Part shown: positions 1 through 37,919 of the stretch, one piece after another
Numbering within the stretch: the first letter of the stretch is position 1
Layout of the letters: every line of letters starts with the position of its first letter
Sequence record: MK064562.1
Direction: 5' to 3' (one strand)
Length of the DNA: 37,919 nt
Program-made: the position numbers and the translations under genes
The notes under the pieces: generated by a model
Databases searched by the model: none
What the model saw: the letters and a program-made list of their open reading frames with translations, nothing else
What the model was told of the DNA's origin: nothing

Positions 1-144
1 AGAACATCAATAAAATCCTTAACCATTGCATAGAACATCCCACGATTTAACACCTAGAACTCCCCACATCAAATATCAATTTTCTAGAACTTCTTACGTC
101 AATTTTATATTTATCATTCGGCACTATTTTCTATTTATCATTCG
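1..144. repeat. Short terminal direct repeats
   Basis: (T)AGAAC at 1, 31, 55, 85; TCAATTTT at 76 and 99; TATTTATCATTCG at 108-120 and 132-144; spacing 23-30 bp. Confidence 0.75.
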
Positions 145-174
145 TCCCAATAACGCGAACCCCAACCCTATATA

Positions 175-308
175 CATTTTCTTCACTTTTACGCACGTAT
201 TTTTCGCGACCATTTTACGCCACCCCACGTTTTTTTCACGCGAATTCCCCCCCTTATTTTTTCTATACCAACCCCCCGTATCTTCCACATTTATGCCCGA
301 AAAAAACC
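175..308 (+). repeat. Left inverted terminal repeat (part matched at the right end)
   Basis: Reverse complement of 37786-37919; 134 bp with one mismatch (249 vs 37845). Confidence 0.97.
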
Positions 309-317
309 GAAAAAAGC

Positions 318-333
318 ACAAAGCTTTTTAAAC
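318..333 (+). promoter_or_regulatory. Archaeal BRE/TATA promoter of helicase gene
   Basis: AAAGC-TTTTTAAA about 30 nt upstream of ATG 364, just inside the ITR boundary. Confidence 0.5.
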
Positions 334-363
334 CAAACACTTCAATTCAGTTTATGAACTATT

Positions 364-2217
364 ATGGAAAAAAATAAACAAATTTGTGTTAAACCGGCTG
401 GAAAGTTAAGTTCAACCCTTTTTGAAAAGTACCTTTCGTTTTTTAGATTAATTGGTACGTTCAATTCTGAAACTAAGGAATGGTGTCTCAACCAAGTTAA
501 ATTTAACATTGTTGATCCTTTTTTATTGAGGAGAAATTATAATGCCGTAAAGGAGATTGCTGAGCTAATTGGTTTCGTTCCTAGTGAGAATTGGGAGATA
601 ATTGTAAAAATGGTGGAGGAGAAGATAGCTAAAATACCACGAGATTTAACTTTAGGTGACCTCGAAGCTAAAATTGTTCAGAACGAGGTTTACCTTTCAG
701 CAGAAAAGTATCATTATAACGAAATCATTGAACAATTTCAGCAAGAGTTATGCAAGCAAATAAAGTATTTTGACTACAAGGAGCGTAAGTATGTTACTCG
801 TGATCTTTGTTTCTTTAACGTAATGGGTTCAATATTACGATATCTTAGAGGTTTACATCTTATTTCGGAAAGGGCTTTACAACAAATTGGTTTCAAGGTA
901 AAATTGGTTAACGAATATAATCCCGAGATCTCTAAGGTTAACGTCCCTAGTGAGATTTTCAATTATCAGTTAAGGAGTTACCAAGTTGATGCTATTTCCA
1001 ATAGTCTGAAGGCAATAGCGAAAGTTGGTGGAGCTTTGATTCAGCTACCGACGGGTGCCGGGAAGACGCTTATCGGTATGACTCTAGTAAAGCTATTGAT
1101 GGATGCCGGGTTCATAAAGAACGCGTTTGTTGTTGTGAATTCCAAAACTTTAGCCATTCAGTGGTTTAACGTTTTGTCTAAACATTTTGATGACGTTGGT
1201 ATGTACACGGGTGATGAAAAGAATTACGGCAAGGTTACAATTTCTACGTTTCAGAGTATATGGAGTCCTTTAAATAAGAATGCGGGGAATGACATGATTG
1301 AGAGCGGGATTATGGGGAAGTTTAAGAACACGGACTTTGTGATTTTTGATGAGGTTCATCATGTGCCTGCGGATACATTTAAAGCTGTGGCTTCTCTTAA
1401 CCATAATATTCATATCGGGCTATCGGCAACACCGTATAGAGAAGACGCTTATGATGAGGTAATTTACGGTCTTACGTCATCTCCTGTGTATAAGCTGAGA
1501 TTTAGCGATCTACTGGACTTTTTGATACCACCCAAGGTATATAATATCAGAGTGCCTGTGAGTGTTAACGAGGGTTTGAACTTTTTAAATGCCGTAAAGA
1601 ATGCTGAGGATGATAACGGGTTCTTCCAATTGAACCTATACGAGGGTGAAATTTTCGGGGAGGATGAAACTTCGAATAAAAACATGAAGTACATTGATTT
1701 CATGAAAGGGGTTTTGTGGAACGATAAGGTTTGGAAGTATGCCGTATGGCTCGCTAATAAGTTAGTTGAGAAGGGTGTATACCCGGTTATTATTCATTCT
1801 CCTCTTGAAACTCCTGCTAGGTATTTCTCTGAGGCTTTTAATCTGAAGCTATTAAGCGGTAAGAGTGAGGACAGTGAGAGGAAGGTAATATTAGAGGCAT
1901 TAAATAGTCGTGCATTAAAGCTGTGCGTGGCTACGACTGTTATTGATGAGGGTGTAGATATACCTTCTTTGCAATCTTTGATTATGTTATATCCCGGTGG
2001 TTCCAGGGTCAAGTTGATACAAAGGATTGGGAGGCTTGTAAGGAAAGCACAAGGTAAGAATAACGCTTACGTGTTCTTGTTTAACTACATGACGGAGAAT
2101 GAGTGGTTTAATAATATACTGGAGAGACAGAACGAGAAGAGATTAAGTGCGTTAAAAGAAGAACGAGCGTGGCAAATTGTAGACGTTTCTTATCGTGAGG
2201 TATTACAGTCCATTTAG
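364..2217 (+). CDS. Superfamily 2 helicase, XPB/Rad25-like
   Basis: LPTGAGKT (Walker A), DEVHH, LSATP, TTVIDEGVDIP, QRIGRLVR. Confidence 0.95.
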   Translation: MEKNKQICVKPAGKLSSTLFEKYLSFFRLIGTFNSETKEWCLNQVKFNIVDPFLLRRNYNAVKEIAELIGFVPSENWEIIVKMVEEKIAKIPRDLTLGDLEAKIVQNEVYLSAEKYHYNEIIEQFQQELCKQIKYFDYKERKYVTRDLCFFNVMGSILRYLRGLHLISERALQQIGFKVKLVNEYNPEISKVNVPSEIFNYQLRSYQVDAISNSLKAIAKVGGALIQLPTGAGKTLIGMTLVKLLMDAGFIKNAFVVVNSKTLAIQWFNVLSKHFDDVGMYTGDEKNYGKVTISTFQSIWSPLNKNAGNDMIESGIMGKFKNTDFVIFDEVHHVPADTFKAVASLNHNIHIGLSATPYREDAYDEVIYGLTSSPVYKLRFSDLLDFLIPPKVYNIRVPVSVNEGLNFLNAVKNAEDDNGFFQLNLYEGEIFGEDETSNKNMKYIDFMKGVLWNDKVWKYAVWLANKLVEKGVYPVIIHSPLETPARYFSEAFNLKLLSGKSEDSERKVILEALNSRALKLCVATTVIDEGVDIPSLQSLIMLYPGGSRVKLIQRIGRLVRKAQGKNNAYVFLFNYMTENEWFNNILERQNEKRLSALKEERAWQIVDVSYREVLQSI

Positions 2218-2249
2218 TTTAAAAAGCTTTCTTTTTTTACTTTTAACAC

Positions 2250-2690
2250 ATGATTCAAGTTGAGTTTCAAGTTAATAAGAACAATTTTAAAAATTTGTAT
2301 GATATTTTTTTGGATTATGATATAAGGTTTAACTTCAAGGGTTATAACGTAACGTTTCATTTCGTTAAGTTGGGTTATCTTGTTTTTAATACCGGTTTGG
2401 TGGCTACTGAACGGCTTGTTATTGATCTGAGGTTTTTTATTATTGATGGTGGATCGGGTTTCATGGACTCTGTTACTTACGTTACTGATAATGTTAATTT
2501 TAACTTTTTGTTTTTTAGTGTAAATAGTCTACATAACAAAATAAATTACGATACATTTATACTGAAGTTATTGTATGCTTTTCATCTTTATCACATTGAG
2601 GTTACTTTGGATGATTTGAGGGAGATAACCAGGATTGTGAGAATGTATTTTGTAAAATTGCTTAAAGATAACTCATATCTTACGCCCTAA
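2250..2690 (+). CDS. Hypothetical protein (terminal accessory gene)
   Basis: 146-aa ORF; TTTAAAA box about 25 nt upstream followed by a T-tract. Confidence 0.75.
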   Translation: MIQVEFQVNKNNFKNLYDIFLDYDIRFNFKGYNVTFHFVKLGYLVFNTGLVATERLVIDLRFFIIDGGSGFMDSVTYVTDNVNFNFLFFSVNSLHNKINYDTFILKLLYAFHLYHIEVTLDDLREITRIVRMYFVKLLKDNSYLTP

Positions 2691-2813
2691 ATAAATGCTT
2701 TTTTATTTTTTTCATGATTTAGTTTTTAATAACAATAAGGGTTTAATTTTTAATAAAAGTAAGCTATAAAAAATATTAAGACAAAGAAGATTAAAAAATG
2801 AGTTAATGTTATT

Positions 2814-3227
2814 TCATGAAATTATTATGTAGTCATTGAACAAAGGTAAATTTTTATTGTTATTTAACAGTGCCGTTCTTATATTTTCCGGTAGTTGGTC
2901 TAAAGGCGTAACAGGTTCTTGTTTATCGAATAACCGATATTTCGTTATTGTCACATAATCTCCATTTTCATTTATTTTTATTAGTTCTACATCAATGTAA
3001 ACATTTCCTGTGTTTGTTCTGTAAGCATCGTATACTATGTATTGTTTGTTTGTTTTTAATGTATATAGTCTTGTACCATGGTGTCCTGTGGATGATGTAA
3101 ATAGCTGACTATCTACTATTTTACCGCTATCAAAATCTATCACAATAGTATCCTTTAATCCTCTTCCTTCTCTTGTTCTTTTGTACTCGCATTTAAGTGT
3201 TACTGTTATGCTTCGTATTTCACACAT
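2814..3227 (-). CDS. Hypothetical beta-rich protein
   Basis: 137-aa ORF overlapping the upstream ORF; SSTGHHG motif. Confidence 0.8.
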   Translation of the reverse strand: MCEIRSITVTLKCEYKRTREGRGLKDTIVIDFDSGKIVDSQLFTSSTGHHGTRLYTLKTNKQYIVYDAYRTNTGNVYIDVELIKINENGDYVTITKYRLFDKQEPVTPLDQLPENIRTALLNNNKNLPLFNDYIIIS

Positions 3228-3594
3228 CTTTATCCCCGCATGTGATTTCTATTTTCCTTAGCTCCATTAAAAATGATCCATTTAACCTTTTTAATTTGTC
3301 TCTTACCTTTTCCGGTATTTCTATACCGTATCCATATATTGGCTGATATACTGTAGCTTCTATGTTTTGATTTGTTTCGTTTATGGTTATATCTATAAAT
3401 GTATCGGCGTATATTTCTTTTGTTATTTTTATTTTGCCTTTTTTGGATAATGATTTTTTTTCTTTTTCTTGTAATTCTTCTATTGTTTTGGCTATTTCCT
3501 CCGGGTCTGAGATATAACTTACTTTTTTAAATTGGGTTGACATTTTCCCCGTATATACGCTTTTCATTAAAACTGAATAAAAATATTTTCGCAA
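3220..3594 (-). CDS. Hypothetical protein (start uncertain)
   Basis: 124-aa ORF; later Mets (MKSVY, MSTQF) are plausible starts. Confidence 0.75.
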   Translation of the reverse strand: MRKYFYSVLMKSVYTGKMSTQFKKVSYISDPEEIAKTIEELQEKEKKSLSKKGKIKITKEIYADTFIDITINETNQNIEATVYQPIYGYGIEIPEKVRDKLKRLNGSFLMELRKIEITCGDKDV

Positions 3595-3722
3595 ATAATA
3601 CTATTATAATATTTGCTTGAGTTTTTTCGTTTGATGATCATTTATATATTGTAAAGGATTTGGATTAATGTTGTATTATGTGAAATAACATTTAAATTGT
3701 GTTTCATGTTAAGCGTTTAAAC

Positions 3723-3989
3723 ATGAGTAAGAATTTATGTAAGGTGTATGAGCAAGATATTAAAGAACTTTTTATTGATAATAGGTTAAATGATCAGTAT
3801 GATGAGATACAAATAGTCCGTTTTTTATGGTATGATCACGTATCACCTGACATCAATTATTATACGTGGTTAATTAAAATCAAGGGACAAAGAGGGAAGT
3901 ATGTGTTGTATAGGTATAACAGGGGTTCATATAACTATATTGCCTTGTATAGAGAGGGTAAGAGGTTATGTGAAGTTGAGTTTAAGTAA
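3723..3989 (+). CDS. Hypothetical protein
   Basis: ORF 3699-3989; TTTAAAT at about 3691 favours leaderless ATG 3723. Confidence 0.7.
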   Translation: MSKNLCKVYEQDIKELFIDNRLNDQYDEIQIVRFLWYDHVSPDINYYTWLIKIKGQRGKYVLYRYNRGSYNYIALYREGKRLCEVEFK

Positions 3990-4278
3990 CTATACTATAT
4001 ATTTACTAAAGAAGTATTTAGATGTGGAAGTAAAGGGTAATGCAATAAATATTTATAATTTTAAGCGTTTATCTGTAGAGGATTTGAACGGATATGTTGT
4101 AATCACGGCATTTTTTGAATGGGGTTTAATTCGAAAACATTACGAAAAGCTTATTTTCATCATATCAAATCAGAATGTAACGTTAGATATACACGGTATG
4201 ACATTACGGTTTAAGGGTAGTGTGAATATCTATTCTTATGGTGACTACGTGACTTTTGTCATATATGTTTATGAGTAG
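3901..4278 (+). CDS. Hypothetical protein (start probably near 3970)
   Basis: 125-aa ORF overlapping the previous gene. Confidence 0.65.
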   Translation: MCCIGITGVHITILPCIERVRGYVKLSLSNYTIYLLKKYLDVEVKGNAINIYNFKRLSVEDLNGYVVITAFFEWGLIRKHYEKLIFIISNQNVTLDIHGMTLRFKGSVNIYSYGDYVTFVIYVYE

Positions 4279-4416
4279 TTAGTTTTTTTGTGTCTTTAGG
4301 TTTTGTGGGTTGATGTTGATGGTGTAATATAGTTAGTTAGAAGTGAGTGTTTTATGGTGATTTATATAAAAAATATAATTGGTTGTAATAGGTTTAAATG
4401 ATTAGGGGTATGGTTT

Positions 4417-5076
4417 ATGAGTAAAATATACATTCTATTTTGGCAAGCTTTTTCCCTACCCATTGCATATATTGTTACTAACGTATATCTTAATATTGGT
4501 AACTATGTTGTCCAGTTGGATAAATTTTTCCACGTTAAATTTTTATTTAATCTCCCTGAAAGTTGGTTTCTAGCTTTAATAATATTTCTTGCCATATTTA
4601 TATTTCCTAACTTCTATGTATTTATATCTCTTCATTTCATGAAGAAAGATTTTATTAATAGAAAAATTCAGCAAGATATACATATAAAGCCTTACGAACA
4701 ATATATAGAAATAAATAACATGAGTTATACTATAAGGGATACTTTAGATAATCAATTAATATGTTTCATTTTAGTTTCCGTACTTTCTTTCATTATAAAT
4801 TATTCTTCCTTAATTCTTCTGTTGTTATATTCTGTTACACTAATTATAATAAGTATGGTGTACGTAGAAGGTTCGTTAATAGTCATAAACCCCTACTTAC
4901 GGTTCAAATATAATATTTTTATCTTGCGAAGTGGTGATAAAACACTTTATATTATTATGGAGAAGGAGAAAGAGTTCGAAAGACCCAGATTTTCCGAATA
5001 TGTAATTGATTGGTATTACGACCATTTTATATTGATCGGGTTTAAAGATATCAGAGATAAGTTTACTTTTATTTAA
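4417..5076 (+). CDS. Multi-pass membrane protein, possibly KwaA-like
   Basis: About 4 hydrophobic segments; VYVEGSLIVINPYLRFKYNIF motif. Confidence 0.7.
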   Translation: MSKIYILFWQAFSLPIAYIVTNVYLNIGNYVVQLDKFFHVKFLFNLPESWFLALIIFLAIFIFPNFYVFISLHFMKKDFINRKIQQDIHIKPYEQYIEINNMSYTIRDTLDNQLICFILVSVLSFIINYSSLILLLLYSVTLIIISMVYVEGSLIVINPYLRFKYNIFILRSGDKTLYIIMEKEKEFERPRFSEYVIDWYYDHFILIGFKDIRDKFTFI

Positions 5077-5127
5077 ATACTATTTTCATCTTGTGACTAC
5101 GTGACTTTTGTTACATTGTTAGTTTTT

Positions 5128-5616
5128 TTATGTTGTTATTTTTTTAATTAGTTCAATTATTTTATCTTGCATTTGTTCTATTGCTTTTTTATCTAAGCTA
5201 TTTTCTACCTGTCCTATTGTTGAATTCGCTATGTAAATTATTTCGTGAATAAGTATAGATTGAAATAGTATTATATTTTTTATGTGTTTTTCAAGTAATT
5301 CATGGGCTTCCGATTCTTTTTTTAAACTCTCATTTGCTCTCAGTAGGTAGTTTCTTATTTCTTCAAATTTCTTAAGGTTTTTTTCACTCAACATGTTTTT
5401 ATTTATATCCGGGTTTTTGATTATTTCGTTTGTGATAGTTGCCAAATTATCAATAATTTGTATCGTATTATCTATTATTTGTTGATATACGTATAATGAG
5501 TCCTTGTTGATTACTATGATCCCTCTGGTTATTAACGTTAGGTAAAATTTTTGACGGTCTTTTAACAATATATCTAGTACTTCCACGTATCTTTCATTTA
5601 TTTCTTGAACGTCCAT
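5128..5616 (-). CDS. Hypothetical alpha-helical protein
   Basis: ORF 5128-5634; TTTAAATA about 28 nt and AAGGTGG upstream of ATG 5616 favour MDVQEIN start. Confidence 0.8.
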   Translation of the reverse strand: MDVQEINERYVEVLDILLKDRQKFYLTLITRGIIVINKDSLYVYQQIIDNTIQIIDNLATITNEIIKNPDINKNMLSEKNLKKFEEIRNYLLRANESLKKESEAHELLEKHIKNIILFQSILIHEIIYIANSTIGQVENSLDKKAIEQMQDKIIELIKKITT

Positions 5617-5643
5617 TTTCTTTGCCACCTTCATTTAAAATGA

Positions 5644-5796
5644 CTATTTAAATATGATCTTCATTTCTATTGGGTCTATATACGGTGTTTTATCTTTAAC
5701 TAACGGTACTAACGCTTTCGGGATCCTAACGTAATATATTGTCTCTTTGCCTACTTTTCTTCTCGAAAGGTTTGTTTTTATCAAACGCTCATCCAT
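5644..5796 (-). CDS. Small AbrB/SpoVT-like DNA-binding protein (50 aa, not in ORF track)
   Basis: Hand translation MDERLIKTNLSRRKVGKETIYYVRIPKALVPLVKDKTPYIDPIEMKIIFK; YYVRIPK swapped-hairpin pattern; fills the operon gap. Confidence 0.65.
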   Translation of the reverse strand: MDERLIKTNLSRRKVGKETIYYVRIPKALVPLVKDKTPYIDPIEMKIIFK

Positions 5797-5818
5797 GATA
5801 CTATACTAATTTTTATGT

Positions 5819-6598
5819 TTAAAAATATATACTACTTTTTTGCATTTCAACAAGTGTCATAATGCTGTCCGTGTCTACCCTATTTTTTACATGTTCACGT
5901 ATTGTTTCCTTTAGCTCATCGTATTCGTTTTTCTTCATTTTTAATGCGTATTCTATTGCCTCATCAAAACTTTTGATGTCAATCGTGTCTAGTACGTACG
6001 TGTTCAGTAACGTGTTTTTGACTACTATGTCACCCGTTACGTAAAAGTGGATTCCCGGCGTGTCTTTGTGTGTTATCGGTATACACGCGTTTGCCATTGC
6101 CTCGTAAAGGTATAAGTCTTCGCTTTGTTTTGACAGGTTTGTATAAATACAAAAATGGTGTGACGCGAATTCTTCTAATCGGTTGTTTTTAGCTTCAATT
6201 ATATTGAAAAGTTTGAAGTACTTGGATTTCCTAAGATATGAAATTCCGTACATGTCAAAATAATAGTTATCAACGATTAACATGAATAATGATTTATGCT
6301 TTTTTTCCTCTATACGGAAAATAGGTGGTGGTAACGTTTCATACACGTTGAAAAACTTGTTGTAACGTTCTGAGGGTGTGATTATCTTTAAGTTGTATAG
6401 ATTAACGGTTTTAATGTCGTATGCGTCGGTAAAGCAATAAATAAAGCGTCTTCTTGTGTCTATTGATGAGAGAAAAACGTCTATTACTTTCCCGCATTCT
6501 GTAAAAACTAGTTTAGCTTTTTCAAGTGTACTATTTGTCCTTACGGGGAAGTATTTAAAAAAGGGGAATTTATCATCTACGTAGATAGTTGGAACGAT
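5819..6598 (-). CDS. Divergent GT-B (GT4-like) glycosyltransferase with non-canonical or mutated start
   Basis: Frame open 6604-5819; KIITPSE and LYEAMANACIPI motifs; no ATG/GTG/TTG before 6346; SD-like GGAGGATGA upstream of ATC at 6598. Confidence 0.6.
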   Translation of the reverse strand: MVPTIYVDDKFPFFKYFPVRTNSTLEKAKLVFTECGKVIDVFLSSIDTRRRFIYCFTDAYDIKTVNLYNLKIITPSERYNKFFNVYETLPPPIFRIEEKKHKSLFMLIVDNYYFDMYGISYLRKSKYFKLFNIIEAKNNRLEEFASHHFCIYTNLSKQSEDLYLYEAMANACIPITHKDTPGIHFYVTGDIVVKNTLLNTYVLDTIDIKSFDEAIEYALKMKKNEYDELKETIREHVKNRVDTDSIMTLVEMQKSSIYF

Positions 6599-8364
6599 AG
6601 TAAATCATCCTCCTTTTCAATTGTTAATGTATATTCTTTGTCCTCTTCTGTGGCTATTTCAACCCTTACTCCTTCTATTCGTACTGGTATGTGCGTTCCC
6701 GGTTTTGCTATTCTGAATATTGTCCTATCAAATATGTAGTTGTCAAGTCCTAGGATTCTGGTCACGTCTTCTAGCAATGTCGGGTTCTCGTGTGCTAGGT
6801 TTAACACGTTTTCGAGGAATGTTAGATATATGCCTTCTCTTTGTATTATTTGTAATAGTGTTACGTAAGGTCTTTCGAAACTATACGTACCGTGTTCATG
6901 AATTTCGAAGTACGCGTGTATGTATTCGTGAAATGTGGCGATCATGTATAATGTTTCTAGTGTGTCTTTCTCAGCCATTCCCAGTTCCGGGGCTTCTATT
7001 TTTGTCATTATCCTGGGTGGGGATAGGAATATATACTGTTTTTCAGCGAATTTTGTTATTCCTAATAAATCGCTCGTTTGGTACGCGTAACTGTCCTTTA
7101 ACACGAATAGGGGTATTTTTTGTAGTTTATAATCTAGTATTGCGTAATCGTTTGTTATCCCGAGGAAAGCTAATACTGTGTTAAATGCCCATAATCCTGC
7201 TAATACTCCTTTCTTTATGTCATCAGGCAGTTCTGCGAACTTGTATGAGTTGTTTAAAAGTATCATTATGTCTCTATTTTGAGAATATTCTTTTGCCGTG
7301 AATGCCTCATATCCTTTCTTTCTAATTCTATTTACAACAGTTTCAAATATGTAATCATATTGTATATTGAATCCGAACCCGTTACCTATCATTATTATTT
7401 CTTTTAACGATCCTACAATGATCGGCTTTACATCAAAGGCTTTAGCTATTGAGATTATTGCGTCTGCAAATACGTCATTCAGCTCTACCATGATGGGGCT
7501 ATAATCACCCGGGAAGTTAAACAAGAACGCGTTCCCCTCTTTTTTCCCGTTTTCTATAATCGCTTCCTTTATTAGTTCTTTGTCTTCATTTGATAATTTG
7601 CCGAGTTGTTCGTATAACGTTGAGTTATATGGATTTACTTTTGTGCGGTATTGGTCTGCGTATACACAACATAAGTTAACGCTAAACGGTAGATCCCACT
7701 TTCCGGAATACATCCCGTTGTGGTATACATTACGTCCTTCTTTCAACACTTGGGTTTTTCCCTTCCACAATAAATCAATGTCAAGTTTTTTCCCTTCCAC
7801 GTAAACGGTGGTTTGTCCTTTTGTTTCAGCTTTTCCCCGTAATACAACAAGTCTACACATGTCATCTACGTCTTTGATTTTTATTGTCCCGTTACAATAC
7901 CCCGCGAACATGTATGCGTGGTTATCAGTTAACACGAGTGCGGTTTTTCCGATTAGTAACATGGTACCCATTGCTTGTTTCAGCCCTACCCCGAACTTTC
8001 CTATTAAACAACACGGAGGTTTTGTTTGAGTTGTCTTTGTCGTGAAACCCAATTCAAAGGCTTCCTCACTTATTGCTCCTTCAGACCTTATTACATAATA
8101 ACCGTTTTCGTAATCCAGTTTTACGTTTCTATATGCGTTCAAGAAGTCAAGCGTTTTTTGTATTTCGTTATCAATCGCGTTCTGTAGGAATTCTCGGATA
8201 ACGAATAACAGTAATTGGTTTTCATCTTGTGATGTATACGTGTAAACTGACTCGGACACAGTCCTAAAATAATGTAATCTGATATCGCTTGATATGAACG
8301 CTTCGTCGAAAGTTAGTTTTATTGGTTGGTTTATGGTGATAGGAGGTATTTTTATGAACTCCAT
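6577..8364 (-). CDS. GHKL (Hsp90/MORC-like) ATPase fused to HExxH zincin-like metallopeptidase
   Basis: IREFLQNAIDN, FELGFTTK, IGKFGVGLK; C-terminal FHEYIHAYFEIHEHGTYSF. Confidence 0.85.
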   Translation of the reverse strand: MEFIKIPPITINQPIKLTFDEAFISSDIRLHYFRTVSESVYTYTSQDENQLLLFVIREFLQNAIDNEIQKTLDFLNAYRNVKLDYENGYYVIRSEGAISEEAFELGFTTKTTQTKPPCCLIGKFGVGLKQAMGTMLLIGKTALVLTDNHAYMFAGYCNGTIKIKDVDDMCRLVVLRGKAETKGQTTVYVEGKKLDIDLLWKGKTQVLKEGRNVYHNGMYSGKWDLPFSVNLCCVYADQYRTKVNPYNSTLYEQLGKLSNEDKELIKEAIIENGKKEGNAFLFNFPGDYSPIMVELNDVFADAIISIAKAFDVKPIIVGSLKEIIMIGNGFGFNIQYDYIFETVVNRIRKKGYEAFTAKEYSQNRDIMILLNNSYKFAELPDDIKKGVLAGLWAFNTVLAFLGITNDYAILDYKLQKIPLFVLKDSYAYQTSDLLGITKFAEKQYIFLSPPRIMTKIEAPELGMAEKDTLETLYMIATFHEYIHAYFEIHEHGTYSFERPYVTLLQIIQREGIYLTFLENVLNLAHENPTLLEDVTRILGLDNYIFDRTIFRIAKPGTHIPVRIEGVRVEIATEEDKEYTLTIEKEDDLLSFQLST

Positions 8365-9296
8365 TTAGTACACCTCATTCCTAATGTATTAAGTCTTTCC
8401 AATTCTCTTATAACAGTTTTTCCGTACTTTAAGCTTGTCACCTCTTCGCAGTACCCTTGTATTAAGTTCAACTCGGCAAGACGTTTAAGTAACGCTTGTA
8501 CAACCTTTGATGCGTTTGACTCATTTATTGCCATTTCAAAGTTTATTTGTGGCACGACAAGCGTGTTAACTTGTGATATGTACATGTCCAGTTCAGGTGG
8601 GTTTGGAAGCGAATATTGAATTAACGCTTGTTGGACAAAGTCCAGTAAATCTTGTTTTTCGGTTGCGGGCGGTGGTATAATTACATTTTCAGTTGTGATT
8701 TTCTTACAGAATAAGTTGGGGTCACTTACAATGTATACCGGTTTTTTAAATATTTGGTATACGCTTTCCGCTCGTGATAATGTTGTGTTTTGTAGTACTA
8801 TTATGTCAGAACAATCCATGATTTTCTTTCTATTTTGATAAAACGCGGGACATTTGTACACGTTTTCAGCTATTTCAACACAAAACGGTTTAAGATTCAG
8901 ACTATCAAGGTATGCTTTCAATTCATCCTTAGTTACGTAGTGGTCTATGTCTATGTTTCTTCCAGTCCAATAATCTTCAACCGTCGGTACTCCGCATACC
9001 TTAGTTGCTAACGGGTTGTAAAATATCTGTGTGTTAAAGTTTACGAAAATTGTTATATTTTTGTAAAACGATACGGTCTTTTTCATCCCGTTCTTGTCGT
9101 AACAGTAATTCTTAAAGCATACCATTTTCACTCCATCCCTTTCGTTATTGGCATAGAGTAATTCGAGTAGTCCTTTTGATGGTTTCATTGAACCCGGTGT
9201 TTCGATTTCGATAACGTAATGCTTGGGGTTTATATTTAAGTTTTCAGTGCATACGGTTAACGCTAGGTTTTTGAAGAATTCATTTTGGAATATCAT
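8352..9296 (-). CDS. Hypothetical Cys-rich protein, coupled to the GHKL gene
   Basis: 314-aa ORF overlapping the GHKL start by 13 nt. Confidence 0.85.
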   Translation of the reverse strand: MIFQNEFFKNLALTVCTENLNINPKHYVIEIETPGSMKPSKGLLELLYANNERDGVKMVCFKNYCYDKNGMKKTVSFYKNITIFVNFNTQIFYNPLATKVCGVPTVEDYWTGRNIDIDHYVTKDELKAYLDSLNLKPFCVEIAENVYKCPAFYQNRKKIMDCSDIIVLQNTTLSRAESVYQIFKKPVYIVSDPNLFCKKITTENVIIPPPATEKQDLLDFVQQALIQYSLPNPPELDMYISQVNTLVVPQINFEMAINESNASKVVQALLKRLAELNLIQGYCEEVTSLKYGKTVIRELERLNTLGMRCTKWSS

Positions 9297-9382
9297 CCTG
9301 TCTCACTTTTCGGGTATCTGAATGTTGTTAGCAGATATCCCCATGTCAAAAATTCTTTTTGCATATCTTTTTTACTACACAT
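9293..9382 (-). CDS. Putative 29-aa leader protein (not in ORF track)
   Basis: MCSKKDMQKEFLTWGYLLTTFRYPKSETG; stop overlaps the next ATG (ATGA). Confidence 0.4.
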   Translation of the reverse strand: MCSKKDMQKEFLTWGYLLTTFRYPKSETG

Positions 9383-9439
9383 AGCTTCACTATATCTCAT
9401 AGGTATATTTATATTGACGTTTTTAATAAAGTTTAATGT

Positions 9440-10048
9440 ATGAGGTTTACGGTTTGCGTCCCGTGCGGATGGCTCGCTAAAAGCGAACCTTTATTCCGTA
9501 TTTTCTCTTTTGTGCAAAGCACAGTAAAACATCAAGTGTACTTTCACATGGCTATATCAAACCGTGTGGATTTGAATAGAAGTACGTGCGTTAAGGTAGC
9601 ACTTGATAGGAACGAGGACTTAATAATGATTGACAGTGATGTTATGCCTTTACAACCCTTTGATGATGTTGTTAACGTATTGAAAGAGGATAAAAAGGGA
9701 GCTGACGTGGTATTGGGTATAATAGCATCTAACATGGGTATACTAATTAGACCGTTTCCGAAAGATTCTTATGTAACCGAGGTGGAATGGGGAAGTCTGG
9801 GTTTCATCTATTTACCTTTAAAAACGTTGAGGAAACTCAAAGTTATAGACTGGTATAAGTATAGTGAGAGTGTACAATACCCCATGTATTTTACATATAC
9901 GCCCAATATGAGTGAAGACGTTGACTTTATCATAAGGATGAAAAAAAGCGGGTTTAAAGTAATTGCGGATAAACGTATTAGGCTTGCACACCAAAAATGG
10001 GCTAACCTTATCGTTGAGAATAACGGTAACATTAATCTAACAATGTGA
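9440..10048 (+). CDS. GT-A (GT2-like) glycosyltransferase, paralog of 29339-29923
   Basis: AISNRVDLNRS, MIDSD (DxD), SEDVDF, C-terminal His. Confidence 0.85.
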   Translation: MRFTVCVPCGWLAKSEPLFRIFSFVQSTVKHQVYFHMAISNRVDLNRSTCVKVALDRNEDLIMIDSDVMPLQPFDDVVNVLKEDKKGADVVLGIIASNMGILIRPFPKDSYVTEVEWGSLGFIYLPLKTLRKLKVIDWYKYSESVQYPMYFTYTPNMSEDVDFIIRMKKSGFKVIADKRIRLAHQKWANLIVENNGNINLTM

Positions 10049-10613
10049 TCAAATACGCGGTATCGGAAACTTTAATTTTTGCTATTTGCGATACACGTTT
10101 TATGGTGTTATAGTAGGGTACTTTTACGTTTATTTGTTTAACTACAGTGTTTGACGTATCGTATTCCGTTATTTTACTTATCTGTGATGCAATTAGGTAT
10201 TCGTTGAATTTGAACTTTTCGATAATCCTGTAAAGTTGTGTCACATATTGCGTAACATAGATGTCCTTAGGTATCCTAGCCGATATCATTAATTTCTTTA
10301 TTTCTTGTATTTTTACAATTTTCACTTGATAAGCGTTACCGTACTTTTCGAGGAGTAACATTAGACCGTTTTCGTACACGTAATAGAACGTGTTTTTGTC
10401 TTTTTTATAGCCCATCTTGATGAGTTCACTTTCAAACTGGGATGGACTATCAACGTTTAGTATGTCAACTAGTGCTACCTTGTACAACTTGTATGTTTCC
10501 ACATATCCGGTTGATTGAGTGTAGGGTATTGTCTCCTTGGGTGAGTTGAAGTAATATCGTATAGGTCTCTTCATGTATATTTTTAGTTTTCCCACAGCCG
10601 TTTTAGGTTTCAT
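10032..10613 (-). CDS. Hypothetical protein, possible C-terminal RHH-like segments
   Basis: 193-aa ORF; KQINVKVPYYNTIKRVSQIAKIKVSDTAYLI. Confidence 0.7.
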   Translation of the reverse strand: MKPKTAVGKLKIYMKRPIRYYFNSPKETIPYTQSTGYVETYKLYKVALVDILNVDSPSQFESELIKMGYKKDKNTFYYVYENGLMLLLEKYGNAYQVKIVKIQEIKKLMISARIPKDIYVTQYVTQLYRIIEKFKFNEYLIASQISKITEYDTSNTVVKQINVKVPYYNTIKRVSQIAKIKVSDTAYLITLLD

Positions 10614-11481
10614 GTTTCATGATTTCCTCCATTAACCTTCTTGCGATCATGAATTGGTTATATAGTGCTAGGTAATGTTTACGGTTCGGTTTTGGTAATT
10701 CGGGTAACGTTTTGGCTTTAATTACGTTATCGTAACACCCTACTTGGTATATGTCGTTAAGGTATTCCGTTTTACAGTATTCACCCCTAATTTCAAACGT
10801 GGGTTTAAAGTCAATAATGTAATCAAAGATTTTCCTTTGAGAGTAGTATACTTTCATCCCGAGTGCTAATGCCTCTAGGGCTTGTATTTCAAACGCTCCT
10901 CCCCTTGCCGGTATTATCATGTTCCCGGCTTTGCACATGACCTTAAGGAAAGCGTTGTGGTTTTCAACATATTGTACTGCAGTAATTACCTTCACGTCGT
11001 ACTGTAACGCTATATCCGTTCCTCTTCTATAAGGAAATGACCTCGTTTCTATATAATACCTATCATCGTTAAGTTCGCATTGGACTTCATCAATATTCTC
11101 GTGTATCGCGTGGGGTAATAATAATGGGTTGAATCCCTCTTTCATGAATAACTCGTAATTGTGCGTGGACGGGGTTATTATTAGGTCTATATTGTATTTT
11201 AGCCTCTTCTTTACAAACTCTGATAACGAATTCGTATCGATTGGGTTGAAAAGTAATTGTAGTTTTGTATACCTTTTCTTTGCATGTATGAAATTCTCAA
11301 ATTCAGGCGTGCGGAATGGCATCCACCATATTAGTACATCGTATTGCGTAAGGTCATCTGTAAACGTATCGTATGTGTCAACTTTCACGCCGTTTTCTTG
11401 TAGACCTTCAGTAATCAACTGATATTGAATATAGGTACTTCCTACTCTTCTGATCGGGCTATATACGATCGCTATTCTCAT
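10603..11481 (-). CDS. GT-B (GT4-like) glycosyltransferase
   Basis: MRIAIVY, DLIITPS, YRRGTD, PARGGAFEIQALEALALG. Confidence 0.9.
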   Translation of the reverse strand: MRIAIVYSPIRRVGSTYIQYQLITEGLQENGVKVDTYDTFTDDLTQYDVLIWWMPFRTPEFENFIHAKKRYTKLQLLFNPIDTNSLSEFVKKRLKYNIDLIITPSTHNYELFMKEGFNPLLLPHAIHENIDEVQCELNDDRYYIETRSFPYRRGTDIALQYDVKVITAVQYVENHNAFLKVMCKAGNMIIPARGGAFEIQALEALALGMKVYYSQRKIFDYIIDFKPTFEIRGEYCKTEYLNDIYQVGCYDNVIKAKTLPELPKPNRKHYLALYNQFMIARRLMEEIMKHET

Positions 11482-11815
11482 TTTGCATCAACATATTATA
11501 TAGTGTACATCTATTTAATCTTTTACATAAAAAACTGAGATAAAAAGTATACTCATTTTTTTCTAATAATGCTAATCCACGATAATTCATGTAAATGTAG
11601 AGGAAGCGTTCTTCTTTGCTCATATTCATATTTACGTTTTTAGTTCTCTTGAAACATACTTTTGCCTTTGCTCTCCACGTGAAAAAATTATCACGCTCAA
11701 GTATCTCATAACTGACTATGTCTTTTCTTGTTTGAAGTTCATCCCATGTTATTATATCATCACTTGCGTTTTGGCTCTTTACAAGTACAACGTTTACTTT
11801 TTTACAAAGTATCAC
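11459..11815 (-). CDS. Hypothetical protein
   Basis: 118-aa ORF overlapping the GT start. Confidence 0.7.
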   Translation of the reverse strand: MILCKKVNVVLVKSQNASDDIITWDELQTRKDIVSYEILERDNFFTWRAKAKVCFKRTKNVNMNMSKEERFLYIYMNYRGLALLEKNEYTFYLSFLCKRLNRCTLYNMLMQNENSDRI

Positions 11816-11843
11816 GTATGATAATGTGATAAGATGATAAAAA

Positions 11844-12050
11844 ATGTTTAGTTTGTTTTCAAGGGTACCTTGCTTGTTAACTTACCTTTACCTTATGCTA
11901 AACAATGAGGAGTACGTTGATGAGCGTGTGTTGGTTAGTATAGCCAAGGAATGTAACGTAGATGTGAATTTAAGTATAAAATTGTTGATAAATATGGGGG
12001 TGTTAAAGCCATACAGACCCGGAATATACAAAGTACAAAGATTTTCGTAA
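11844..12050 (+). CDS. Small winged-helix-like protein
   Basis: SIAKECNVDVNLSIKLLINMGVLKPYRPGIYKV; TAATG coupling to the next gene. Confidence 0.65.
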   Translation: MFSLFSRVPCLLTYLYLMLNNEEYVDERVLVSIAKECNVDVNLSIKLLINMGVLKPYRPGIYKVQRFS

Positions 12051-12907
12051 TGAAAGGCTACGGGTGGGAGAACCAAGTAAAATATGAATACGTTAATGAA
12101 TACCCGTCTCCTTCACAAGTACCTAAGTTAATAGTGATAGGTGACCATATTTTTTTGCCTCAAATAGCCACACGATATGAAAAAGTTGTAATGTGGACTG
12201 ATACACCTCTCGTTGATTGTAATTTCATAAAAAGTGATAATATAGTGTTCGTACCGGCTTCAAATTTCGTTAAGGCAATACTGGAAAACTGTGAAGTTAA
12301 AAACATTACGGAGGTCGTGCATAAACCCATGACTGTGAGAAATTTAGACGTTAAGAAGGAATACGACCTTGTGACCGTTTTGACTCAGCCATTTCGAAAA
12401 GGACATGATATACTGGGAAGGGTTCTTAGAAAGTTAGACAACATGACAGATAAGACTGTAACGTTACGTTTACGTGTACATCAGGATATCAGGCTTTTCT
12501 TCACTAACTTTAAGAAGATAAAAATTACAGACATTCCGGAAACTTCAAATTACGTTGATTTTCTTAAGGAGGTAGGGAAAAGTAGGGTAATGTTGTTCCC
12601 GTCGCAAGTTGAAGGGATAGGTTATCCTGCCATTGAGAGTGTCGTGTTAAATCAACAACTTATAATGGGTGATATTGACGCTACAAGGGAGTTCGTGAAC
12701 GTTAAGTCCGCTAGGCTCACGGATGTTAAACTTGTTTTATCACCCAATACGAATCACTGGTTCTTGTTCCAATACTATGATGAGGATGAGTATTTAGAAT
12801 TGTTAATGAAAGCACTTAATGATGAGAAAGTGTGTAAGCCTACAATAAAGACTGAGGATATATTTTATGTAGAAGAATTATATAAAAAAGTATTTGAATT
12901 TATTTAA
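12050..12907 (+). CDS. GT-B (GT4-like) glycosyltransferase
   Basis: FVPASNF, FRKGHD, FPSQVEGIGYPAIES (E-x7-E). Confidence 0.9.
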   Translation: MKGYGWENQVKYEYVNEYPSPSQVPKLIVIGDHIFLPQIATRYEKVVMWTDTPLVDCNFIKSDNIVFVPASNFVKAILENCEVKNITEVVHKPMTVRNLDVKKEYDLVTVLTQPFRKGHDILGRVLRKLDNMTDKTVTLRLRVHQDIRLFFTNFKKIKITDIPETSNYVDFLKEVGKSRVMLFPSQVEGIGYPAIESVVLNQQLIMGDIDATREFVNVKSARLTDVKLVLSPNTNHWFLFQYYDEDEYLELLMKALNDEKVCKPTIKTEDIFYVEELYKKVFEFI

Positions 12908-12924
12908 TACGCCTATACGGCTTG

Positions 12925-13194
12925 TTATAGTCCTCCTAATAGTCTTCTGAATACTCCACCTAAGCCTCTGAATACGCCTATTCTTCCGAACGCTCCCAGC
13001 ACTAAGGCTATTACTACTCCTATTACAGCCACAACTCCGAACAGTTGACCTAATGGGTTAGCGAAGCTACTTAAAACGTTTGCAAGGCTTTGTACGGCAT
13101 ATGCTATAAAGCTTATGAAGCTTGTTAACAATGATGTTAGGGCATTTGTTAAGGTCGTTATAGCTGAACTTATGCTACTCACGATCTCTAACAC
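12925..13194 (-). CDS. Small membrane protein, amphipathic N-terminus, TM and basic Gly-rich C-terminus (candidate envelope protein)
   Basis: 89 aa from GTG 13194 (GTG 13182 also fits the GAGGTG SD); GVVAVIGVVIALVLGAFG. Confidence 0.8.
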   Translation of the reverse strand: MLEIVSSISSAITTLTNALTSLLTSFISFIAYAVQSLANVLSSFANPLGQLFGVVAVIGVVIALVLGAFGRIGVFRGLGGVFRRLLGGL

Positions 13195-13294
13195 CTCTTA
13201 TGTATACATCTTGTGTATTTTCGTATAAAAGTAGTAAATGGTGGGTTTCGGTAAACCGGTGGGTATTTATATTTGTGCGGGATAGATTTACATT

Positions 13295-13840
13295 GTGGAG
13301 AACGAATGGCTAGCCCAACTAAAACAGGCGATGAGCAAGGAGATCAAAGCGATAAAGAAAAGAGGAGTGGACGTACAAGTAATACAAAACCCGGGGGAGT
13401 TGAAAGTAGTGATAGACCTCAAGACGTTGATAAAGAAAATGAGGGAGGAAGCGAAACAAGAGCTAATGAAACAATTCAAACTAACCCCGTTCCAAGTGAC
13501 GTTCAGGACAGTGAACAACGTGGAACTAGCGATGAGCCAAATAACGGGAGTGATGACGGAGGAGGACAAGATGAAACTGATAGCGTTGGAAAAACAATAT
13601 CAAGATATGTTCCAATGGAATTACAACGACAAAAAACACCAGCTAAAAGTAGCAATAGTATTGAACAAGTTTTACGAGAAAGAATTGAACGAGATAATCC
13701 AGAGAATCAACCAGAACTTAGCGGAAGCCCTAGCACTGATGAGAGTGCAAGGGGTGGACATGCTGGACTACGAGATCAAAGTGGACAAGAACCTGGTGGT
13801 AAGAGTCTTTACAACATCCCAAGTTTCCAACAATTCCTGA
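13295..13840 (+). CDS. Hypothetical globular/helical protein (ancestral frame of the dual-coding region)
   Basis: 181 aa, GTG about 25 nt downstream of TATTTATA; normal protein composition. Confidence 0.8.
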   Translation: MENEWLAQLKQAMSKEIKAIKKRGVDVQVIQNPGELKVVIDLKTLIKKMREEAKQELMKQFKLTPFQVTFRTVNNVELAMSQITGVMTEEDKMKLIALEKQYQDMFQWNYNDKKHQLKVAIVLNKFYEKELNEIIQRINQNLAEALALMRVQGVDMLDYEIKVDKNLVVRVFTTSQVSNNS

Positions 13841-14199
13841 ATAGAAAAGTTACAGGGTACACTCCCGGTAACCTAAATAAGAACGAGATTATCGCGTTAT
13901 TCCGAAGCCTACCTCTTGAGGTAAGATTAGAGGAGAGCGTGAGGACACTTAACGAGTTTCGAGGTATCGAGAAACGGTGGAAGAGTGTGATAGATGGTTT
14001 AGCACTTACGAGTGACAAGTATAAGGAGGCTGTAAGTAGGAAGCCCATTAGTACTAGATTGGTTGAACGTATTGTTGACGCGTTTGAGGGATATCTATCA
14101 AAGGCTATGGCGGGTGGGATAAGCGTCCAGGAAAGGGATAGGCTGAAACAAACGATATCAGAAGTCCTAATGGAGGAGGAAAATGAAGGACAGTCGTGA
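13306..14199 (+). CDS. Overprinted protein: acidic disordered N-terminus plus globular C-terminal domain
   Basis: 297 aa from ATG 13306 (GGAG upstream); the only long + ORF covering 13841-14182; overlaps the next gene start. Confidence 0.7.
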   Translation: MASPTKTGDEQGDQSDKEKRSGRTSNTKPGGVESSDRPQDVDKENEGGSETRANETIQTNPVPSDVQDSEQRGTSDEPNNGSDDGGGQDETDSVGKTISRYVPMELQRQKTPAKSSNSIEQVLRERIERDNPENQPELSGSPSTDESARGGHAGLRDQSGQEPGGKSLYNIPSFQQFLNRKVTGYTPGNLNKNEIIALFRSLPLEVRLEESVRTLNEFRGIEKRWKSVIDGLALTSDKYKEAVSRKPISTRLVERIVDAFEGYLSKAMAGGISVQERDRLKQTISEVLMEEENEGQS

Positions 14200-14449
14200 A
14201 AGTATAATATTTAAGGTATCAATACAAGATAGGCTCGAACTTGATGAACTCGTGAGGAGGCTTGGTTTTCCATCACGTCACGCTTTTTTTCTGGATATTG
14301 TAAGAGGTACGTTGACTGCAGTAGATAATCAAGATAGGGGTAGCTTATTCGTATATATCCCGGTACCCAGAACATTAATGCAAAAGTATTTTGAAAAAAA
14401 TGAATCGCTTCAAGAAATAGTCGTAAAACTCATTTTATCACTTACTTGA
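14183..14449 (+). CDS. Ribbon-helix-helix protein
   Basis: IIFKVSIQDRLELDELVRRLGFPSRHAFFLDIV; second strand-helix segment. Confidence 0.75.
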   Translation: MKDSRESIIFKVSIQDRLELDELVRRLGFPSRHAFFLDIVRGTLTAVDNQDRGSLFVYIPVPRTLMQKYFEKNESLQEIVVKLILSLT

Positions 14450-14851
14450 TTGCATGTTGAATATTATATAGTTCGTTGTAGTACTCTTCAAACTGTCTAT
14501 ATAGTCCATAAACTCATCTAACATTGCTTCATCCAGTCCTCTTAACCAGTATTTATGCCTTAAGGCAATCTTTAACCTCTTTATCACTTCACCGCTTTGT
14601 TTCGTATTTAACACTTTAACGTATTCATTTGCTAACTGTCTGTAGAGTATCCTTAGGTTCCCCCCGACACCGTGAGCGTTAAGCCAAGGTATTAACGCTT
14701 GGTTTACTACACTGTAGAAGTTCATTATGTTCTGTGCTTGTACTACCATGTCTTTCGTGGCGTTCTTATATGCGGTTTGTTCTGTCTTAGCTTTTACACT
14801 ATACTTGGTAATCGCGTCTTCGGTTGTTATACCGGTTCTTCTGGAGGGCAT
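14438..14851 (-). CDS. Major capsid protein 2 (SIRV2-type fold)
   Basis: 137 aa; basic N-terminus; LNAHGVGGNLRILYRQLA resembles the rudivirus/lipothrixvirus MCP LxxxGhxGxxxxhY segment. Confidence 0.88.
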   Translation of the reverse strand: MPSRRTGITTEDAITKYSVKAKTEQTAYKNATKDMVVQAQNIMNFYSVVNQALIPWLNAHGVGGNLRILYRQLANEYVKVLNTKQSGEVIKRLKIALRHKYWLRGLDEAMLDEFMDYIDSLKSTTTNYIIFNMQSSK

Positions 14852-15450
14852 CACGCACCACCCTTAACACCGATTATTTCCTCAGGTGATTTAGCTTGTA
14901 GAACTTCCTGGATTGGAGCCGAGAAGCCTGTTGGCGAACTTATAGGTACTGGAGGTAATGGTGATCTAGGCGTTACAAGACACGCTCCTTCACGTTCTTC
15001 AGCCTCAAAAGGCTCTACTCCAACCCAAACTGCGAATATACTATTTATTAATGACACAGCTTCCTCACAGCTAACTCTTGTACCGTATAAGTTTTCGGTT
15101 AACGTCATAGTAGCCGTCCCTGCTACGTTGATCGCGATCTCATTCGATCCTAACTTCTCGTTACTATACTTTAACCATGACGTGAAAATCTTCATTAAAG
15201 CTAACTTAATCTCATTTACGTATGGTAAGTCTTGTGGAGAGGCTCCGCTCTTGATTGCCTCATCTATTACGTTTGCGAGATATTGCTTGAACTCGTTCTC
15301 AACCATGTGTAGTGACTTGAAACCGTTCTCAAAATTCGCTATCCTATACTTCGCTGATTCATCGTAGGCGTCACCCATAGTTTGCAATTTTCGTACATAG
15401 TTTAGATACATTCGCAGTGGGTCATTTTTTGATGTTCTTTTTCTAGCCAT
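14851..15450 (-). CDS. Major capsid protein 1
   Basis: 199 aa from MARKRTSK; tandem with MCP2; matches my recall of the SFV1 large MCP. Confidence 0.85.
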   Translation of the reverse strand: MARKRTSKNDPLRMYLNYVRKLQTMGDAYDESAKYRIANFENGFKSLHMVENEFKQYLANVIDEAIKSGASPQDLPYVNEIKLALMKIFTSWLKYSNEKLGSNEIAINVAGTATMTLTENLYGTRVSCEEAVSLINSIFAVWVGVEPFEAEEREGACLVTPRSPLPPVPISSPTGFSAPIQEVLQAKSPEEIIGVKGGA

Positions 15451-15489
15451 TAAGATAAATTTATATCTCAATCTACTAAACGTATATAT
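15451..15489. promoter_or_regulatory. Compact bidirectional promoter (capsid operon / 15490 operon)
   Basis: 39-bp gap containing TTTATAT and TATATATA. Confidence 0.55.
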
Positions 15490-16047
15490 ATGAACGAGAT
15501 ATTACCGAAACCTAAATTCAATAATCTAAACTTAACTCTAATTAAAACATTTTACTTGAATAGTAAAAAATTTTTTGCTGATCCATTTTTATACTCAATT
15601 GCCTTAGGTGTGTGGGCATATAATATAATGCAAGAAGCAAAAATCGTTGAATTAGCTGATAACTACTCATTATTTTATATAAAAAATGAAACCCCTTTAT
15701 TAACTTTATTTTTTAACACAGCAGTACACTACTTTAACGTAGAAGCCGAACGTGACGCGTACAAAGACATATCAGCTGAACACATAAACGAGTTTTTGGC
15801 TGACCTCAAGAAGGCTACCGATAACGCGTATACGATAATAAATAACTTATACTACAAGATAGACCAAAGGATAGTAAACATGATGTATACCCAGTACACT
15901 ATTTGGGTATTAGGTGTACTATACGGTTTCTATAGTGATGATTTCGATAAAGTCAGTGACGTAATTTTAAAAAGCGAGCTACCGATAATAAAATTAATTA
16001 GGGGGGAAATAAAACGCGAGCGTTTACCGTTAAGCTCAACGAAATAG
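15490..16047 (+). CDS. Hypothetical helical protein
   Basis: 185-aa ORF. Confidence 0.8.
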   Translation: MNEILPKPKFNNLNLTLIKTFYLNSKKFFADPFLYSIALGVWAYNIMQEAKIVELADNYSLFYIKNETPLLTLFFNTAVHYFNVEAERDAYKDISAEHINEFLADLKKATDNAYTIINNLYYKIDQRIVNMMYTQYTIWVLGVLYGFYSDDFDKVSDVILKSELPIIKLIRGEIKRERLPLSSTK

Positions 16048-16052
16048 ATGTA

Positions 16053-16358
16053 ATGAAAATCCTAGCTAACATGAGGAGAAAAGACCAAACGTTGAGCGAA
16101 ATAGTACGTAATGCTTTAATCGAGGGGTTAAACGAAAACATAAAAGGGGACGGACAAGTTGTAGCGGATCTTAGGGTCGTTTCACTCAAGATTGATGAAG
16201 ATTACTTGACTTTAATTAAGGAGTACGCTAATGCGTTTTATGAAGGTAATGTGAGCGAATTAGCTAGGGCATGTGTAAGACGTTACATAAAAAAGTACAT
16301 GGATAACGACTTTACAGGCGTAGCTAAAGTAGAGAGAATTAAGTGGATGTTAAGCTAA
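16053..16358 (+). CDS. Ribbon-helix-helix (CopG-like) regulator
   Basis: RVVSLKIDEDYLTLIKEYA...GNVSELARACVRRYI. Confidence 0.85.
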   Translation: MKILANMRRKDQTLSEIVRNALIEGLNENIKGDGQVVADLRVVSLKIDEDYLTLIKEYANAFYEGNVSELARACVRRYIKKYMDNDFTGVAKVERIKWMLS

Positions 16359-16532
16359 ATCTTTCATCAAGTGTATAAAAAACTTAATCACGGTTTTCTT
16401 TTTTTCCTTATCAAGACTATTTATAACATCTGTTATTAGTTTATATGCCTTGTCCTTATCTTCGTTCATGTATATGTTTGCAATATAATACAAACAATCT
16501 GCAATCTGTTGTGCGTTATATTCAGTTTGCAT
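16350..16532 (-). CDS. Small helical hypothetical protein
   Basis: 60 aa; start overlaps the upstream stop. Confidence 0.65.
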   Translation of the reverse strand: MQTEYNAQQIADCLYYIANIYMNEDKDKAYKLITDVINSLDKEKKKTVIKFFIHLMKDLA

Positions 16533-17149
16533 TACGACACCGGTAACAATAATTTCTGAAGTGTTGTATATTGGAAGAACAACCTAGGGAACGGGTTAGG
16601 TAAGTTAACGTTTGATGTAAATTCGTACACTGTAAGCGGGTACGGATCTGGTGTACTTAGTACAACGTTACCTGTTTGCAGAATGTAAGCCATAGGTAGG
16701 ACGGGATCATATGCCACAAGATACGACTTAAGACTTGAGGGTGTAACGTTTATCAGCGAGTAGTCTGCTGGTGGGTTCTGTTGACTAAAACCACCTTCCG
16801 GTACATGGAGGACTGTCTTTGGAGGTACTTTAAACACGAACACGATATTCTTGAAGTTATTACTTGATAACACAGCCATCCTATAAGGGTTACTGTCCGA
16901 TGTACTTTGTGACTTATCAGTCCATAAGTCCACATACCCGTTACCAATGTAAACCTCAGCGAACGCACTACCGAATACGTAACCGTTTCTCAGAATTGAC
17001 ACATAGATTTCACTTGATGTGGGGTTATCAATTATCCATTCTATATCGTTCTGGTCTATCCACTGAAATGAAAGTGAGGGATTTCCCGTACCTTGAGATT
17101 GTTCTACCTTAACTTTGTCTAATCTACTGATTCTTGACCCTATTATCAT
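16532..17149 (-). CDS. Hypothetical beta-rich protein resembling a family seen in crenarchaeal viruses
   Basis: 205 aa; GYVFGSAFAEVY, FVFKVPP, VPEGGF, YILQTG. Confidence 0.8.
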   Translation of the reverse strand: MIIGSRISRLDKVKVEQSQGTGNPSLSFQWIDQNDIEWIIDNPTSSEIYVSILRNGYVFGSAFAEVYIGNGYVDLWTDKSQSTSDSNPYRMAVLSSNNFKNIVFVFKVPPKTVLHVPEGGFSQQNPPADYSLINVTPSSLKSYLVAYDPVLPMAYILQTGNVVLSTPDPYPLTVYEFTSNVNLPNPFPRLFFQYTTLQKLLLPVS

Positions 17150-17172
17150 ATGATACTATGCGTTATTACAAG

Positions 17173-17451
17173 TTATAAGTTTTCCGGGAGTTCACCGTAT
17201 ATCTTGCTTGCCTCACCGTTTAGCAGATCTGCAATTTCCTCCCTACCTATTGTTATCTTCTCTTCAGATGTTATTATAATTACACTACCGTTCATCAATC
17301 CTACTATCATGTCCGCATTGTACACTGTGCTACTTGCCACGTCAAGCTCTCCACCAACCGTAATGCACTGGTAACAATAATATACGTGGTCTGTAACCTC
17401 ACCGGGAGGGGTGAACGTAACGAAAATACCCTTGTAATATCTCGCACTCAT
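17173..17451 (-). CDS. Hypothetical protein
   Basis: 92 aa; ATGA overlap. Confidence 0.7.
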   Translation of the reverse strand: MSARYYKGIFVTFTPPGEVTDHVYYCYQCITVGGELDVASSTVYNADMIVGLMNGSVIIITSEEKITIGREEIADLLNGEASKIYGELPENL

Positions 17452-17768
17452 CTATCATCACCTGTGAAGCTCTGGAAGAAGTAATCAATAACACTATTAC
17501 CTTGTGACCTACTCGTATACTTCTCTATCCTACTTAGTAATTGTTCCCTTGTCACTACACGTGTTTTCTGTGCCTTTCCTCTCTCAAATATGGTCATGTA
17601 ATAATTACCGTCCATACATGAAAACATTATATGTAGTCCACTTCCTACTGATGAACCTTGCGGTGCCGGTATTTCTATTTTATACTCAAAGTGGAACCTC
17701 CTTTCAAGTCTTGAACATATATCTTCTAAATCTTGAAAGATTGCTTCTAAATCAGCTACGTCCACCAT
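17448..17768 (-). CDS. Hypothetical protein
   Basis: Start MVDVADLE at 17768; the longer track version overlaps the divergent gene. Confidence 0.7.
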   Translation of the reverse strand: MVDVADLEAIFQDLEDICSRLERRFHFEYKIEIPAPQGSSVGSGLHIMFSCMDGNYYMTIFERGKAQKTRVVTREQLLSRIEKYTSRSQGNSVIDYFFQSFTGDDR

Positions 17769-17802
17769 TATTATTAAATATTTAAAACCAGAATATAAAC
17801 AT

Positions 17803-18207
17803 ATGTATTTCAACGGAGACATAGTTGAAGGGATATTACGAGTAGGTACGGCTACGCGTGTAAACGGTGAGTTATTAACGAGACCCCTGTTACTTTTTGG
17901 AAAATTTGTGTTGTATGGTAGTTTTATAACTAGGGAGGTGGAAAGGGAGACACTGGAAGGCAAAACTACTACTGTAAACGAGATAATTCCCATTAACGGT
18001 ATAATATTTTCCAAATTTATACAATATATTTTTGTTTTAAGTTATATAACAGATCCCGATACGGGTTTAACATACGCGTACATGGTACTGTTGACACAGC
18101 GTACGTTAAACAAGCTCATTAATTACTATAAGTTCTGGGATATCGTAATACCGAATATAGATCAGGAATTATATGAATATACAATTGAAATAGGTGAGTT
18201 AAGATGA
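17803..18207 (+). CDS. Hypothetical protein
   Basis: 134 aa; 34-bp divergent AT-rich promoter gap. Confidence 0.8.
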   Translation: MYFNGDIVEGILRVGTATRVNGELLTRPLLLFGKFVLYGSFITREVERETLEGKTTTVNEIIPINGIIFSKFIQYIFVLSYITDPDTGLTYAYMVLLTQRTLNKLINYYKFWDIVIPNIDQELYEYTIEIGELR

Positions 18208-18407
18208 GTGCGAAAGATACTTCAGTATCTCTTGATATAGTGATAGTAATAGGGCTTGTAGCAATAGCAATAAGTATAATATTCACGTTCACTGTAAATC
18301 CTCAGTTAAGTAGTAATACAAATTTGATACAAATAGTATACGTTATCGTGACCGGTATAATAAGCATATTGAGTTATATAACGGGGAAAAATACAAGAAA
18401 ACAATAA
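18204..18407 (+). CDS. Two-TM small membrane protein
   Basis: IVIVIGLVAIAISIIFTFTV and LIQIVYVIVTGIISILSYIT; basic tail. Confidence 0.8.
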   Translation: MSAKDTSVSLDIVIVIGLVAIAISIIFTFTVNPQLSSNTNLIQIVYVIVTGIISILSYITGKNTRKQ

Positions 18408-18431
18408 AATATTCGGTACAAAAATGTAAAT

Positions 18432-18668
18432 ATGCTATATAAGGGTGCTTTGAAATTCGGTAACCTCGATATAGATTGTAACCCATGTGTGGTCAGGGGT
18501 GAATACTTTTATCAGAACGACCTCCTCGTAGTGTCAAAAGGTATAGTAATATTAAAAAGCGTTGATGATGTTATCGTGATAACCAACCAACGGGTGATAA
18601 GGATACCCATAGTAGCATTACAAACGATACTTACAAACAAAAACATGTTATCGGTGATAGGCATATGA
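18432..18668 (+). CDS. Hypothetical protein
   Basis: 78 aa. Confidence 0.7.
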   Translation: MLYKGALKFGNLDIDCNPCVVRGEYFYQNDLLVVSKGIVILKSVDDVIVITNQRVIRIPIVALQTILTNKNMLSVIGI

Positions 18669-18931
18669 AGTTATTAACTAATGTGGTAGTTAGAGACTAC
18701 GTTACCGGTAAAGAGTTGGAAAAGAAGATGGTATTTGCACAAGTGTTCGAGAAAACGCTAGATAGAGTATATGATGTTGGTATAATCATTGAGAACGTTC
18801 AAGGTGAAGCGTATATTATACAACCCCAACTTGCTATCAAGATAGATGAAGAACTATTGAAGAAGATAAATGAGACTCAGATAACGGACTCATCAATTTA
18901 TATAGCTGAATTCCCGGGGGTGTACAACTGA
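18665..18931 (+). CDS. Hypothetical protein
   Basis: 88 aa; ATGA overlap. Confidence 0.75.
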   Translation: MKLLTNVVVRDYVTGKELEKKMVFAQVFEKTLDRVYDVGIIIENVQGEAYIIQPQLAIKIDEELLKKINETQITDSSIYIAEFPGVYN

Positions 18932-19134
18932 TGCCATCGTATTGGTCTATTTTCCAGTTTATTGAAAACCTATTCTGGTTAATAAAAAATAGAAAACATT
19001 ATACGGAAACGATATCTATGATGATTGACGTTGTAAACCACGCTTTCATTTGTTACGACTATGATAAAATACTTGACAGTGTAAAGGGAGACAAGGAGGC
19101 GTATGAGAGATTAGAAAAGTCGAGGATATGCTAA
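18931..19134 (+). CDS. Hypothetical protein
   Basis: 67 aa; TGATG overlap. Confidence 0.65.
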   Translation: MPSYWSIFQFIENLFWLIKNRKHYTETISMMIDVVNHAFICYDYDKILDSVKGDKEAYERLEKSRIC

Positions 19135-19482
19135 ATGAACGGGTCATATACGCTATGTACGTATCAACTAAAAAGATACTTAAACGCTATGGTAAAGGAC
19201 ATTAAAGCGATAAAGAAGAAGGGCTATACGGTTGTAGGACTCGTATACGATTTCGTTGATTTCTATTCAATCATTGCAATTGCTAATAAGGAGAACGGCT
19301 TTACTTTACAACAGCTGAATGAACTGGAGACGCTATGGGGTATGTTCTGTGCGAGACTGGAAGGGTATAATTACACCGAACCCCTGTGTTATGAGAAATT
19401 TAATGTAGGCACCCAATTAAATACCTGTTGTTTCGGTGATGAGGAGTGCTTAAGTCTAGACTCTATTCTGCAATCTTTGTAA
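19135..19482 (+). CDS. Hypothetical protein
   Basis: 115 aa; abuts the previous stop. Confidence 0.75.
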   Translation: MNGSYTLCTYQLKRYLNAMVKDIKAIKKKGYTVVGLVYDFVDFYSIIAIANKENGFTLQQLNELETLWGMFCARLEGYNYTEPLCYEKFNVGTQLNTCCFGDEECLSLDSILQSL

Positions 19483-19748
19483 TTTTAATAATTACAGCAA
19501 TAATATTAATTGTAGACCCTGATATATATACTATTATTGCTTTTGTTTCATCCGTTATCGGTATAATATATACTACTTATAACCTAATGGTAAAGGAGAT
19601 AGAGAATACTGTGTATCGACTCTACGAACAAAGACTTAGGAGTGACATCCACAACGACATAGAACAAATCATATACCAAGTTTACGAGCAAAAACTAAAA
19701 AATGATATAAAGGACATGATTGAAAATTATTTACGTAATCCTAAGTAA
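19446..19748 (+). CDS. Membrane protein, N-terminal TMs plus 20-aa helical repeats
   Basis: IENTVYRLYEQRLRSDIHND / IEQIIYQVYEQKLKNDIKDM. Confidence 0.8.
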   Translation: MLKSRLYSAIFVILIITAIILIVDPDIYTIIAFVSSVIGIIYTTYNLMVKEIENTVYRLYEQRLRSDIHNDIEQIIYQVYEQKLKNDIKDMIENYLRNPK

Positions 19749-20023
19749 TTCAGATATAGCCCGTAACCCAAGTAAATAGGTAAAACTACCAGCATCATGA
19801 TTAGGTCAAACGTGTACACTGCGTAAAAAGTGACCAGCCCTATTACATTACTTATAATAAGTGTTGAGAGTTTAAGGTTTCGCATTATCGCGAAAACGTT
19901 TTCATACGTTAGCCATACTAAAAATATACTTAATAATATATAATTATGATAACAGTGAAGTATCAGTGCAAACAAAATGTATAAAGCATATGCGAAACGT
20001 ATTTCGTGATCAGTTTTTTGCAT
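19727..20023 (-). CDS. Small multi-pass membrane protein
   Basis: 98 aa, 3-4 hydrophobic segments. Confidence 0.7.
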   Translation of the reverse strand: MQKTDHEIRFAYALYILFALILHCYHNYILLSIFLVWLTYENVFAIMRNLKLSTLIISNVIGLVTFYAVYTFDLIMMLVVLPIYLGYGLYLNYLGLRK

Positions 20024-20318
20024 TGCTACTTACAAAGTCGTAGTGAAAGTTAATAAAATGTTTTGCGTATTGCGATGGAGCGAATTCCCTATTACATAAG
20101 ACGCATTTCACCTTATCTTCTCCCACCTTGTAATATATCGTGATTATTCTGTCAATTGACGGTAGTTTTACGTCCTTATGGATATATTCATAACACCATC
20201 CCCTTAGTCTATGCGTTCGTGGTAGGACGGTGCCATCGCGTTTCTCTACACATTCGTAAAAGTTTTTCAGCATCTCATCTCCGTAGAACGATTTAATGTG
20301 ACATAACTTTAGCCACAC
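20010..20318 (-). CDS. C2H2 zinc-finger protein
   Basis: CVLCNREFAPSQYAKHFINFH. Confidence 0.8.
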   Translation of the reverse strand: MWLKLCHIKSFYGDEMLKNFYECVEKRDGTVLPRTHRLRGWCYEYIHKDVKLPSIDRIITIYYKVGEDKVKCVLCNREFAPSQYAKHFINFHYDFVSSNAKN

Positions 20319-20350
20319 GATATAGCGTTCGGGGAATATGTATTTGTAGT

Positions 20351-21277
20351 TTAGAAGAGTTGCAATTGCTTAATCACCTCTTTAACATAAAATTTTTCAG
20401 CGTGTTTTTTAATTTTTCTCGATAATTCTTCATAATCTTCCCGTTTCATTCCCCTTGCGTATTCCGTCAACTCCAACATTTCCTTTTCATCAAAATAATA
20501 GAAACGATGGGGCATTGCAGGAGTATCAATTACGTCGTAACCCTGACACTTGACGGAGAGACCTATTAACCAGTCCTTATAAGCGTGACACTCCGGGAAA
20601 ATGGGTATCGTACCCACTCCCATAGCCTCAACGGGAGGGAGACCGAACCCCTCACTGTGGGATAACGCTAAGTAAAACCTAGCCCTAGCTAATAACAGGT
20701 ACTTCTCTTCCTGTGTTAGTGAATGGTATTTTATATCCGCAAAAGAATCATGAGATACGAGGACTTTCTTACCCTTCACGAGACGGTAAAGTTTTACATT
20801 CTTTTTATCATATATGACAGTGTCGTTATCCATATACACATAACGTGAAACTTTAAACCACTTTTTATCATTAGTCCTAATATTCGCTCCTATCATTACG
20901 AAATCCAGATCTTTCGTTTTCACTTCCGTTTTACTTATTGTCTTTTCATCTATGGGTCTCGGGACTATCCCGTCAACGTGGACACCGGCTTCCCTTATCA
21001 TCTCTGCGTTCCAACTGGATGTGGTGTAAACTTTACCCTTGAAGTCCGGGAACTTTTTCGTTATGTGAATAGGCGTGTCCACCCATATGATAATGTCATC
21101 TCTCTCCTTGTGGTGCTGAAAACTGTTGAAAAAGTGGTACGCGTCACTTATGTTCAGCTTTCCTACGCTGAACACTACAGGTATCAATGTGTAATCCGTT
21201 AGATTGTTGTTTATCGTTTGTATTATATACGTGAAACTACACGGACTACAAGGTACATGTGTTATAATACCGTACAT
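20351..21277 (-). CDS. GT-B (GT4-like) glycosyltransferase
   Basis: YTTSSWN, ALSHSEGFGLPPVEAMGVGTIPI. Confidence 0.93.
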   Translation of the reverse strand: MYGIITHVPCSPCSFTYIIQTINNNLTDYTLIPVVFSVGKLNISDAYHFFNSFQHHKERDDIIIWVDTPIHITKKFPDFKGKVYTTSSWNAEMIREAGVHVDGIVPRPIDEKTISKTEVKTKDLDFVMIGANIRTNDKKWFKVSRYVYMDNDTVIYDKKNVKLYRLVKGKKVLVSHDSFADIKYHSLTQEEKYLLLARARFYLALSHSEGFGLPPVEAMGVGTIPIFPECHAYKDWLIGLSVKCQGYDVIDTPAMPHRFYYFDEKEMLELTEYARGMKREDYEELSRKIKKHAEKFYVKEVIKQLQLF

Positions 21278-21309
21278 AACTAAGTATCAGAAAAAAGATG
21301 GTAAAAAAA

Positions 21310-21969
21310 CTATGCGAACTGAATTGTAAACGGAACGAGAAGTGTGTTAGGAGCGTTTAGTTTGAATTGTAAAGCGAAAGGTAAAGTTGTGGTTGAGACG
21401 TAAGTGGTACCGGCACTATTCGTAGTATCAAAAGTGATAGTGAAGTTAGTATAAGTGGTAGACGTGGTTTCAAAACATGAAAATAGGAATGTAATGTTAC
21501 TCTGTTGTACAATTACTGATTGTAATGACGTACACGTACCACTAGCGATACTGTAACTCTTATAAGTCCCGGAAAAGCCAAAGTTTAGTATCCTTTTCAC
21601 AAGTCCTACGGGGTCATCTACTATCCATATCCATTCAATTGTATACGTACCCGGTGATAGATAAAGCGTAGTATTTACTTGGCTGGCAAGAAATTGAAAC
21701 CCGTTAAATGTGGCATAAAGTAAAAGGCTCGTGACCTTCATATTGGCTATAAGGCTAAACGTCCCAGTCCAAACAAAATTACTATATGTCATTGTCACAT
21801 AGATACCTTCCATATAAACCGTAGGTTTTGATGACCCGGATGGAGGTGAATTAGTGAACACTTTATAAAGTACCGAGAGTAATGATGTAAAATTTATGTT
21901 ATTTTTTATCTCATATAATACTTTACCTTGCTGTTTTATCCTCACGATACCGTCAATTTTAACTTTCAC
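21310..21969 (-). CDS. Putative virion (terminal/tail) protein, paralog family member 1
   Basis: 219 aa, Thr/Ser-rich beta strands, many N-x-S/T. Confidence 0.75.
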   Translation of the reverse strand: MKVKIDGIVRIKQQGKVLYEIKNNINFTSLLSVLYKVFTNSPPSGSSKPTVYMEGIYVTMTYSNFVWTGTFSLIANMKVTSLLLYATFNGFQFLASQVNTTLYLSPGTYTIEWIWIVDDPVGLVKRILNFGFSGTYKSYSIASGTCTSLQSVIVQQSNITFLFSCFETTSTTYTNFTITFDTTNSAGTTYVSTTTLPFALQFKLNAPNTLLVPFTIQFA

Positions 21970-23063
21970 TATGATGTCACCGTAATCGCTTCAAGAAAAG
22001 TAATAACGGGTTCTGATGATGATGGAGCGGGTATTTGAATGTTAAAATTACCAAATATTTCAAGACCGCATCCTAAAAATGCTTGATTAGGCGGTGCACA
22101 AGCTGAACATGACAAGTTAACCGCTATTAAGCCCAAATTAGTAACCAAAATACCATTAATATATCCTATTTCACTACTACTACTGATCGGGTTATTGAAT
22201 AACGTTAATAATATAAAATATGGTTGTCCGTTACCTGAGATATATACAAAACCGTTTACTTTACTAACGCCTATAGTACTATAGTTTTGTCCACAATAAG
22301 TATTACTTGTCCCCGCACTAGTAATAACTAGAATACCGTTTTGAACCACAGGATAATAACCCGTATTATTATAGAACATGAATACAAGCCATGTAATTGT
22401 ATTATATTGCTGTGGATTCGTATAGTTATTTATAATTTGTATCTCCCATAGGAATGAATATATAGATGAGCTATTTAATGTAAGAGACAAATTTAATTCT
22501 GCAAATATTACAGGTCCATAATATGTAACGTAACTAGTATATGTACCACTAGCACAACCAAAATTAACATTGGGACATCCAGTACCAACGGTAGCATATG
22601 CAAAACTTATATATAATTTTAATTGACTTATAGTCACAGTTGAACCGGGAGTATAAGTTGCAATATAATATATGATACCTGTTGTTGGACTTATAACTTG
22701 TGGAATACCTGTAACTGCAAGATTCACATTAACTCCACTATTAAGTATTATAATCAGTTGACCACTATATGAACCCGATGATACGGCGGTACTTTGTCTC
22801 AAAGCACCACTAATCGTATTGAGAAAATAATAAGCTCCGGCTTGCGTAACTTGGTTGTGAGCAGATGTTATTTTTTTAACCTTATCCACAACCTTTACCT
22901 TTACTCTCGCTATCTCACCCAGTTTCGGACTCCTACTAATCATATCAACTTCCCTAGTTCCGGTACCTTCAATGATATGTAAATTTAGTTTGAGTTTTAT
23001 TTCTCTCTTCTTCATCTTCTTCAACAAATCCTCAAAGTTAACATTTTGAACCTTAACCTTCAT
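21969..23063 (-). CDS. Putative virion protein, paralog family member 2
   Basis: 364 aa; HNQVTQAG, TISQLKLY, FLWEIQI; paired Cys. Confidence 0.75.
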   Translation of the reverse strand: MKVKVQNVNFEDLLKKMKKREIKLKLNLHIIEGTGTREVDMISRSPKLGEIARVKVKVVDKVKKITSAHNQVTQAGAYYFLNTISGALRQSTAVSSGSYSGQLIIILNSGVNVNLAVTGIPQVISPTTGIIYYIATYTPGSTVTISQLKLYISFAYATVGTGCPNVNFGCASGTYTSYVTYYGPVIFAELNLSLTLNSSSIYSFLWEIQIINNYTNPQQYNTITWLVFMFYNNTGYYPVVQNGILVITSAGTSNTYCGQNYSTIGVSKVNGFVYISGNGQPYFILLTLFNNPISSSSEIGYINGILVTNLGLIAVNLSCSACAPPNQAFLGCGLEIFGNFNIQIPAPSSSEPVITFLEAITVTS

Positions 23064-23099
23064 ATAGTTATTTAAGTATCGCTAAAATAAAAATCTTAT
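23064..23099. promoter_or_regulatory. Bidirectional promoter of the virion cluster
   Basis: 36-bp gap with TTATTTAA (+) and TTTTTATT (-) about 25 nt from each ATG. Confidence 0.55.
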
Positions 23100-23792
23100 A
23101 TGAGTAGTACAAATGCGGTTTACAGTGCATTAGTCAAAAACTCCCTTAGTGTAAGTTGGCAAATAATAACATCAACCGGTTCTACAATATCACCCCAAGC
23201 AATAATATTCCAAATAAACTCAAGAACTGAATTTATAATAGTACTCACGGATGATACATTTAACTCTTATACGGCTACTCAAGTCGTGTTATTAATTAAC
23301 GGTTATAAGATGTTAACCATCCCCATAAATATAGTGAAACAATCCTATCAAACACTCGCAATAGCATTACAAGTTACAGTTGAAGCACAGCCTTGGGAAG
23401 CCAACCTAACACAAGATATACTATACGCATTAGTAGGTTATTTGTATAATTGGACGGTAACACAGTGGTATCTCGTAATAAATAGACCTGTCCTAGCACA
23501 CACAACAAGGACTACCACAGCAGTACATACCACATATTATTGTGCTACATCACAAGTTTCATCCATTGGAAGCGGTAGTGCTAATTACTCTGTAGCCACA
23601 ACAACACCATCAACCGTTTTATCACTCTCAATAAACTATTCCCAATGTCAAGCGATCAAACCAACAACACTTATAATCAGTGATTCATTAGGTAACAAAA
23701 ACACTACATTAATATCAGGCATTGAATCAACAACGTGTCCTTACGGTAAATCATGCACTGCAACACTTATTATCCATTTCAACGCATTTTAA
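23100..23792 (+). CDS. Putative virion protein, paralog family member 3
   Basis: 230 aa; SYTATQVVL; Thr-rich. Confidence 0.75.
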   Translation: MSSTNAVYSALVKNSLSVSWQIITSTGSTISPQAIIFQINSRTEFIIVLTDDTFNSYTATQVVLLINGYKMLTIPINIVKQSYQTLAIALQVTVEAQPWEANLTQDILYALVGYLYNWTVTQWYLVINRPVLAHTTRTTTAVHTTYYCATSQVSSIGSGSANYSVATTTPSTVLSLSINYSQCQAIKPTTLIISDSLGNKNTTLISGIESTTCPYGKSCTATLIIHFNAF

Positions 23793-23795
23793 AAT

Positions 23796-24152
23796 ATGGC
23801 ACAAGCAGTACTTGGTATATTGGGATCTATAGGTGGTGGGATAGGAGGAGGACTAAGCGGTATTGCGGATGCCATAGGTAGGGTTGTAAGCGGGATAGTT
23901 AGAACTGTGGGAAGGGGGTTTGACACCATTGCTAGAGCTTTCGGTAAATTCGTTGACTGGTTTTCACGAATCGCGTCACGACTCGCAAGGCTTATATTAC
24001 ATTATTTCCGTATCCTAGCACGGTACTTTTTAGTATTACTTAAATACTCAGCTAGAGTAATGATAAACTTTTACAATAATTTTCAACGTGACCCTCTAAC
24101 TTCATTACAATTTATTGGTAGTATGGCAATACTCATAAATAGTGGTCTATAA
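23796..24152 (+). CDS. Amphipathic-helix protein (candidate envelope-associated)
   Basis: 118 aa; Gly-rich N-terminus, about 11-residue periodicity, Arg-rich. Confidence 0.75.
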   Translation: MAQAVLGILGSIGGGIGGGLSGIADAIGRVVSGIVRTVGRGFDTIARAFGKFVDWFSRIASRLARLILHYFRILARYFLVLLKYSARVMINFYNNFQRDPLTSLQFIGSMAILINSGL

Positions 24153-24562
24153 TGAGCATCCCGATTCCTGATGAAATAAAACCGTTTACAAAAAACATAC
24201 AATTTGATGTTAATTCGCAGTCGTTTATAGTAACGATATCTGCAAAACTATTCTTTTCAACACTATTAGCAAACCAGACAGTAAACCAAAACACGACAAA
24301 TTTCAACATTTTAAATGTCACGAAAGCCAACGAAAAGATTTACGTTTATGTAAAGCCTAACGTTAACCTAACCGACCCTTTCGAGGGGTTTGAAGGGAGA
24401 TTCGTTATTAACCAAGCAAAATTAGATAAGATGATACTTGAGAACGCACAAAACGTAAGAATTTATTATAAACAAGAAAACGATGACCTCTTAATCCTAC
24501 TTGTAGTACCGATGGGTGATATAAGTGCCAAAAGTCCAAGTACTTCTCCAGTTGGCTGGTAA
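24152..24562 (+). CDS. Hypothetical protein in the virion cluster
   Basis: 136 aa; TAATG overlap. Confidence 0.75.
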   Translation: MSIPIPDEIKPFTKNIQFDVNSQSFIVTISAKLFFSTLLANQTVNQNTTNFNILNVTKANEKIYVYVKPNVNLTDPFEGFEGRFVINQAKLDKMILENAQNVRIYYKQENDDLLILLVVPMGDISAKSPSTSPVGW

Positions 24563-25226
24563 AGTAGAAATTGACGCTACGTACAAGAACACAATAAACA
24601 ACTCGTTCATAAATTACCTAAATCAAGCACTCCAAGGTCAACAGCCACTAATTAAATCGTACCAAATATACGAATCTATAAACAACGTTACCGTGCCTGC
24701 AACGATAACTAAAACGACTACAGAGTTAAACCAAATAACGATCACACTACAAGCCCTACTTCAGAACCTCCAGTCCAACAACGTAGACTTGCATTTACAA
24801 GCTGTCCTAACTAACAACAGTCTGGTAGAAATAGCGTCCGTCTCAACGACAGTTCAAGTACTGTTAGGAAAAGCCGTGATAACGTGGACTATAATAATAA
24901 ACATTAACACATTCCAATCCGGTATACTCGTAAACTTCTTTCCCCTATACCAGTTCTTACTGAACTTCTTCACTAACAGTACACTATTAAAACAACAAGC
25001 TCCGCAGATTAACGTTACTCCCACACCGTACGCACAAAATATACAAGGTCTGTCATTTACTATTATTTATAACAACTACCAACAGGGTGGGAATTGCCCG
25101 ATTGTGGTAATGACCCTTTATTACATATTACTGGGTAATACGGTATTGAGTGTTGAGTACGGCTTTATATGTACACCGTCACCATCGCTATTAAACTTCT
25201 TCGAGTTCTCATTAAATATTTCATAA
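24525..25226 (+). CDS. Putative virion protein, paralog family member 4
   Basis: 233 aa; YKNTINNSF, VEIAS, ITWTIII. Confidence 0.75.
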   Translation: MPKVQVLLQLAGKVEIDATYKNTINNSFINYLNQALQGQQPLIKSYQIYESINNVTVPATITKTTTELNQITITLQALLQNLQSNNVDLHLQAVLTNNSLVEIASVSTTVQVLLGKAVITWTIIININTFQSGILVNFFPLYQFLLNFFTNSTLLKQQAPQINVTPTPYAQNIQGLSFTIIYNNYQQGGNCPIVVMTLYYILLGNTVLSVEYGFICTPSPSLLNFFEFSLNIS

Positions 25227-25261
25227 TATATAAAAATGTATAACCAAAGGATTTCATATCA

Positions 25262-25612
25262 TTGACTATGAGACTTTTTATATTCACAATAAAATATAAT
25301 TTCATGCAAGCTGAAAAAATATACCTTATGGAGTTAATTGAAAAAATAAAAAATTTCGCAGACAATGAACCACCGAGCATGAAAACGTTCTCCGTTAAGC
25401 CCGACTTCACGAAAGAAGAATTAATAAACGCTATGATCCGGGTAGGTTTTGAATTAACACACATAGATTACGTGATAAGACATACTACACAAACCCACAT
25501 GTGGGAAATGGAATTCAAACTAAACGAACATAAATACTGTCTTATGACTACGTTCATAATAATAACGGATGGCTCAACAACTGATTATAATATAACTTGT
25601 TACTACAGATAA
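25262..25612 (+). CDS. Hypothetical charged protein inside the virion cluster
   Basis: 116 aa (MQAEK start plausible); composition unlike its neighbours. Confidence 0.7.
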   Translation: MTMRLFIFTIKYNFMQAEKIYLMELIEKIKNFADNEPPSMKTFSVKPDFTKEELINAMIRVGFELTHIDYVIRHTTQTHMWEMEFKLNEHKYCLMTTFIIITDGSTTDYNITCYYR

Positions 25613-25682
25613 TACGTTTACTTATATAGCACGTGATTCATGATAATCATTTTTTTACTCGTACACGTATTTTTACATATGA

Positions 25683-25708
25683 AAGTAAAGTTGAGAAGTA
25701 AAGTTGAG
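25683..25708 (+). repeat. Perfect 13-bp tandem repeat
   Basis: AAGTAAAGTTGAG x2. Confidence 0.85.
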
Positions 25709-25718
25709 GTGAAACTTA

Positions 25719-26708
25719 GTGCAAATCAAGTTGAGGGGCAGAGTACAAATAGTAATAGGAAAGACAAGGATAGCGAAAACAAATGACGTCAGTTCGGATT
25801 TCGCTATCGCACTAGGAAAAACGGTACTTTCAGGCACATTAGGAGGTTACGGTTACGGATCCGGGTTCGCATTACCAACACAAGTAGTAATCGTATTACT
25901 TAACAATAACGCAGTAGTTACAACAATATCAACAAACATAACTAAATTCAACGACCAAATAACAACCAACGGTGAACTAACAAGTGTAACGTTCGTAGGA
26001 AGTGACGCAACACCGGTACAATATACATTTAACCAGCTTGAATTATACACTGTAGTCCAGAACACACTTTACCTGAAAATAGCCACAGTAACATTACAGA
26101 ACCCACTAACAAAAAACATCAACGATATAGTAAACGTAACGTGGACTGAGGAAATAATATCATCATCTTCACTGATAAATTTCACAAACACACAACAAGC
26201 GTGTTCACAATGCTCAACCACATGTAACACGTCAACGTTATCACAAGCGTCAAACACGGCAAGTGTGGTTAACCTCGTGTGGGCATTACTCATAATACCG
26301 AACGCTAATACAATAGTCTCACAAATATCAACCCCGTTGTCAAGCTACATAACACAAGTATACACGTATTACTTAGCAAATAATAAACTACCTAACATTC
26401 TAGGAATAACGAACATTATCCTAACAGACCAATGCCTTAACGTGATAGAAAACGCGTCAATTGTATCACCTATCATAACGTATGGTTTAACCGGAACCGA
26501 AGCCATAGTATCACTCGCAGTGTTCATTACACCCGCACAAAGCGTGTATTACGCGTTACCAGTCTTCACAATACAAGGCGTACTATCTGCGTTTTTAGGA
26601 ATAGTACAAGTACAAAACCCGAGTCAAGTAACAGCAGGTCAAATAAGCATAATATTACAAATACCGTACGGCTCATCAACATTACAAGCATTAAACATAA
26701 ATGAGTGA
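25719..26708 (+). CDS. Putative virion protein, paralog family member 5
   Basis: 329 aa; GTG after GAGGTGA; YTFNQLELY, LTKNINDIVNVTW. Confidence 0.8.
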   Translation: MQIKLRGRVQIVIGKTRIAKTNDVSSDFAIALGKTVLSGTLGGYGYGSGFALPTQVVIVLLNNNAVVTTISTNITKFNDQITTNGELTSVTFVGSDATPVQYTFNQLELYTVVQNTLYLKIATVTLQNPLTKNINDIVNVTWTEEIISSSSLINFTNTQQACSQCSTTCNTSTLSQASNTASVVNLVWALLIIPNANTIVSQISTPLSSYITQVYTYYLANNKLPNILGITNIILTDQCLNVIENASIVSPIITYGLTGTEAIVSLAVFITPAQSVYYALPVFTIQGVLSAFLGIVQVQNPSQVTAGQISIILQIPYGSSTLQALNINE

Positions 26709-27588
26709 TAAAATGCCCGTTACTACCGATTTCATCAATTTAGCAGAACAACTTACACTTAACGGATATAAGAGTACATCCGCATATGTACAAGGTCTCC
26801 AAGTCCAAAGTACGTTCTACATAGTCCTGTTAAATAACGGGAACGTGGTAGCACAACTCCCCGTTTCACAATTCAAGTATAACGAAATAAGCCAAAACGA
26901 GCAAGCACTTGTATACACTGCAATTGACAGTAGTTCAAACACGTATACGTTCAACGAGGTACAATTATGGGCTGGTAACCAATACATTATAACAGATGAT
27001 ATACTACAACAGAGCGTTACGAAAAACCCGGGAATTTCCGTAACCGTAAACGTTGCAATAGAGCTTTCAATAGAGACTAATACTTATCAAGGAACGATCA
27101 ACATAACACGTATAACACCCGTAGGACCTGTGCAAACACCGATCCCGGCATACTCATTCTGGTTATACGTATCGGGTAACTGTCACGCCATATCCACACC
27201 CATCTTCATAGTAAATTACATCATCCTCACGTTACTTATACCAACGTCATTCTATAATAATATACAAAACACGTTGTTCATGCAAACGTATAACCAACTA
27301 AACGTCCCCATAAACGAGTTTAACGGAATCTCACTAATTGCCGTAGCGTTACCTTCAGCGATTATAAATATCGCAAATAGGCTAATCCCGCAAAGCGTGT
27401 CTTATCAATGTACGACCTTACCACCTAATACACCGTTTAAACCTTCCACGACATATTCCTCAACTCTTGTAGGAGCATTCATGGACATGGGAGGAATTAA
27501 AGTACAAGTAATAACAATACTCAATAAGCAACTACTCGCCACAACAAACTATTACATATTTCAAATAGTGGTGATACAAAATGAGTAA
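26701..27588 (+). CDS. Putative virion protein, paralog family member 6
   Basis: 295 aa; YTFNEVQLW, VTKNPGISVTV. Confidence 0.8.
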   Translation: MSDKMPVTTDFINLAEQLTLNGYKSTSAYVQGLQVQSTFYIVLLNNGNVVAQLPVSQFKYNEISQNEQALVYTAIDSSSNTYTFNEVQLWAGNQYIITDDILQQSVTKNPGISVTVNVAIELSIETNTYQGTINITRITPVGPVQTPIPAYSFWLYVSGNCHAISTPIFIVNYIILTLLIPTSFYNNIQNTLFMQTYNQLNVPINEFNGISLIAVALPSAIINIANRLIPQSVSYQCTTLPPNTPFKPSTTYSSTLVGAFMDMGGIKVQVITILNKQLLATTNYYIFQIVVIQNE

Positions 27589-29332
27589 CCCACTAATAGA
27601 TATCGAGAAATTATTTACCGGCATTTTCAGACCCGTCACTAACGTACTTAGCGGAGGCATTAACACAGTAGCGTCAATTCCTCATGATATCGAAAATTTC
27701 GGGAACTCGGTTGTGAAGACATTTAACACACTAGTACGATATCTCGCACAAATACCAAGTGATATATTCAACTTTCTATCACAAATTCCCGGTGCGATCC
27801 TCACCGGGTTACACATGTTCGGTTCATGGATACTCTCAGGGTTCCAAACTTTAGGTTCCCACATATTGGGAGCGTTAAAAATAGCGTTCTCACCACTGGT
27901 TGACGCCATACATTACATAGCATCCCATATACCCGACCTAATAAACTTCTTCGCTTCAATCTACACCGACCTAAGAAACATTATAAACACGATACATAAC
28001 AACCTTGTAAATATCTTCACAACAGCGTTCAGACTCGTACAAGACGCGATTGAAATCGTGTTCGGCTTCCTAAACGTGGCTCCTCAGATATTCAGAGCAT
28101 TTAGTATATTTGTACAAGATGCAATAAATTTCGTAACAACACAAGCTACAACACTAGTATCATCCGCATCACAAATGTACAAACACTTTACGGACTCAGT
28201 ACCCTTTGACATCTTAAAACAAGAATCATCAAAATTCGGCAAAGCTACGGCAAGATTGATCGGGTTTAACACTGCAATGGAAATAATGAAAAGTACAATA
28301 AGAAGGAGTTGGCTATCACAAAACATATCACCCTTAACAAGGGCGTTAATGTTAGCGTTCAGCCCTGTGGTAGCAGGTATCAGCGGGATGTTTGCGGAAA
28401 CAATGATACAAGCGTTCTACCCGGATATCACATCAACAACAATAAAGAGGTACACGCCACCAACCACATCCACGACACTATTCCCGTATCATACAACTCA
28501 TGTAGAACCACCATCGTTCGCGTCAAAGAGTTACATAACAACACTGTCACAATTAACACCACCATCGGCTCCTCCATTGTTACCGCAATTCAAACCGGGT
28601 CACATAATAAGCATATACATCGAAGACGTCATAACACTAAACCAGTTCGTAGTAACCGGTGGTCTGGTATCAGCATCACAGTACGCACAAATAATATCCG
28701 ACACATTAAACTTACAGTACAATTTAGTGGTAAGACTGACACCCGTAGTTTTAATATCCGCCACAGACTTAGTAAGTCCCTTACTATCATCATCCATTAC
28801 CACAGCAGTCTCACAAAACGTGAACACGATCACAGTAAACGCTTTCGCAGAAGTAGGACAACTAGCAGTACCCCTAGGTTCATCTGTGTGTACCACGTTA
28901 ATAGCTCCGGCTTCATACGTTTACGGTGAAAACACGGTAGATTACTTAAATGTAGCATACAACTTATGTATAAACATAAACCAGGCAATACTTGACTTCA
29001 TTAACTTCTACATCACAACACAACCACCACCCGGTAATGTACCCACTACTACTGTAAACATCTTCATCACAACACAACCACCACCCGGTAACGTACCTAC
29101 AACTGTAGTAAACATTACGGGTACTACAATATTACCTCCTCCTAATATACCAACCACCATATTCAGTATAACAATAACACCCGGATTACCACAATTCACG
29201 GGACACACTACCCTTGCGTTCACAACTCAAAACGTGACAACCAGAATCGGAGGGACTGCTACAACAATAGTTATAAATTACACGCCAACTATAACAATAT
29301 GCCTACAAGGGGATGGATGTTATTCAGCGTGA
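27581..29332 (+). CDS. Large putative virion protein: 11-mer amphipathic repeats plus Pro/Thr-rich C-terminus
   Basis: 583 aa; AQIPSDIFNFL/SQIPGAILTGL/HMFGSWILSGF; ITTQPPPGNVPTT repeats. Confidence 0.8.
   Translation: MSNPLIDIEKLFTGIFRPVTNVLSGGINTVASIPHDIENFGNSVVKTFNTLVRYLAQIPSDIFNFLSQIPGAILTGLHMFGSWILSGFQTLGSHILGALKIAFSPLVDAIHYIASHIPDLINFFASIYTDLRNIINTIHNNLVNIFTTAFRLVQDAIEIVFGFLNVAPQIFRAFSIFVQDAINFVTTQATTLVSSASQMYKHFTDSVPFDILKQESSKFGKATARLIGFNTAMEIMKSTIRRSWLSQNISPLTRALMLAFSPVVAGISGMFAETMIQAFYPDITSTTIKRYTPPTTSTTLFPYHTTHVEPPSFASKSYITTLSQLTPPSAPPLLPQFKPGHIISIYIEDVITLNQFVVTGGLVSASQYAQIISDTLNLQYNLVVRLTPVVLISATDLVSPLLSSSITTAVSQNVNTITVNAFAEVGQLAVPLGSSVCTTLIAPASYVYGENTVDYLNVAYNLCININQAILDFINFYITTQPPPGNVPTTTVNIFITTQPPPGNVPTTVVNITGTTILPPPNIPTTIFSITITPGLPQFTGHTTLAFTTQNVTTRIGGTATTIVINYTPTITICLQGDGCYSA
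29011..29118 (+). repeat. 54-bp tandem repeat (2 near-identical copies plus a degenerate third)
   Basis: CATCACAACACAACCACCACCCGGTAA at 29011 and 29065. Confidence 0.9.
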
Positions 29333-29338
29333 TGTAAT

Positions 29339-29923
29339 ATGTTAGTATGCATACCTGTTGGATGGGTATCTTATACTGAACCACTTCTCAACACTGTAAA
29401 GTGGGCAAATGAGGGTAAATTCAAATTCGATTTCGCCATATCAAACCGCGTAGACTTAAATAGAAGTGTATGCATATCTAAAGCGAAACTGTTAAAGGAA
29501 GACCTAATAATGATAGACTCAGATATAAACGTATTAAACCCACCATTACAGTTAAAAGAAATATTAAAAGAAGATGAACGGGAAGCCGATATCGTATTGG
29601 GGATAGCAGTAAGCCACCTGGGAGTTTTAATAGACCCATTACCGCCTAAGGACAAAGACCTATACGAAATAAATTGGGGATCATTATCATTCGTTTACAT
29701 ACCGTTCAAGACATTAAGAAAACTGAAGCACATAGCTAAATACCCGCAAAATATAAACATGTACATGACGTACAAACCCTACACATCAGAAGACGTTGAA
29801 TTCATAAGGAGATTAAAAAAGAAAGGGTTCAAGGTTATGGCTGACAAGAGGATAGCGTTAAACCACTTTAAACTCGTACCACTGCGTTACATGTCCCTTG
29901 AGTTCGAAGTACAAACAAAATGA
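29339..29923 (+). CDS. GT-A (GT2-like) glycosyltransferase, paralog of 9440-10048
   Basis: AISNRVDLNRS, MIDSD, WGSL, SEDVEF, LNH. Confidence 0.85.
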   Translation: MLVCIPVGWVSYTEPLLNTVKWANEGKFKFDFAISNRVDLNRSVCISKAKLLKEDLIMIDSDINVLNPPLQLKEILKEDEREADIVLGIAVSHLGVLIDPLPPKDKDLYEINWGSLSFVYIPFKTLRKLKHIAKYPQNINMYMTYKPYTSEDVEFIRRLKKKGFKVMADKRIALNHFKLVPLRYMSLEFEVQTK

Positions 29924-31401
29924 AATATTTTATCCGCGAGCTTTTCACCCAGTACATCACGTATAATATCACGTTTAGAACATAAATTATACCTAGTAAC
30001 ACCACTCCTGAATAGTTTGTACGCCCTCATCCTACCTATATACGGTATATCTATAAGTCTAGCTATTTCCCTAACGTTTTCTAAAGGTATGCCGTAGCGT
30101 AAAGCCAAACTTATGTCATCATACCTGTCATCCTTAAATAAAGCCATAATGTGAGCCTTATAACTAGCCTCTTGAAGTAATTTATACTCACCGTACCCTA
30201 TCTTATCAAGGTTGATAGCCCTTTTGAACAACCCGTATAACTCCCTATCACTCATTACACCGAAAGCATTACACTCCTCGGCAACGTCCAAGCTTGAAGG
30301 TCTCATTAAATAAGACAAGACACACAGTCTGTAATCATCAGAATCTATACGATAATAATCAAAGTCCATGATCCTCTTGGCGTCAACGGGGTGGACAAGG
30401 TGATAAGCAATACTCTTCAATAACTTGTGGTCACATATACCGTATTTCTTACATATATACTCAGTATCTCCGCCTATCATCTTCGCGAAATCAATGTCAT
30501 ATTCAGTAGGAGTAAACTTAGCGGGGTCACTTAAATTACGTACGTCAAATGTAACATATATAACACCTTTACCACGTCTACCGACCCTACCAGCGAACTG
30601 GATAAATGAAGTCTTATCAAGGTACCTATTTGACGTAAATATGCCGTAGTCAAAATGGTAATCAACACCGTAGTTAAGTGCTGTAGTAGTACATATAACC
30701 TTGATCTCACCTAGCTCAAGCAAACGTGACACTTTTTCTCTATCGCTAGCACTCATTTGACTGTTATAATAAGCTACACCCTTCCTAAGTAATTGACCCA
30801 AGACCGGGTCATCGGTGTCAACGTCAACACCGTCCATGAAAAAGTCAGCAAGCTTAAGGCACATTGTCCTCGTTAATTCCGTTGAATGAACGTAAATGAA
30901 ACCATACTTACCCGGATCCACATACTTACGCCAATCATCCACCTTGATTATCTCGTATTGGCTACCGTTCTCCCCTAAATCAATTACATCATCAAACTTA
31001 ACTGAAATATCAACAGGCGTAGCACTGATGAAATAACGCCTATACCCGGTCGTATTAGCAATTGAAGAGTAAATAACATGAGAAAATAACTTATTAGCTA
31101 TAAGACTATATTCATCAAAAATTATAACGTCATTGTGAGTAGCACTTGAAGGGTTATCATGAAGAGATAAAAATTGGTTAAACTGGTTATAAGTGAAAAC
31201 GTATATCTTGTACGTCTTGTCAAAATTATTACCCACAATATCTCCGTAAAGTTGACTATAACGTTGATATAATTGTATCGCTAAACTCCTTAAAGGAACA
31301 AGATGAAAAACGCGGTGATATCTAGATACGAAATCACCGGCTTTACTTATCATCAAACGTGTTTTACCGCTTCCCGTTTTCCCCTTTACAAGTATATCCA
31401 T
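29887..31401 (-). CDS. Superfamily 2 helicase, Ski2/Hel308(Hjm)-like
   Basis: GKTGSGKT, DEYS, ISATP, TTALNYGVD, QFAGRVGRRG, C-terminal HhH IPYIGRMRAYKL. Confidence 0.92.
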   Translation of the reverse strand: MDILVKGKTGSGKTRLMISKAGDFVSRYHRVFHLVPLRSLAIQLYQRYSQLYGDIVGNNFDKTYKIYVFTYNQFNQFLSLHDNPSSATHNDVIIFDEYSLIANKLFSHVIYSSIANTTGYRRYFISATPVDISVKFDDVIDLGENGSQYEIIKVDDWRKYVDPGKYGFIYVHSTELTRTMCLKLADFFMDGVDVDTDDPVLGQLLRKGVAYYNSQMSASDREKVSRLLELGEIKVICTTTALNYGVDYHFDYGIFTSNRYLDKTSFIQFAGRVGRRGKGVIYVTFDVRNLSDPAKFTPTEYDIDFAKMIGGDTEYICKKYGICDHKLLKSIAYHLVHPVDAKRIMDFDYYRIDSDDYRLCVLSYLMRPSSLDVAEECNAFGVMSDRELYGLFKRAINLDKIGYGEYKLLQEASYKAHIMALFKDDRYDDISLALRYGIPLENVREIARLIDIPYIGRMRAYKLFRSGVTRYNLCSKRDIIRDVLGEKLADKIFHFVCTSNSRDM

Positions 31402-31466
31402 ATAACATAAGTTTACGATAATACCCTTTTATTTTTTACGGTTAATAAGAAAATAACACGTAACAG

Positions 31467-31482
31467 AAAACCTTTTAAATGA
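31467..31482 (+). promoter_or_regulatory. BRE/TATA of the replication module
   Basis: GAAAACC-TTTTAAAT about 30 nt upstream of ATG 31512. Confidence 0.55.
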
Positions 31483-31511
31483 AACCAACAAGTTGTTTTA
31501 TAGGGGAAAAA

Positions 31512-31931
31512 ATGTCTGAAGAGGAAAACCAAGAAGAAGAGTTAACCCAAGAAGAATTAGAGGAAAAACAACAGGTAGAGGAAGACATAGTACTGGACGA
31601 ATCCAAAATAAAAGAAATCAGTGAAGGCATACCGGCAAAAGTGGTAAGTATAAAAAAAGGTAGATTACTTGATTTGATAGGAGAAGTAAGGAATACTGAT
31701 AGACTATCGGAAAAAGCGTTGGACTGGATAAAAGCACAAGGTGAAGAACCGTACCTATTAATAACATGTGACGTGGAAGGCTCACAAAAGAAGTTCCTAG
31801 TCCATTACACATGGTCTAAAAACTCAACGCTCTACAAAATGGTCAAGAAGTACAAGAGAATAGCTGTAGGCACTGAAATATTAGTAAAGTTCAACCCGGA
31901 AGCAATGAGATACCAAATCGTAACGGATTGA
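31512..31931 (+). CDS. Putative OB-fold ssDNA-binding protein with acidic N-terminus
   Basis: EEE-rich tail; AKVVSI..PYLLITCDV..SKNSTLYK..VGTEILVKF strand pattern. Confidence 0.55.
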   Translation: MSEEENQEEELTQEELEEKQQVEEDIVLDESKIKEISEGIPAKVVSIKKGRLLDLIGEVRNTDRLSEKALDWIKAQGEEPYLLITCDVEGSQKKFLVHYTWSKNSTLYKMVKKYKRIAVGTEILVKFNPEAMRYQIVTD

Positions 31932-32239
31932 TAGATATGGGCAGAAAAACGGAACCTGCCCGTATCGTTAACTACATCAATAAGAGTTTACCTAAACGAG
32001 TTAAGGTAATTGATTTTTTTGATAATATCCGCACACGTCTCGAGGAAATCATAACGTTCAACTTGGATCACGGAGCAAACCCAATCACTTTTTATTCAAT
32101 CCAACAAATTTTCGCTTATTATAGAGAAGTAGCAATAGCGTCACTCTCAAGACAAGTACCAACACCGGAAGCCGAGAAAATCGTAGATGACATAGTACAA
32201 AGAGAACTAAACGAACTCTTTAACAAATATTACAAGTAG
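31928..32239 (+). CDS. Hypothetical helical protein
   Basis: 103 aa. Confidence 0.75.
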   Translation: MIDMGRKTEPARIVNYINKSLPKRVKVIDFFDNIRTRLEEIITFNLDHGANPITFYSIQQIFAYYREVAIASLSRQVPTPEAEKIVDDIVQRELNELFNKYYK

Positions 32240-32246
32240 TAATAAG

Positions 32247-32798
32247 GTGAACAAAATGAAAGAAGATCAACTTACGATTGAACTACCTTTCGAATTCGTA
32301 CTCTATAACGGGTATTCAAAACATGCCTTAAAGAATTATAAGGGTGAAACTATGCCAAGCATAGGGATAACGAATAGGTACATGTGTAAAATACACAAAC
32401 GTATCGAGTACATGATATTTCTTGATATAGATAAAAAAGTCAAATTAAAACAATTAATAAAATTTGTAAAAAAAAGACGGGCTATGATAACGAGAACAAA
32501 ATACGGTTATCACATAATAATAGTAACACATGAAAAATCACAATATAGAAACGAAATAGATACGACAAGACTAGCATTAAAAATGATAAATAAAAAAATA
32601 CCGGTTGATGTGGGTCATATATTAACGTGCATGAACAACAACCGATTCATATTGAGAATCTACGGAAAATACAAGGACAACCCATACGTTAAAATAGTGT
32701 ATAAAAAAGATGACCCGATCTTGAACGATATTGCGAAATTATATGAGGTGACAAAATGTCAAGAAAAATCACTATTATTATTCCAAAAAAATTTATGA
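32247..32798 (+). CDS. Putative minimal archaeo-eukaryotic primase (AEP) family protein
   Basis: IFLDID (motif I), TKYGYHII (motif II), VD..FILRI..K (motif III region). Confidence 0.6.
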   Translation: MNKMKEDQLTIELPFEFVLYNGYSKHALKNYKGETMPSIGITNRYMCKIHKRIEYMIFLDIDKKVKLKQLIKFVKKRRAMITRTKYGYHIIIVTHEKSQYRNEIDTTRLALKMINKKIPVDVGHILTCMNNNRFILRIYGKYKDNPYVKIVYKKDDPILNDIAKLYEVTKCQEKSLLLFQKNL

Positions 32799-33427
32799 AG
32801 GTGTTAGGCATGAAGTACACAAAATCCGCATATTTACCTTTTATGATCACGTTCGGGGTAAATCTACCCGAAGATGAATTCGTGAAAACGGAAATAATAG
32901 AAAGAAGAATAGAATACATTAGCACAATTGATAGAGCAAAAAAACTAATCGAAGAGAAAACATTAGGAAAACCCATAAATACCTATCATTTAGATTTAGG
33001 TCTAAGAATAACACAAAAAAACATAAACACAAATGAGATAAGTTTCAAAAACACAACATGCGATTACACAAAAGTAGAAAAAGAAGAATATACTAAAATA
33101 TTGAGGACAGCGTACATTGAAGACGCAGTAACAAAAGCCGTACCAAAAATAAACAACAAAAAAGCCTTCGCGTACGGGTACACGTTACTCTGTTACCTCG
33201 AAAAAGACACAGAACTAAAATTCCTTAACTCATACATTGAAGCAATAGAATTTTTCAGAAAACTACATACTTATTATGCATATAAAAGAATAATGAGATA
33301 CGAACCGAACGACCAAAAACTAAAAGAAATGGTAAACGACATGAAAAAACTGTTACCACAAAACGAACCACAAAGTAAAAAAGAAGAAATAAGAAAAGAA
33401 TTAGAAGATTTGTATATAGAATTATAG
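32756..33427 (+). CDS. Hypothetical protein
   Basis: 223 aa. Confidence 0.8.
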   Translation: MSRKITIIIPKKFMKVLGMKYTKSAYLPFMITFGVNLPEDEFVKTEIIERRIEYISTIDRAKKLIEEKTLGKPINTYHLDLGLRITQKNINTNEISFKNTTCDYTKVEKEEYTKILRTAYIEDAVTKAVPKINNKKAFAYGYTLLCYLEKDTELKFLNSYIEAIEFFRKLHTYYAYKRIMRYEPNDQKLKEMVNDMKKLLPQNEPQSKKEEIRKELEDLYIEL

Positions 33428-33436
33428 GAGATAAAA

Positions 33437-33775
33437 ATGAAATATAAAAATTGTCTCAAAAACTGTAAAACTAAAAAAATAAGGTCAAAGGAACCGTCAA
33501 TACAATTATTCCTAACACTTTACTTAAAAGTCACAGGTGAAAAACTAAAGAAATGCGAAAATTTTTGCAAAGTTTACATAGCGTTTCTTGACGTAGGAGA
33601 AATCATGTTCGGAGGAACATGGAAACGCATATGGAGAAAACAACTAAATATAAACAAAATAAAATTATTTAAATGCACACACTGCGGACAAGTATTTGAA
33701 TTGAGAACGGGAACGGAACACATCCTCGAGTTCATGTATTCAAATAAAATAATGGAAAGGGTGTTACAAGAATGA
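33437..33775 (+). CDS. Basic Zn-finger protein
   Basis: FKCTHCGQVF; additional Cys pairs. Confidence 0.7.
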   Translation: MKYKNCLKNCKTKKIRSKEPSIQLFLTLYLKVTGEKLKKCENFCKVYIAFLDVGEIMFGGTWKRIWRKQLNINKIKLFKCTHCGQVFELRTGTEHILEFMYSNKIMERVLQE

Positions 33776-34353
33776 AACTAGAAGAATTAAAACAATTGGT
33801 AGAAGAAGAGAAAAAGAAACCCCATAACAAGGAAGTAAGAGTAACACGTGCAGTAACATGCCCGACGTTACAAATAAAGGAATACTATGGAATAAATATG
33901 GGAAAACTAAGACACCAGATAATAGAAGAAAAATTAAAAAGCAAAGGGTTAGAGACGGAAGTTGAAATCGCACTAACAATTGATAACGTGCTTATAACAG
34001 GTCACGTAGACGCCCTAGACCTAAATAACTTAACAGTATACGAAATAAAACCCTCAAGAATTTACGACAATTACATAAGACAACTGTCAATGTACGTAAC
34101 AATCCTAAGAAAACTCACGGGACTAAATTTTACAGGAAAATTTATAATATATGTAGGAGAAGAAGTATACGAACTAGTACCACCATTCCTTGACACGACT
34201 ATCCTCGAGACAGTACTAGAAGTACTTCAAGAAGAAACAACAATAAAAGGAGAATATTGCACACTATGCATACACGATAAAAAATGTGATAAAAAGAGGG
34301 AATGGAAAAGAAAGATGGGGTTTGAAATAGCTGAAATAACCAAATTATACTAA
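33772..34353 (+). CDS. cas4: Cas4-like (PD-(D/E)xK, Fe-S) nuclease
   Basis: TCP, G..RH, E, ITGHVDAL, YEIK, QLSMY, C-terminal CTLC.....C. Confidence 0.88.
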   Translation: MKLEELKQLVEEEKKKPHNKEVRVTRAVTCPTLQIKEYYGINMGKLRHQIIEEKLKSKGLETEVEIALTIDNVLITGHVDALDLNNLTVYEIKPSRIYDNYIRQLSMYVTILRKLTGLNFTGKFIIYVGEEVYELVPPFLDTTILETVLEVLQEETTIKGEYCTLCIHDKKCDKKREWKRKMGFEIAEITKLY

Positions 34354-34659
34354 TTTATAACAAACTCTTTCAACAACTTTCTTCAAACCCGACATGAGTA
34401 TATACTCTTCTCGGTTTGTCAAAATATACTTCTTATTTGAAGCCAAAAACCTCAACCCATTAAGTATGTCCTCATATTTAGTATCACTACATGTAATCAG
34501 ATAAGTAATTGAAACATCGGAAACACGAACTACAACATTAATATTAAACCTTACTATTTTCTTCCGCTCACGTTGATAATTTACAATAACATCAAATGAC
34601 GCATCAACATATTTTATATGATAAAACGACATAACACGTTCTCCACGATAAATTATCAT
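34345..34659 (-). CDS. Hypothetical terminal accessory protein
   Basis: 104 aa with its own promoter motif. Confidence 0.75.
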   Translation of the reverse strand: MIIYRGERVMSFYHIKYVDASFDVIVNYQRERKKIVRFNINVVVRVSDVSITYLITCSDTKYEDILNGLRFLASNKKYILTNREEYILMSGLKKVVERVCYKLV

Positions 34660-34662
34660 ATT

Positions 34663-34694
34663 AAAAAACTAGCATAAAAATATATATAACTTTT
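34663..34694 (-). promoter_or_regulatory. Promoter with duplicated downstream element (copy A)
   Basis: AAAG-TTATATA..TTTTTATGCTAGTTTTTT..ATG; 17/18 identical to 36039-36056. Confidence 0.7.
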
Positions 34695-35109
34695 ATCGCG
34701 TATTACAAGTACCGTCAAAACATATATTTATAACAAGTTGTTCACGATCCGGTAAAAACTCTAACTTATAACGTGACCTCAGAAACCTAGAATTATACAG
34801 AACAATACGACCTAACACCATCCTACTCATAATAATAATTAGCGAGTCATCAAATAAGGAATTTACAAAATATATGAAGTCATTTGAATTCGAATCAGCG
34901 TAAAATAACGCATAAGGCATAGGTTCATCCTTATCAGCTATTATTAATTGCTCAAAGTAATTCTCAACACCATCAGTAACATATAGTACCTTAAAATTTG
35001 CTTTCTTTAAATCAACAACAATTTGTACCCTACCGTCTTCGTAATTCACATGCTCTAACACATAGTCATAAAGGTCAAGATGGTTTAGGAACATTTCAAG
35101 TTGTTCCAT
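34693..35109 (-). CDS. Hypothetical acidic accessory protein
   Basis: 138 aa; TTTTTATA about 24 nt upstream. Confidence 0.8.
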   Translation of the reverse strand: MEQLEMFLNHLDLYDYVLEHVNYEDGRVQIVVDLKKANFKVLYVTDGVENYFEQLIIADKDEPMPYALFYADSNSNDFIYFVNSLFDDSLIIIMSRMVLGRIVLYNSRFLRSRYKLEFLPDREQLVINICFDGTCNTR

Positions 35110-35160
35110 GAATAAAAGTCTATCAAAACAAAATATAAAAATAAAAACACATAATACACA

Positions 35161-35529
35161 CTACAAGCCCAAGTTCTCATAATACTTCGCAATTGTAAAA
35201 GCAATATCTTTAGCAACATCAAGCAACTCAGAACGATCAAAATCAACCTTTCTACTTAAATAAATGTCTTCAATACAAACATATACATCATTAATATCAA
35301 TAGGCAAATACTCGTTCTTATCTCTAAACTGAAAATAATAAACCCTTGTATTCTTATAATCACCTGACGTAATATAAACAATATTCAAACCGAAATAACC
35401 GAGATTAACGTAAGGGATCACCAAAACGTAAACTGTAACACTAAACTTAACATGAAATAAATTATAACGGAAAGAAAAACGTTTGAAACCCTTCAAGAAC
35501 CCCATAAACCTTTCTATATCACTAACCAT
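35161..35529 (-). CDS. Hypothetical accessory protein
   Basis: 122 aa; GAGGTAGAGG SD. Confidence 0.8.
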   Translation of the reverse strand: MVSDIERFMGFLKGFKRFSFRYNLFHVKFSVTVYVLVIPYVNLGYFGLNIVYITSGDYKNTRVYYFQFRDKNEYLPIDINDVYVCIEDIYLSRKVDFDRSELLDVAKDIAFTIAKYYENLGL

Positions 35530-35545
35530 ATGCCTCTACCTCTCA

Positions 35546-36034
35546 TTATAAGCTATAAGCCCCACACCGTTTCCCGCATATATTAGATACTTTTACAACC
35601 AAATCACCGACAGAATGTAAATTATGATTATCACAAATATCATACTTATTTAAAGAAAACAATTTGAAAGGAGTAATACTAAAATTATATACTTTCTCAA
35701 CAAGCACATCATCACGTAATAGTAGCGTATTTATATCACGTTCACTCCCGGAAAAAACACTCCACATACCGTTAAAAACATCCACAATATCCCTACATTT
35801 CACATTATGAAAACTAATAAGGACTATCAAATCATCCTGATCCCACGTTTTCAAATTACCCTTATATCCCTTGAATTTAAATCGTACATTCAATTCATTA
35901 TCTTTATCACTTATATCAAAAATATCAAAATTATTATAAAATAAAATATCAATAATATCCCTACGAACGTTAACTTTGCGTTTCAACCAAAAATAACCTA
36001 ACCCGTAAAACGACTTAGCCCTACGAAATATCAT
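35546..36034 (-). CDS. Hypothetical accessory protein
   Basis: Start MIFRR at 36034, about 25 nt from TTATATA. Confidence 0.75.
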   Translation of the reverse strand: MIFRRAKSFYGLGYFWLKRKVNVRRDIIDILFYNNFDIFDISDKDNELNVRFKFKGYKGNLKTWDQDDLIVLISFHNVKCRDIVDVFNGMWSVFSGSERDINTLLLRDDVLVEKVYNFSITPFKLFSLNKYDICDNHNLHSVGDLVVKVSNICGKRCGAYSL

Positions 36035-36038
36035 GAAT

Positions 36039-36070
36039 AAAAAATTAGCATAAAAAAGTATATAAGCTTT
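36039..36070. promoter_or_regulatory. Bidirectional promoter with duplicated element (copy B)
   Basis: TATATA at 36059-36064, 25-29 nt from ATG 36034(-) and 36093(+). Confidence 0.7.
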
Positions 36071-36092
36071 AACATGAAGATATACCGTAGAC

Positions 36093-36266
36093 ATGAACAA
36101 AGACGACTGGTTAGAAAAAATATACACAACAATATCATATTATATAGGAGACATAGCAAGTGACGATGATTTATCGGAAAAAGAAAAAGAACAGCTAAAA
36201 AACATGTTATACGATTTTCTGGGAGCAATAGAAAACTTTGATGAATATGAAGAAGAAGAGGAATAA
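36093..36266 (+). CDS. Highly acidic 57-aa protein (not in ORF track)
   Basis: MNKDDWLEKIYTTISYYIGDIASDDDLSEKEKEQLKNMLYDFLGAIENFDEYEEEEE; TATA-positioned ATG. Confidence 0.7.
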   Translation: MNKDDWLEKIYTTISYYIGDIASDDDLSEKEKEQLKNMLYDFLGAIENFDEYEEEEE

Positions 36267-36305
36267 TAAAAAAAATTTAAAAGTCATACTTTTTTATATC
36301 ATATT

Positions 36306-36740
36306 ATGACAGTAAACGTAATTAACGCAATGAAATACCATGCAATTCTAGATACAACAGAATTCAACAGTGAACAACCACCCATCATAATCCCTAATAA
36401 TAGTGAATCAGTAATACCGGAAGGCGTCTACAACGTATTCGTATATCAAAAAGACATAAGGAATTTCGGATACCTATATACCGCTTTCATATACGGTGAA
36501 AAAGTAATGTTAGGATTACTATCATATCCATTCGATAAAGTGATAATTGAATTCACAGACTTATTCAATGGTTATCTGGAAATAGATTATATGGACTTAA
36601 GTGGAAAATGGCACACATTACAAGTAGAAAATATGCAAGCAACGCAGATACATACAGATCTCGAAAAACTAACAAATACGGCATACGTGAAAGTGAATAA
36701 TAAATGCTACCAAATAGTGAACGGCATAGTTAAAATATAA
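36306..36740 (+). CDS. Hypothetical beta-rich protein
   Basis: 144 aa; TTTAAAA about 26 nt upstream. Confidence 0.8.
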   Translation: MTVNVINAMKYHAILDTTEFNSEQPPIIIPNNSESVIPEGVYNVFVYQKDIRNFGYLYTAFIYGEKVMLGLLSYPFDKVIIEFTDLFNGYLEIDYMDLSGKWHTLQVENMQATQIHTDLEKLTNTAYVKVNNKCYQIVNGIVKI

Positions 36741-36743
36741 AAA

Positions 36744-37739
36744 TCAAATATAACTTTCACATGTATCGTGTTCACGTAAACACTTTTTTATGTTCATTAA
36801 ATCAAAGTCAACCATCTTATGTACAAGCTCCTTAAATTTAGTTTTGGGTTTCCACCCTAGCTTTTGTTCCGCTTTTGAATAATCTCCAACCAGTTTTTCA
36901 ATATCCAAGGGACGATAAAACTTCTCATCCATATATACGTAATGCCACCATTTCAAACCGACATAATCAAATGCTTCCTTAACGAAATCTAAAACCATAT
37001 GGCTCTCCCCGGTGGCAATAACATAATCATCCGGCTCCTTTTGTTGCATCATTAAGTAGATAGCCTCAGTGTATTCAGGGGCATAACCCCAGTCCCTCTC
37101 ATACGCTAAACGACCTAATAATAACTCTTTCTGTAACCCGTGAACAATCTTAGCCACACCTATGGTAATCTTTCTCGTAACGAAATCCGAACCCCTTAAC
37201 TCAGACTCATGATTAAAGAGGATTCCATTAACGCAAAACATGTTATAAGCTTTCCTATACATCTTAACGAGATGATATGAAGCAAGTTTACTTATACCGT
37301 AAGGGCTGACGGGATTAAAATTAGTTTGCTCATTACATTTACTATCACAGTTCCCGTACATCTCACTTGAACCCGCAAAGTAGAATTTTATCCCTTTATC
37401 ATATTGTCTGATAGCCTCCAATAAATTAAGCGTTGAAATGGTATTAGTATCAAAAGTAACTTGAGGGTTATTAAAACTGACATGAACATGTGATTGTCCT
37501 GCTAAATGATAAACTTCATCCGGATCTGCAGTTTCAATTATATTCCTTAACGCGATGGAATCCGTAACGTCTGCGGTTATAATGTTCACACGGTCAACAA
37601 TACCAAGGTATTTCAATCTCCAAAGGTTACTCACACTTGTCCTTCTTGCGATACCGTATACGGTATAACCCTTATCCAAGAGTTGTTTAGCTAAAAAACT
37701 ACCGTCTTGACCGGTAATACCAGTAATTAACGCTTTCAT
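36744..37739 (-). CDS. gmd: GDP-mannose 4,6-dehydratase
   Basis: ALITGITGQDG, LAGQSHV, SSEMYG, YGISK, GILFNHES, FVTRKIT, RDWG. Confidence 0.97.
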   Translation of the reverse strand: MKALITGITGQDGSFLAKQLLDKGYTVYGIARRTSVSNLWRLKYLGIVDRVNIITADVTDSIALRNIIETADPDEVYHLAGQSHVHVSFNNPQVTFDTNTISTLNLLEAIRQYDKGIKFYFAGSSEMYGNCDSKCNEQTNFNPVSPYGISKLASYHLVKMYRKAYNMFCVNGILFNHESELRGSDFVTRKITIGVAKIVHGLQKELLLGRLAYERDWGYAPEYTEAIYLMMQQKEPDDYVIATGESHMVLDFVKEAFDYVGLKWWHYVYMDEKFYRPLDIEKLVGDYSKAEQKLGWKPKTKFKELVHKMVDFDLMNIKKCLREHDTCESYI

Positions 37740-37785
37740 AATAAGTACTACGCAAAAGTGAAATAAAAAGATAACGCAAAGAAAA

Positions 37786-37919
37786 GGTTTTTTTCGGGCA
37801 TAAATGTGGAAGATACGGGGGGTTGGTATAGAAAAAATAAGGGGTGGAATTCGCGTGAAAAAAACGTGGGGTGGCGTAAAATGGTCGCGAAAAATACGTG
37901 CGTAAAAGTGAAGAAAATG
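37786..37919 (-). repeat. Right inverted terminal repeat (window ends inside it)
   Basis: Reverse complement of 175-308. Confidence 0.97.

Follow-up and report, generated by a model that had tools for sequence, protein, structure and literature searches.

GHL ATPases of the Tiamat, Tiamat-like and sacsin types combine an N-terminal Hsp90/sacsin-like GHL ATPase with linker folds and, after these, a Wss1-like metalloprotease-like fold (bioRxiv 10.64898/2026.09.30.754977). This is the closest architecture to that of VP1, the viral protein analysed here. Tiamat is a large cellular defence protein with DUF3684/TPR folds, a PD-(D/E)xK nuclease and a protease-like fold devoid of HExxH, whereas VP1 is a nuclease-free virion protein of 595 aa with an intact HExxH. 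The identification of VP1 as a Tiamat defence protein was considered and rejected, given its lack of a PADLOC match and of Pfam DUF3684 or nuclease domains, and a length of merely 595 aa.

The two halves of VP1 also have separate counterparts. In SprT-like proteins (Spartan/Wss1, Pfam PF10263), the HExxH motif lies on a helix and is followed by a short loop and an H-G with an aromatic/acidic pair, as in VP1. However, VP1 has neither a Zn-ribbon nor a basic DNA-binding region, and its domain is acidic. In projannalysin (4jix), a minigluzincin of Methanocaldococcus jannaschii (considered here together with the M48 family), the motif HELIH-x6-NHG-xx-FE aligns with HExxH-x7-HG-xxx-FE of VP1 over about 50 residues, both domains being archaeal and minimal scaffolds, but projannalysin is a stand-alone chain of 112 residues with no fusion, the E-value of the alignment is just 0.08 and Foldseek misses it. 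For the N-terminal half, the phrog_6077 proteins (a hypothetical protein of Edwardsiella phage KF-1 and a 388-aa protein of IMG/VR contig L018) share with VP1 the REFLQNAID sequence, the GxFGxGxK box, the YxNG block and a non-Asp motif II. These proteins are, in contrast, stand-alone, of around 370-390 aa, lack the HExxH domain and are encoded in tailed phages beside RNA ligase-type genes.

The window, meaning the whole 37,919-bp stretch of DNA analysed (MK064562), comes from Sulfolobales Beppu filamentous phage 1 (SBFV1). Across the VP1/VP2 region it is 99.1% identical to Sulfolobus filamentous virus 1 (SFV1), a member of the genus Alphalipothrixvirus in the Lipothrixviridae. The 595-aa ORF, VP1, is the same gene as SFV1 ORF11-595 (99% protein identity) and the 314-aa ORF, VP2, corresponds to ORF12-314 (100%) (Liu et al. 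2018, PMC6105669). Both have been published as minor virion proteins of SFV1 (Liu et al. 2018, Nat Commun, PMC6105669), with a coverage of about 80% in LC-MS/MS of virions (36 peptides and 80.6% for VP2); the major capsid proteins reached 99-100%, and the product of the small 35-aa ORF is absent from the virion protein list (PMC6105669). The GHKL fold of the VP1 N-terminus was also published for SFV1, with an HHpred match to 5ix1 (P=98.2) in the supplement (PMC6105669). The same paper left the C-terminal domain, here found to be zincin-like, without assignment, and does not mention that motif II is degenerate, that the small ORF is conserved or that the module is conserved in two gene orders (PMC6105669); these are the points that are new here. 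Literature searches turned up no report of a lipothrixvirus whose virion contains a metalloprotease.

Organization and conservation of the VP1-VP2 module

The genes of VP1, VP2 and a small ORF lie in overlapping frames on one strand (Table 1). The initial annotation had described a 595-aa and a 314-aa ORF joined by overlaps, and the reading holds: VP2 and VP1 share 13 nt, and the small ORF and VP2 share 4 nt (ATGA). The annotated 29-aa leader does correspond to an overlapping small ORF, but the length has to be corrected to 35 aa, the shorter version beginning at the internal Met7 (9382). The A/T-rich box TTTATTAAAAA is located 20-30 nt 5' of the ATG at 9400, inside a 39-bp divergent intergenic region, and is the probable archaeal promoter of the three-gene module, as judged from the sequence. 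A scan for bacterial-type promoters gave results equal to shuffled sequence at best, which is expected because the virus is archaeal.

Table 1. Features of the VP1-VP2 module of SBFV1 (positions in the window)
Feature	Position	Strand	Basis
TATA-like box, A/T-rich, TTTATTAAAAA	9420..9430	-	read from sequence
Small ORF, 35 aa (SBFV1 gp14 / SFV1 ORF13-35), first gene of module	9293..9400	-	
VP2, 314 aa, Cys-rich minor virion protein	8352..9296	-	
VP1, 595 aa, GHKL-like N-terminal half and zincin-like C-terminal half	6577..8364	-	
VP1 aa 1-45, conserved N-terminal beta 'strap' before Bergerat fold	8230..8364	-	AF2 strands, family invariants
VP1 aa 46-200, Bergerat/GHKL core	7765..8229	-	Foldseek, profiles, alignment
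GHKL motifs I-III of VP1	7978..8193	-	translation
VP1 aa 205-245, top-conserved block VY-x-NG...LPFSVN-x-C	7630..7752	-	alignment
VP1 aa 256-400, alpha/beta middle domain	7165..7599	-	AF2, pLDDT 63-92
VP1 aa 401-535, zincin-like domain	6760..7164	-	AF2 on 8 sequences
HEYIHAYFEIHEHGTYSFE (VP1 aa 479-497), putative Zn ligands and catalytic Glu	6874..6930	-	translation, invariance
VP1 aa 536-595, small C-terminal beta subdomain	6580..6759	-	AF2
Glycosyltransferase gene directly 3' of VP1	5819..6598	-	tblastn, codon walk

The glycosyltransferase gene reported downstream is present and even runs into VP1. The annotation gives it 175 aa with a GTG start at 6346, while the homologous open frame extends to around 6586-6598, overlapping the VP1 3' end; this frame is stop-free and shows 45% identity to the SBFV2 and L009 orthologues over about 250 aa by tblastn. 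Sequence searches of Pfam and PDB did not support the label 'AbrB-like' given to the 50-aa ORF at 5644..5796.

The module, consisting of a small [RK]-C-x3-D protein, VP2 and VP1, is found in seven SFV1-like lineages (SBFV1, SBFV2, L004, L009, L006, L007 and L011) and in two gene orders, in genomes carrying SFV1_VP4/VP5 capsid genes. A homologous small ORF, with an invariant [RK]-C-x3-D-hydrophobic motif, heads the module in the 7 lineages. VP2 adjoins VP1 in all lineages with informative contigs (7/7), including those with the swapped gene order, so that the neighbourhood search bears out the partnership proposed for the two genes, and VP2 is likely the binding partner of VP1. The Cys-rich character attributed to VP2 was also confirmed: it has 10 Cys, all invariant among the 3 close homologues, with C139, C149 and C309 invariant in 7/7 homologues. 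No relatives of VP2 were found in Pfam, PHROG, PADLOC or PDB. The module lies near the capsid genes, and glycosyltransferase genes flank it in every long contig.

The scan of cellular genomes yielded no relative, and tblastn against deposited phage and virus genomes matched only SFV1, SBFV1 and SBFV2, all of them SFV1-like viruses. The statement that VP1 is not part of the core lipothrixvirus toolkit is thus valid for the other deposited lipothrixvirus genomes; for SFV1-like viruses, the module appears to be core.

The GHKL-like N-terminal half of VP1

The N-terminal half of VP1 is a Bergerat/GHKL clamp-type domain and falls into a subgroup of phrog_6077 type, which is sacsin/HATPase_c_3-like and borne by viruses. 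Foldseek comparison of the AF2 model with the PDB gave a probability of 0.99 to the ATPase domains of topo II, Hsp90 and GyrB, with the ASFV topo II ATPase at the top (E 8e-4, probability 0.99) and Grp94, HtpG and GyrB also among the matches. Together with the published HHpred match to 5ix1 (P=98.2; PMC6105669), this bears out the GHKL assignment. The phrog_6077 family matches VP1 with an E-value of 4.5e-8, the best curated family match is the NCBIfam sacsin ATP-binding-like domain (weak, E 0.004), and the VP1 core can be aligned to HATPase_c_3 proteins.

All of the Bergerat motifs claimed for the 595-aa protein were located: motif I, E58-FLQ-N62-A-I-D65 (ExxxNAxD); the lid, F103-EL-G106-F-T108-T-K110; and motif III, G122-KF-G125-V-G127-L-K129 (the GxxGxG box). 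The residues proposed for mutation as E57 and N61 were off by one, being E58 and N62. Just 19 VP1 positions are invariant family-wide, including R57, E58, D65, G106, G122, G125, G127, K129, H479, E480, H483, H491 and G492. Wherever a relative retains the motif I stretch, it has R57, E58 and D65. In the P0010/L009 lineage, motifs I and III are gone, with only the Asp aligned to D65 left of motif I, but HExxH..HG is retained despite this loss.

Motif II, canonically DxGxG, is degenerate in VP1 (S94-E-G96-A-I98). The position of the Asp is occupied by Ser in 5 of the 7 closer relatives having the stretch and by Asn in P0008 and P0009, with P0015 ambiguous; in the corresponding columns of the alignment, the HATPase_c_3 relatives P0011-P0013 carry D-x-G-x-G. 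Throughout the VP1 family proper, motif II is without its Asp and its second Gly, and ATP binding may have been lost. In the earlier proposal of an ATP-gated clamp or protease, the GHKL fold stands, but the gating by ATP becomes doubtful because the adenine-binding Asp is gone from the whole family, and motifs I and III from one of its lineages. The degenerate motif II and the known virion status of both proteins were missing from that annotation. A virus-wide GHKL-like subgroup (phrog_6077 type) without the canonical motif II Asp is thereby defined, and one may ask whether such domains have a ligand at all and, if so, which.

Around the core, the N-terminal strap is modelled by AF2 as strands 4-11 and 17-29, and its F3 is invariant. 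In the 205-245 block, Y214, N216, G217 and P226 are invariant and the modelling is poor (AF2 pLDDT ~26); its YxNG segment is also present in phage phrog_6077 proteins and in P0013. The middle domain, with no family match in Pfam, is possibly a transducer-like linker.

The zincin-like C-terminal half of VP1

The HEYIH..H..F motif claimed for the C-terminus was found as H479-E-YI-H483, H491-G492 and F496-E497. The pattern HExxH-x6-15-HG-x2-3-[FW][ED] is kept in 9/9 relatives having the domain, at identities down to 16-19%. H479, E480, H483, H491 and G492 are invariant in these 9 relatives, HExxH is invariant in the 11 sequences aligned, and conservation of the [FW][ED] pair extends to P0013 and P0016, which are remote relatives. 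Across the C-terminal 221 residues, compared among 8 homologues (19-35% identity), H-E-H-H-G account for 5 of the 7 invariant columns. In a relative from a Synechococcus phage, EEHLH takes the place of HExxH.

The AF2 model of the domain, built on 8 sequences (pLDDT 86.2, pTM 0.86; model numbering + 374 gives VP1 numbering), consists of three strands, the helix 465-485, a loop with H491-G492 and two helices. HEYIH is positioned at the C-terminal end of the helix, and the third His in the next loop. The C-terminal beta subdomain follows (strands 536-538, 558-564, 567-570, 578-585 and 588-594), with pLDDT >90.

Comparisons of this domain with known families gave weak matches that point to minimal zincins (SprT-like, projannalysin, astacin and IrrE), none of them significant. 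Foldseek against the PDB returned a best E-value of 0.2, with deuterolysin at 2.3 and no significant match. Against BFVD, after the self-match, SprT-like proteins were enriched, appearing at ranks 6, 7, 9, 17 and 30, with a 'Metalloprotease' at rank 10 and an IrrE-like protein at rank 18, all weak (E 0.9-4.4, probability <=0.23). In a PDB profile search, 12 of the 13 sub-threshold matches were zincins, projannalysin 4jix being the best (E 0.08); the VP2 profile, used as a control, retrieved an unrelated mix of sub-threshold matches. Pfam SprT-like was the top match for 3 of 11 C-terminal pieces, all of these pieces coming from remote relatives (best E 0.0095, with scores of 12-15 bits where the cut-off is 25.6), and the sole family matched by more than one piece. 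VP1 and its close homologues had no Pfam match at E up to 10, and hhalign against enterobacterial SprT aligned the motif alone (10-25 columns, probability 2-5%).

A zincin-like site around HEYIH, as had been expected, is supported by the invariant motif, the compatible scaffold and the weak zincin matches, but not by a significant fold or family match. We infer that the C-terminal half forms a minimal zincin-type metal site, made of HExxH and a downstream His/acid, and that this half most probably works as a metallopeptidase like those of the SprT/minigluzincin kind. Roles other than peptidase exist among some relatives with the zincin fold, and the HExxH...H site might instead belong to a metal-dependent hydrolase acting on glycans, lipids or nucleotides. 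The glycosyltransferase genes flanking the module in every long contig, the enveloped virion and the glycosylation of VP3, VP4 and VP5 in SFV1 (PMC6105669) would suit this function; however, the weak similarities are all to peptidase families and none to a glycosidase or esterase, making it very improbable.

Proposed roles of the VP1-VP2 complex

From the observed domain anatomy, conservation and synteny, together with the published presence in the virion (PMC6105669), VP1 and VP2 can be read as a virion-borne complex of a GHKL clamp and a zincin, a reading to which we give about even chances and in which we infer metal binding, proteolysis, coupling, location and substrate. VP1, VP2 and the non-virion Cys/Asp-motif protein of about 35 aa would be made from a single overlapping operon. 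The GHKL halves would dimerise into a conformational switch, perhaps responsive to nucleotides and possibly in an atypical manner, that would govern access to the zincin site. The complex would travel with the virion, the tapered 'neck/mop' structures at the termini being its probable site, and would act in the neutral cytoplasm, with ATP and Zn, either in the assembly of the terminal structures or in the opening and uncoating of the nucleoprotein after entry. Activity outside the cell, in hot acid, seems unlikely.

An invariant zinc-protease signature on a virion protein always encoded beside two partners implies that particles may carry a regulated protease. This bears on the assembly of the termini of filamentous archaeal viruses, on their entry into cells and on the release of their A-form DNA from its tight sheath. 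It would also extend the 'GHL ATPase plus Wss1/SprT-like fold' architecture (Tiamat, sacsin-type) to viruses, with the catalytic motif intact. The zincin-like site comes with a GHKL clamp and two obligate partners, and provides a concrete target for mutation (E480, H479, H483 and H491) on a protein inside the particle. Against the protease reading, there is no significant zincin match by structure or profile, the comparable Wss1-like fold of Tiamat proteins is a pseudoenzyme, and the 99-100% coverage of the major capsid proteins gives no sign of trimming in maturation.

It could also be that both halves of VP1 are pseudoenzymes and that VP1, like VP2, has a purely structural function in the neck/mop, in capping or adsorption, with the His and Glu residues holding a structural ion or the fold. 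The family-wide loss of the motif II Asp, the lineage without motifs I and III, the lack of significant zincin matches, the inactive Wss1-like fold of Tiamat and the degenerate EEHLH of a phage relative are in line with this, as is the status of VP1 and VP2 as stoichiometrically minor virion proteins with high coverage. However, the residues that stay invariant at 16-35% identity are of catalytic type (E58, the GxxGxG box, H-E-H-H-G), and the Glu of HExxH is rarely kept under a purely structural role. We consider this structural role unlikely, although it deserves serious weight.

VP1 has alternatively been viewed, in the initial annotation and partly also by Liu et al., as a host-takeover or counter-defence effector delivered by the virion. 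Once inside the cell, the zincin would cut host chromatin, defence or envelope-biogenesis factors, and the GHKL half would be a MORC/Hsp90-like clamp for clients or DNA. Packaging would make action possible ahead of viral gene expression; moreover, GHKL/GHL ATPases recur in conflict systems, Tiamat joining a GHL ATPase to a Wss1-like fold, and phage relatives of the GHKL half sit among nucleic-acid-metabolism genes, such as RNA ligase. However, no PADLOC or defence-family similarity was detected, and VP1 is strictly linked to its structural partner VP2, with capsid genes nearby. It is also present in every SFV1-like lineage seen, and not variable or patchy as anti-defence genes typically are. 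Furthermore, VP1 has no evident DNA-binding surface and its acidity (pI 5.2; 4.9 for the zincin part) does not suggest DNA binding, which weakens the idea that it removes proteins from DNA. The silence of the PADLOC models and the published status of VP1 and VP2 as abundant virion proteins of nearly full coverage (PMC6105669) likewise speak against a conflict-system operon countering host defence. An effector of this kind is therefore improbable.

Finally, the virion-borne clamp-protease complex might serve as a latent 'uncoating' protease, a more specific and quite improbable version of the proposal, in which VP1 and its VP2 adaptor would be packaged inactive at the virion ends and triggered on entry. 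The zinc would be capped by the Cys/Asp of the small [RK]-C-x3-D protein, as a cysteine-switch-like inhibitor in trans, or by the closed GHKL dimer. After entry, the clamp would open in the neutral, nucleotide-containing cytoplasm, and the zincin would remove the capsid-protein sheath from the A-form DNA, termini first. If true, Adnaviria would gain its first proposed mechanism of enzymatic uncoating, and the 'elongated necks' on some SFV1 particles would be accounted for.

VP1 and VP2 as virion proteins

The region matches the genome of Sulfolobales Beppu filamentous phage 1 (SBFV1, MK064562, 37,919 bp) at 100% and that of Sulfolobus filamentous virus 1 (SFV1, MH447526) at 99.1%, both viruses belonging to the genus Alphalipothrixvirus (Lipothrixviridae) and originating from Japanese acidic hot springs. 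The initial annotation had read the locus of the 595-aa protein VP1 as an ATP-gated GHKL/HExxH protease operon with a possible conflict- or DNA-related role. Its observation is confirmed, all the sequence features listed for the protein and its operon being present on checking the translation. The proposed 29-aa leader exists as an ORF of 35 aa, having been counted from an internal Met, and the residue numbers given for ATPase mutants were off by one. A 50-aa ORF described as AbrB-like found no support in Pfam and PDB sequence searches.

VP1 and its Cys-rich partner VP2 were detected in purified SFV1 virions by LC-MS/MS, VP1 with 68 unique peptides (80.3% coverage) and VP2 with 36 peptides (80.6% coverage); the product of the small ORF heading the three-gene module is absent from the reported virion protein list (Liu et al. 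2018, PMC6105669). Because of this detection, the two genes belong to the structural module rather than to an anonymous conflict operon, and the GHKL assignment is not new, being already known from the same study. Carriage in the particle would also suit an effector delivered by the virion and aimed at the host, which we regard as improbable.

Genes of the module with the adjacent glycosyltransferase (window positions), and elements of VP1 (residue numbers)
Feature	Position	Strand	Description or source
VP1	6577..8364	(-)	595 aa; SBFV1 gp12 = SFV1 ORF11, 'putative ATPase VP1'
VP2	8352..9296	(-)	314 aa
Small ORF	9293..9400	(-)	35 aa; annotated as hypothetical
Glycosyltransferase	5819..6346	(-)	annotated as 175 aa from GTG, in SFV1 and SBFV1
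Motif I	VP1 E58-x3-N62-A-x-D65		translation
Lid	VP1 F103-x2-G106-x-T108-x-K110		translation
Motif III	VP1 G122-KF-G-V-G-L-K129		translation
Putative metal-site motif	VP1 H479-EYI-H483, H491-G492, F496-E497		translation
Strands	VP1 419-421, 435-439, 442-447		AF2 model
Putative active-site helix	VP1 465-485		AF2 model; HEYIH at its end
Loop	VP1 H491-G492		AF2 model; loop holds H491-G492, after helix 465-485
Helices	VP1 494-508, 512-526		AF2 model; then small beta subdomain

The ends of SFV1 particles taper and bear a 'neck' and mop-like fibres; on some particles the necks are elongated, up to 700 nm. The major capsid proteins were covered at 99-100% in virions (PMC6105669) and so give no sign of proteolytic maturation; the idea of a maturation protease acting on them was rejected on this ground. 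VP1 is acidic (pI 5.2; 4.9 for its zincin-like part) and VP2 is near neutral. A transmembrane anchor at VP1 residues 386-404 was rejected, since the hydropathy of 1.69 is peculiar to this virus, the homologues are not hydrophobic there and the model places a buried helix at this position; VP1 has no conserved transmembrane segment.

The family is small. A word-indexed search with VP1 returned three proteins, the near-identical SFV1 VP1 and two relatives at 38-40% identity, and a profile search run exhaustively over 1.84 billion representatives gave nine proteins at E < 1e-30 plus a remote tenth, P0015. The contigs of sufficient length (L006, L007 and L011) carry the SFV1_VP4/SFV1_VP5 capsid genes. 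No VP1 relatives were found in the other lipothrixvirus genomes of the phage collection, or by a pattern scan of one genome from each of 185,579 species of bacteria and archaea. A locus scan with a three-sequence alignment recovered no more than SFV1, SBFV2 and, from IMG/VR, a single phage GHKL protein.

The GHKL-like N-terminal half

The full-length AF2 model of VP1 is good in its N-terminal part (mean pLDDT 62 overall), and its Foldseek matches include the topoisomerase II ATPase domains of ASFV and T6, Grp94, HtpG, Hsp90 and GyrB, with probability up to 0.99. The remote matches of the VP1 profile search are HATPase_c_3 proteins. Pfam, NCBIfam and PADLOC provided no usable family for VP1 or VP2, with the sole exception of weak matches to the sacsin ATP-binding-like domain in three homologues (E 0.004-0.06).

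The residues of motifs I and III are invariant in the VP1-family alignment. Motif II, the GHKL DxGxG box, reads S94-E-G-A-I in VP1, and in most of the family the columns aligned with D-x-G-x-G of the HATPase_c_3 relatives hold Ser or Asn and lack the second Gly. The motif II Asp contacts adenine in every characterised GHKL enzyme known to us, so its absence from these sequences places canonical ATP binding by the VP1 family in doubt. The homologue P0010 (L009:1906-3348, 480 aa) has deletions that take out motif I together with the region of the lid and motif III. Its YxNG block and HExxH...HG remain, and the small ORF and VP2 still precede its gene. ATP gating is plausible by analogy but weakened by the changed motif II and by this lineage without ATPase motifs; neither the gating nor the DNA-related roles proposed initially drew support from what could be tested. 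The same losses would fit VP1 as a pure pseudoenzyme with a structural role, an unlikely reading given the conservation of the C-terminal site.

The family phrog_6077, composed of stand-alone phage GHKL-like proteins, matches VP1 with E 4.5e-8 and shares with it the YxNG block, the REFLQNAID box and a motif II that lacks Asp. From these shared features, the N-terminal half of VP1 is assigned by sequence to a virus-borne GHKL-like subgroup. An IMG/VR contig encodes a stand-alone phage protein of this kind (L018:4953-6119, 388 aa; phrog_6077 E 1e-78) with REFLQNAID, SNSG as its non-Asp motif II, and IYVNG; its gene has an RNA ligase-like neighbour (phrog_548) on one side and a member of phrog_7313 on the other.

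VP1 also contains two Cys-Cys pairs, at residues 118-119 in the ATP-lid region (8008-8013, -) and 232-233 in the LPFSVN-x-CC block (7666-7671, -). Most of the remoter homologues retain one Cys of each pair (C119 and C232), and the pairs may form a disulfide or metal link between the lid and the conserved block, which was modelled with low confidence.

The zincin-like C-terminal half

Minimal zincins comprise a sheet with an edge strand, an active-site helix and a third ligand starting the next helix. The AF2 model of VP1 residues 375-595, built with eight homologues (pLDDT 86.2, pTM 0.86), agrees with an independent BFVD model (TM 0.93), and its predicted elements come in that order. The strongest argument for a zincin-like site is conservation: among eight sequences at 19-35% identity, the C-terminal domain has seven invariant columns, five of which are the H, E, H, H and G of the motif. 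The pattern HExxH-x6-15-HG-x2-3-[FW][ED] also holds for P0015, and two remote proteins with GHKL parts, P0013 and P0016, have HExxH...[FW][ED].

The database evidence points in a consistent direction and is never significant. A profile from an 11-sequence alignment, searched against the PDB, gave zincins as 12 of its 13 matches (E 0.08-1.5), headed by projannalysin (4jix), whose HELIH-x6-NHG-xx-FE aligned with the VP1 motif, and followed by astacin, an M48 peptidase, snake-venom metalloproteinases and deuterolysin; VP2 in the same kind of search returned an unrelated assortment. In BFVD, the Foldseek list below the self-match included SprT-like proteins (ranks 6, 7, 9, 17 and 30), an entry named 'Metalloprotease' (rank 10) and an IrrE-like protein (rank 18), at E 0.9-4.4. 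Among 11 C-terminal pieces, Pfam matched SprT-like in three (best E 0.0095), Peptidase_M78 in one and Tub in one, and gave nothing at E <= 10 for the pieces of three close homologues. Foldseek against the PDB with the confident C-terminal model had no significant match (top: baculovirus cap proteins and Hsp60, E >= 0.2), and PDB sequence-profile searches with alignments A1 and A5 found nothing relevant. Comparison by hhalign with an enterobacterial SprT profile, made from relatives of E. coli SprT, aligned the motif alone, a weak negative because of the low diversity of that profile (Neff 1.7). With zincins dominating the profile matches, VP1 as a non-peptidase hydrolase is very improbable. 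All these database matches are driven in part by HExxH itself and so do not prove the fold independently.

The nearest architecture is that of the Tiamat/sacsin clade of GHL ATPases, in which a Wss1-like metalloprotease-like fold often follows the ATPase. In that clade the fold lacks HExxH, and VP1 is not a Tiamat, having no DUF3684, nuclease or PADLOC match. At the motif level its zincin part resembles SprT/Spartan and, closer still, the archaeal minigluzincins; it falls under every family threshold and is therefore not filed as a member. No description of a metalloprotease motif in lipothrixvirus proteins was found in the literature searched. The zincin proposal is new, with moderate support. 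We give an even chance to VP1 being a virion-borne GHKL-type conformational clamp joined to a minimal zincin, probably a metallopeptidase, which would have VP2 as its partner and the small Cys/Asp protein as its regulator or helper. Such a protein would act in the cytoplasm, either helping to build the terminal structures or, once the virus has entered, opening the nucleoprotein, since zinc bound through His would probably not function extracellularly in hot acid.

Outside the lipothrixviruses, further GHKL-like proteins likewise finish with an HExxH...[F][E] segment: P0013 (L015, 815 aa) has two GHKL repeats and HEFVH, and P0016 (L012-L014, 818 aa) has HELAHAACHG. In a related 'HATPase' of Synechococcus phage Ssp-JY42 (L019:2155-3348), the aligned position reads EEHLH and the GHKL boxes are unusually ordered. 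These sequences suggest a wider, partly degenerate GHKL plus zincin-like architecture (phrog_8203).

The three-gene module and its neighbours

A VP2 homologue adjoins the VP1 homologue in seven lineages, in the order small ORF-VP2-VP1 in four (the window, SBFV2, L004 and L009) and small ORF-VP1-VP2 in three (L006, L007 and L011). The persistence of this linkage despite the swapped gene order is good evidence for a functional pair, so the partnership proposed initially is strongly supported. The small ORF heads the module in every lineage where the module was seen and has an invariant [RK]-C-x3-D-hydrophobic motif. VP2 overlaps VP1 by 13 nt and the small ORF by 4 nt. All 10 Cys of VP2 are invariant among close homologues, and C139, C149 and C309 in all seven homologues. 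No relatives of VP2 were detected in PDB or Pfam, and its word-indexed protein search returned the self-match alone. A bacterial promoter/terminator scan of the region was uninformative, the virus being archaeal.

A glycosyltransferase gene follows the VP1/VP2 pair in most lineages. The SBFV2 and L009 orthologues (253 and 259 aa, respectively) align about 80 codons beyond the annotated protein, without a stop, to about 6586, and start with an ATG within an ATGA overlap with the VP1 stop. In the window, the stretch 6347-6598 (-) overlaps the last VP1 codons and lies in a frame whose nearest preceding stop is a TGA at 6605-6607. The codons ATG, GTG and TTG are all absent from this stretch upstream of the annotated start, where only ATC occurs. 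A programmed -1 frameshift joining VP1 to this gene was rejected, there being no slippery heptamer.

Divergent from the module lies a 202-aa ORF (9440-10048, +) with a DSD (DxD-like) motif and weak PHROG matches (phrog_1574, E 1.5e-5; a glycosyltransferase PHROG, E 0.13). It is syntenic in SBFV2, together with a neighbouring 193-aa ORF, and may be a further glycosyltransferase of the cluster around VP1/VP2. Elsewhere, a hydrophobic 219-aa ORF (ORF8-219a; 4417-5076, +) lies between the SBFV1 homologues of SFV1 ORF07 and ORF08; it is missing from the SFV1 annotation at that place and approximately accounts for the 608-bp difference in genome length. Finally, a 167-aa membrane protein with a Pfam match to the KwaA domain of the Kiwa defence system is encoded at L007:7257-7760 and L008:1058-1561; in one metagenomic virus of the SFV1-like type its gene lies directly upstream of the module of the small ORF and VP1.

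Follow-up and report, generated by a model that had tools for sequence, protein, structure and literature searches.

The plus strand of the genome of Sulfolobales Beppu filamentous phage 1 (SBFV1 = SFV1, Alphalipothrixvirus; MK064562.1) contains two long reading frames, A and B, which share around 530 bases readable in both and which quite probably represent a same-strand overprinted gene pair conserved across SFV1-like filamentous viruses. The window is the whole stretch of DNA analysed, that is, this genome, of 37,919 nt. Frame B is in the +2 (= -1) frame relative to A, and the 181-aa frame is nested in the 297-aa plus-strand frame (13295-13840 and 13306-14199, respectively) exactly as the preliminary description had placed them. 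Its central proposal, in which one stretch would encode two proteins and the longer one would carry an overprinted disordered extension of about 178 aa, is supported by the comparative evidence. The region shows the following features:

13264 to 13271, plus strand: TATA-like box TATTTATA, read from the sequence, which would put the transcript start at or adjoining GTG 13295.
13295 to 13840, plus strand: frame A, an unannotated gene of 181 aa, from GTG 13295 to TGA 13840.
13306 to 14199, plus strand: frame B, 297 aa, from ATG 13306 to TGA 14199; it is ORF22-308a in GenBank, where it begins at TTG 13273.
13306 to 13839, plus strand: the part of B overprinted on A, 178 codons long, acidic, Gly/Ser/Thr-rich, cysteine-free and predicted to be disordered.
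13840 to 14196, plus strand: C-terminal helical domain of B, non-overlapped, with conservation beginning at about 13807 and an acidic tail at its end.
14183 to 14449, plus strand: gp23, 88 aa, possibly a ribbon-helix-helix protein, whose ATG follows GGAGGA and whose first 17 nt are shared with the end of B.
14438 to 15450, minus strand: major capsid genes VP4 and VP5 (GenBank annotation), convergent on the A/B/gp23 unit.

The GenBank records of SFV1, SBFV1 and SBFV2 list the long frame B alone, and frame A, which the preliminary description had treated as an existing gene, is missing from all of them. The independently sequenced SFV1 isolate is identical to SBFV1 across 12900-14500. Searching 1.84 billion proteins with a profile of the C-terminal domain of B gave five relatives, all of which lie next to SFV1-type capsid genes in those contigs that reach far enough, and matches to Pfam SFV1_VP4 and SFV1_VP5 were found on the relatives' contigs. 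The relatives were obtained only by this exhaustive HMM search followed by contig look-ups, and the comparative set contains seven lineages: SBFV1, SBFV2, L009, L010, L011, L013 and L017. The tBLASTn comparison suggested in the preliminary description, carried out with tblastn and blastn in a phage collection, reached only SFV1, SBFV1 and SBFV2, even with a capsid query. With B, A and the A alignment as queries, a word-indexed protein search recovered B itself and the copy of A in L017 and nothing else. IMG/VR scans with A, the C-terminal domain and the A alignment returned SFV1 and SBFV2 only, and those with the relatives' queries gave no matches; the metagenome pattern scans and a genome-collection scan with VP4 gave no matches either. 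No significant match was obtained when A, B, gp23 and the C-terminal domain were compared with Pfam and PHROGs.

The -1 frame of A shows no stops in any of the seven lineages, across 170-196 codons in each, and the second-frame stops in relatives that had been named beforehand as telling against overprinting were therefore not found. Given the A protein and the genome codon usage, around 13 stops are expected in frame B, and the probability of finding none is about 7e-8; 39 other genes of the genome carry 2-86 stops each in their -1 frame. When the T-poor codons of A itself were shuffled among synonymous positions, B was open in 1.2% of the shuffles in SBFV1, and shuffles keeping the codon usage of each A gave a Fisher combined p = 4.7e-7 over the seven lineages. 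The +1 frame of A contains 26-36 stops, so the openness is frame-specific, and the lineages in which both frames are open are about one substitution per amino-acid site apart. The open frame B is not due to chance. Codons ending in T are scarce in A (7 of 182, 3.8%), with none within the first 90 codons or so, compared with 12.7-58% in 55 other ORFs of the genome, 33.7% in the upstream glycosyltransferase gene and 26% in the non-overlapped end of B. Both the hand count of about 7 in 181 given in the preliminary description and its remark that NNT codons are used freely in the glycosyltransferase gene and past 13840 agree with these values, as does the comparison with the genome that it had proposed.

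The avoidance of T depends on the residue that it would place in B. T at the third position of A was grouped by the B codon that it would create, and the observed numbers were compared with the expected ones. A stop in B was created in 0 cases (83 expected), Cys in 0 (31.7 expected), Trp in two (7.9 expected), Tyr in 15 (36.6 expected, ratio 0.41), Phe in 14 (25.7 expected, ratio 0.55), Leu in 11 (11.2 expected, ratio 0.98) and Ser in 34 (53 expected). The control ratios in 39 other SBFV1 genes are 1.25 for stop, 0.92 for Cys, 0.96 for Tyr, 0.98 for Phe and near 1 for Leu, with 0.52 for Trp and 0.75 for Ser. The earlier proposal that T avoidance removes the stops of the second frame is confirmed (0/83), and has to be widened, as the avoidance also covers Cys and, in part, Tyr and Phe. 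Since the controls show no such effect, the embedded part of B appears to be translated. Judged from these sequence counts, selection acts on the residues of B, beyond the absence of stops, and is both frame- and residue-specific. Among 11 L013-type variants, 17 polymorphisms involve T at the third position of A and none of them leads to a stop or Cys, and 38 of the 101 synonymous changes to T possible in the L013 type would create a B stop; on the evidence of these variants, selection on frame B is ongoing in the L013-type population. The gradation, absolute for stop and Cys, partial for the aromatic residues and absent for Leu, directly shows the demands that selection places on a disordered segment newly arisen in a hyperthermophile.

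In its 178 codons, the arm of B contains 34 D+E, 21 K+R, 20 G and 35 S+T, with neither C nor W, and the model of B shows pLDDT values below 50 at residues 1-115 and 134-170. The acidic, G/D/E/S/T-rich and disordered character attributed to this segment from the start is borne out by the composition and by the pLDDT values, and the arm (residues 1-178) is predicted to be disordered. In the comparison of SBFV1 and SBFV2 by synonymous-codon shuffles, the identity of the -1 frame in the arm has z = 2.1, where ordinary genes reach 3.1, and the synonymous-codon identity has z = 3.2, where ordinary genes reach 3.9. The population variants of the L013 type nearly all alter B residues (95 vs 18). In these comparisons, no sequence-specific conservation of the arm of B past what A imposes is evident.

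The C-terminal domain of B shows 43% identity to that of SBFV2 and contains the invariant motif LPLEVRLEE, and all eight and all seven differences found in this domain among L013-type variants are synonymous. The globular domain of about 120 aa expected after the overlap corresponds to a conserved domain of 119 codons, whose predicted structure is helical (B residues 172-294, pLDDT 55-73). Foldseek against the PDB gave no match to B, and neither SIFV0033 nor AFV1 ORF137 was significantly similar to the domain in profile comparisons. In SBFV1, frame B has no ATG, GTG or TTG from 13615 to 13939, so the C-terminal domain lacks a separate start there, and in both SBFV1 and L010 the sole start codon of the helical domain is the distant 5' one. 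The lack of a usable start claimed in the preliminary description is thus true for SBFV1 and one relative, but five of the seven lineages show an in-frame ATG between -4 and +9 nt from the stop of A, in two cases as ATGA stop-start overlaps, and in these five a short C-domain form is probably made too.

Those five ATG codons, with the two ATGA overlaps typical of translational coupling, would also agree with a situation in which the products are A and a separate helical-domain protein alone, the arm being untranslated and its openness coming from the T-poor, purine-rich codons of A or being a relic. The L013 type, where the embedded part lacks a canonical start, and the absence of evident sequence-specific conservation in the arm point in the same direction. 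An untranslated arm is nevertheless unlikely, because the helical domain of SBFV1 and L010 would have no start nearer than the 5' one, the avoidance of stops exceeds what T-poor usage gives (p = 4.7e-7), in one frame only, and holds among population variants, and the absence of Cys (0/31.7) with depletion of Tyr and Phe, and not of Leu, is to be expected only of a frame translated into protein.

An A/T-rich box centred about 25-29 nt before the start of A was located by eye in five lineages, SBFV1, SBFV2, L011, L010 and L013 (measured from ATG 1845 in the latter), and its placement is ambiguous in L009 and L017. The spacing between this box and the transcript start is a general rule of archaeal promoters. 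In SBFV1, both starts show the upstream signals indicated in the preliminary description, TATTTATA at 13264-13271 for GTG 13295 and GGAG at 13297-13300 before ATG 13306; no Shine-Dalgarno motif before the start of B is consistent across the seven lineages. The annotated TTG 13273 lies 2 nt past the TATA-like box, upstream of the transcript start that the box predicts, and the extension that it adds is not conserved in SBFV2; as the start of B, it is doubtful. Six of the seven lineages show a frame-B start codon 8-14 nt past the start of A, created by the conserved Trp codon of A. The L013 type has TGA at this position and shows no ATG, GTG or TTG in frame B before the helical domain's own ATG, and B is still open, so a canonical 5' start is not the whole story.

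Ribosomes might alternatively start in A and slip to the -1 frame through a frameshift, either programmed or early, giving A-to-B chimeras. Programmed -1 ribosomal frameshifting is exemplified by fucA1 of Saccharolobus solfataricus. The A/B region resembles such cases in that B is the -1 frame of A and the upstream frame stops where the conserved downstream domain begins, in all lineages, and a frameshift would also fit the L013 type, which keeps B open without a canonical start there. Archaeal recoding has been reviewed (PMC8211752). Unlike programmed frameshifting, the region has no conserved slippery heptamer (X_XXY_YYZ), this pattern being absent from A in four of the seven lineages and scattered and non-homologous in three, and Rfam gave no RNA element over 13000-14600. 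Moreover, a late shift does not need the 5' part of B to be open, whereas B is open from 8-14 nt past the start of A and has a start codon exactly at its 5' opening in six of the seven lineages. Recoding is accordingly very unlikely as the source of B. Transcriptional slippage at an A6 run near 13630 was rejected, since the run is not conserved in SBFV2.

Homologues of A are present in the seven lineages. Between SBFV1 and SBFV2, the divergence at codon positions 1, 2 and 3 of A is 0.34, 0.24 and 0.49, respectively, and the codon position with the lowest divergence in the region is the second of A, which is the third of B (0.24-0.32). The AlphaFold2 model of A, made from a two-sequence alignment, shows a pLDDT of 81 and a pTM of 0.68, and the predicted fold contains four repeats, each with a helix and a beta-hairpin. 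With both structures predicted, Foldseek matched A to AFV1 ORF221 (E = 9e-8, probability 1.0, TM 0.47), and it also matched A to B2CRK8, a 178-aa protein of Betalipothrixvirus uzonense (E = 1e-5); hhalign aligned A with ORF221 over 130 columns (77% probability, E = 2e-5). Thus, ORF221 and B2CRK8 share the predicted fold of A, and ORF221 also shares its position and orientation, with the capsid genes ORF132 and ORF140 downstream of it and in convergent orientation. Unlike A, ORF221 shows no second frame (T3 26%, 20 stops in the -1 frame) and carries about 65 additional, hydrophobic residues at its N-terminus. The profile comparison of A with SIFV0034 was not significant, with a match of only a 39-column repeat unit, and Foldseek against the PDB gave no match to A (TM below 0.3). 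Since the outgroup genes ORF221 and SIFV0034 show ordinary T3 (24-26%) and many stops in the -1 frame (17-20), A is taken as the older frame. The positional divergence, the predicted fold and the resemblance to ORF221 indicate that A is a real, coding gene, ancestral to the arm of B, and the shared predicted fold and genomic position suggest an old alpha/beta protein of the AFV1 ORF221 family, which is located next to the capsid genes in all of these viruses.

The reading implied by GenBank, where B is the sole gene and A a chance ORF, agrees with the SFV1, SBFV1 and SBFV2 records listing the long ORF alone and is almost certainly wrong. The best-conserved position is the third of B (second of A), the reverse of what B as the sole gene would give; on the same DNA, SBFV1 and SBFV2 show 46% amino acid identity for A and 31% for B; the pLDDT is 81 for A and below 50 for the arm of B; distant homologues of A are found at the same position in AFV1; and, given the B sequence and the genome codon usage, A was open in 0.3% of the trials. 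A sequencing or assembly frameshift that had split one gene into A and the helical domain would explain why A ends at the start of the conserved C-terminal domain, and is scarcely credible, since the independently sequenced SFV1 and SBFV1 are identical here, the stop of A and the frame relation are found in seven divergent lineages from different samples, and the -1 frame, open from the fifth codon of A, would be left unexplained.

In the overprinted pair proposed here, a promoter around 25 nt upstream would set the transcript 5' end at or adjoining GTG 13295. Ribosomes initiating at this GTG would produce the folded protein A, of 181 aa, and initiation 11 nt later, at ATG 13306 in the -1 frame, would read the 178 embedded codons and 119 further codons as B, whose product would be an acidic, cysteine-free, disordered arm fused to the conserved helical domain; the use of both start codons, and their ratio, we infer. 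The cost would be borne by the synonymous sites of A, whose third positions avoid T where it would create a stop, Cys or aromatic codon in B. The arm of B would have arisen when the helical-domain gene was extended upstream through A, A being ancestral. Because the frame is open even where the helical domain has its own ATG, our best guess is that the long form of B has a role of its own beyond delivering this domain. More tentatively, it is possible that two starts 8-14 nt apart, in different frames of a probably leaderless mRNA, set the ratio of A to the long isoform and that the arm has its own role. Under this same tentative reading, one lineage may start at ATT, 6 nt after a GGTGA motif, and the arm could act beside the capsid genes, for example by holding basic capsid proteins or by mimicking nucleic acid.

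Overprinted same-strand pairs of small viruses, such as the overlapping genes of phiX174 and the paramyxovirus P/C genes, have been reviewed (PMC8227390, PMC6195259). The A/B pair resembles them in having a long second frame superimposed, in the same strand, on an older gene, a newer product that is biased in composition and disordered, and constraint on the synonymous sites of the older gene, and it shares with paramyxovirus P/C two start codons close together near the 5' end. It differs from them in its archaeal host, in belonging to a 38-kb dsDNA virus whose genome is not size-limited, and in that the arm of B, instead of being a separate gene, extends the downstream gene on its N-terminal side through the whole upstream gene. 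Eukaryote-style leaky scanning would not be applicable, as the mRNA is probably leaderless. The human SRD5A1 triple coding (PMC13352861) is similar in its long different-frame products with starts a few nt apart; unlike this eukaryotic, cap-dependent case, the A/B arrangement is found in an archaeal virus and is conserved in seven deeply diverged lineages. No long overlap in an archaeal virus was described in the literature searched, whose coverage is incomplete. If the tentative reading with two 5'-proximal starts is true, neither a long dual-coding region nor a choice between 5'-proximal starts would have been documented in an archaeal virus before this locus.

Gene A, a core gene conserved in filamentous archaeal viruses, is missing from the SFV1, SBFV1 and SBFV2 records and from the gene calls of related metagenome contigs, and the start that these assign to the long frame is probably wrong too. 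VP1-VP8 are listed in the virion proteomics of SFV1, without the ORF21 product (PMC6105669); A does not figure in the annotation available for a search of this kind, and could not have been detected if only annotated ORFs were searched. For the evolution of overlaps, the locus provides an unusually clean natural series, formed by an outgroup lacking the overlap and seven deep lineages that have it; among these seven, the downstream domain is found with or without its own start, and one lineage lacks a canonical B start, its frame still being selected. It is also a testable case of the choice by ribosomes between two starts near the 5' end of an mRNA in archaea.

The convergence of the pair on the capsid genes, already noted in the preliminary description, agrees with the annotation of VP4 and VP5 on the minus strand. 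The gene said there to encode a ribbon-helix-helix protein directly downstream of the pair is present as gp23, but its assignment is weak: the match to Pfam RHH_1 has E = 0.092 and 13.2 bits, below the profile cutoff of 20.5, and the gp23 orthologues show a faint NikA-like match only. In the comparison of gp23 with AFV1 ORF137 (E = 0.1), only the motif YIPVP is in common. A second overlap, within the gene at 27581-29332, was rejected as it is not conserved in SBFV2, and the antisense ORFs of the A/B region (e.g., 13288-13569, minus strand) were discarded as by-products of the T-poor plus strand. In every lineage whose contig reaches that far, gp23 follows the A/B pair.

MK064562, the record of Sulfolobales Beppu filamentous phage 1 (SBFV1), contains 37,919 bases labelled as a partial genome, and shows 100% identity with the independently isolated SFV1 (MH447526, Alphalipothrixvirus) from 12900 to 14500. 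The 181-codon gene of the preliminary description, here frame A, is present as an open reading frame but not as an annotated gene: it is absent from the annotation of SFV1, SBFV1 and SBFV2, and in the flagged region GenBank has only frame B.

13273-14199: ORF22-308a, hypothetical protein, sole GenBank gene in the flagged region, corresponding to frame B
13295-13840, + strand: frame A, GTG 13295 to TGA 13840, 181 codons
13306-14199, + strand: frame B, ATG 13306 to TGA 14199, in the -1 frame of A

The locus is a case of overprinting, a type well known in small viruses; it amends the annotation, in which a core gene (A) was overlooked, and comparative support for the pair is unusually good. The literature searched describes no long same-strand overlap for any archaeal virus, and the SBFV1/SFV1 pair is not mentioned there.

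The avoidance of T at third codon positions reported for A is borne out by the counts: seven of 182 codons end in T (3.8%), none of them within the first ~90, and the share in 55 other ORFs of the genome ranges from 12.7 to 58%. Such codons are freely used nearby, in the upstream glycosyltransferase gene (33.7%) and in the non-overlapped end of B (26%). With genome codon usage, the A protein is expected to leave ~13 stops in frame B (probability of no stop ~7e-8), and the -1 frame of each of 39 other genes contains 2 to 86 stops.

Ordinary searches recovered SFV1 and SBFV2 only. Five further proteins came from an exhaustive HMM search that used the C-terminal domain of B as query; on their contigs, SFV1-type VP4 and VP5 genes are present whenever the contig reaches that far. 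Seven lineages were counted: SBFV1/SFV1, SBFV2, and the relatives' contigs L011, L009, L010 (= L027), L017 (= L028) and the L013 type, with branch lengths of ~1 substitution per amino-acid site among them. All seven have an A homologue and a -1 frame open across the entire A (170-196 codons, no stops); the +1 frame shows 26-36 stops. When synonymous codons were shuffled within each A so that neither the encoded protein nor the T-poor codon usage of that A changed, 0.07-11% of the trials in a given lineage left B open (Fisher combined p 4.7e-7).

T at A third positions, sorted by the codon made in B (totals over seven lineages)
Stop: observed 0, expected 83
Cys: observed 0, expected 31.7
Trp: observed 2, expected 7.9
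Tyr: observed 15, expected 36.6
Phe: observed 14, expected 25.7
Leu: observed 11, expected 11.2
Ser: observed 34, expected 53

Outgroup genes show 20/18 and 17/16.3 stops (seen/expected) and no shortage of Cys codons (14/8.3 and 10/9.5), the remaining classes being scattered with small counts. In 39 other SBFV1 genes the observed/expected ratios are 1.25 for stop, 0.92 for Cys, 0.52 for Trp, 0.96 for Tyr, 0.98 for Phe, 1.15 for Leu and 0.75 for Ser. Since Cys is wholly absent, aromatic residues are partly lost and Leu is unaffected, the filter acts on amino acids and not on nucleotides, and these counts argue that selection keeps B open and acts on it as protein. That the arm of B embedded in A is left untranslated is improbable, because the avoidance of T in A is both frame-specific and residue-specific, and because SBFV1 and L010 offer the C-terminal domain no alternative start. 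An Rfam scan of 13000-14600 gave no match.

The absence of a start for this domain, proposed earlier, holds for SBFV1, where B shows no ATG, GTG or TTG in 13615-13939, and for L010, which has no ATG near the A stop; both would therefore depend on the long frame. It does not extend to the other five lineages, which have an in-frame ATG -4 to +9 nt from the A stop, as ATGA stop-start overlaps in L009 and L017, and in these a short form of the helical domain is probably made by coupling to A. The start codon of B lies at +8, +11 or +14 in six of the seven lineages (five ATG, and TTG in L011) and derives from the conserved Trp codon of A (GAA-TGG); no Shine-Dalgarno motif 5' of it is consistent across lineages. 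The GenBank start, TTG 13273, comes 2 nt past a TATA-like box (13264-13271) and precedes the transcript start which that box predicts; it adds 11 residues (13273-13305) not conserved in SBFV2, whose record places the gene start at another upstream ATG. ATG 13306 has the conserved start position and appears the better start. An A/T-rich box, read by eye, is centred ~25-29 nt 5' of the A start in SBFV1, SBFV2, L011 and L010, at a similar distance in L013 if measured from ATG 1845, and is ambiguously placed in L009 and L017; this spacing fits a putative leaderless transcript. Ribosomal frameshifting from A into B, in place of a second start, is very unlikely: a conserved slippery heptamer was not found, and such a mechanism has no need for B to be open right from the 5' end, as it is.

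The L013 type has TGA at the position of the B start of other lineages, and its frame B lacks ATG, GTG and TTG as far as the domain's own ATG. B is nevertheless open in all 11 population variants (nucleotide identity down to 84%), in which 17 of 65 polymorphic third positions involve T, all of them without giving a stop or Cys, although a stop would result from 38 of the 101 synonymous changes to T that are possible (0.624^17 ~3e-4). Selection for the open frame thus seems to continue despite the lack of a canonical start; ATT at +14, 6 nt after GGTGA, is a candidate start. As B is open even in lineages with a separate ATG for the domain, we lean towards a long isoform with its own role. The 5' end of A in these contigs (L013 1848-1861) contains GGGTGAGGAGGAATT, invariant in all 11, with Shine-Dalgarno-like GGTGA and GGAGG directly 5' of the in-frame ATT. 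In the L013-type metagenome contig L015 (2366-2971), A has an early stop, where five changes to T fall in a 37-nt stretch, and B is open; in L026 (1501-2097) A ends three codons early. Either truncation could reflect misassembly or a defective variant.

Of the two frames, A is the older, and it is a real gene. SBFV1 and SBFV2 (nucleotide identity ~65%) diverge by 0.34/0.24/0.49 at successive A codon positions, which reads as a normal coding pattern; read as B, the same DNA varies least at third positions, a pattern impossible for a gene coding in B alone. Identity is 46% for A and 31% for the B arm on the same DNA. An AlphaFold2 model of A from two sequences alone (pLDDT 81, pTM 0.68) predicts four repeats of a helix and a beta-hairpin, and matches, among predicted viral structures, AFV1 ORF221 (E = 9e-8) and a 178-aa Betalipothrixvirus uzonense protein (E = 1e-5). 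ORF221 also matches the profile of seven A sequences (77% probability, E = 2e-5) and is likewise upstream of two capsid genes and convergent on them, but differs in its -1 frame: ORF221 and SIFV0034 show an ordinary share of codons ending in T (24-26%) and 17-20 stops in the -1 frame; the second frame was therefore gained later, within the SFV1-like lineage. B-only coding is ruled out by the positional divergence, fold and homology of A, and sequencing error by the independent isolates and the seven lineages. SIFV0034 (178 aa; in the interval 16396-17320 of SIFV, whose taxonomy line reads Betalipothrixvirus) adjoins the SIFV capsid genes, matches A locally over what resembles a repeat unit (LKKFGIDAG...) and may be its betalipothrixvirus counterpart.

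The B arm is acidic (D+E 34, K+R 21), rich in Gly, Ser and Thr, with serines mostly in AGY codons, and its expected disorder agrees with the prediction (pLDDT < 50 at residues 1-115 and 134-170). Neither SBFV1/SBFV2 shuffles nor L013-type variants show sequence-specific constraint on it beyond that imposed by A, as expected for a disordered segment. The globular domain proposed to follow is predicted as helices at residues 172-294, with a pLDDT of 55-73.

Pfam, PHROG and PDB gave no informative match. The SFV1 virion proteins VP1-VP8 do not include the ORF21 product, but A would probably have escaped that analysis. A, the helical domain and the small next gene keep a conserved place next to the capsid genes, which points to a possible function in regulating those genes or in assembly. 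This next gene, gp23 (14183-14449), and AFV1 ORF137 (9678-10091) occupy the same place downstream of the A-family gene and have a YIPVP motif in common, with no significant overall similarity (E = 0.1).

Elsewhere, a 206-aa ORF (28309-28929, + strand) lies in the -1 frame of a 583-aa gene (27581-29332); outside A/B, no gene has a longer alternative-frame run than its 219 stop-free codons. It has no SBFV2 counterpart, overlies Thr/Ser/Pro-rich coding and looks like a chance product. The C-terminal part of the large gene (~29000-29300) contains tandem peptide repeats, TTQPPPGNVPTT twice in SBFV1 and, in SBFV2 (~31100-31400), three full copies of LNFLISTSPPPPSQGIPTTE and a variant fourth, so that copy number and sequence differ between both viruses. 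Antisense ORFs opposite A/B are:

13288-13569, - strand
13503-13655, - strand
13809-14048, - strand
L011 3995-4612, - strand, up to 205 aa

Most simply, they are a by-product of the T-poor plus strand, which leaves few minus-strand stop codons.

Follow-up and report, generated by a model that had tools for sequence, protein, structure and literature searches.

gp38 of the alphalipothrixvirus SBFV1: a candidate egress or membrane-remodelling protein with a predicted hairpin anchor and a tandem amphipathic repeat

Pyramid-shaped portals are, to our knowledge, an exit mechanism exclusive to archaeal viruses. A portal is built from a single 10-kDa protein, which assembles in archaeal, bacterial and yeast membranes alike, and the families of pyramid-forming proteins (PVAPs) known so far are three and mutually unrelated. 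According to reviews, the only features common to known PVAPs are an N-terminal transmembrane (TM) segment and a helical C-terminus, and their sequences are dissimilar. Lysis of Sulfolobales cells by viruses has been described via pyramids, both in a review of egress and in related papers.

The best known representatives are P98 of SIRV2 and C92 of STIV. They are proteins of 92-98 aa with an N-terminal hydrophobic anchor of ~30 residues and a helical C-terminus, and they are absent from virions. In beta- and deltalipothrixviruses, the pyramid protein belongs to the family of SIFV gp43. The most recent addition is ORF84 of SEV1, identified in 2025, which has no homology to known PVAPs. It was picked as a small ORF encoding an N-terminal TM segment followed by helices, and its overexpression resulted in pyramids (PMC12273771).

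SFV1, an alphalipothrixvirus, forms plaques, and its envelope contains 80% archaeol compared with 1% in the host (PMC6105669). In SIFV, selective lipid uptake has been linked to intracellular envelopment and exit through pyramids, and the envelope of SSFV3 (named SIFV3 in PMC10101205) is likewise rich in archaeol; we found that SSFV3 encodes a gp43 homologue. Neither pyramids nor any other mode of egress has been reported for SFV1 or its close relative SBFV1 in the literature searched. A first-pass annotation of the SBFV1 genome had stated that SFV1-type viruses form unusually large, many-sided pyramids made by an unassigned protein. This statement appears to be misplaced: the terms lysis, lytic, egress and pyramid do not occur in the SFV1 paper, the description fits the large six-sided pyramids of SEV1 and SIFV, and for SEV1 the protein is by now known to be ORF84.

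The window analyzed here (MK064562, 37,919 nucleotides) is the whole SBFV1 genome, which is 98.8% identical to that of SFV1. The same annotation had singled out three small membrane ORFs in one region, and these are indeed present at the coordinates proposed and are annotated in MK064562 as gp33, gp38 and gp39 (Table 1). Homologues were found for each of them, so they are more than chance ORFs. The plus-strand genes gp32-gp38 form an operon in which neighboring genes abut or overlap; the overlap between gp37 and gp38 is 37 nt. An A/T-rich, TATA-like stretch is located ~20-30 nt upstream of gp32, and GGTGA motifs precede gp33, gp35 and gp38. Scans for sigma-70 promoters and terminators are inapplicable, as the virus is archaeal. 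VP7 and VP8 are minor virion proteins of SFV1 detected by mass spectrometry (PMC6105669).

Table 1. Features of the gp32-gp40 region of SBFV1 (positions in the window)
Feature	Position	Strand	Description
gp32	17803..18207	+	134 aa; opens the gp32-gp38 operon
gp33	18204..18407	+	67 aa; two-TM hairpin, basic C-terminal tail; GGTGA Shine-Dalgarno-like motif upstream
gp34 and gp35	18432..18931	+	orthologues of SFV1 VP7 and VP8 (annotation of MH447526)
gp36 and gp37	18931..19482	+	67 aa and 115 aa; conserved, directly upstream of gp38
GGTGA motif	19435..19439	+	Shine-Dalgarno-like; 6 nt upstream of the gp38 GTG start
gp38	19446..19748	+	100 aa, GTG start; candidate egress or membrane-remodelling protein
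gp38 residues 7-47	19464..19586	+	anchor region (Kyte-Doolittle scan and family alignment)
gp38 residues 56-95	19611..19730	+	tandem 2 x 20-aa amphipathic helical repeat (self-alignment and family alignment)
gp39	19727..20023	-	98 aa; integral membrane protein with four modelled helices; convergent, 22-nt overlap with gp38
gp40	20010..20318	-	102 aa; weak zinc-finger-like matches; orthologue of SBFV2 gp46

A longer reading of gp38 is excluded by an in-frame TGA at 19440-19442. The protein had been described as having an N-terminal TM segment and a 20-aa repeat. The repeat is well supported: in an ungapped self-alignment, the best score (BLOSUM62 score 65) occurred at an offset of 20, and none of 5000 shuffled sequences reached it. 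Its core can be written as VYEQ-basic-L-basic-x-DI. In the orthologue from SBFV2 the repeat is likewise present (0 of 5000 shuffles) at an offset of 16, and the SBFV2 lineage carries a 4-residue deletion where the two repeats join. The single TM segment did not stand, as Kyte-Doolittle analysis revealed two hydrophobic segments, at approximately residues 7-23 and 27-47, with D24-P25-D26 between them. This turn is conserved, and D24 is invariant in the family alignment. The positive-inside rule predicts that both termini face the cell interior. Lys and Arg are abundant in the C-terminal half, and charge density reaches 37%. An AlphaFold2 model was all-helical (helices 2-23 and 25-97; pLDDT 84); prediction of a four-copy homo-oligomer gave a median of 0.38 against a mark of 0.42, with controls at 0.00, and points neither way on self-association. 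The model had no Foldseek match in BFVD, the profile had no match in a sequence search of the PDB, and feature and shape searches of the ESM Atlas returned only scores in the range of chance.

Orthologues of gp38 occur in four other lineages at 32-41% identity. When 1.84 billion proteins were searched with a profile, only four further members turned up, all of them on contigs of SFV1-type viruses with the gene order around gp38 unchanged; homologues of gp32 are in the same place in these metagenomic relatives, those of gp36 and gp37 are on all four metagenomic contigs, and two of the contigs bearing gp38 also carry the capsid gene SFV1_VP4 or VP5. The gp38 gene has been kept in five diverged alphalipothrixvirus lineages, each time as the final gene of the VP7-VP8 operon, and both hydrophobic segments and both repeats are found in every family member. 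A dN/dS value of 0.245 between two orthologues indicates purifying selection. Word-index protein searches with gp38, gp39 and gp33 yielded only self or near-self matches, pattern scans for gp38 in IMG/VR and metagenomes yielded SBFV2 or nothing, and the searches run did not find a gp38 homologue outside SFV1-type viruses. On the basis of these searches, gp38 is regarded as the founding member of a family confined to alphalipothrixviruses.

The orthologue of gp38 in SFV1 is ORF37, which is absent from the eight virion proteins identified by mass spectrometry (PMC6105669). This absence agrees with what is expected of a pyramid protein, and gp38 is probably not a structural component of virions. 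The joint operon suggests that gp38 is co-expressed with VP7 and VP8.

We then compared gp38 with known PVAPs using a simple architecture filter, which required ORFs of 50-160 aa with an N-terminal hydrophobic anchor followed by 40 aa or more of hydrophilic C-terminus. One of the 99 ORFs in the SBFV1 genome passed, and this was gp38, in agreement with its earlier designation as the best architectural candidate; among the annotated small SBFV1 proteins, too, only gp38 has a PVAP-like layout. The filter recovered P98 (SIRV2), C92 (STIV) and the gp43 homologue of SBFV3. This architecture is not specific to PVAPs, because SIRV2 ORF84c, which is not the pyramid protein of that virus, also passes, and SIFV gp43 narrowly fails. 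With 100 aa, gp38 falls into the ~10-kDa size class of PVAPs, but its anchor would be a hairpin rather than one helix. The hydrophobic region comprises ~47 residues in two segments (span 1-49) and the soluble part ~51, whereas in eight pyramid proteins or homologues, of which two make pyramids according to experiment, the hydrophobic part measures 18-34 residues and the soluble part 61-83.

Sequence comparisons did not connect gp38 to either P98/C92 or the gp43 family. With an HMM of P98 and C92, gp38 scored an E-value of 6.6, the best match in SBFV1 was 0.5 and nothing was found in SBFV2; an hhalign comparison of gp38 and P98 gave a probability of 0.2%. P98 and C92 resemble gp38 in length, in the N-terminal hydrophobic anchor and in the helical C-terminus predicted for gp38, and they are absent from virions, as gp38 probably is. 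They differ in their single-segment anchor, a soluble part of 62-65 aa that lacks an internal repeat, and a lower charge density (24-28%). The gp43-family HMM was built from five members and run on six-frame translations. Its best match in SBFV1 was an unrelated ORF (E 0.065) and its best in SBFV2 had an E-value of 0.93. This profile has reach, because it detected gp43-110 of the deltalipothrixvirus SBFV3 (E 1.5e-6). Comparison of the gp38 and gp43 families by hhalign gave a probability of 7.7% over 22 TM residues only. As far as sequence can tell, gp38 belongs to none of the known PVAP families and lies outside both the P98/C92 and the gp43 families.

Some general features are common to gp38 and the gp43 proteins. 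Both come from viruses of the Lipothrixviridae, have ~90-110 aa, an N-terminal anchor and a helical, charged C-terminus, and lack a signal peptide, and both genes are located in the part of the genome that encodes structural proteins and glycosyltransferases. The gp43 proteins differ in having one hydrophobic segment, whose span ends at residues 25-31, a soluble part of 61-83 aa (51 aa in gp38) and a C-terminal motif, LCT...ELK-x-SKLC, which is conserved and contains two cysteines. The gp38 alignment lacks this motif, and the tandem repeat sets gp38 apart from gp43 proteins. Genes for gp43 directly adjoin one for a glycosyltransferase, and in five of six viruses compared the two share a strand, whereas gp38 lies 600 bp from gp41 and is convergent with it. 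SEV1 ORF84 was chosen by the same reasoning as gp38 and is described as having one TM helix and three further helices.

Both other membrane ORFs were as described. In gp33, reported as a 67-aa two-TM protein, Kyte-Doolittle scans give strong hydrophobic segments at residues 12-30 and 41-59, and gp39, reported as a 98-aa multi-pass protein, is hydrophobic throughout and was modelled by AlphaFold2 as four helices (3-25, 28-47, 52-71 and 74-97; pLDDT 79, pTM 0.69). The gp33 family is small, with ~70% identity to SBFV2 gp14 and SBFV3 gp39, and gp33 matches phrog_9152 (E 2.6e-6). Homologues of gp39 are 30-60% identical and conserve the motifs DHE-x-R, W-x-x-Y-E-N-x-F-A and LN-x-LGL; comparison of the gp39 model with the PDB and the Atlas returned only generic helical bundles. 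The two families travel together in SBFV1, SBFV2 and SBFV3. Because SBFV3, which carries both, also encodes a gp43-type PVAP, gp33 and gp39 are poor pyramid candidates, and because gp33 occupies its present locus only in SBFV1 and SFV1, the three genes do not make up a conserved cassette. We conclude that gp33 and gp39 are small membrane proteins in their own right, that they travel together, and that neither is likely to be the pyramid protein. The next gene, gp40, belongs to the neighboring context and lies outside the membrane set. Two other correspondences were considered and rejected. One placed gp39 as the positional counterpart of SIFV gp43, upstream of a same-strand glycosyltransferase gene, but the SBFV2 gene in that place is the orthologue of the zinc-finger-like gp40. 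The other took SBFV1 gp08-219a for the partner protein (218/219 aa) of the SBFV2/SBFV3 cassette, and no similarity was found.

Taken together, these data make gp38 a plausible candidate for egress or membrane remodelling, to which we assign a probability of about one in three. The protein would be anchored in the host membrane by its N-terminal helical hairpin, with the Asp-Pro-Asp turn between the two hydrophobic helices, and its highly charged C-terminal domain of 50 residues, with the two tandem amphipathic helices, would probably lie at the cytoplasmic face. It would most likely be produced together with VP7 and VP8, could self-associate via the amphipathic repeats, and may remodel or breach the cell membrane for the exit of intracellularly enveloped virions. 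In this role, gp38 would be a functional analogue of SIRV2 P98, STIV C92, SIFV gp43 and SEV1 ORF84, with a hairpin replacing the single-helix anchor. The first-pass annotation named gp38 the best candidate for a new pyramid-protein family; the only PVAP-like layout in the genome and the lack of a P98/C92 or gp43 homologue favor this proposal, and the hairpin in place of a single TM segment does not. We tentatively suggest that gp38 represents a fourth sequence-unrelated archaeal pyramid or egress family, the first with a hairpin and a tandem repeat, although on balance this is doubtful. The same suggestion would make gp39 a possible portal accessory, because in three lineages its family is arranged tail-to-tail with gp38, and in a deltalipothrixvirus it is near a gp43-type PVAP gene.

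Other roles of gp38 have to be weighed against this one. The operon shared with VP7 and VP8 and the closeness of capsid genes would also suit a non-virion factor for envelopment or assembly, such as a scaffold collecting archaeol-rich membrane around intracellular nucleocapsids without opening the cell. Lipid acquisition by SFV1 is very selective, proteins that shape membranes commonly combine a membrane hairpin with adjacent amphipathic helices, and the family is restricted to alphalipothrixviruses, which are unusual in having an archaeol envelope. However, such a factor has neither homology nor precedent in archaeal viruses, and SSFV3 has an archaeol-rich envelope and a gp43 homologue, gp38 homologues having been found, in the searches run, in SFV1-type viruses only; we consider this role unlikely. 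If gp38 were instead a low-abundance envelope protein missed by mass spectrometry, its operon would make sense, since VP7 and VP8, encoded alongside it, belong to the virion, and small hydrophobic proteins are often under-detected. Yet the Lys/Arg-rich C-terminal half should yield good tryptic peptides, and VP3, with two TM segments, was detected in the same experiment (PMC6105669), which leaves this explanation improbable.

Class II holins (e.g., of the S21 type) also deserve comparison. These are small proteins with two TM segments, both termini inside and a charged C-terminal tail. Such a layout, with topology predicted by the positive-inside rule, is seen in both gp38 and gp33, and gp33 is closer still. 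The tight turn and highly charged C-terminus of gp38 are textbook features of this class, SFV1 plaques could reflect a timed permeabilization through lesions rather than geometric pyramids, and one gp38 homologue matched Holin_BlyA, albeit at a noise-level E-value of 0.012, far under any cut-off. On the other hand, Pfam and PHROGs searches gave no meaningful holin or other family for gp33, gp38, gp39 or any other ORF of the region. The label holin-like given to gp33 holds for its architecture and not for its family. The C-terminal domain of gp38 greatly exceeds a holin tail in length, the hosts lack a murein wall, an endolysin-type partner is neither needed nor encoded, and viral lysis in Sulfolobales has been described through pyramids; a holin-like gp38 therefore has only a small likelihood. 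The least probable explanation, and a very unlikely one, is a lysis cassette of the three membrane ORFs with gp33 or gp39 as the effector. It draws on the co-occurrence of the two families, on the finding that, in three of the five lineages, gp39 homologues are tail-to-tail with those of gp38, and on SBFV3, where gp33 and gp39 homologues are separated by ~1.6-2.5 kb from the gene for the gp43-type PVAP, a proximity that we estimate would arise by chance about one time in five. SBFV3 already has its PVAP, no other lineage has gp33 at this place, and both proteins lack a soluble self-assembly domain.

As SBFV1 and SBFV2 lack detectable members of the P98/C92 and gp43 families, the families tested, the search for an egress protein in these viruses is narrowed to one conserved gene, gp38, with a distinct design that combines a hairpin anchor and a duplicated amphipathic helix. 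If gp38 forms no portals, it would still be a lead to the mechanism of intracellular envelopment. If it is a fourth family, it would explain the exit of alphalipothrixviruses such as SFV1, and portal formation by gp38 would show how little sequence portal self-assembly needs and provide a broader rule for finding pyramid-protein genes.

The 37,919-nt window spans the complete record MK064562.1, the genome of Sulfolobales Beppu filamentous virus 1 (SBFV1; Lipothrixviridae, Alphalipothrixvirus beppuense). In the region considered, its identity to the isolate SFV1 (MH447526) is 98.8%. The first-pass annotation had pointed to three small membrane proteins here, and hydrophobic segments were indeed found in gp33, gp38 and gp39. 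In the same region, gp31 (the VP6 orthologue, minus strand) and gp32 (plus strand) are divergent genes whose 5' ends overlap by 20 nt (window 17803-17822), and therefore the promoter of each must sit within the other gene.

Small membrane protein genes of SBFV1 and their counterparts in SFV1
Gene	Position	Strand	Annotation	SFV1 counterpart
gp33	18204-18407	+	hypothetical	ORF32
gp38	19446-19748	+	hypothetical	ORF37
gp39	19727-20023	-	hypothetical	ORF38

To search for known pyramid proteins, one HMM was built from five gp43-type proteins (SIFV, AFV9, AFV6, AFV7 and SSFV3) and another from P98 of SIRV2 and C92 of STIV, and both were run on six-frame translations. The best E-values were 0.065 (gp43 HMM; an unrelated 60-aa ORF) and 0.5 (P98/C92 HMM) in SBFV1, and 0.93 and 0.081, respectively, in SBFV2. 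In the deltalipothrixvirus SBFV3, the gp43 HMM detected a gene annotated as hypothetical (gp43-110, L015:25874-26206; E 1.5e-6), whose product keeps the LCT...LK...C motif and is a homologue of the SIFV gp43-type pyramid protein. This detection agrees with the reviewed occurrence of gp43 homologues in beta- and deltalipothrixviruses and makes the lack of hits in the alpha genus meaningful. In profile-profile comparisons, the gp38 family gave 7.7% with the gp43 family, in the TM only, and 0.2% with P98/C92, and gp38 falls outside both of these testable families. Judged by homology to gp43 or P98/C92, a known pyramid protein is absent from SBFV1. The gp43-type gene always adjoins a glycosyltransferase gene (6/6 viruses in L004 and L011-L014: five betalipothrixviruses and the unclassified SSFV3).

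gp38 had been described as a protein with an N-terminal TM and a 20-aa repeat. The membrane anchor is N-terminal, but it consists of two hydrophobic segments (residues ~7-23 and ~27-47, with D-P-D between) rather than one; past the second, the protein is hydrophilic, with 37% charged residues. The AlphaFold2 model (pLDDT 84) has helices at residues 2-23 and 25-97 with a break at residue 24. The internal repeat is clear (offset 20, score 65, reached by 0 of 5000 shuffles), and the SBFV2 orthologue retains it at offset 16 (0/5000). GTG is the sole possible start for this frame, which is closed off by a TGA two codons upstream; a GGTGA motif is located 6 nt ahead of the GTG.

Among alphalipothrixviruses, gp38 is part of the conserved core gene set. 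The genus has a second species, SBFV2, in which tblastn found a homologue. No others came from word-index, IMG/VR and metagenome scans; 1.84 billion representatives, searched exhaustively with a profile, yielded four further members (96, 99, 106 and 59 aa) and no other credible match. Their contigs are alphalipothrixvirus-like, two bearing SFV1_VP4 or VP5 capsid genes, and on all contigs the gp38-like gene, which overlaps its upstream gene, ends the same operon (gp32-like, VP7, VP8, gp36-like, gp37-like, gp38-like). Full-length members are 32-41% identical to gp38, and in each the two hydrophobic segments, the acidic turn (with D24 invariant) and the two repeats are present. The dN/dS value for SBFV2 versus its metagenomic relative is 0.245. 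For the SBFV2 orthologue, gp45 (L003:3914-4213, i.e., MK064563.1 22209-22508), the annotation gives 82 aa and a TTG start; starting instead at an ATG in the same frame, 17 codons further upstream, gives 99 aa and restores the conserved first hydrophobic segment, in line with every other member, and the annotated start is probably wrong.

We applied an architecture filter to ORFs of 50-160 aa, under which a hydrophobic window had to begin no later than residue 15 and the C-terminus had to span 40 aa or more and have a negative GRAVY. This filter recovered P98, C92 and SBFV3 gp43-110, each with one additional ORF. In SBFV1, gp38 alone passed (1/99 ORFs), and in SBFV2 three ORFs did, including the gp38 orthologue. 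SIFV gp43 itself narrowly missed the filter and SIRV2 ORF84c (L005:16719-16973), which is not the pyramid protein, passed; thus, the pyramid-type layout is neither necessary nor sufficient. The small protein ORF84c combines an N-terminal TM with a C-terminus that is long, charged and helical; it is possibly another membrane-associated factor. The proposal that gp38 is, by architecture, the best candidate for a new pyramid family stands insofar as it is the sole pass in SBFV1, but the layout is non-specific and the proportions differ: the hydrophobic span is ~47 residues in gp38 versus 18-34 in eight pyramid proteins or homologues, and the soluble part ~51 versus 61-83. The architecture-first approach has a successful precedent in SEV1 ORF84, which was picked in 2025 by such a criterion and then confirmed by overexpression (PMC12273771).

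The other two proteins have the layouts first attributed to them: gp33 combines two strongly hydrophobic segments with a basic tail, and gp39 is hydrophobic over its whole length and modeled as a four-helix bundle (pLDDT 79, pTM 0.69). Neither has an explanatory fold or family match. Homologues of gp33, ~70% identical, are SBFV2 gp14 and SBFV3 gp39-66, and this identity across genera suggests recent exchange. Those of gp39 are SBFV2 gp15-107 (35%), SBFV3 gp38-115b (30%) and a protein on a 598-bp metagenomic contig (60%). The two families thus co-occur in alpha- and deltalipothrixviruses from one hot spring. In SBFV2, their genes are adjacent, convergent and next to a gene for a 218-aa protein (L016:6222-7430); its 55% identical SBFV3 homologue, gp40-219, is again beside them (L015:23071-24994), and no SBFV1 homologue was detected among the proteins compared. 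Between the gp39- and gp33-family genes of SBFV3, ~680 bp carry no annotated gene (L015:23419-24099). The gp33 position between gp32 and VP7 is specific to SBFV1/SFV1. Homologues of gp39 lie tail-to-tail with those of gp38 in SBFV1 and two metagenomic lineages; the SBFV2 lineage instead has a zinc-finger gene after the gp38 orthologue. This gene corresponds to gp40 (window 20010-20318), kept immediately after the orthologue, with weak zinc-finger matches (zf-C2HC_2, E 0.0024; C2H2-type model, E 0.0087). SBFV3 also carries a gp43-type pyramid gene, which makes it unlikely that the members of the gp33 and gp39 families are themselves pyramid proteins.

SFV1 was isolated from plaques, eight proteins (VP1-VP8) were reported from its virion, with ORF37 not listed although the two-TM protein VP3 was detected, and archaeol makes up 80% of its envelope versus 1% in the host (PMC6105669). 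The words lysis, lytic, egress and pyramid are all absent from that paper, and no description of SFV1 release was found elsewhere in the literature searched. Large many-sided pyramids had been attributed to SFV1-type viruses; since the SFV1 literature searched is silent on them and a review assigns large six-sided pyramids to SEV1 and SIFV, this attribution lacks support and is probably a confusion.

Basic residues precede the first segment of gp38 and follow the second, with the acidic turn between. By the positive-inside rule, gp38 would be inserted N-in/C-in, which would place the repeat domain on the cytoplasmic face. In two lineages, a 4-residue indel falls exactly where the repeats meet, which suggests a hinge; the two amphipathic helices might then pack against each other or against neighbours. 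Such an arrangement could work for lateral self-assembly beneath the membrane, as in pyramid proteins. A membrane-shaping factor for envelopment and a holin-like lesion former fit these features equally well. In this virus group, gp38 is the one sensible pyramid/egress candidate, an orphan membrane protein that is well defined and conserved. Its reading as a pyramid protein is partly supported, pyramid formation by these viruses being itself a hypothesis, and we give gp38 a chance of about one in three (0.35) of being the egress-portal protein. The main value of this candidacy is that it turns the question of virus exit into a one-gene experiment.

Follow-up and report, generated by a model that had tools for sequence, protein, structure and literature searches.

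In this study, we identified a new superfamily of lipothrixvirus-specific proteins that derives from one ancestral gene and comprises gp42, gp43, gp47, gp49, gp50 and, as suggested by its predicted model, gp44 of Sulfolobales Beppu filamentous virus 1 (Lipothrixviridae), an archaeal filamentous virus. The repeated duplication of one domain behind these proteins is real and predates the split of the lipothrixvirus genera. The window that we analysed is the whole record MK064562.1 (37,919 bp), in which the six ORFs correspond to CDS that are all annotated as "hypothetical protein" (6/6); the superfamily is new in that the merging of these separate 'hypothetical' families is not stated in the database records or literature that we found. 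The common domain of about 100-150 residues is composed of an optional β-hairpin, one helix and six long β-strands, and ends with the signature Y-T-x-x-Q-L-x-L-Y ... K ... h-x-V-T-W, while the C-terminal parts of the proteins differ.

First, family profiles (F42 to F51, named after the genes) were built from 83 related loci and compared by hhalign. These comparisons join gp42, gp43, gp47, gp49 and gp50 through an N-terminal domain that aligns colinearly, with scores of 30-70 for the real pairs against a maximum of 26.7 for a null of 132 reversed-profile comparisons. The 59 other proteins of the window reached at most 25.7 against eight profiles and the domain was found in none of them. A merged N-domain profile matched gp50 at 99.9%, gp43 at 94.5% (aa 51-212), gp42 at 93.6% and gp47 at 77% (P 2.1e-5), and F49 matched SIFV gp60 at 91%. 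By pairwise BLASTP, gp49 and gp50 are the sole match among the six (E 1e-5). As for gp44, it gave 1.1% with the merged profile and at most 4% with the family profiles (score ≤24.7), and only its predicted structure (AF2 model, pLDDT 81.2) joins it to the others. Indeed, Foldseek searches of BFVD, whose targets are predicted models too, retrieved orthologues of all six families from the gp49 model and from the gp44 model alike. The latter recovered SIFV gp60 (1e-6), AFV2 ORF246 (5e-6) and orthologues of gp47, gp50, gp49, gp42 and gp43 (E 1.7e-4 to 9.6e-3); in the reverse direction, the gp49 model found a gp44 orthologue at E 2.6e-4.

A sequence-only reading had proposed that the six ORFs share a pattern born of repeated duplication of one domain, and this interpretation is partly supported. 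All the strings that it quoted are present, namely YTFNQLELY..TKNINDIVNVTW in gp49, YTFNEVQLW..TKNPGISVTV in gp50, VTISQLKLY..YSFLWEI in gp43 and SYTATQVVL in gp44; among the six, only gp42, gp43 and gp49 begin with 'M-K/Q-h-K-h'. The mutual similarity that it anticipated was recovered in structure for all six families and in profiles for all but gp44. Duplication itself is borne out by the hhalign links above the null and by the counterparts found outside the genus: SIFV gp61 for gp42, SIFV gp60 for gp43, SIFV gp58 for gp44, SSRV2 ORF41 for gp47, SIFV gp53 for gp49 and SIFV gp55 for gp50. The presence of a separate counterpart of every one of the six in other lipothrixvirus genera shows that the duplications are old.

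The best-defined member is gp49 (329 aa, 25719..26708, plus strand), whose AF2 model (74 homologues) has a pLDDT of 86.8 and a pTM of 0.89. Its N-domain (aa 1-148, nt 25719-26162) comprises the β-hairpin, the helix and the six long strands, and its C-terminal half consists of helices (152-221) and a β domain (227-316). Its jackhmmer family counts 172 ORFs in related loci, SIFV gp53 and SBFV2 gp54 being orthologues, and two or three gp49-type paralogues were found per virus in all the viruses examined. The protein gp50 (295 aa, 26701..27588, plus strand; N-domain ~aa 1-128, nt 26701-27084; orthologue SIFV gp55) is a full-length paralogue of gp49 without the first hairpin (F49-F50, 100% over 269 columns). 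In gp47 (233 aa, 24525..25226, plus strand), which has a GTG start and overlaps gp46, the N-domain spans ~aa 7-128 (nt 24543-24908). F47 matches SSRV2 ORF41 at 86.6% and F49 at 41%, and is colinear with F49 and F42 at scores of 32-34, above the null maximum; its 225-aa SBFV2 orthologue was retrieved from both the gp49 (E 7.9e-6) and gp44 (E 1.7e-4) models.

On the minus strand, gp42 (219 aa, 21310..21969; 9.6% charged residues; orthologues SIFV gp61 and SSRV2 ORF35) carries its N-domain at ~aa 1-125 (nt 21595-21969), which aligns with gp49 1-154 (F42-F49, 94.5%); the gp49 model also retrieved its 219-aa SFV1 orthologue (E 3.8e-7, TMt 0.60). In gp43 (364 aa, 21969..23063, minus strand), the domain (~aa 51-212, nt 22428-22913) follows a 50-aa leader and properly starts near residue 51, at the second 'VKVKV'. 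Its relatives are SIFV gp60 (F43, 96.1%), SSRV2 ORF36 and AFV2 ORF338; F43 matches F49 at 62%, and the gp49 model recovered the 357-aa SBFV2 orthologue at E 3.1e-9. Finally, gp44 (230 aa, 23100..23792, plus strand; orthologue SIFV gp58) is predicted to have a shortened domain (~aa 1-96, nt 23100-23387) with the helix and six strands but no first hairpin, followed by a second β domain.

Together with gp45, gp46 and gp51, the last of which is tape-measure-like, the six genes form a module of ~8 kb that is kept in alpha-, beta- and deltalipothrixviruses, and the gene order 45-46-47-49-50-51-44-43-42 is conserved in SIFV and SSRV2. Glycosyltransferases lie on both flanks, gp41 (20351..21277, minus strand; so annotated in the record) on one side and gp52 (29339-29923, plus strand) on the other, and homologues of the flanking genes adjoin the module in SIFV and SIFV2 too. 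The glycine-rich helical protein gp45 (118 aa, 23796..24152, plus strand) heads the module in SIFV, AFV2, SBFV3 and SSRV2. It matches PHROG tape-measure families at E 6e-4 and is akin to the N-terminal part of gp51 (F45-F51, 98.9%). In gp51 (583 aa, 27581..29332, plus strand), the N-terminal half is tape-measure-like (best E 8.9e-8 against these families), and HHpred in the SFV1 paper assigned COG5412 'phage-related protein' (P=99.1). The SIFV (gp53/gp54/gp55, gp60, gp61, gp58), AFV2 (ORF246/289/286a/338) and SBFV3 (gp35-37) orthologues and paralogues share the module, order, domain and composition; these lipothrixvirus relatives, which fall in PHROGs 34282, 38505, 28866 and 30420, are uncharacterised.

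Our preferred explanation, which we consider reasonably probable as a whole, combines this superfamily of old duplications with a mop-like terminal role and a plausible anchor-plus-adhesin design. The six proteins probably build host-binding structures at the virion ends: they would be low-copy, glycosylated and acid-exposed components of the mop-like terminal fibres that are present on SFV1 virions (PMC6105669). Their common N-domain would be the interface through which all of them assemble on, or attach to, the virion end, and contacts with the host surface would be made by the variable C-domains. Counting against this role, the analysis identified no oligomeric state, no fibre shaft and no receptor-binding fold. 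By analogy only, the same task would fall to the terminal fibre proteins of rudiviruses, whose filamentous virions are related; the tail fibres of SIRV2, for example, bind to host pili (PMC10791045). No rudiviral protein was found among the Foldseek or profile matches of the six. The N-terminus of a deltalipothrixvirus relative (SBFV3 gp30 / AFV2 ORF413), a 'putative lectin' according to its record, matches the gp42 N-domain at 90% by hhalign. The rest of this protein contains ADGFA and VEFD motifs, which are typical of L-type lectins; neither Pfam nor a PDB sequence search reproduced the lectin assignment.

The modular design is made plausible by the predicted fold of the N-domain, which appears most similar to the widespread caudoviral domain PHROG 5417. 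The gp49 model, which had no match in the PDB, matched many small proteins of caudoviruses (E 2e-7 to 8e-5, target-normalised TM of up to 0.64), including proteins of Halogranum tailed virus 1 and Campylobacter phage CP8 (186 aa, E 7e-6). The CP8 protein, equated with AGS81307 solely as the only 186-aa CDS in the record, belongs to PHROG 5417, the best structural match of the gp49 N-domain outside lipothrixviruses. Like gp49, PHROG 5417 has an N-terminal hairpin and an N-x-V-helix, and its C-terminal signature Y-T-E-A-G-L-Y...K...I-T-W-T resembles the lipothrixviral domain end. The CP8 gene has the gp6 baseplate-wedge gene on one side and the tail-tube genes on the other, and a caudoviral protein of 1285 aa carries the domain at its N-terminus together with DUF285 and Listeria-Bacteroides repeats; the domain can carry adhesin-like extensions at its C-terminus. 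The contexts of PHROG 5417 and of SBFV3 gp30 / AFV2 ORF413 and the mop-like fibres of SFV1 were counted as support for the anchor-plus-adhesin idea. The merged lipothrixviral profile matches that of PHROG 5417 at 43.8% over the hairpin and helix, but this match spans only 35 columns, and the six proteins do not match the PHROG 5417 HMM. A link of the superfamily to tailed phages is possible.

The sequence-only reading went further and likened the pattern to the N-terminal domain of P2 gpH, residues 1-151 of which are Pfam PF12571 (Phage tail-collar fibre protein N-terminal). Accordingly, the N-domain could be a very divergent member of a caudoviral tail-fibre anchor superfamily (PF12571 and PHROG 5417), the terminal module sharing ancestry with, or having borrowed genes from, tailed-phage tail tips. 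We regard this as a tentative supplement to the preferred explanation, not a replacement. Both are ~150-aa N-terminal domains ahead of variable receptor-binding parts, and the E-L-G-L-Y...K of PF12571 recalls the lipothrixviral Q-L-E-L-Y...K, E/Q-x-x-L-Y ... K near the domain end being common to all three groups. The expanded PHROG 5417 profile is moreover colinear with the gpH N-terminal profile at 49.5% over 102 columns, with a score of 32.3 against 15 for reversed controls, and the module also contains gp45 and gp51, both tape-measure-like. The gp49 model also gave weak matches (E 6.5e-4 to 7e-3) to proteins that bear the name 'tail-collar fiber protein' or 'tail fiber protein', and small caudoviral and tail-fibre proteins of these kinds were retrieved by the gp44 model too (probability 0.97-0.99, ~120 columns), but the 'tail-collar' alignments have a TM of about 0.2 and the aligned part is not reported. 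Against this idea, the six proteins had no match whatever in Pfam at E≤1, and a gpH N-terminal profile from 11 phages gave at most 1% with every lipothrixviral family; with likeness passing through PHROG 5417, the gpH link is therefore indirect and unproven. Unlike P2 gpH, the lipothrixviral proteins lack fibre repeats (PF03406) and neighbouring gpI/gpJ-like baseplate genes, no PDB chain with PF12571 was found for comparison, and small β-sandwich-plus-helix domains may converge.

The same reading had called the six virion proteins, which is unproven. In SFV1, 99% identical to our virus over the 9-kb stretch compared, LC-MS/MS of gel bands identified VP1-VP8 (ORF11, 12, 20, 23, 24, 30, 33 and 34) and no protein of the six-gene block (PMC6105669); the proteins flagged as structural in the record of AFV9 do not include ORF226, a structural relative. 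The six could instead be glycosylated proteins on or in the envelope of the infected cell, acting for example in superinfection exclusion, envelope acquisition, or S-layer or surface remodelling, which we consider unlikely. Besides their absence from the virion proteome, the glycosyltransferase flanks and the transmembrane segments that the SFV1 authors predicted in the gp42, gp47 and gp50 orthologues fit such a location, but the stretches of highest hydrophobicity, at a hydropathy of only 1.6-1.95, are modelled by AF2 mostly as β-strands or a buried-looking helix. The six contain 6.4-9.6% charged residues (mean of 24.7% in the rest of the proteome), 21% S+T (against 11%) and 1.68 N-x-S/T sequons per 100 aa (against 0.63). 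Any extracellular location suits this charge-poor composition, which fits display on the infected cell as well as on the virion. With K+R of only 3-6%, few tryptic peptides are expected, and low K+R together with glycosylation simply accounts for the miss by mass spectrometry. The non-membrane proteins among the eight detected are highly charged, and the virion-detected, envelope-enclosed or cytoplasm-like gp12, gp13, gp24 and gp25 have 22-24% charged residues. Furthermore, mop-like fibres need building blocks, tape-measure-like proteins are typical of virion tails, and the phage structural relatives lie in tail gene clusters, all of which counts against the infected-cell reading.

That the likeness reflects a shared S/T/N/Q/V/I-rich, β-rich composition without common descent is very improbable and, for all but gp44, largely refuted: all six do have this unusual composition, BLASTP pairs other than gp49-gp50 are non-significant and gp44 fails all profile tests, but reversed profiles, which preserve composition, stay below the real pairs, the alignments are colinear across the whole domain from residue 1, and Foldseek with two models singles out these families from the whole viral structure library. 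Moreover, gp51, as charge-poor as the six (8.6% charged residues) and of the same composition, never exceeds 0.3% with any of the six families.

Among the enveloped filamentous dsDNA viruses that infect hyperthermophilic archaea, lipothrixviruses serve as the main model and, to our knowledge, almost nothing is known of the proteins that constitute their host-binding ends. The window is identical to GenBank MK064562.1, that is, Sulfolobales Beppu filamentous virus 1 (SBFV1; Lipothrixviridae, Alphalipothrixvirus; 37,919 bp), which shares 99.2% identity with Sulfolobus filamentous virus 1 (SFV1) over the 9-kb stretch compared. A block delimited by the glycosyltransferase genes gp41 and gp52 encodes, besides gp45, gp46, gp48 and gp51, six proteins that are all annotated in the record as "hypothetical protein": gp42, gp43, gp44, gp47, gp49 and gp50. 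We conclude that these six proteins form a real paralogous family, previously undescribed, with a common N-terminal domain (N-domain); five members are joined by both sequence and structure, and gp44 is placed among them by structure only. About one fifth of the genome, formerly "hypothetical", becomes one coherent and testable module, comprising a six-member paralogous family with a defined N-domain, tape-measure-like partners and a composition typical of acid-exposed glycoproteins.

The shared domain had been proposed in the sequence-only reading from short motifs, and every motif string quoted there was found in the sequence. Pairwise BLASTP inside the block detected the gp49-gp50 pair alone (E 1e-5), and Pfam gave no match to any of the six, even at E<=1. 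As these searches were nearly silent, we gathered relatives from the annotated genomes of SBFV2, SIFV, SIFV2, SSRV2 ("SIFV3"), AFV2, SBFV3, AFV3 and AFV9 and from additional loci recovered with the gp49 motif (9 from IMG/VR and 65 metagenomic), and ran iterative HMM searches on the ORFs. In the collected loci, gp49 and gp50 belong to a single family of 172 ORFs, with two to three members in every lipothrixvirus examined (such as SIFV gp53/54/55, AFV2 ORF246/289/286a and SBFV3 gp35-37). The same searches paired gp42 with SIFV gp61 and gp44 with SIFV gp58 as orthologues.

All-against-all comparison of 17 family profiles by hhalign then yielded a connected network. The family built around gp49 is linked to those of gp50 (100%), AFV2 ORF258 (95.6%), gp42 (94.5%, gp42 aa 1-125 against gp49 aa 1-154), SIFV gp60 (91%), gp43 (62%) and gp47 (41%). 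Further links join the gp43 family to that of SIFV gp60 (96.1%), the gp42 family to that of AFV2 ORF413 (90%) and the gp47 family to SSRV2 ORF41 (86.6%). Scores for these links range from 30 to 70, against a maximum of 26.7 (9.6%) in a null set of 132 comparisons with column-reversed profiles; gp42, gp43, gp47, gp49 and gp50 are therefore joined at the sequence-profile level, and gp44 is not. The alignments are colinear and, in gp42 and gp49, begin at residue 1. Seven unrelated families from the same genomes each remain below 7% against the six, including gp51 despite its having the same odd composition. A merged N-domain profile, built progressively from 109 sequences, matches gp50 (99.9%), gp43 (94.5%, aa 51-212), gp42 (93.6%) and gp47 (77%, aa 7-128). 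With gp44 it gives 1.1% and no significant profile link; nevertheless, the best local alignment of gp44 lands on the same motif. The N-domain was found in none of the 59 other window proteins with the eight profiles tested (maximum score 25.7), and a database search for additional gp47 homologues brought two new sequences only and did not raise the gp47 scores.

Predicted structures bring gp44 into the family. In the AlphaFold2 model of gp49 (74 homologues; pLDDT 86.8, pTM 0.89), the N-domain (residues 1-148) consists of a β-hairpin, a helix (26-38) and six long strands, and is followed by helices and a second β domain. The gp44 model (18 homologues; pLDDT 81.2) runs from a helix (5-13) through six strands (18-93) and another helix to a second β domain, which is the gp49 layout without the first hairpin; gp50 likewise lacks it. 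Both the gp49 and the gp44 model predict a globular C-terminal half. The fold of gp42, gp43, gp47 and gp50 was tested through BFVD models of their orthologues only. A Foldseek search of BFVD with the gp49 model recovered orthologues of all six families, among them SBFV2 gp55 of the gp50 type (3e-12), the 357-aa SBFV2 protein for gp43 (3.1e-9), the 219-aa SFV1 protein for gp42 (3.8e-7, TMt 0.60), the 225-aa SBFV2 protein for gp47 (7.9e-6) and the 227-aa SBFV2 protein for gp44 (2.6e-4). The reciprocal search from the gp44 model also reached six of six families (1e-6 to 9.6e-3). The models thus point to a shared predicted fold, made of a helix and six long strands, the first hairpin being optional. 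Against the PDB, Foldseek found nothing for gp49 (best E 1e-3, TM 0.11-0.2), so that a tail-tube or Dit-like fold is not supported. The gp49 family profile, searched against PDB sequences, gave chance matches only, and scanning the hydropathy lent no support to true transmembrane helices.

The order of the gp45-gp51 module is kept in SBFV2, SIFV, SIFV2, SSRV2, AFV2, SBFV3, AFV7 and metagenomic contigs. In beta-lipothrixviruses and SSRV2 the module reads 45-46-47-49-(54)-50-51-44-43-42 on a single strand; in SBFV1, SFV1 and SBFV2 the 44/43/42 segment lies upstream, with 43-42 inverted. Since a separate counterpart of every paralogue occurs in beta-lipothrixviruses and in SSRV2, the duplications predate the divergence of the genera, and the earlier proposal that one domain was repeatedly duplicated holds.

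Two further genes of the module are tape-measure-like. The small protein gp45 (23796-24152) is paralogous to gp51 over the N-terminal part of the latter (hhalign 98.9%), and tape-measure PHROGs weakly match gp45 and the N-terminal half of gp51 (27581-~28700), down to 8.9e-8. The SFV1 authors had themselves obtained an HHpred match of gp51 to COG5412 (PMC6105669). Jackhmmer also drew in the envelope protein VP3 (gp21, 12925-13194; E 8e-6), a match that may stem from glycine-zipper or helical-hairpin repeats and not from homology. The interior of gp51 harbours a 54-bp tandem repeat (29003-29115; 2.1 copies, 86% matches) that codes for a repeated ...TTQPPPGNVPTT.V... stretch near the C-terminus.

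Where might these proteins reside? Charged residues make up 6.4-9.6% of the six and 8.6% of gp51, against a mean of 24.7% in the remaining proteins and 22-24% in the capsid proteins and VP1/VP2. Ser and Thr reach 21% vs 11% elsewhere in the proteome, and N-x-S/T sequons 1.68 vs 0.63 per 100 aa. Judged from sequence, this charge-poor, S/T- and sequon-rich composition argues for an extracellular, acid-exposed location. Mop-like terminal fibres are present on SFV1 virions (PMC6105669). Taken together, the composition, the tape-measure-like neighbours and these fibres lead us to favour the six as putative terminal, host-contact proteins, in which the shared N-domain would serve as an assembly interface and the divergent C-domains as contact parts. 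The only published proteomics stands against a virion location. In that study, gel bands of purified SFV1 virions were analysed by LC-MS/MS and yielded VP1-VP8, encoded by SFV1 ORF11, 12, 20, 23, 24, 30, 33 and 34, and none of them is a block protein (PMC6105669). Lys and Arg account for only 3-6% of the six and, with probable glycosylation in addition, tryptic MS could easily miss such proteins at low copy, and this gives a concrete explanation of how virion proteomics may have overlooked them. With proteomics against it and composition and context for it, the virion location is unproven; for SIFV, SSRV2/SIFV3, SBFV and AFV2, we found no usable virion proteomics or terminal-protein assignment in the literature.

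Two deltalipothrixvirus relatives bear on host contact. The N-termini of SBFV3 gp30 (L013:6736-8001), labelled putative lectin in its record, and of AFV2 ORF413 (L016:6651-7904) match the gp42 N-domain at the hhalign probability of 90% reported for the ORF413 family. Their C-terminal halves contain ADGFA...VEFDPY motifs, which we take to resemble L-type (legume) lectins at the motif level only; neither Pfam nor a PDB profile search confirmed the lectin label for either protein.

The sequence-only reading had further likened the N-domain to the N-terminus of phage P2 gpH. Residues 1-151 of gpH are PF12571 ("Phage tail-collar fibre protein, N-terminal"; Pfam score 193 bits), and membership of the six in this family is not borne out, either by Pfam at E<=1 or by profile-profile comparison (<=1%). 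A gpH N-terminal profile built from 11 diverse phages gave <=1% by hhalign with every lipothrixvirus family and with the merged profile. With the same gpH region, phmmer found no PDB chain that contains PF12571. Pfam detected neither PF03406 fibre repeats nor other fibre domains in the six, and their neighbours are gp45, gp46, gp51 and glycosyltransferases, with no gpI/gpJ-type baseplate genes adjoining. On the structural side, Foldseek matched gp49, at E 6.5e-4 to 7e-3, to several entries that bear the name "tail-collar fiber protein" or "tail fiber protein", and gp44 to "tail-collar fiber protein" entries (probability 0.97-0.99, E 0.05-0.14), the aligned part not being given in either case. 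It is plausible that the N-domain works like a tail-fibre anchor domain.

An indirect connection runs through small caudoviral proteins. In BFVD, the gp49 model matches about 20 of them, all uncharacterised (E 2e-7 to 8e-5, TMt up to 0.64), and the gp44 model matches the same kinds of proteins. One gp49 match comes from Campylobacter phage CP8, a protein of 186 aa (E 7.1e-6), which we equated with AGS81307, the only 186-aa CDS of that genome (KF148616, 117420-117980), located between the gp6 baseplate-wedge gene and tail-tube genes. AGS81307 belongs to PHROG 5417, a family without assigned function that has 1,451 representatives (E<=1e-3) among 1.84 billion proteins. Its members are mostly stand-alone proteins of 170-270 aa, some with inserted Ig-like domains, and in one case the domain sits at the N-terminal end of a 1,285-aa protein that also carries DUF285 and Listeria-Bacteroides repeats. 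The PHROG 5417 HMM has no match in the block proteins at E<=0.1. Once expanded, its profile aligns colinearly with the gpH N-terminus over 102 columns (49.5%, score 32.3; reversed controls 15); possibly, PHROG 5417 is a stand-alone relative, so far overlooked, of the tail-fibre anchor domain. Against the merged lipothrixvirus profile it gives 43.8% (score 29.9; controls <=18.4), over the hairpin and helix only (35 columns). A signature near the domain end is recognisable in the sequences of all three: YTFNQLELY...K...VNVTWT in gp49, YTEAGLY...K...ITWT in PHROG 5417 and RELGLYD...YK in gpH. In the DEV (N4-like) structure paper, no counterpart of the 320-aa ZC08 Foldseek match was identified.

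The link between the lipothrixvirus N-domain, PHROG 5417 and gpH is indirect and suggestive, and true common ancestry of these domains is a tentative proposal that we consider somewhat improbable. Adnaviria and Duplodnaviria are not known to have anything in common in their virion modules. If the caudoviral similarity reflected common descent, the two would have exchanged host-recognition genes. The broader idea that enveloped filamentous viruses of archaea (Adnaviria) build their end structures from a module (the tape-measure-like gp45 and gp51 and at least six paralogues) of common ancestry with tailed-phage tail tips, its N-domain falling within a PHROG 5417/PF12571 superfamily, seems to us unlikely; if true, it would provide a gene-level bridge between two virus realms.

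Finally, the module is broken up between gp47 and gp49 by gp48 (25268-25612), which has an ordinary, cytoplasm-like composition (24.6% charged residues) and is missing from SBFV2, whose corresponding gap measures ~80 bp, and from every other locus compared; it looks like a lineage-specific insertion. When all block proteins were searched, Pfam gave gp48 one weak sub-threshold match, to DUF3150. A perfect 13-bp direct tandem repeat (AAGTAAAGTTGAG x2; 25683-25708) lies in the one gap of notable size between genes of the module and stops 10 nt before the GTG start codon of gp49. At the genome ends, a terminal inverted repeat of 134 nt (99%) occupies 175-308 and 37786-37919; its right copy reaches the last base and its left copy begins at base 175, from which we infer that, compared with its left end, this "partial genome" record is cut short on the right. 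At the edge of the block, gp52 (29339-29923) and gp15 (9440-10048) are close paralogues (phmmer E 4.8e-54), annotated in the record as glycosyltransferase and hypothetical, respectively.

Follow-up and report, generated by a model that had tools for sequence, protein, structure and literature searches.

Copying of the linear genome is poorly understood in filamentous archaeal viruses. In a global survey, the lipothrixviruses AFV1 and AFV2 yielded no typical replication proteins, and it was put forward that these proteins are possibly "highly diverged"; those responsible for strand-displacement replication of AFV1 were left unidentified (PMC4889955). The 2018 census of archaeo-eukaryotic primases (AEPs) makes no mention of these viruses. 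The locus described here lies in a window of 37,919 nucleotides (record MK064562.1), which holds nearly all of the genome of a filamentous archaeal virus from hot springs, Sulfolobales Beppu filamentous phage 1 (SBFV1); SBFV1 shares 99.5% identity with SFV1.

Gene layout and conservation of the locus

An original prediction, made from the DNA letters, had drawn a helicase gene divergent from a co-oriented run of ORFs that ends with Cas4. This layout is real, and the coordinates of all ORFs of the module agree with the deposited record (Table 1). Some starts differ: the prediction began gp55 at an upstream TTG (103 aa) and gp56 at GTG 32247 (183 aa), so that its D60, D62 and H89 are D57, D59 and H86 here. 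The genes gp56 and gp57 overlap by 43 nt. The intergenic region is A/T-rich and, by direct reading, carries a TATA-like element (CTTTTAAA, 31469-31476) upstream of the probable true start of gp54, for which we favor ATG 31512, as homologs begin at M12 (alignment A3).

Table 1. Features of the helicase-to-Cas4 locus of SBFV1; positions are those of the window
Feature	Position	Strand	Description
gp53	29887..31401	-	SF2 helicase, Ski2/Hel308 type; divergent from the gp54-gp59 operon
Intergenic region (77 bp, divergent)	31402..31478		Probable promoters of gp53 and of the gp54-gp59 operon, as read from the letters
gp54	31479..31931	+	Acidic N-terminal arm and C-terminal domain of ~100 aa; no family match
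gp55	31937..32239	+	Conserved 100-aa protein; no family match
gp56	32256..32798	+	180 aa; candidate minimal stand-alone AEP-superfamily catalytic core (primase or primase-polymerase)
gp57	32756..33427	+	223 aa; predicted single-chain tandem ribbon-helix-helix (RHH, TraY-like) DNA binder; C-terminal helical extension
gp58	33437..33775	+	Zinc-finger protein
gp59	33772..34353	+	Cas4/RecB-family nuclease with four-Cys cluster

The prediction had also stated that no DNA polymerase or HUH Rep is recognizable in the window. Pfam searches of 30 ORFs bear this out, as does the SFV1 paper; neither source gave a polymerase, primase or Rep. Comparison with independent metagenomic contigs showed that the order helicase, small ORFs, AEP, RHH protein, Zn-finger protein and (in part) Cas4 is kept at 30-45% identity. 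A helicase akin to gp53 was found in L004, L005, L006, L008, L010, and L011. Cas4 is absent from its usual position in L010, and in the most divergent context the AEP-RHH pair alone is retained. Searches with tblastn detected no relatives of gp56 or Cas4 in rudiviruses or other lipothrixvirus genera.

Fold and conserved residues of gp56

The SFV1 paper entered no annotation for the ORF of gp56, and searches of Pfam, PHROG, NCBIfam and PDB brought up no sequence match to the 180-aa protein; against PDB sequences, phmmer and a profile hmmsearch gave nothing but noise. None of the curated AEP models (PF01896, PF09250, PF16793, PF21686, and PF24387) gave a significant match, the best value for any family member being E 0.024. 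The protein is therefore placed in the AEP superfamily by fold and motifs, and in none of the described families.

The evidence from structure is consistent across methods. The AlphaFold model of gp56 is confident (pLDDT 88.5) and displays the N-terminal alpha/beta unit and RRM-like sheet of the AEP catalytic fold. Its best 12 matches among 48,161 PDB representatives were all AEP enzymes; HUH transposases and RT or Y-family palm domains appeared lower in the lists, CAPP ranked below replicative and repair AEPs, and all significance values were modest. Three independent predictions agree (AF2, an ESM Atlas model with pTM 0.79, and a BFVD model with TM 0.93 to AF2); searches with the latter two likewise retrieved AEPs, and a language-model feature search converged on the same fold. 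Judging from these models, gp56 very probably has a stripped-down and highly divergent version of the AEP fold.

An exhaustive homolog search recovered 10 true relatives of gp56, whereas a word-indexed search found only gp56 itself, and a scan of IMG/VR with the family alignment found SBFV2 only. A 744-aa candidate (P0011) was a TPR-repeat false positive and was left out. The resulting alignment (A1) holds 11 members, gp56 and its divergent relatives, at 27-45% identity. Only seven columns are invariant, and four of the seven are D57, D59, G84, and H86; for D118 and R134, conservation is 90% or more. The pattern hhDhD / TxxGxH / D..LR, which the original prediction had singled out in the 183-aa ORF, is thus real and not due to chance. 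Motif I (D57, D59) closes the strand at 49-58 and was aligned by hhalign to the DxD of Prim-Pol. Motif II lies at the start of the strand at 85-93, comprises the conserved T/S81 with G84 and H86, and was aligned to motif II of both Prim-Pol and LigD. In the region of motif III, hhalign left D118 and R134 unaligned; D118 follows the helix at 96-112 in the predicted model.

Since searches with PF24387 in SFV1 and in 406 bacterial genomes gave no matches, no reference set could be drawn from that family, and Prim-Pol and LigD were used instead. When A1 was aligned by hhalign with the Prim-Pol profile (score 24.9, P 0.0054), motifs I and II alone came into register. Scores were 9.6-16.1 for eight controls that were reversed or unrelated and 8.4-17.3 for 42 further controls, so that all 50 fell below 24.9; five of 14 single sequences recovered the same register. 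Taken with the fold and the conserved catalytic residues, this motif-level alignment gives good support to the earlier suggestion that the ORF encodes a minimal AEP.

Several known systems can be set beside gp56. Its D57, D59, T81/K82, H86, D118, and R134 parallel, in order and spacing, E85, D87, T112, K115, H118, D146, and R157 of the S-2L PrimPol, residues conserved across AEPs; the isolated 190-aa AEP domain of that enzyme still has polymerase activity (PMC8065100). Compared with Prim-Pol and the S-2L domain (6zp9), gp56 falls below the Pfam threshold, and its model has an extra helix (119-128) between motif III and the next strand. Prim-Pols (PF09250; pRN1 ORF904 type) are mostly fused to PriCT and a helicase, whereas in SBFV1 such functions, if present, reside on separate genes. 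The RepB' primase of RSF1010 (3h20/3h25) is a 288-aa protein with a helix-bundle domain in the same chain, which gp56 lacks; the two have no detectable sequence similarity, and RepB_primase (PF16793) gave no match. Small bacterial and phage proteins of PF24387 ("archaeo-eukaryotic primase 1D-like") and HP0184 (2atz) are among the closest systems, but the PF24387 HMM is blind to SFV1 gp55 and SBFV1 gp56, and its clusters are mostly bacterial. We found no characterized function for PF24387-type proteins that could be carried over. gp56 probably represents a new, unannotated and very divergent AEP family, with small (153-230 aa) stand-alone members in SFV1-type alphalipothrixviruses and metagenomic relatives.

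Some of the fold matches are linked to two other crenarchaeal viruses, PSV (its gp10 protein) and PFV1; PSV2 gave a hit as well.

Other proteins of the locus

The SF2 core of gp53 is clear by Pfam (ResIII 2.1e-11, DEAD 5.9e-10, Helicase_C 6.5e-7), and PHROG gave a DNA helicase (PHROG 16, 2.2e-20) and a "Holliday junction branch migration helicase" (PHROG 6819, 3.8e-18). The NCBIfam Hel308 model matched weakly (2e-9, 36 bits vs. a cut-off of 1200); this match covers only the C-terminal ~50 residues (443-494, corresponding to Hel308 645-697) and parts of the core, and does not reach equivalog level. The C-terminus also matches the helicase of SIFV/AFV betalipothrixviruses. By these sequence comparisons gp53 is Hel308-like, as had been proposed, and not Hel308.

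The small ORFs are less readily classified. An acidic-tailed, OB-like protein had been predicted for gp54. The acidic stretch is present; its position is N-terminal (about residues 13-41), not at the tail. No family match was found in Pfam, PHROG or NCBIfam, the family profile returned noise against PDB sequences, and on the contigs the family takes two forms that are not related to each other. In the Atlas model (pLDDT 0.64) every structure match had TM < 0.5, and the matches were scattered over small beta-barrel, OB and TOBE-like proteins, including TOBE, the proteasomal-ATPase OB and glycine-zipper proteins; the feature score for the phi29 SSB was just 0.75. An OB-fold SSB assignment for gp54 is thus unproven at the level of these models. 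Among the small ORFs of the module, conservation is highest in gp55, with 43% mean column identity (alignment A4), an N-terminal K/R-T-D-P-A-R-I motif and invariant T5, I10, P19, I39, N42, I50, S54, and I58; it has no match in Pfam, PHROG, NCBIfam or PDB sequences.

The predicted fold of gp57 consists of two beta-alpha-alpha units in one chain, a pseudo-dimer of the TraY type. It was considered as a PriL/PriX/PriCT-like subunit, an assignment ruled out by the tandem RHH fold. Its family has no Pfam match, and the PDB sequence search gave noise. Sequence similarity to TraY of the F-plasmid relaxosome is likewise absent, and gp57 has an additional C-terminal helical region of ~70 aa. TraY works beside a HUH relaxase, while the candidate partner of gp57 would be an AEP. 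The original prediction had assigned no function to this 223-aa ORF, and with a DNA binder in its place the machine is likely to be built differently. Complex prediction for gp56 and gp57 scored 0.03 against a mark of 0.32, which speaks neither for nor against binding, and the gp54, gp55, and gp57 profiles gave no hhalign signal against regions flanking or downstream of Prim-Pol domains.

The last two assignments of the original prediction hold. The Zn-finger protein gp58 has invariant C6, C44, C80, C83, and H95 in five contexts (alignment A6) and weak zinc-ribbon HMM matches; its homolog in the SFV1 paper had an HHpred P=93 to 2nb9. For gp59, Cas4 identity is indicated by PHROG 1706 (E 5.9e-10) and TIGR00372 cas4 (4.4e-7; 29.9 bits against a cut-off of 65), and by HHpred P=99.6 to 4r5q for the homolog in the SFV1 paper. 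The RecB motifs (D80, E91/K93, Q104/Y108) and the four cysteines expected for an Fe-S cluster (C30, C163, C166, C172) are conserved in SBFV1, SBFV2, and L004.

Candidate role in replication and alternative readings

Priming of replication by gp56 is the leading reading. The protein is a good candidate for an active primase or polymerase, and it is reasonably probable that it serves as an AEP core that primes, or extends short primers, on viral DNA. The analysis shows the fold, the conserved catalytic residues, the conservation of the operon and the fold of gp57, while catalysis, priming or extension as its outcome, the partners and the site of action are inferred. In the predicted active site, D57, D59, and D118 would most likely bind two divalent metals, with the incoming nucleotide held by T81, K82, H86, and R134. 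The enzyme would synthesize and/or extend short primers, which a host polymerase and clamp would elongate. Because neither a helix-bundle (PriCT/PriL) nor a zinc or helicase domain is fused to gp56, co-transcribed proteins probably provide recognition of the template and loading in trans: the tandem-RHH gp57, the Zn-finger gp58 and gp55, which is small and conserved. The helicase gp53 would unwind DNA and gp59 would resect it; by analogy, both may take part in recombination-dependent steps.

A comparable operon is gp17-gp18-gp19 of the rudivirus SIRV2 (ssDNA binding, annealing and Cas4 nuclease). Both are conserved Ligamenvirales operons with a Cas4-like nuclease at the end and are implicated in replication or repair (PMC6105669, citing Guo et al. 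2015). The AEP, tandem RHH and Zn finger belong to the SFV1-type operon and are not reported for SIRV2.

Other roles for gp56 have to be weighed. As an active AEP it could instead serve recombination or repair, filling gaps or processing ends in the manner of LigD-Pol or PrimPol-like enzymes, with Cas4 resection and Hel308-like branch migration restoring termini or restarting forks. We judge this rather improbable: Pfam revealed no Ku or ligase partner among the 30 ORFs, in L010 the nuclease is not found where it would be expected, the most divergent context is reduced to the AEP-RHH pair, and sequence-specific DNA binders alongside (RHH, Zn finger) fit site-specific initiation better. It is quite unlikely that the AEP-derived fold has lost nucleic acid synthesis and acts in DNA binding or regulation, or uses its acidic pocket for other phosphoryl transfer, as it is difficult to see, catalysis apart, why the full metal- and nucleotide-binding set should be retained at 27-45% identity, and an isolated AEP domain of such size is competent in S-2L (PMC8065100).

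The likeness to AEPs might itself be spurious, gp56 having another RRM-like or palm-like fold (e.g., that of a HUH Rep-type nuclease), or the model being wrong and the motifs coincidental. The modest significance values and the HUH and palm domains lower in the structure lists would suit this idea, as would the initiation of rudivirus replication by a HUH Rep (PMC5062984). However, gp56 has neither a HUH motif nor a conserved catalytic Tyr pattern, and its invariant Asp-x-Asp and Gly-x-His are AEP-like; with the exclusively AEP top 12 places, the convergence of three structure predictions and the feature search, and a motif register scoring above all 50 controls, the explanation becomes very improbable. 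A HUH Rep in particular is ruled out by motif content and fold ranking. Least probable of all, to the point of being hardly credible, is a module directed against host CRISPR adaptation or defense through a viral Cas4 and a Prim-Pol, as in CRISPR-associated Prim-Pols (CAPP). The rank of CAPP below replicative and repair AEPs argues against it, as does a genome lacking Cas1 and Cas2; many archaeal viruses have Cas4-like nucleases, which are tied there to replication or repair, and the helicase and DNA-binding proteins are typical of replication modules.

Returning to priming by gp56, its site might lie in the terminal repeats, as the original prediction had it; an array of four TAGAAC-type repeats was found in each SFV1 ITR. 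Site-specific priming is pure inference. One can imagine a split, origin-targeted mini-primosome with relaxosome-like logic, in which gp57 and gp58 would place the gp56 core on these arrays for strand-displacement from both ends, and in other "replication-protein-less" crenarchaeal virus families, Globuloviridae (PSV gp10) and Tristromaviridae (PFV1), the missing initiators would be small AEPs related to it; we regard this scheme as unlikely.

The gp56 protein, very probably an AEP and among the smallest cores of that superfamily, is a first candidate for DNA synthesis in a virus group without identified replication proteins. It gives the copying of these linear genomes a concrete catalytic candidate, and the named active-site residues, a DNA-binding neighbor and a candidate ITR array make the question tractable in the cultivable SFV1 / S. 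shibatae system. The matches to PSV and PFV1 hint that similar enzymes may be hidden in other crenarchaeal virus families.

A probable archaeo-eukaryotic primase family

The original prediction placed an archaeo-eukaryotic primase (AEP) core in the product of gp56. This assignment is well supported: the protein has an AEP fold, its predicted catalytic residues are all present and kept by selection, and its alignment with Prim-Pol across motifs I-II outscored all 50 controls. The gp56 family was compared by hhalign with reference domains from bacterial genomes (14 Prim-Pol, PF09250, and three LigD Prim-Pol, PF21686). A single local alignment with Prim-Pol ran from motif I through motif II in register (score 24.9, P 0.0054), setting 'l.f.DID' on 'l.VlDvD' and 'TKyG.H' on 'T..G.H'; scores were 9.6-16.1 for eight reversed or unrelated controls and 8.4-17.3 for 42 further unrelated comparisons. 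The same register was recovered with five of the 14 single Prim-Pol sequences. Motif III was left unaligned between the family and Prim-Pol, and LigD aligned at motif II alone. No curated AEP HMM reaches gp56; its place in the superfamily is therefore defined by fold and motifs, outside all of the described families.

Ten genuine relatives (153-230 aa, 27-45% identity) were found by exhaustive profile search; an eleventh match (P0011) was rejected as a TPR artefact. Only seven columns of the family alignment are invariant (F12, Y17, D57, D59, G84, H86, and D153), and conservation reaches at least 90% at D118, R134, G137, K138, H92, C44, and H47. The hhDhD and TxxGxH motifs fall exactly on the most constrained positions, the residues first numbered D60, D62, and H89 being D57, D59, and H86 in the record. 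Residues Y63, E85, D87, T112, K115, H118, D146, and R157 of S-2L PrimPol have been listed as conserved across AEPs, and the AEP domain of that enzyme (190 residues) was shown to polymerise on its own (PMC8065100). D57, D59, T81, K82, H86, D118, and R134 of gp56 follow the same order with similar spacing.

The nearly invariant C44, H47, and H92 lie outside the catalytic motifs and are absent together from the most divergent member (P0012), a pattern that could reflect a small structural metal site. Another relative (P0009) diverges completely past motif II, lacks D118 and R134, and may represent a decayed copy or one carrying a frameshift.

The gp53-gp59 module

The window corresponds to GenBank MK064562.1, Sulfolobales Beppu filamentous phage 1 (SBFV1; Lipothrixviridae, Alphalipothrixvirus beppuense), and its gp53-gp59 region is 99.5% identical to that of Sulfolobus filamentous virus 1 (SFV1). 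Every ORF of the predicted replication module was recovered by ORF calling and coincides with gp53-gp59. The operon is compact (overlaps of 43 nt for gp56/gp57 and 4 nt for gp58/gp59), and 77 bp of A/T-rich sequence lie between it and the divergently oriented helicase gene gp53. The helicase belongs clearly to SF2 (Pfam ResIII, DEAD, Helicase_C) and has weak Ski2/Hel308-type matches, including the Hel308 C-terminal domain, so that it is Hel308-like as predicted, not Hel308; its C-terminus is common to the betalipothrixvirus 'branch migration helicase'. The calls on gp58 and gp59 also stood: gp58 is a conserved zinc-binding protein, and gp59 is a nuclease of the Cas4/RecB type in which every nuclease and Fe-S residue is conserved. 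No match to gp54-gp57 was detected in Pfam, PHROGs, or NCBIfam, and the counterparts in SFV1 (ORFs 53-56) are blank in the published HHpred table (PMC6105669).

The acidic stretch of gp54, predicted as a tail, is N-terminal instead, and sub-threshold matches hint at a possible OB-like fold. The true start of gp54 is probably ATG 31512 rather than the annotated ATG 31479; every homologue starts at the residue corresponding to M12, and a TATA-like CTTTTAAA lies at 31469-31476.

In relatives' contexts the helicase is followed by one or two ORFs of ~130-150 aa, a ~100-aa gp55-like ORF, the AEP, a 180-280-aa gp57-like ORF, a Zn-finger ORF, and in most cases Cas4. Among the small ORFs, gp55 is the best conserved. 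Contigs L004, L010, and L011 carry a different, unrelated protein type in the gp54 position, with an extra ~140-aa ORF alongside, and only the AEP and then the gp57-like gene are retained on L012, which holds the most divergent family member. Cas4 is a non-obligatory part of the module, because two unrelated ORFs occupy its place on L010.

Coordinates of features in SBFV1 and related sequences
Feature	Sequence	Position	Details
Inverted repeat	SBFV1	175-308 vs 37786-37919	134 nt, 99% complementary
gp02	SBFV1	364-2217	ResIII 9.5e-26
TATA-like CTTTTAAA	SBFV1	31469-31476	
gp54 as annotated	SBFV1	31479-31931	
gp56	SBFV1	32256-32798	180 aa
gp66	SBFV1	36744-37739	GDP-mannose 4,6-dehydratase
Mirrored AGAACWYC arrays	SFV1	30-122, 37190-37282	8 of 10 copies
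Iteron-like ITR copies	SFV1	21-122, 37190-37282	AGAAC(A/T)(T/C)C, 4 per ITR, 24-31-bp spacing
ORFs in Cas4 position	L010	4128-5550	247 and 197 aa
PSV gp10	NC_005872	6815-7519	BFVD Q6ZYJ3; Foldseek E 4.6e-3, TM 0.49
PSV2 uncharacterised protein			BFVD A0A6M3VX95; matches gp56 model
PFV1 uncharacterised protein			BFVD A0A140F3J6; matches gp56 model

Genome ends

MK064562.1 was deposited as a partial genome with incomplete ends, and the left end of SFV1 reaches 29 nt beyond it. Four of the six AGAACWYC copies in this incomplete record lie within its first 93 nt. The mirrored arrays were seen in complete SFV1, with an inverted half-site (ATGTTC-GT-TAGAACAT) at the extreme tip. Judged from sequence, the terminal array is a candidate origin or binding array for a sequence-specific DNA binder, and a possible target for the predicted priming at the ITRs. 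Cumulative GC skew (2-kb composition profile, 1-37919) climbs to a maximum near 18-20 kb, at the centre of the genome, before declining. Forks that converge from both ends would be compatible with this profile, a reading confounded by the change of gene orientation in the same region.

A second SF2 helicase with an XPB/ERCC3-like C-terminal match, gp02, lies immediately interior to the left ITR, placing the two helicases at opposite genome ends. The nearest cellular relatives of gp66 in the genome collection (~50% identical) belong to Methanosarcinales, Haladaptatus, and diverse bacteria, not to Sulfolobales; the gene therefore seems to have been acquired from a source other than the host lineage.

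Proposed role and possible wider distribution

In the conserved operon gp56 is accompanied by a DNA binder of the sequence-specific type, a zinc protein, a nuclease, and a helicase, and no DNA-synthesis enzyme is recognisable besides this candidate. As predicted, no polymerase or Rep (nor primase) was detected by Pfam in 30 of the larger ORFs, in agreement with the published annotation. We propose that gp56 would make and/or extend primers on viral DNA, that the host replisome would elongate them, and that specificity would be provided in trans. The main rival is that gp56 would act as a repair or recombination polymerase partnered by Cas4 and the helicase; the structural ranking leaves primases and LigD-type polymerases unseparated.

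A 2016 survey recorded no typical replication proteins for the lipothrixviruses AFV1 and AFV2 and considered that theirs may be highly diverged (PMC4889955). Lipothrixviruses go unmentioned in the 2018 AEP census, and our literature search found no paper connecting them with an AEP. Labelled 'uncharacterized' in UniProt/BFVD, gp56 represents a family that is new and unannotated, within a known superfamily. In BFVD its model matched uncharacterised proteins of ~200-234 aa from Globuloviridae and Tristromaviridae. Gp10 of Pyrobaculum spherical virus (PSV) has landmarks in common with gp56 ('ALK.Y..lPvIG / IDWD / G..WH / GILR'), at weak sequence statistics (hhalign P 0.063). Because of the BFVD matches in PSV, PSV2, and PFV1 and these shared landmarks, small AEPs may be concealed in several crenarchaeal virus families.
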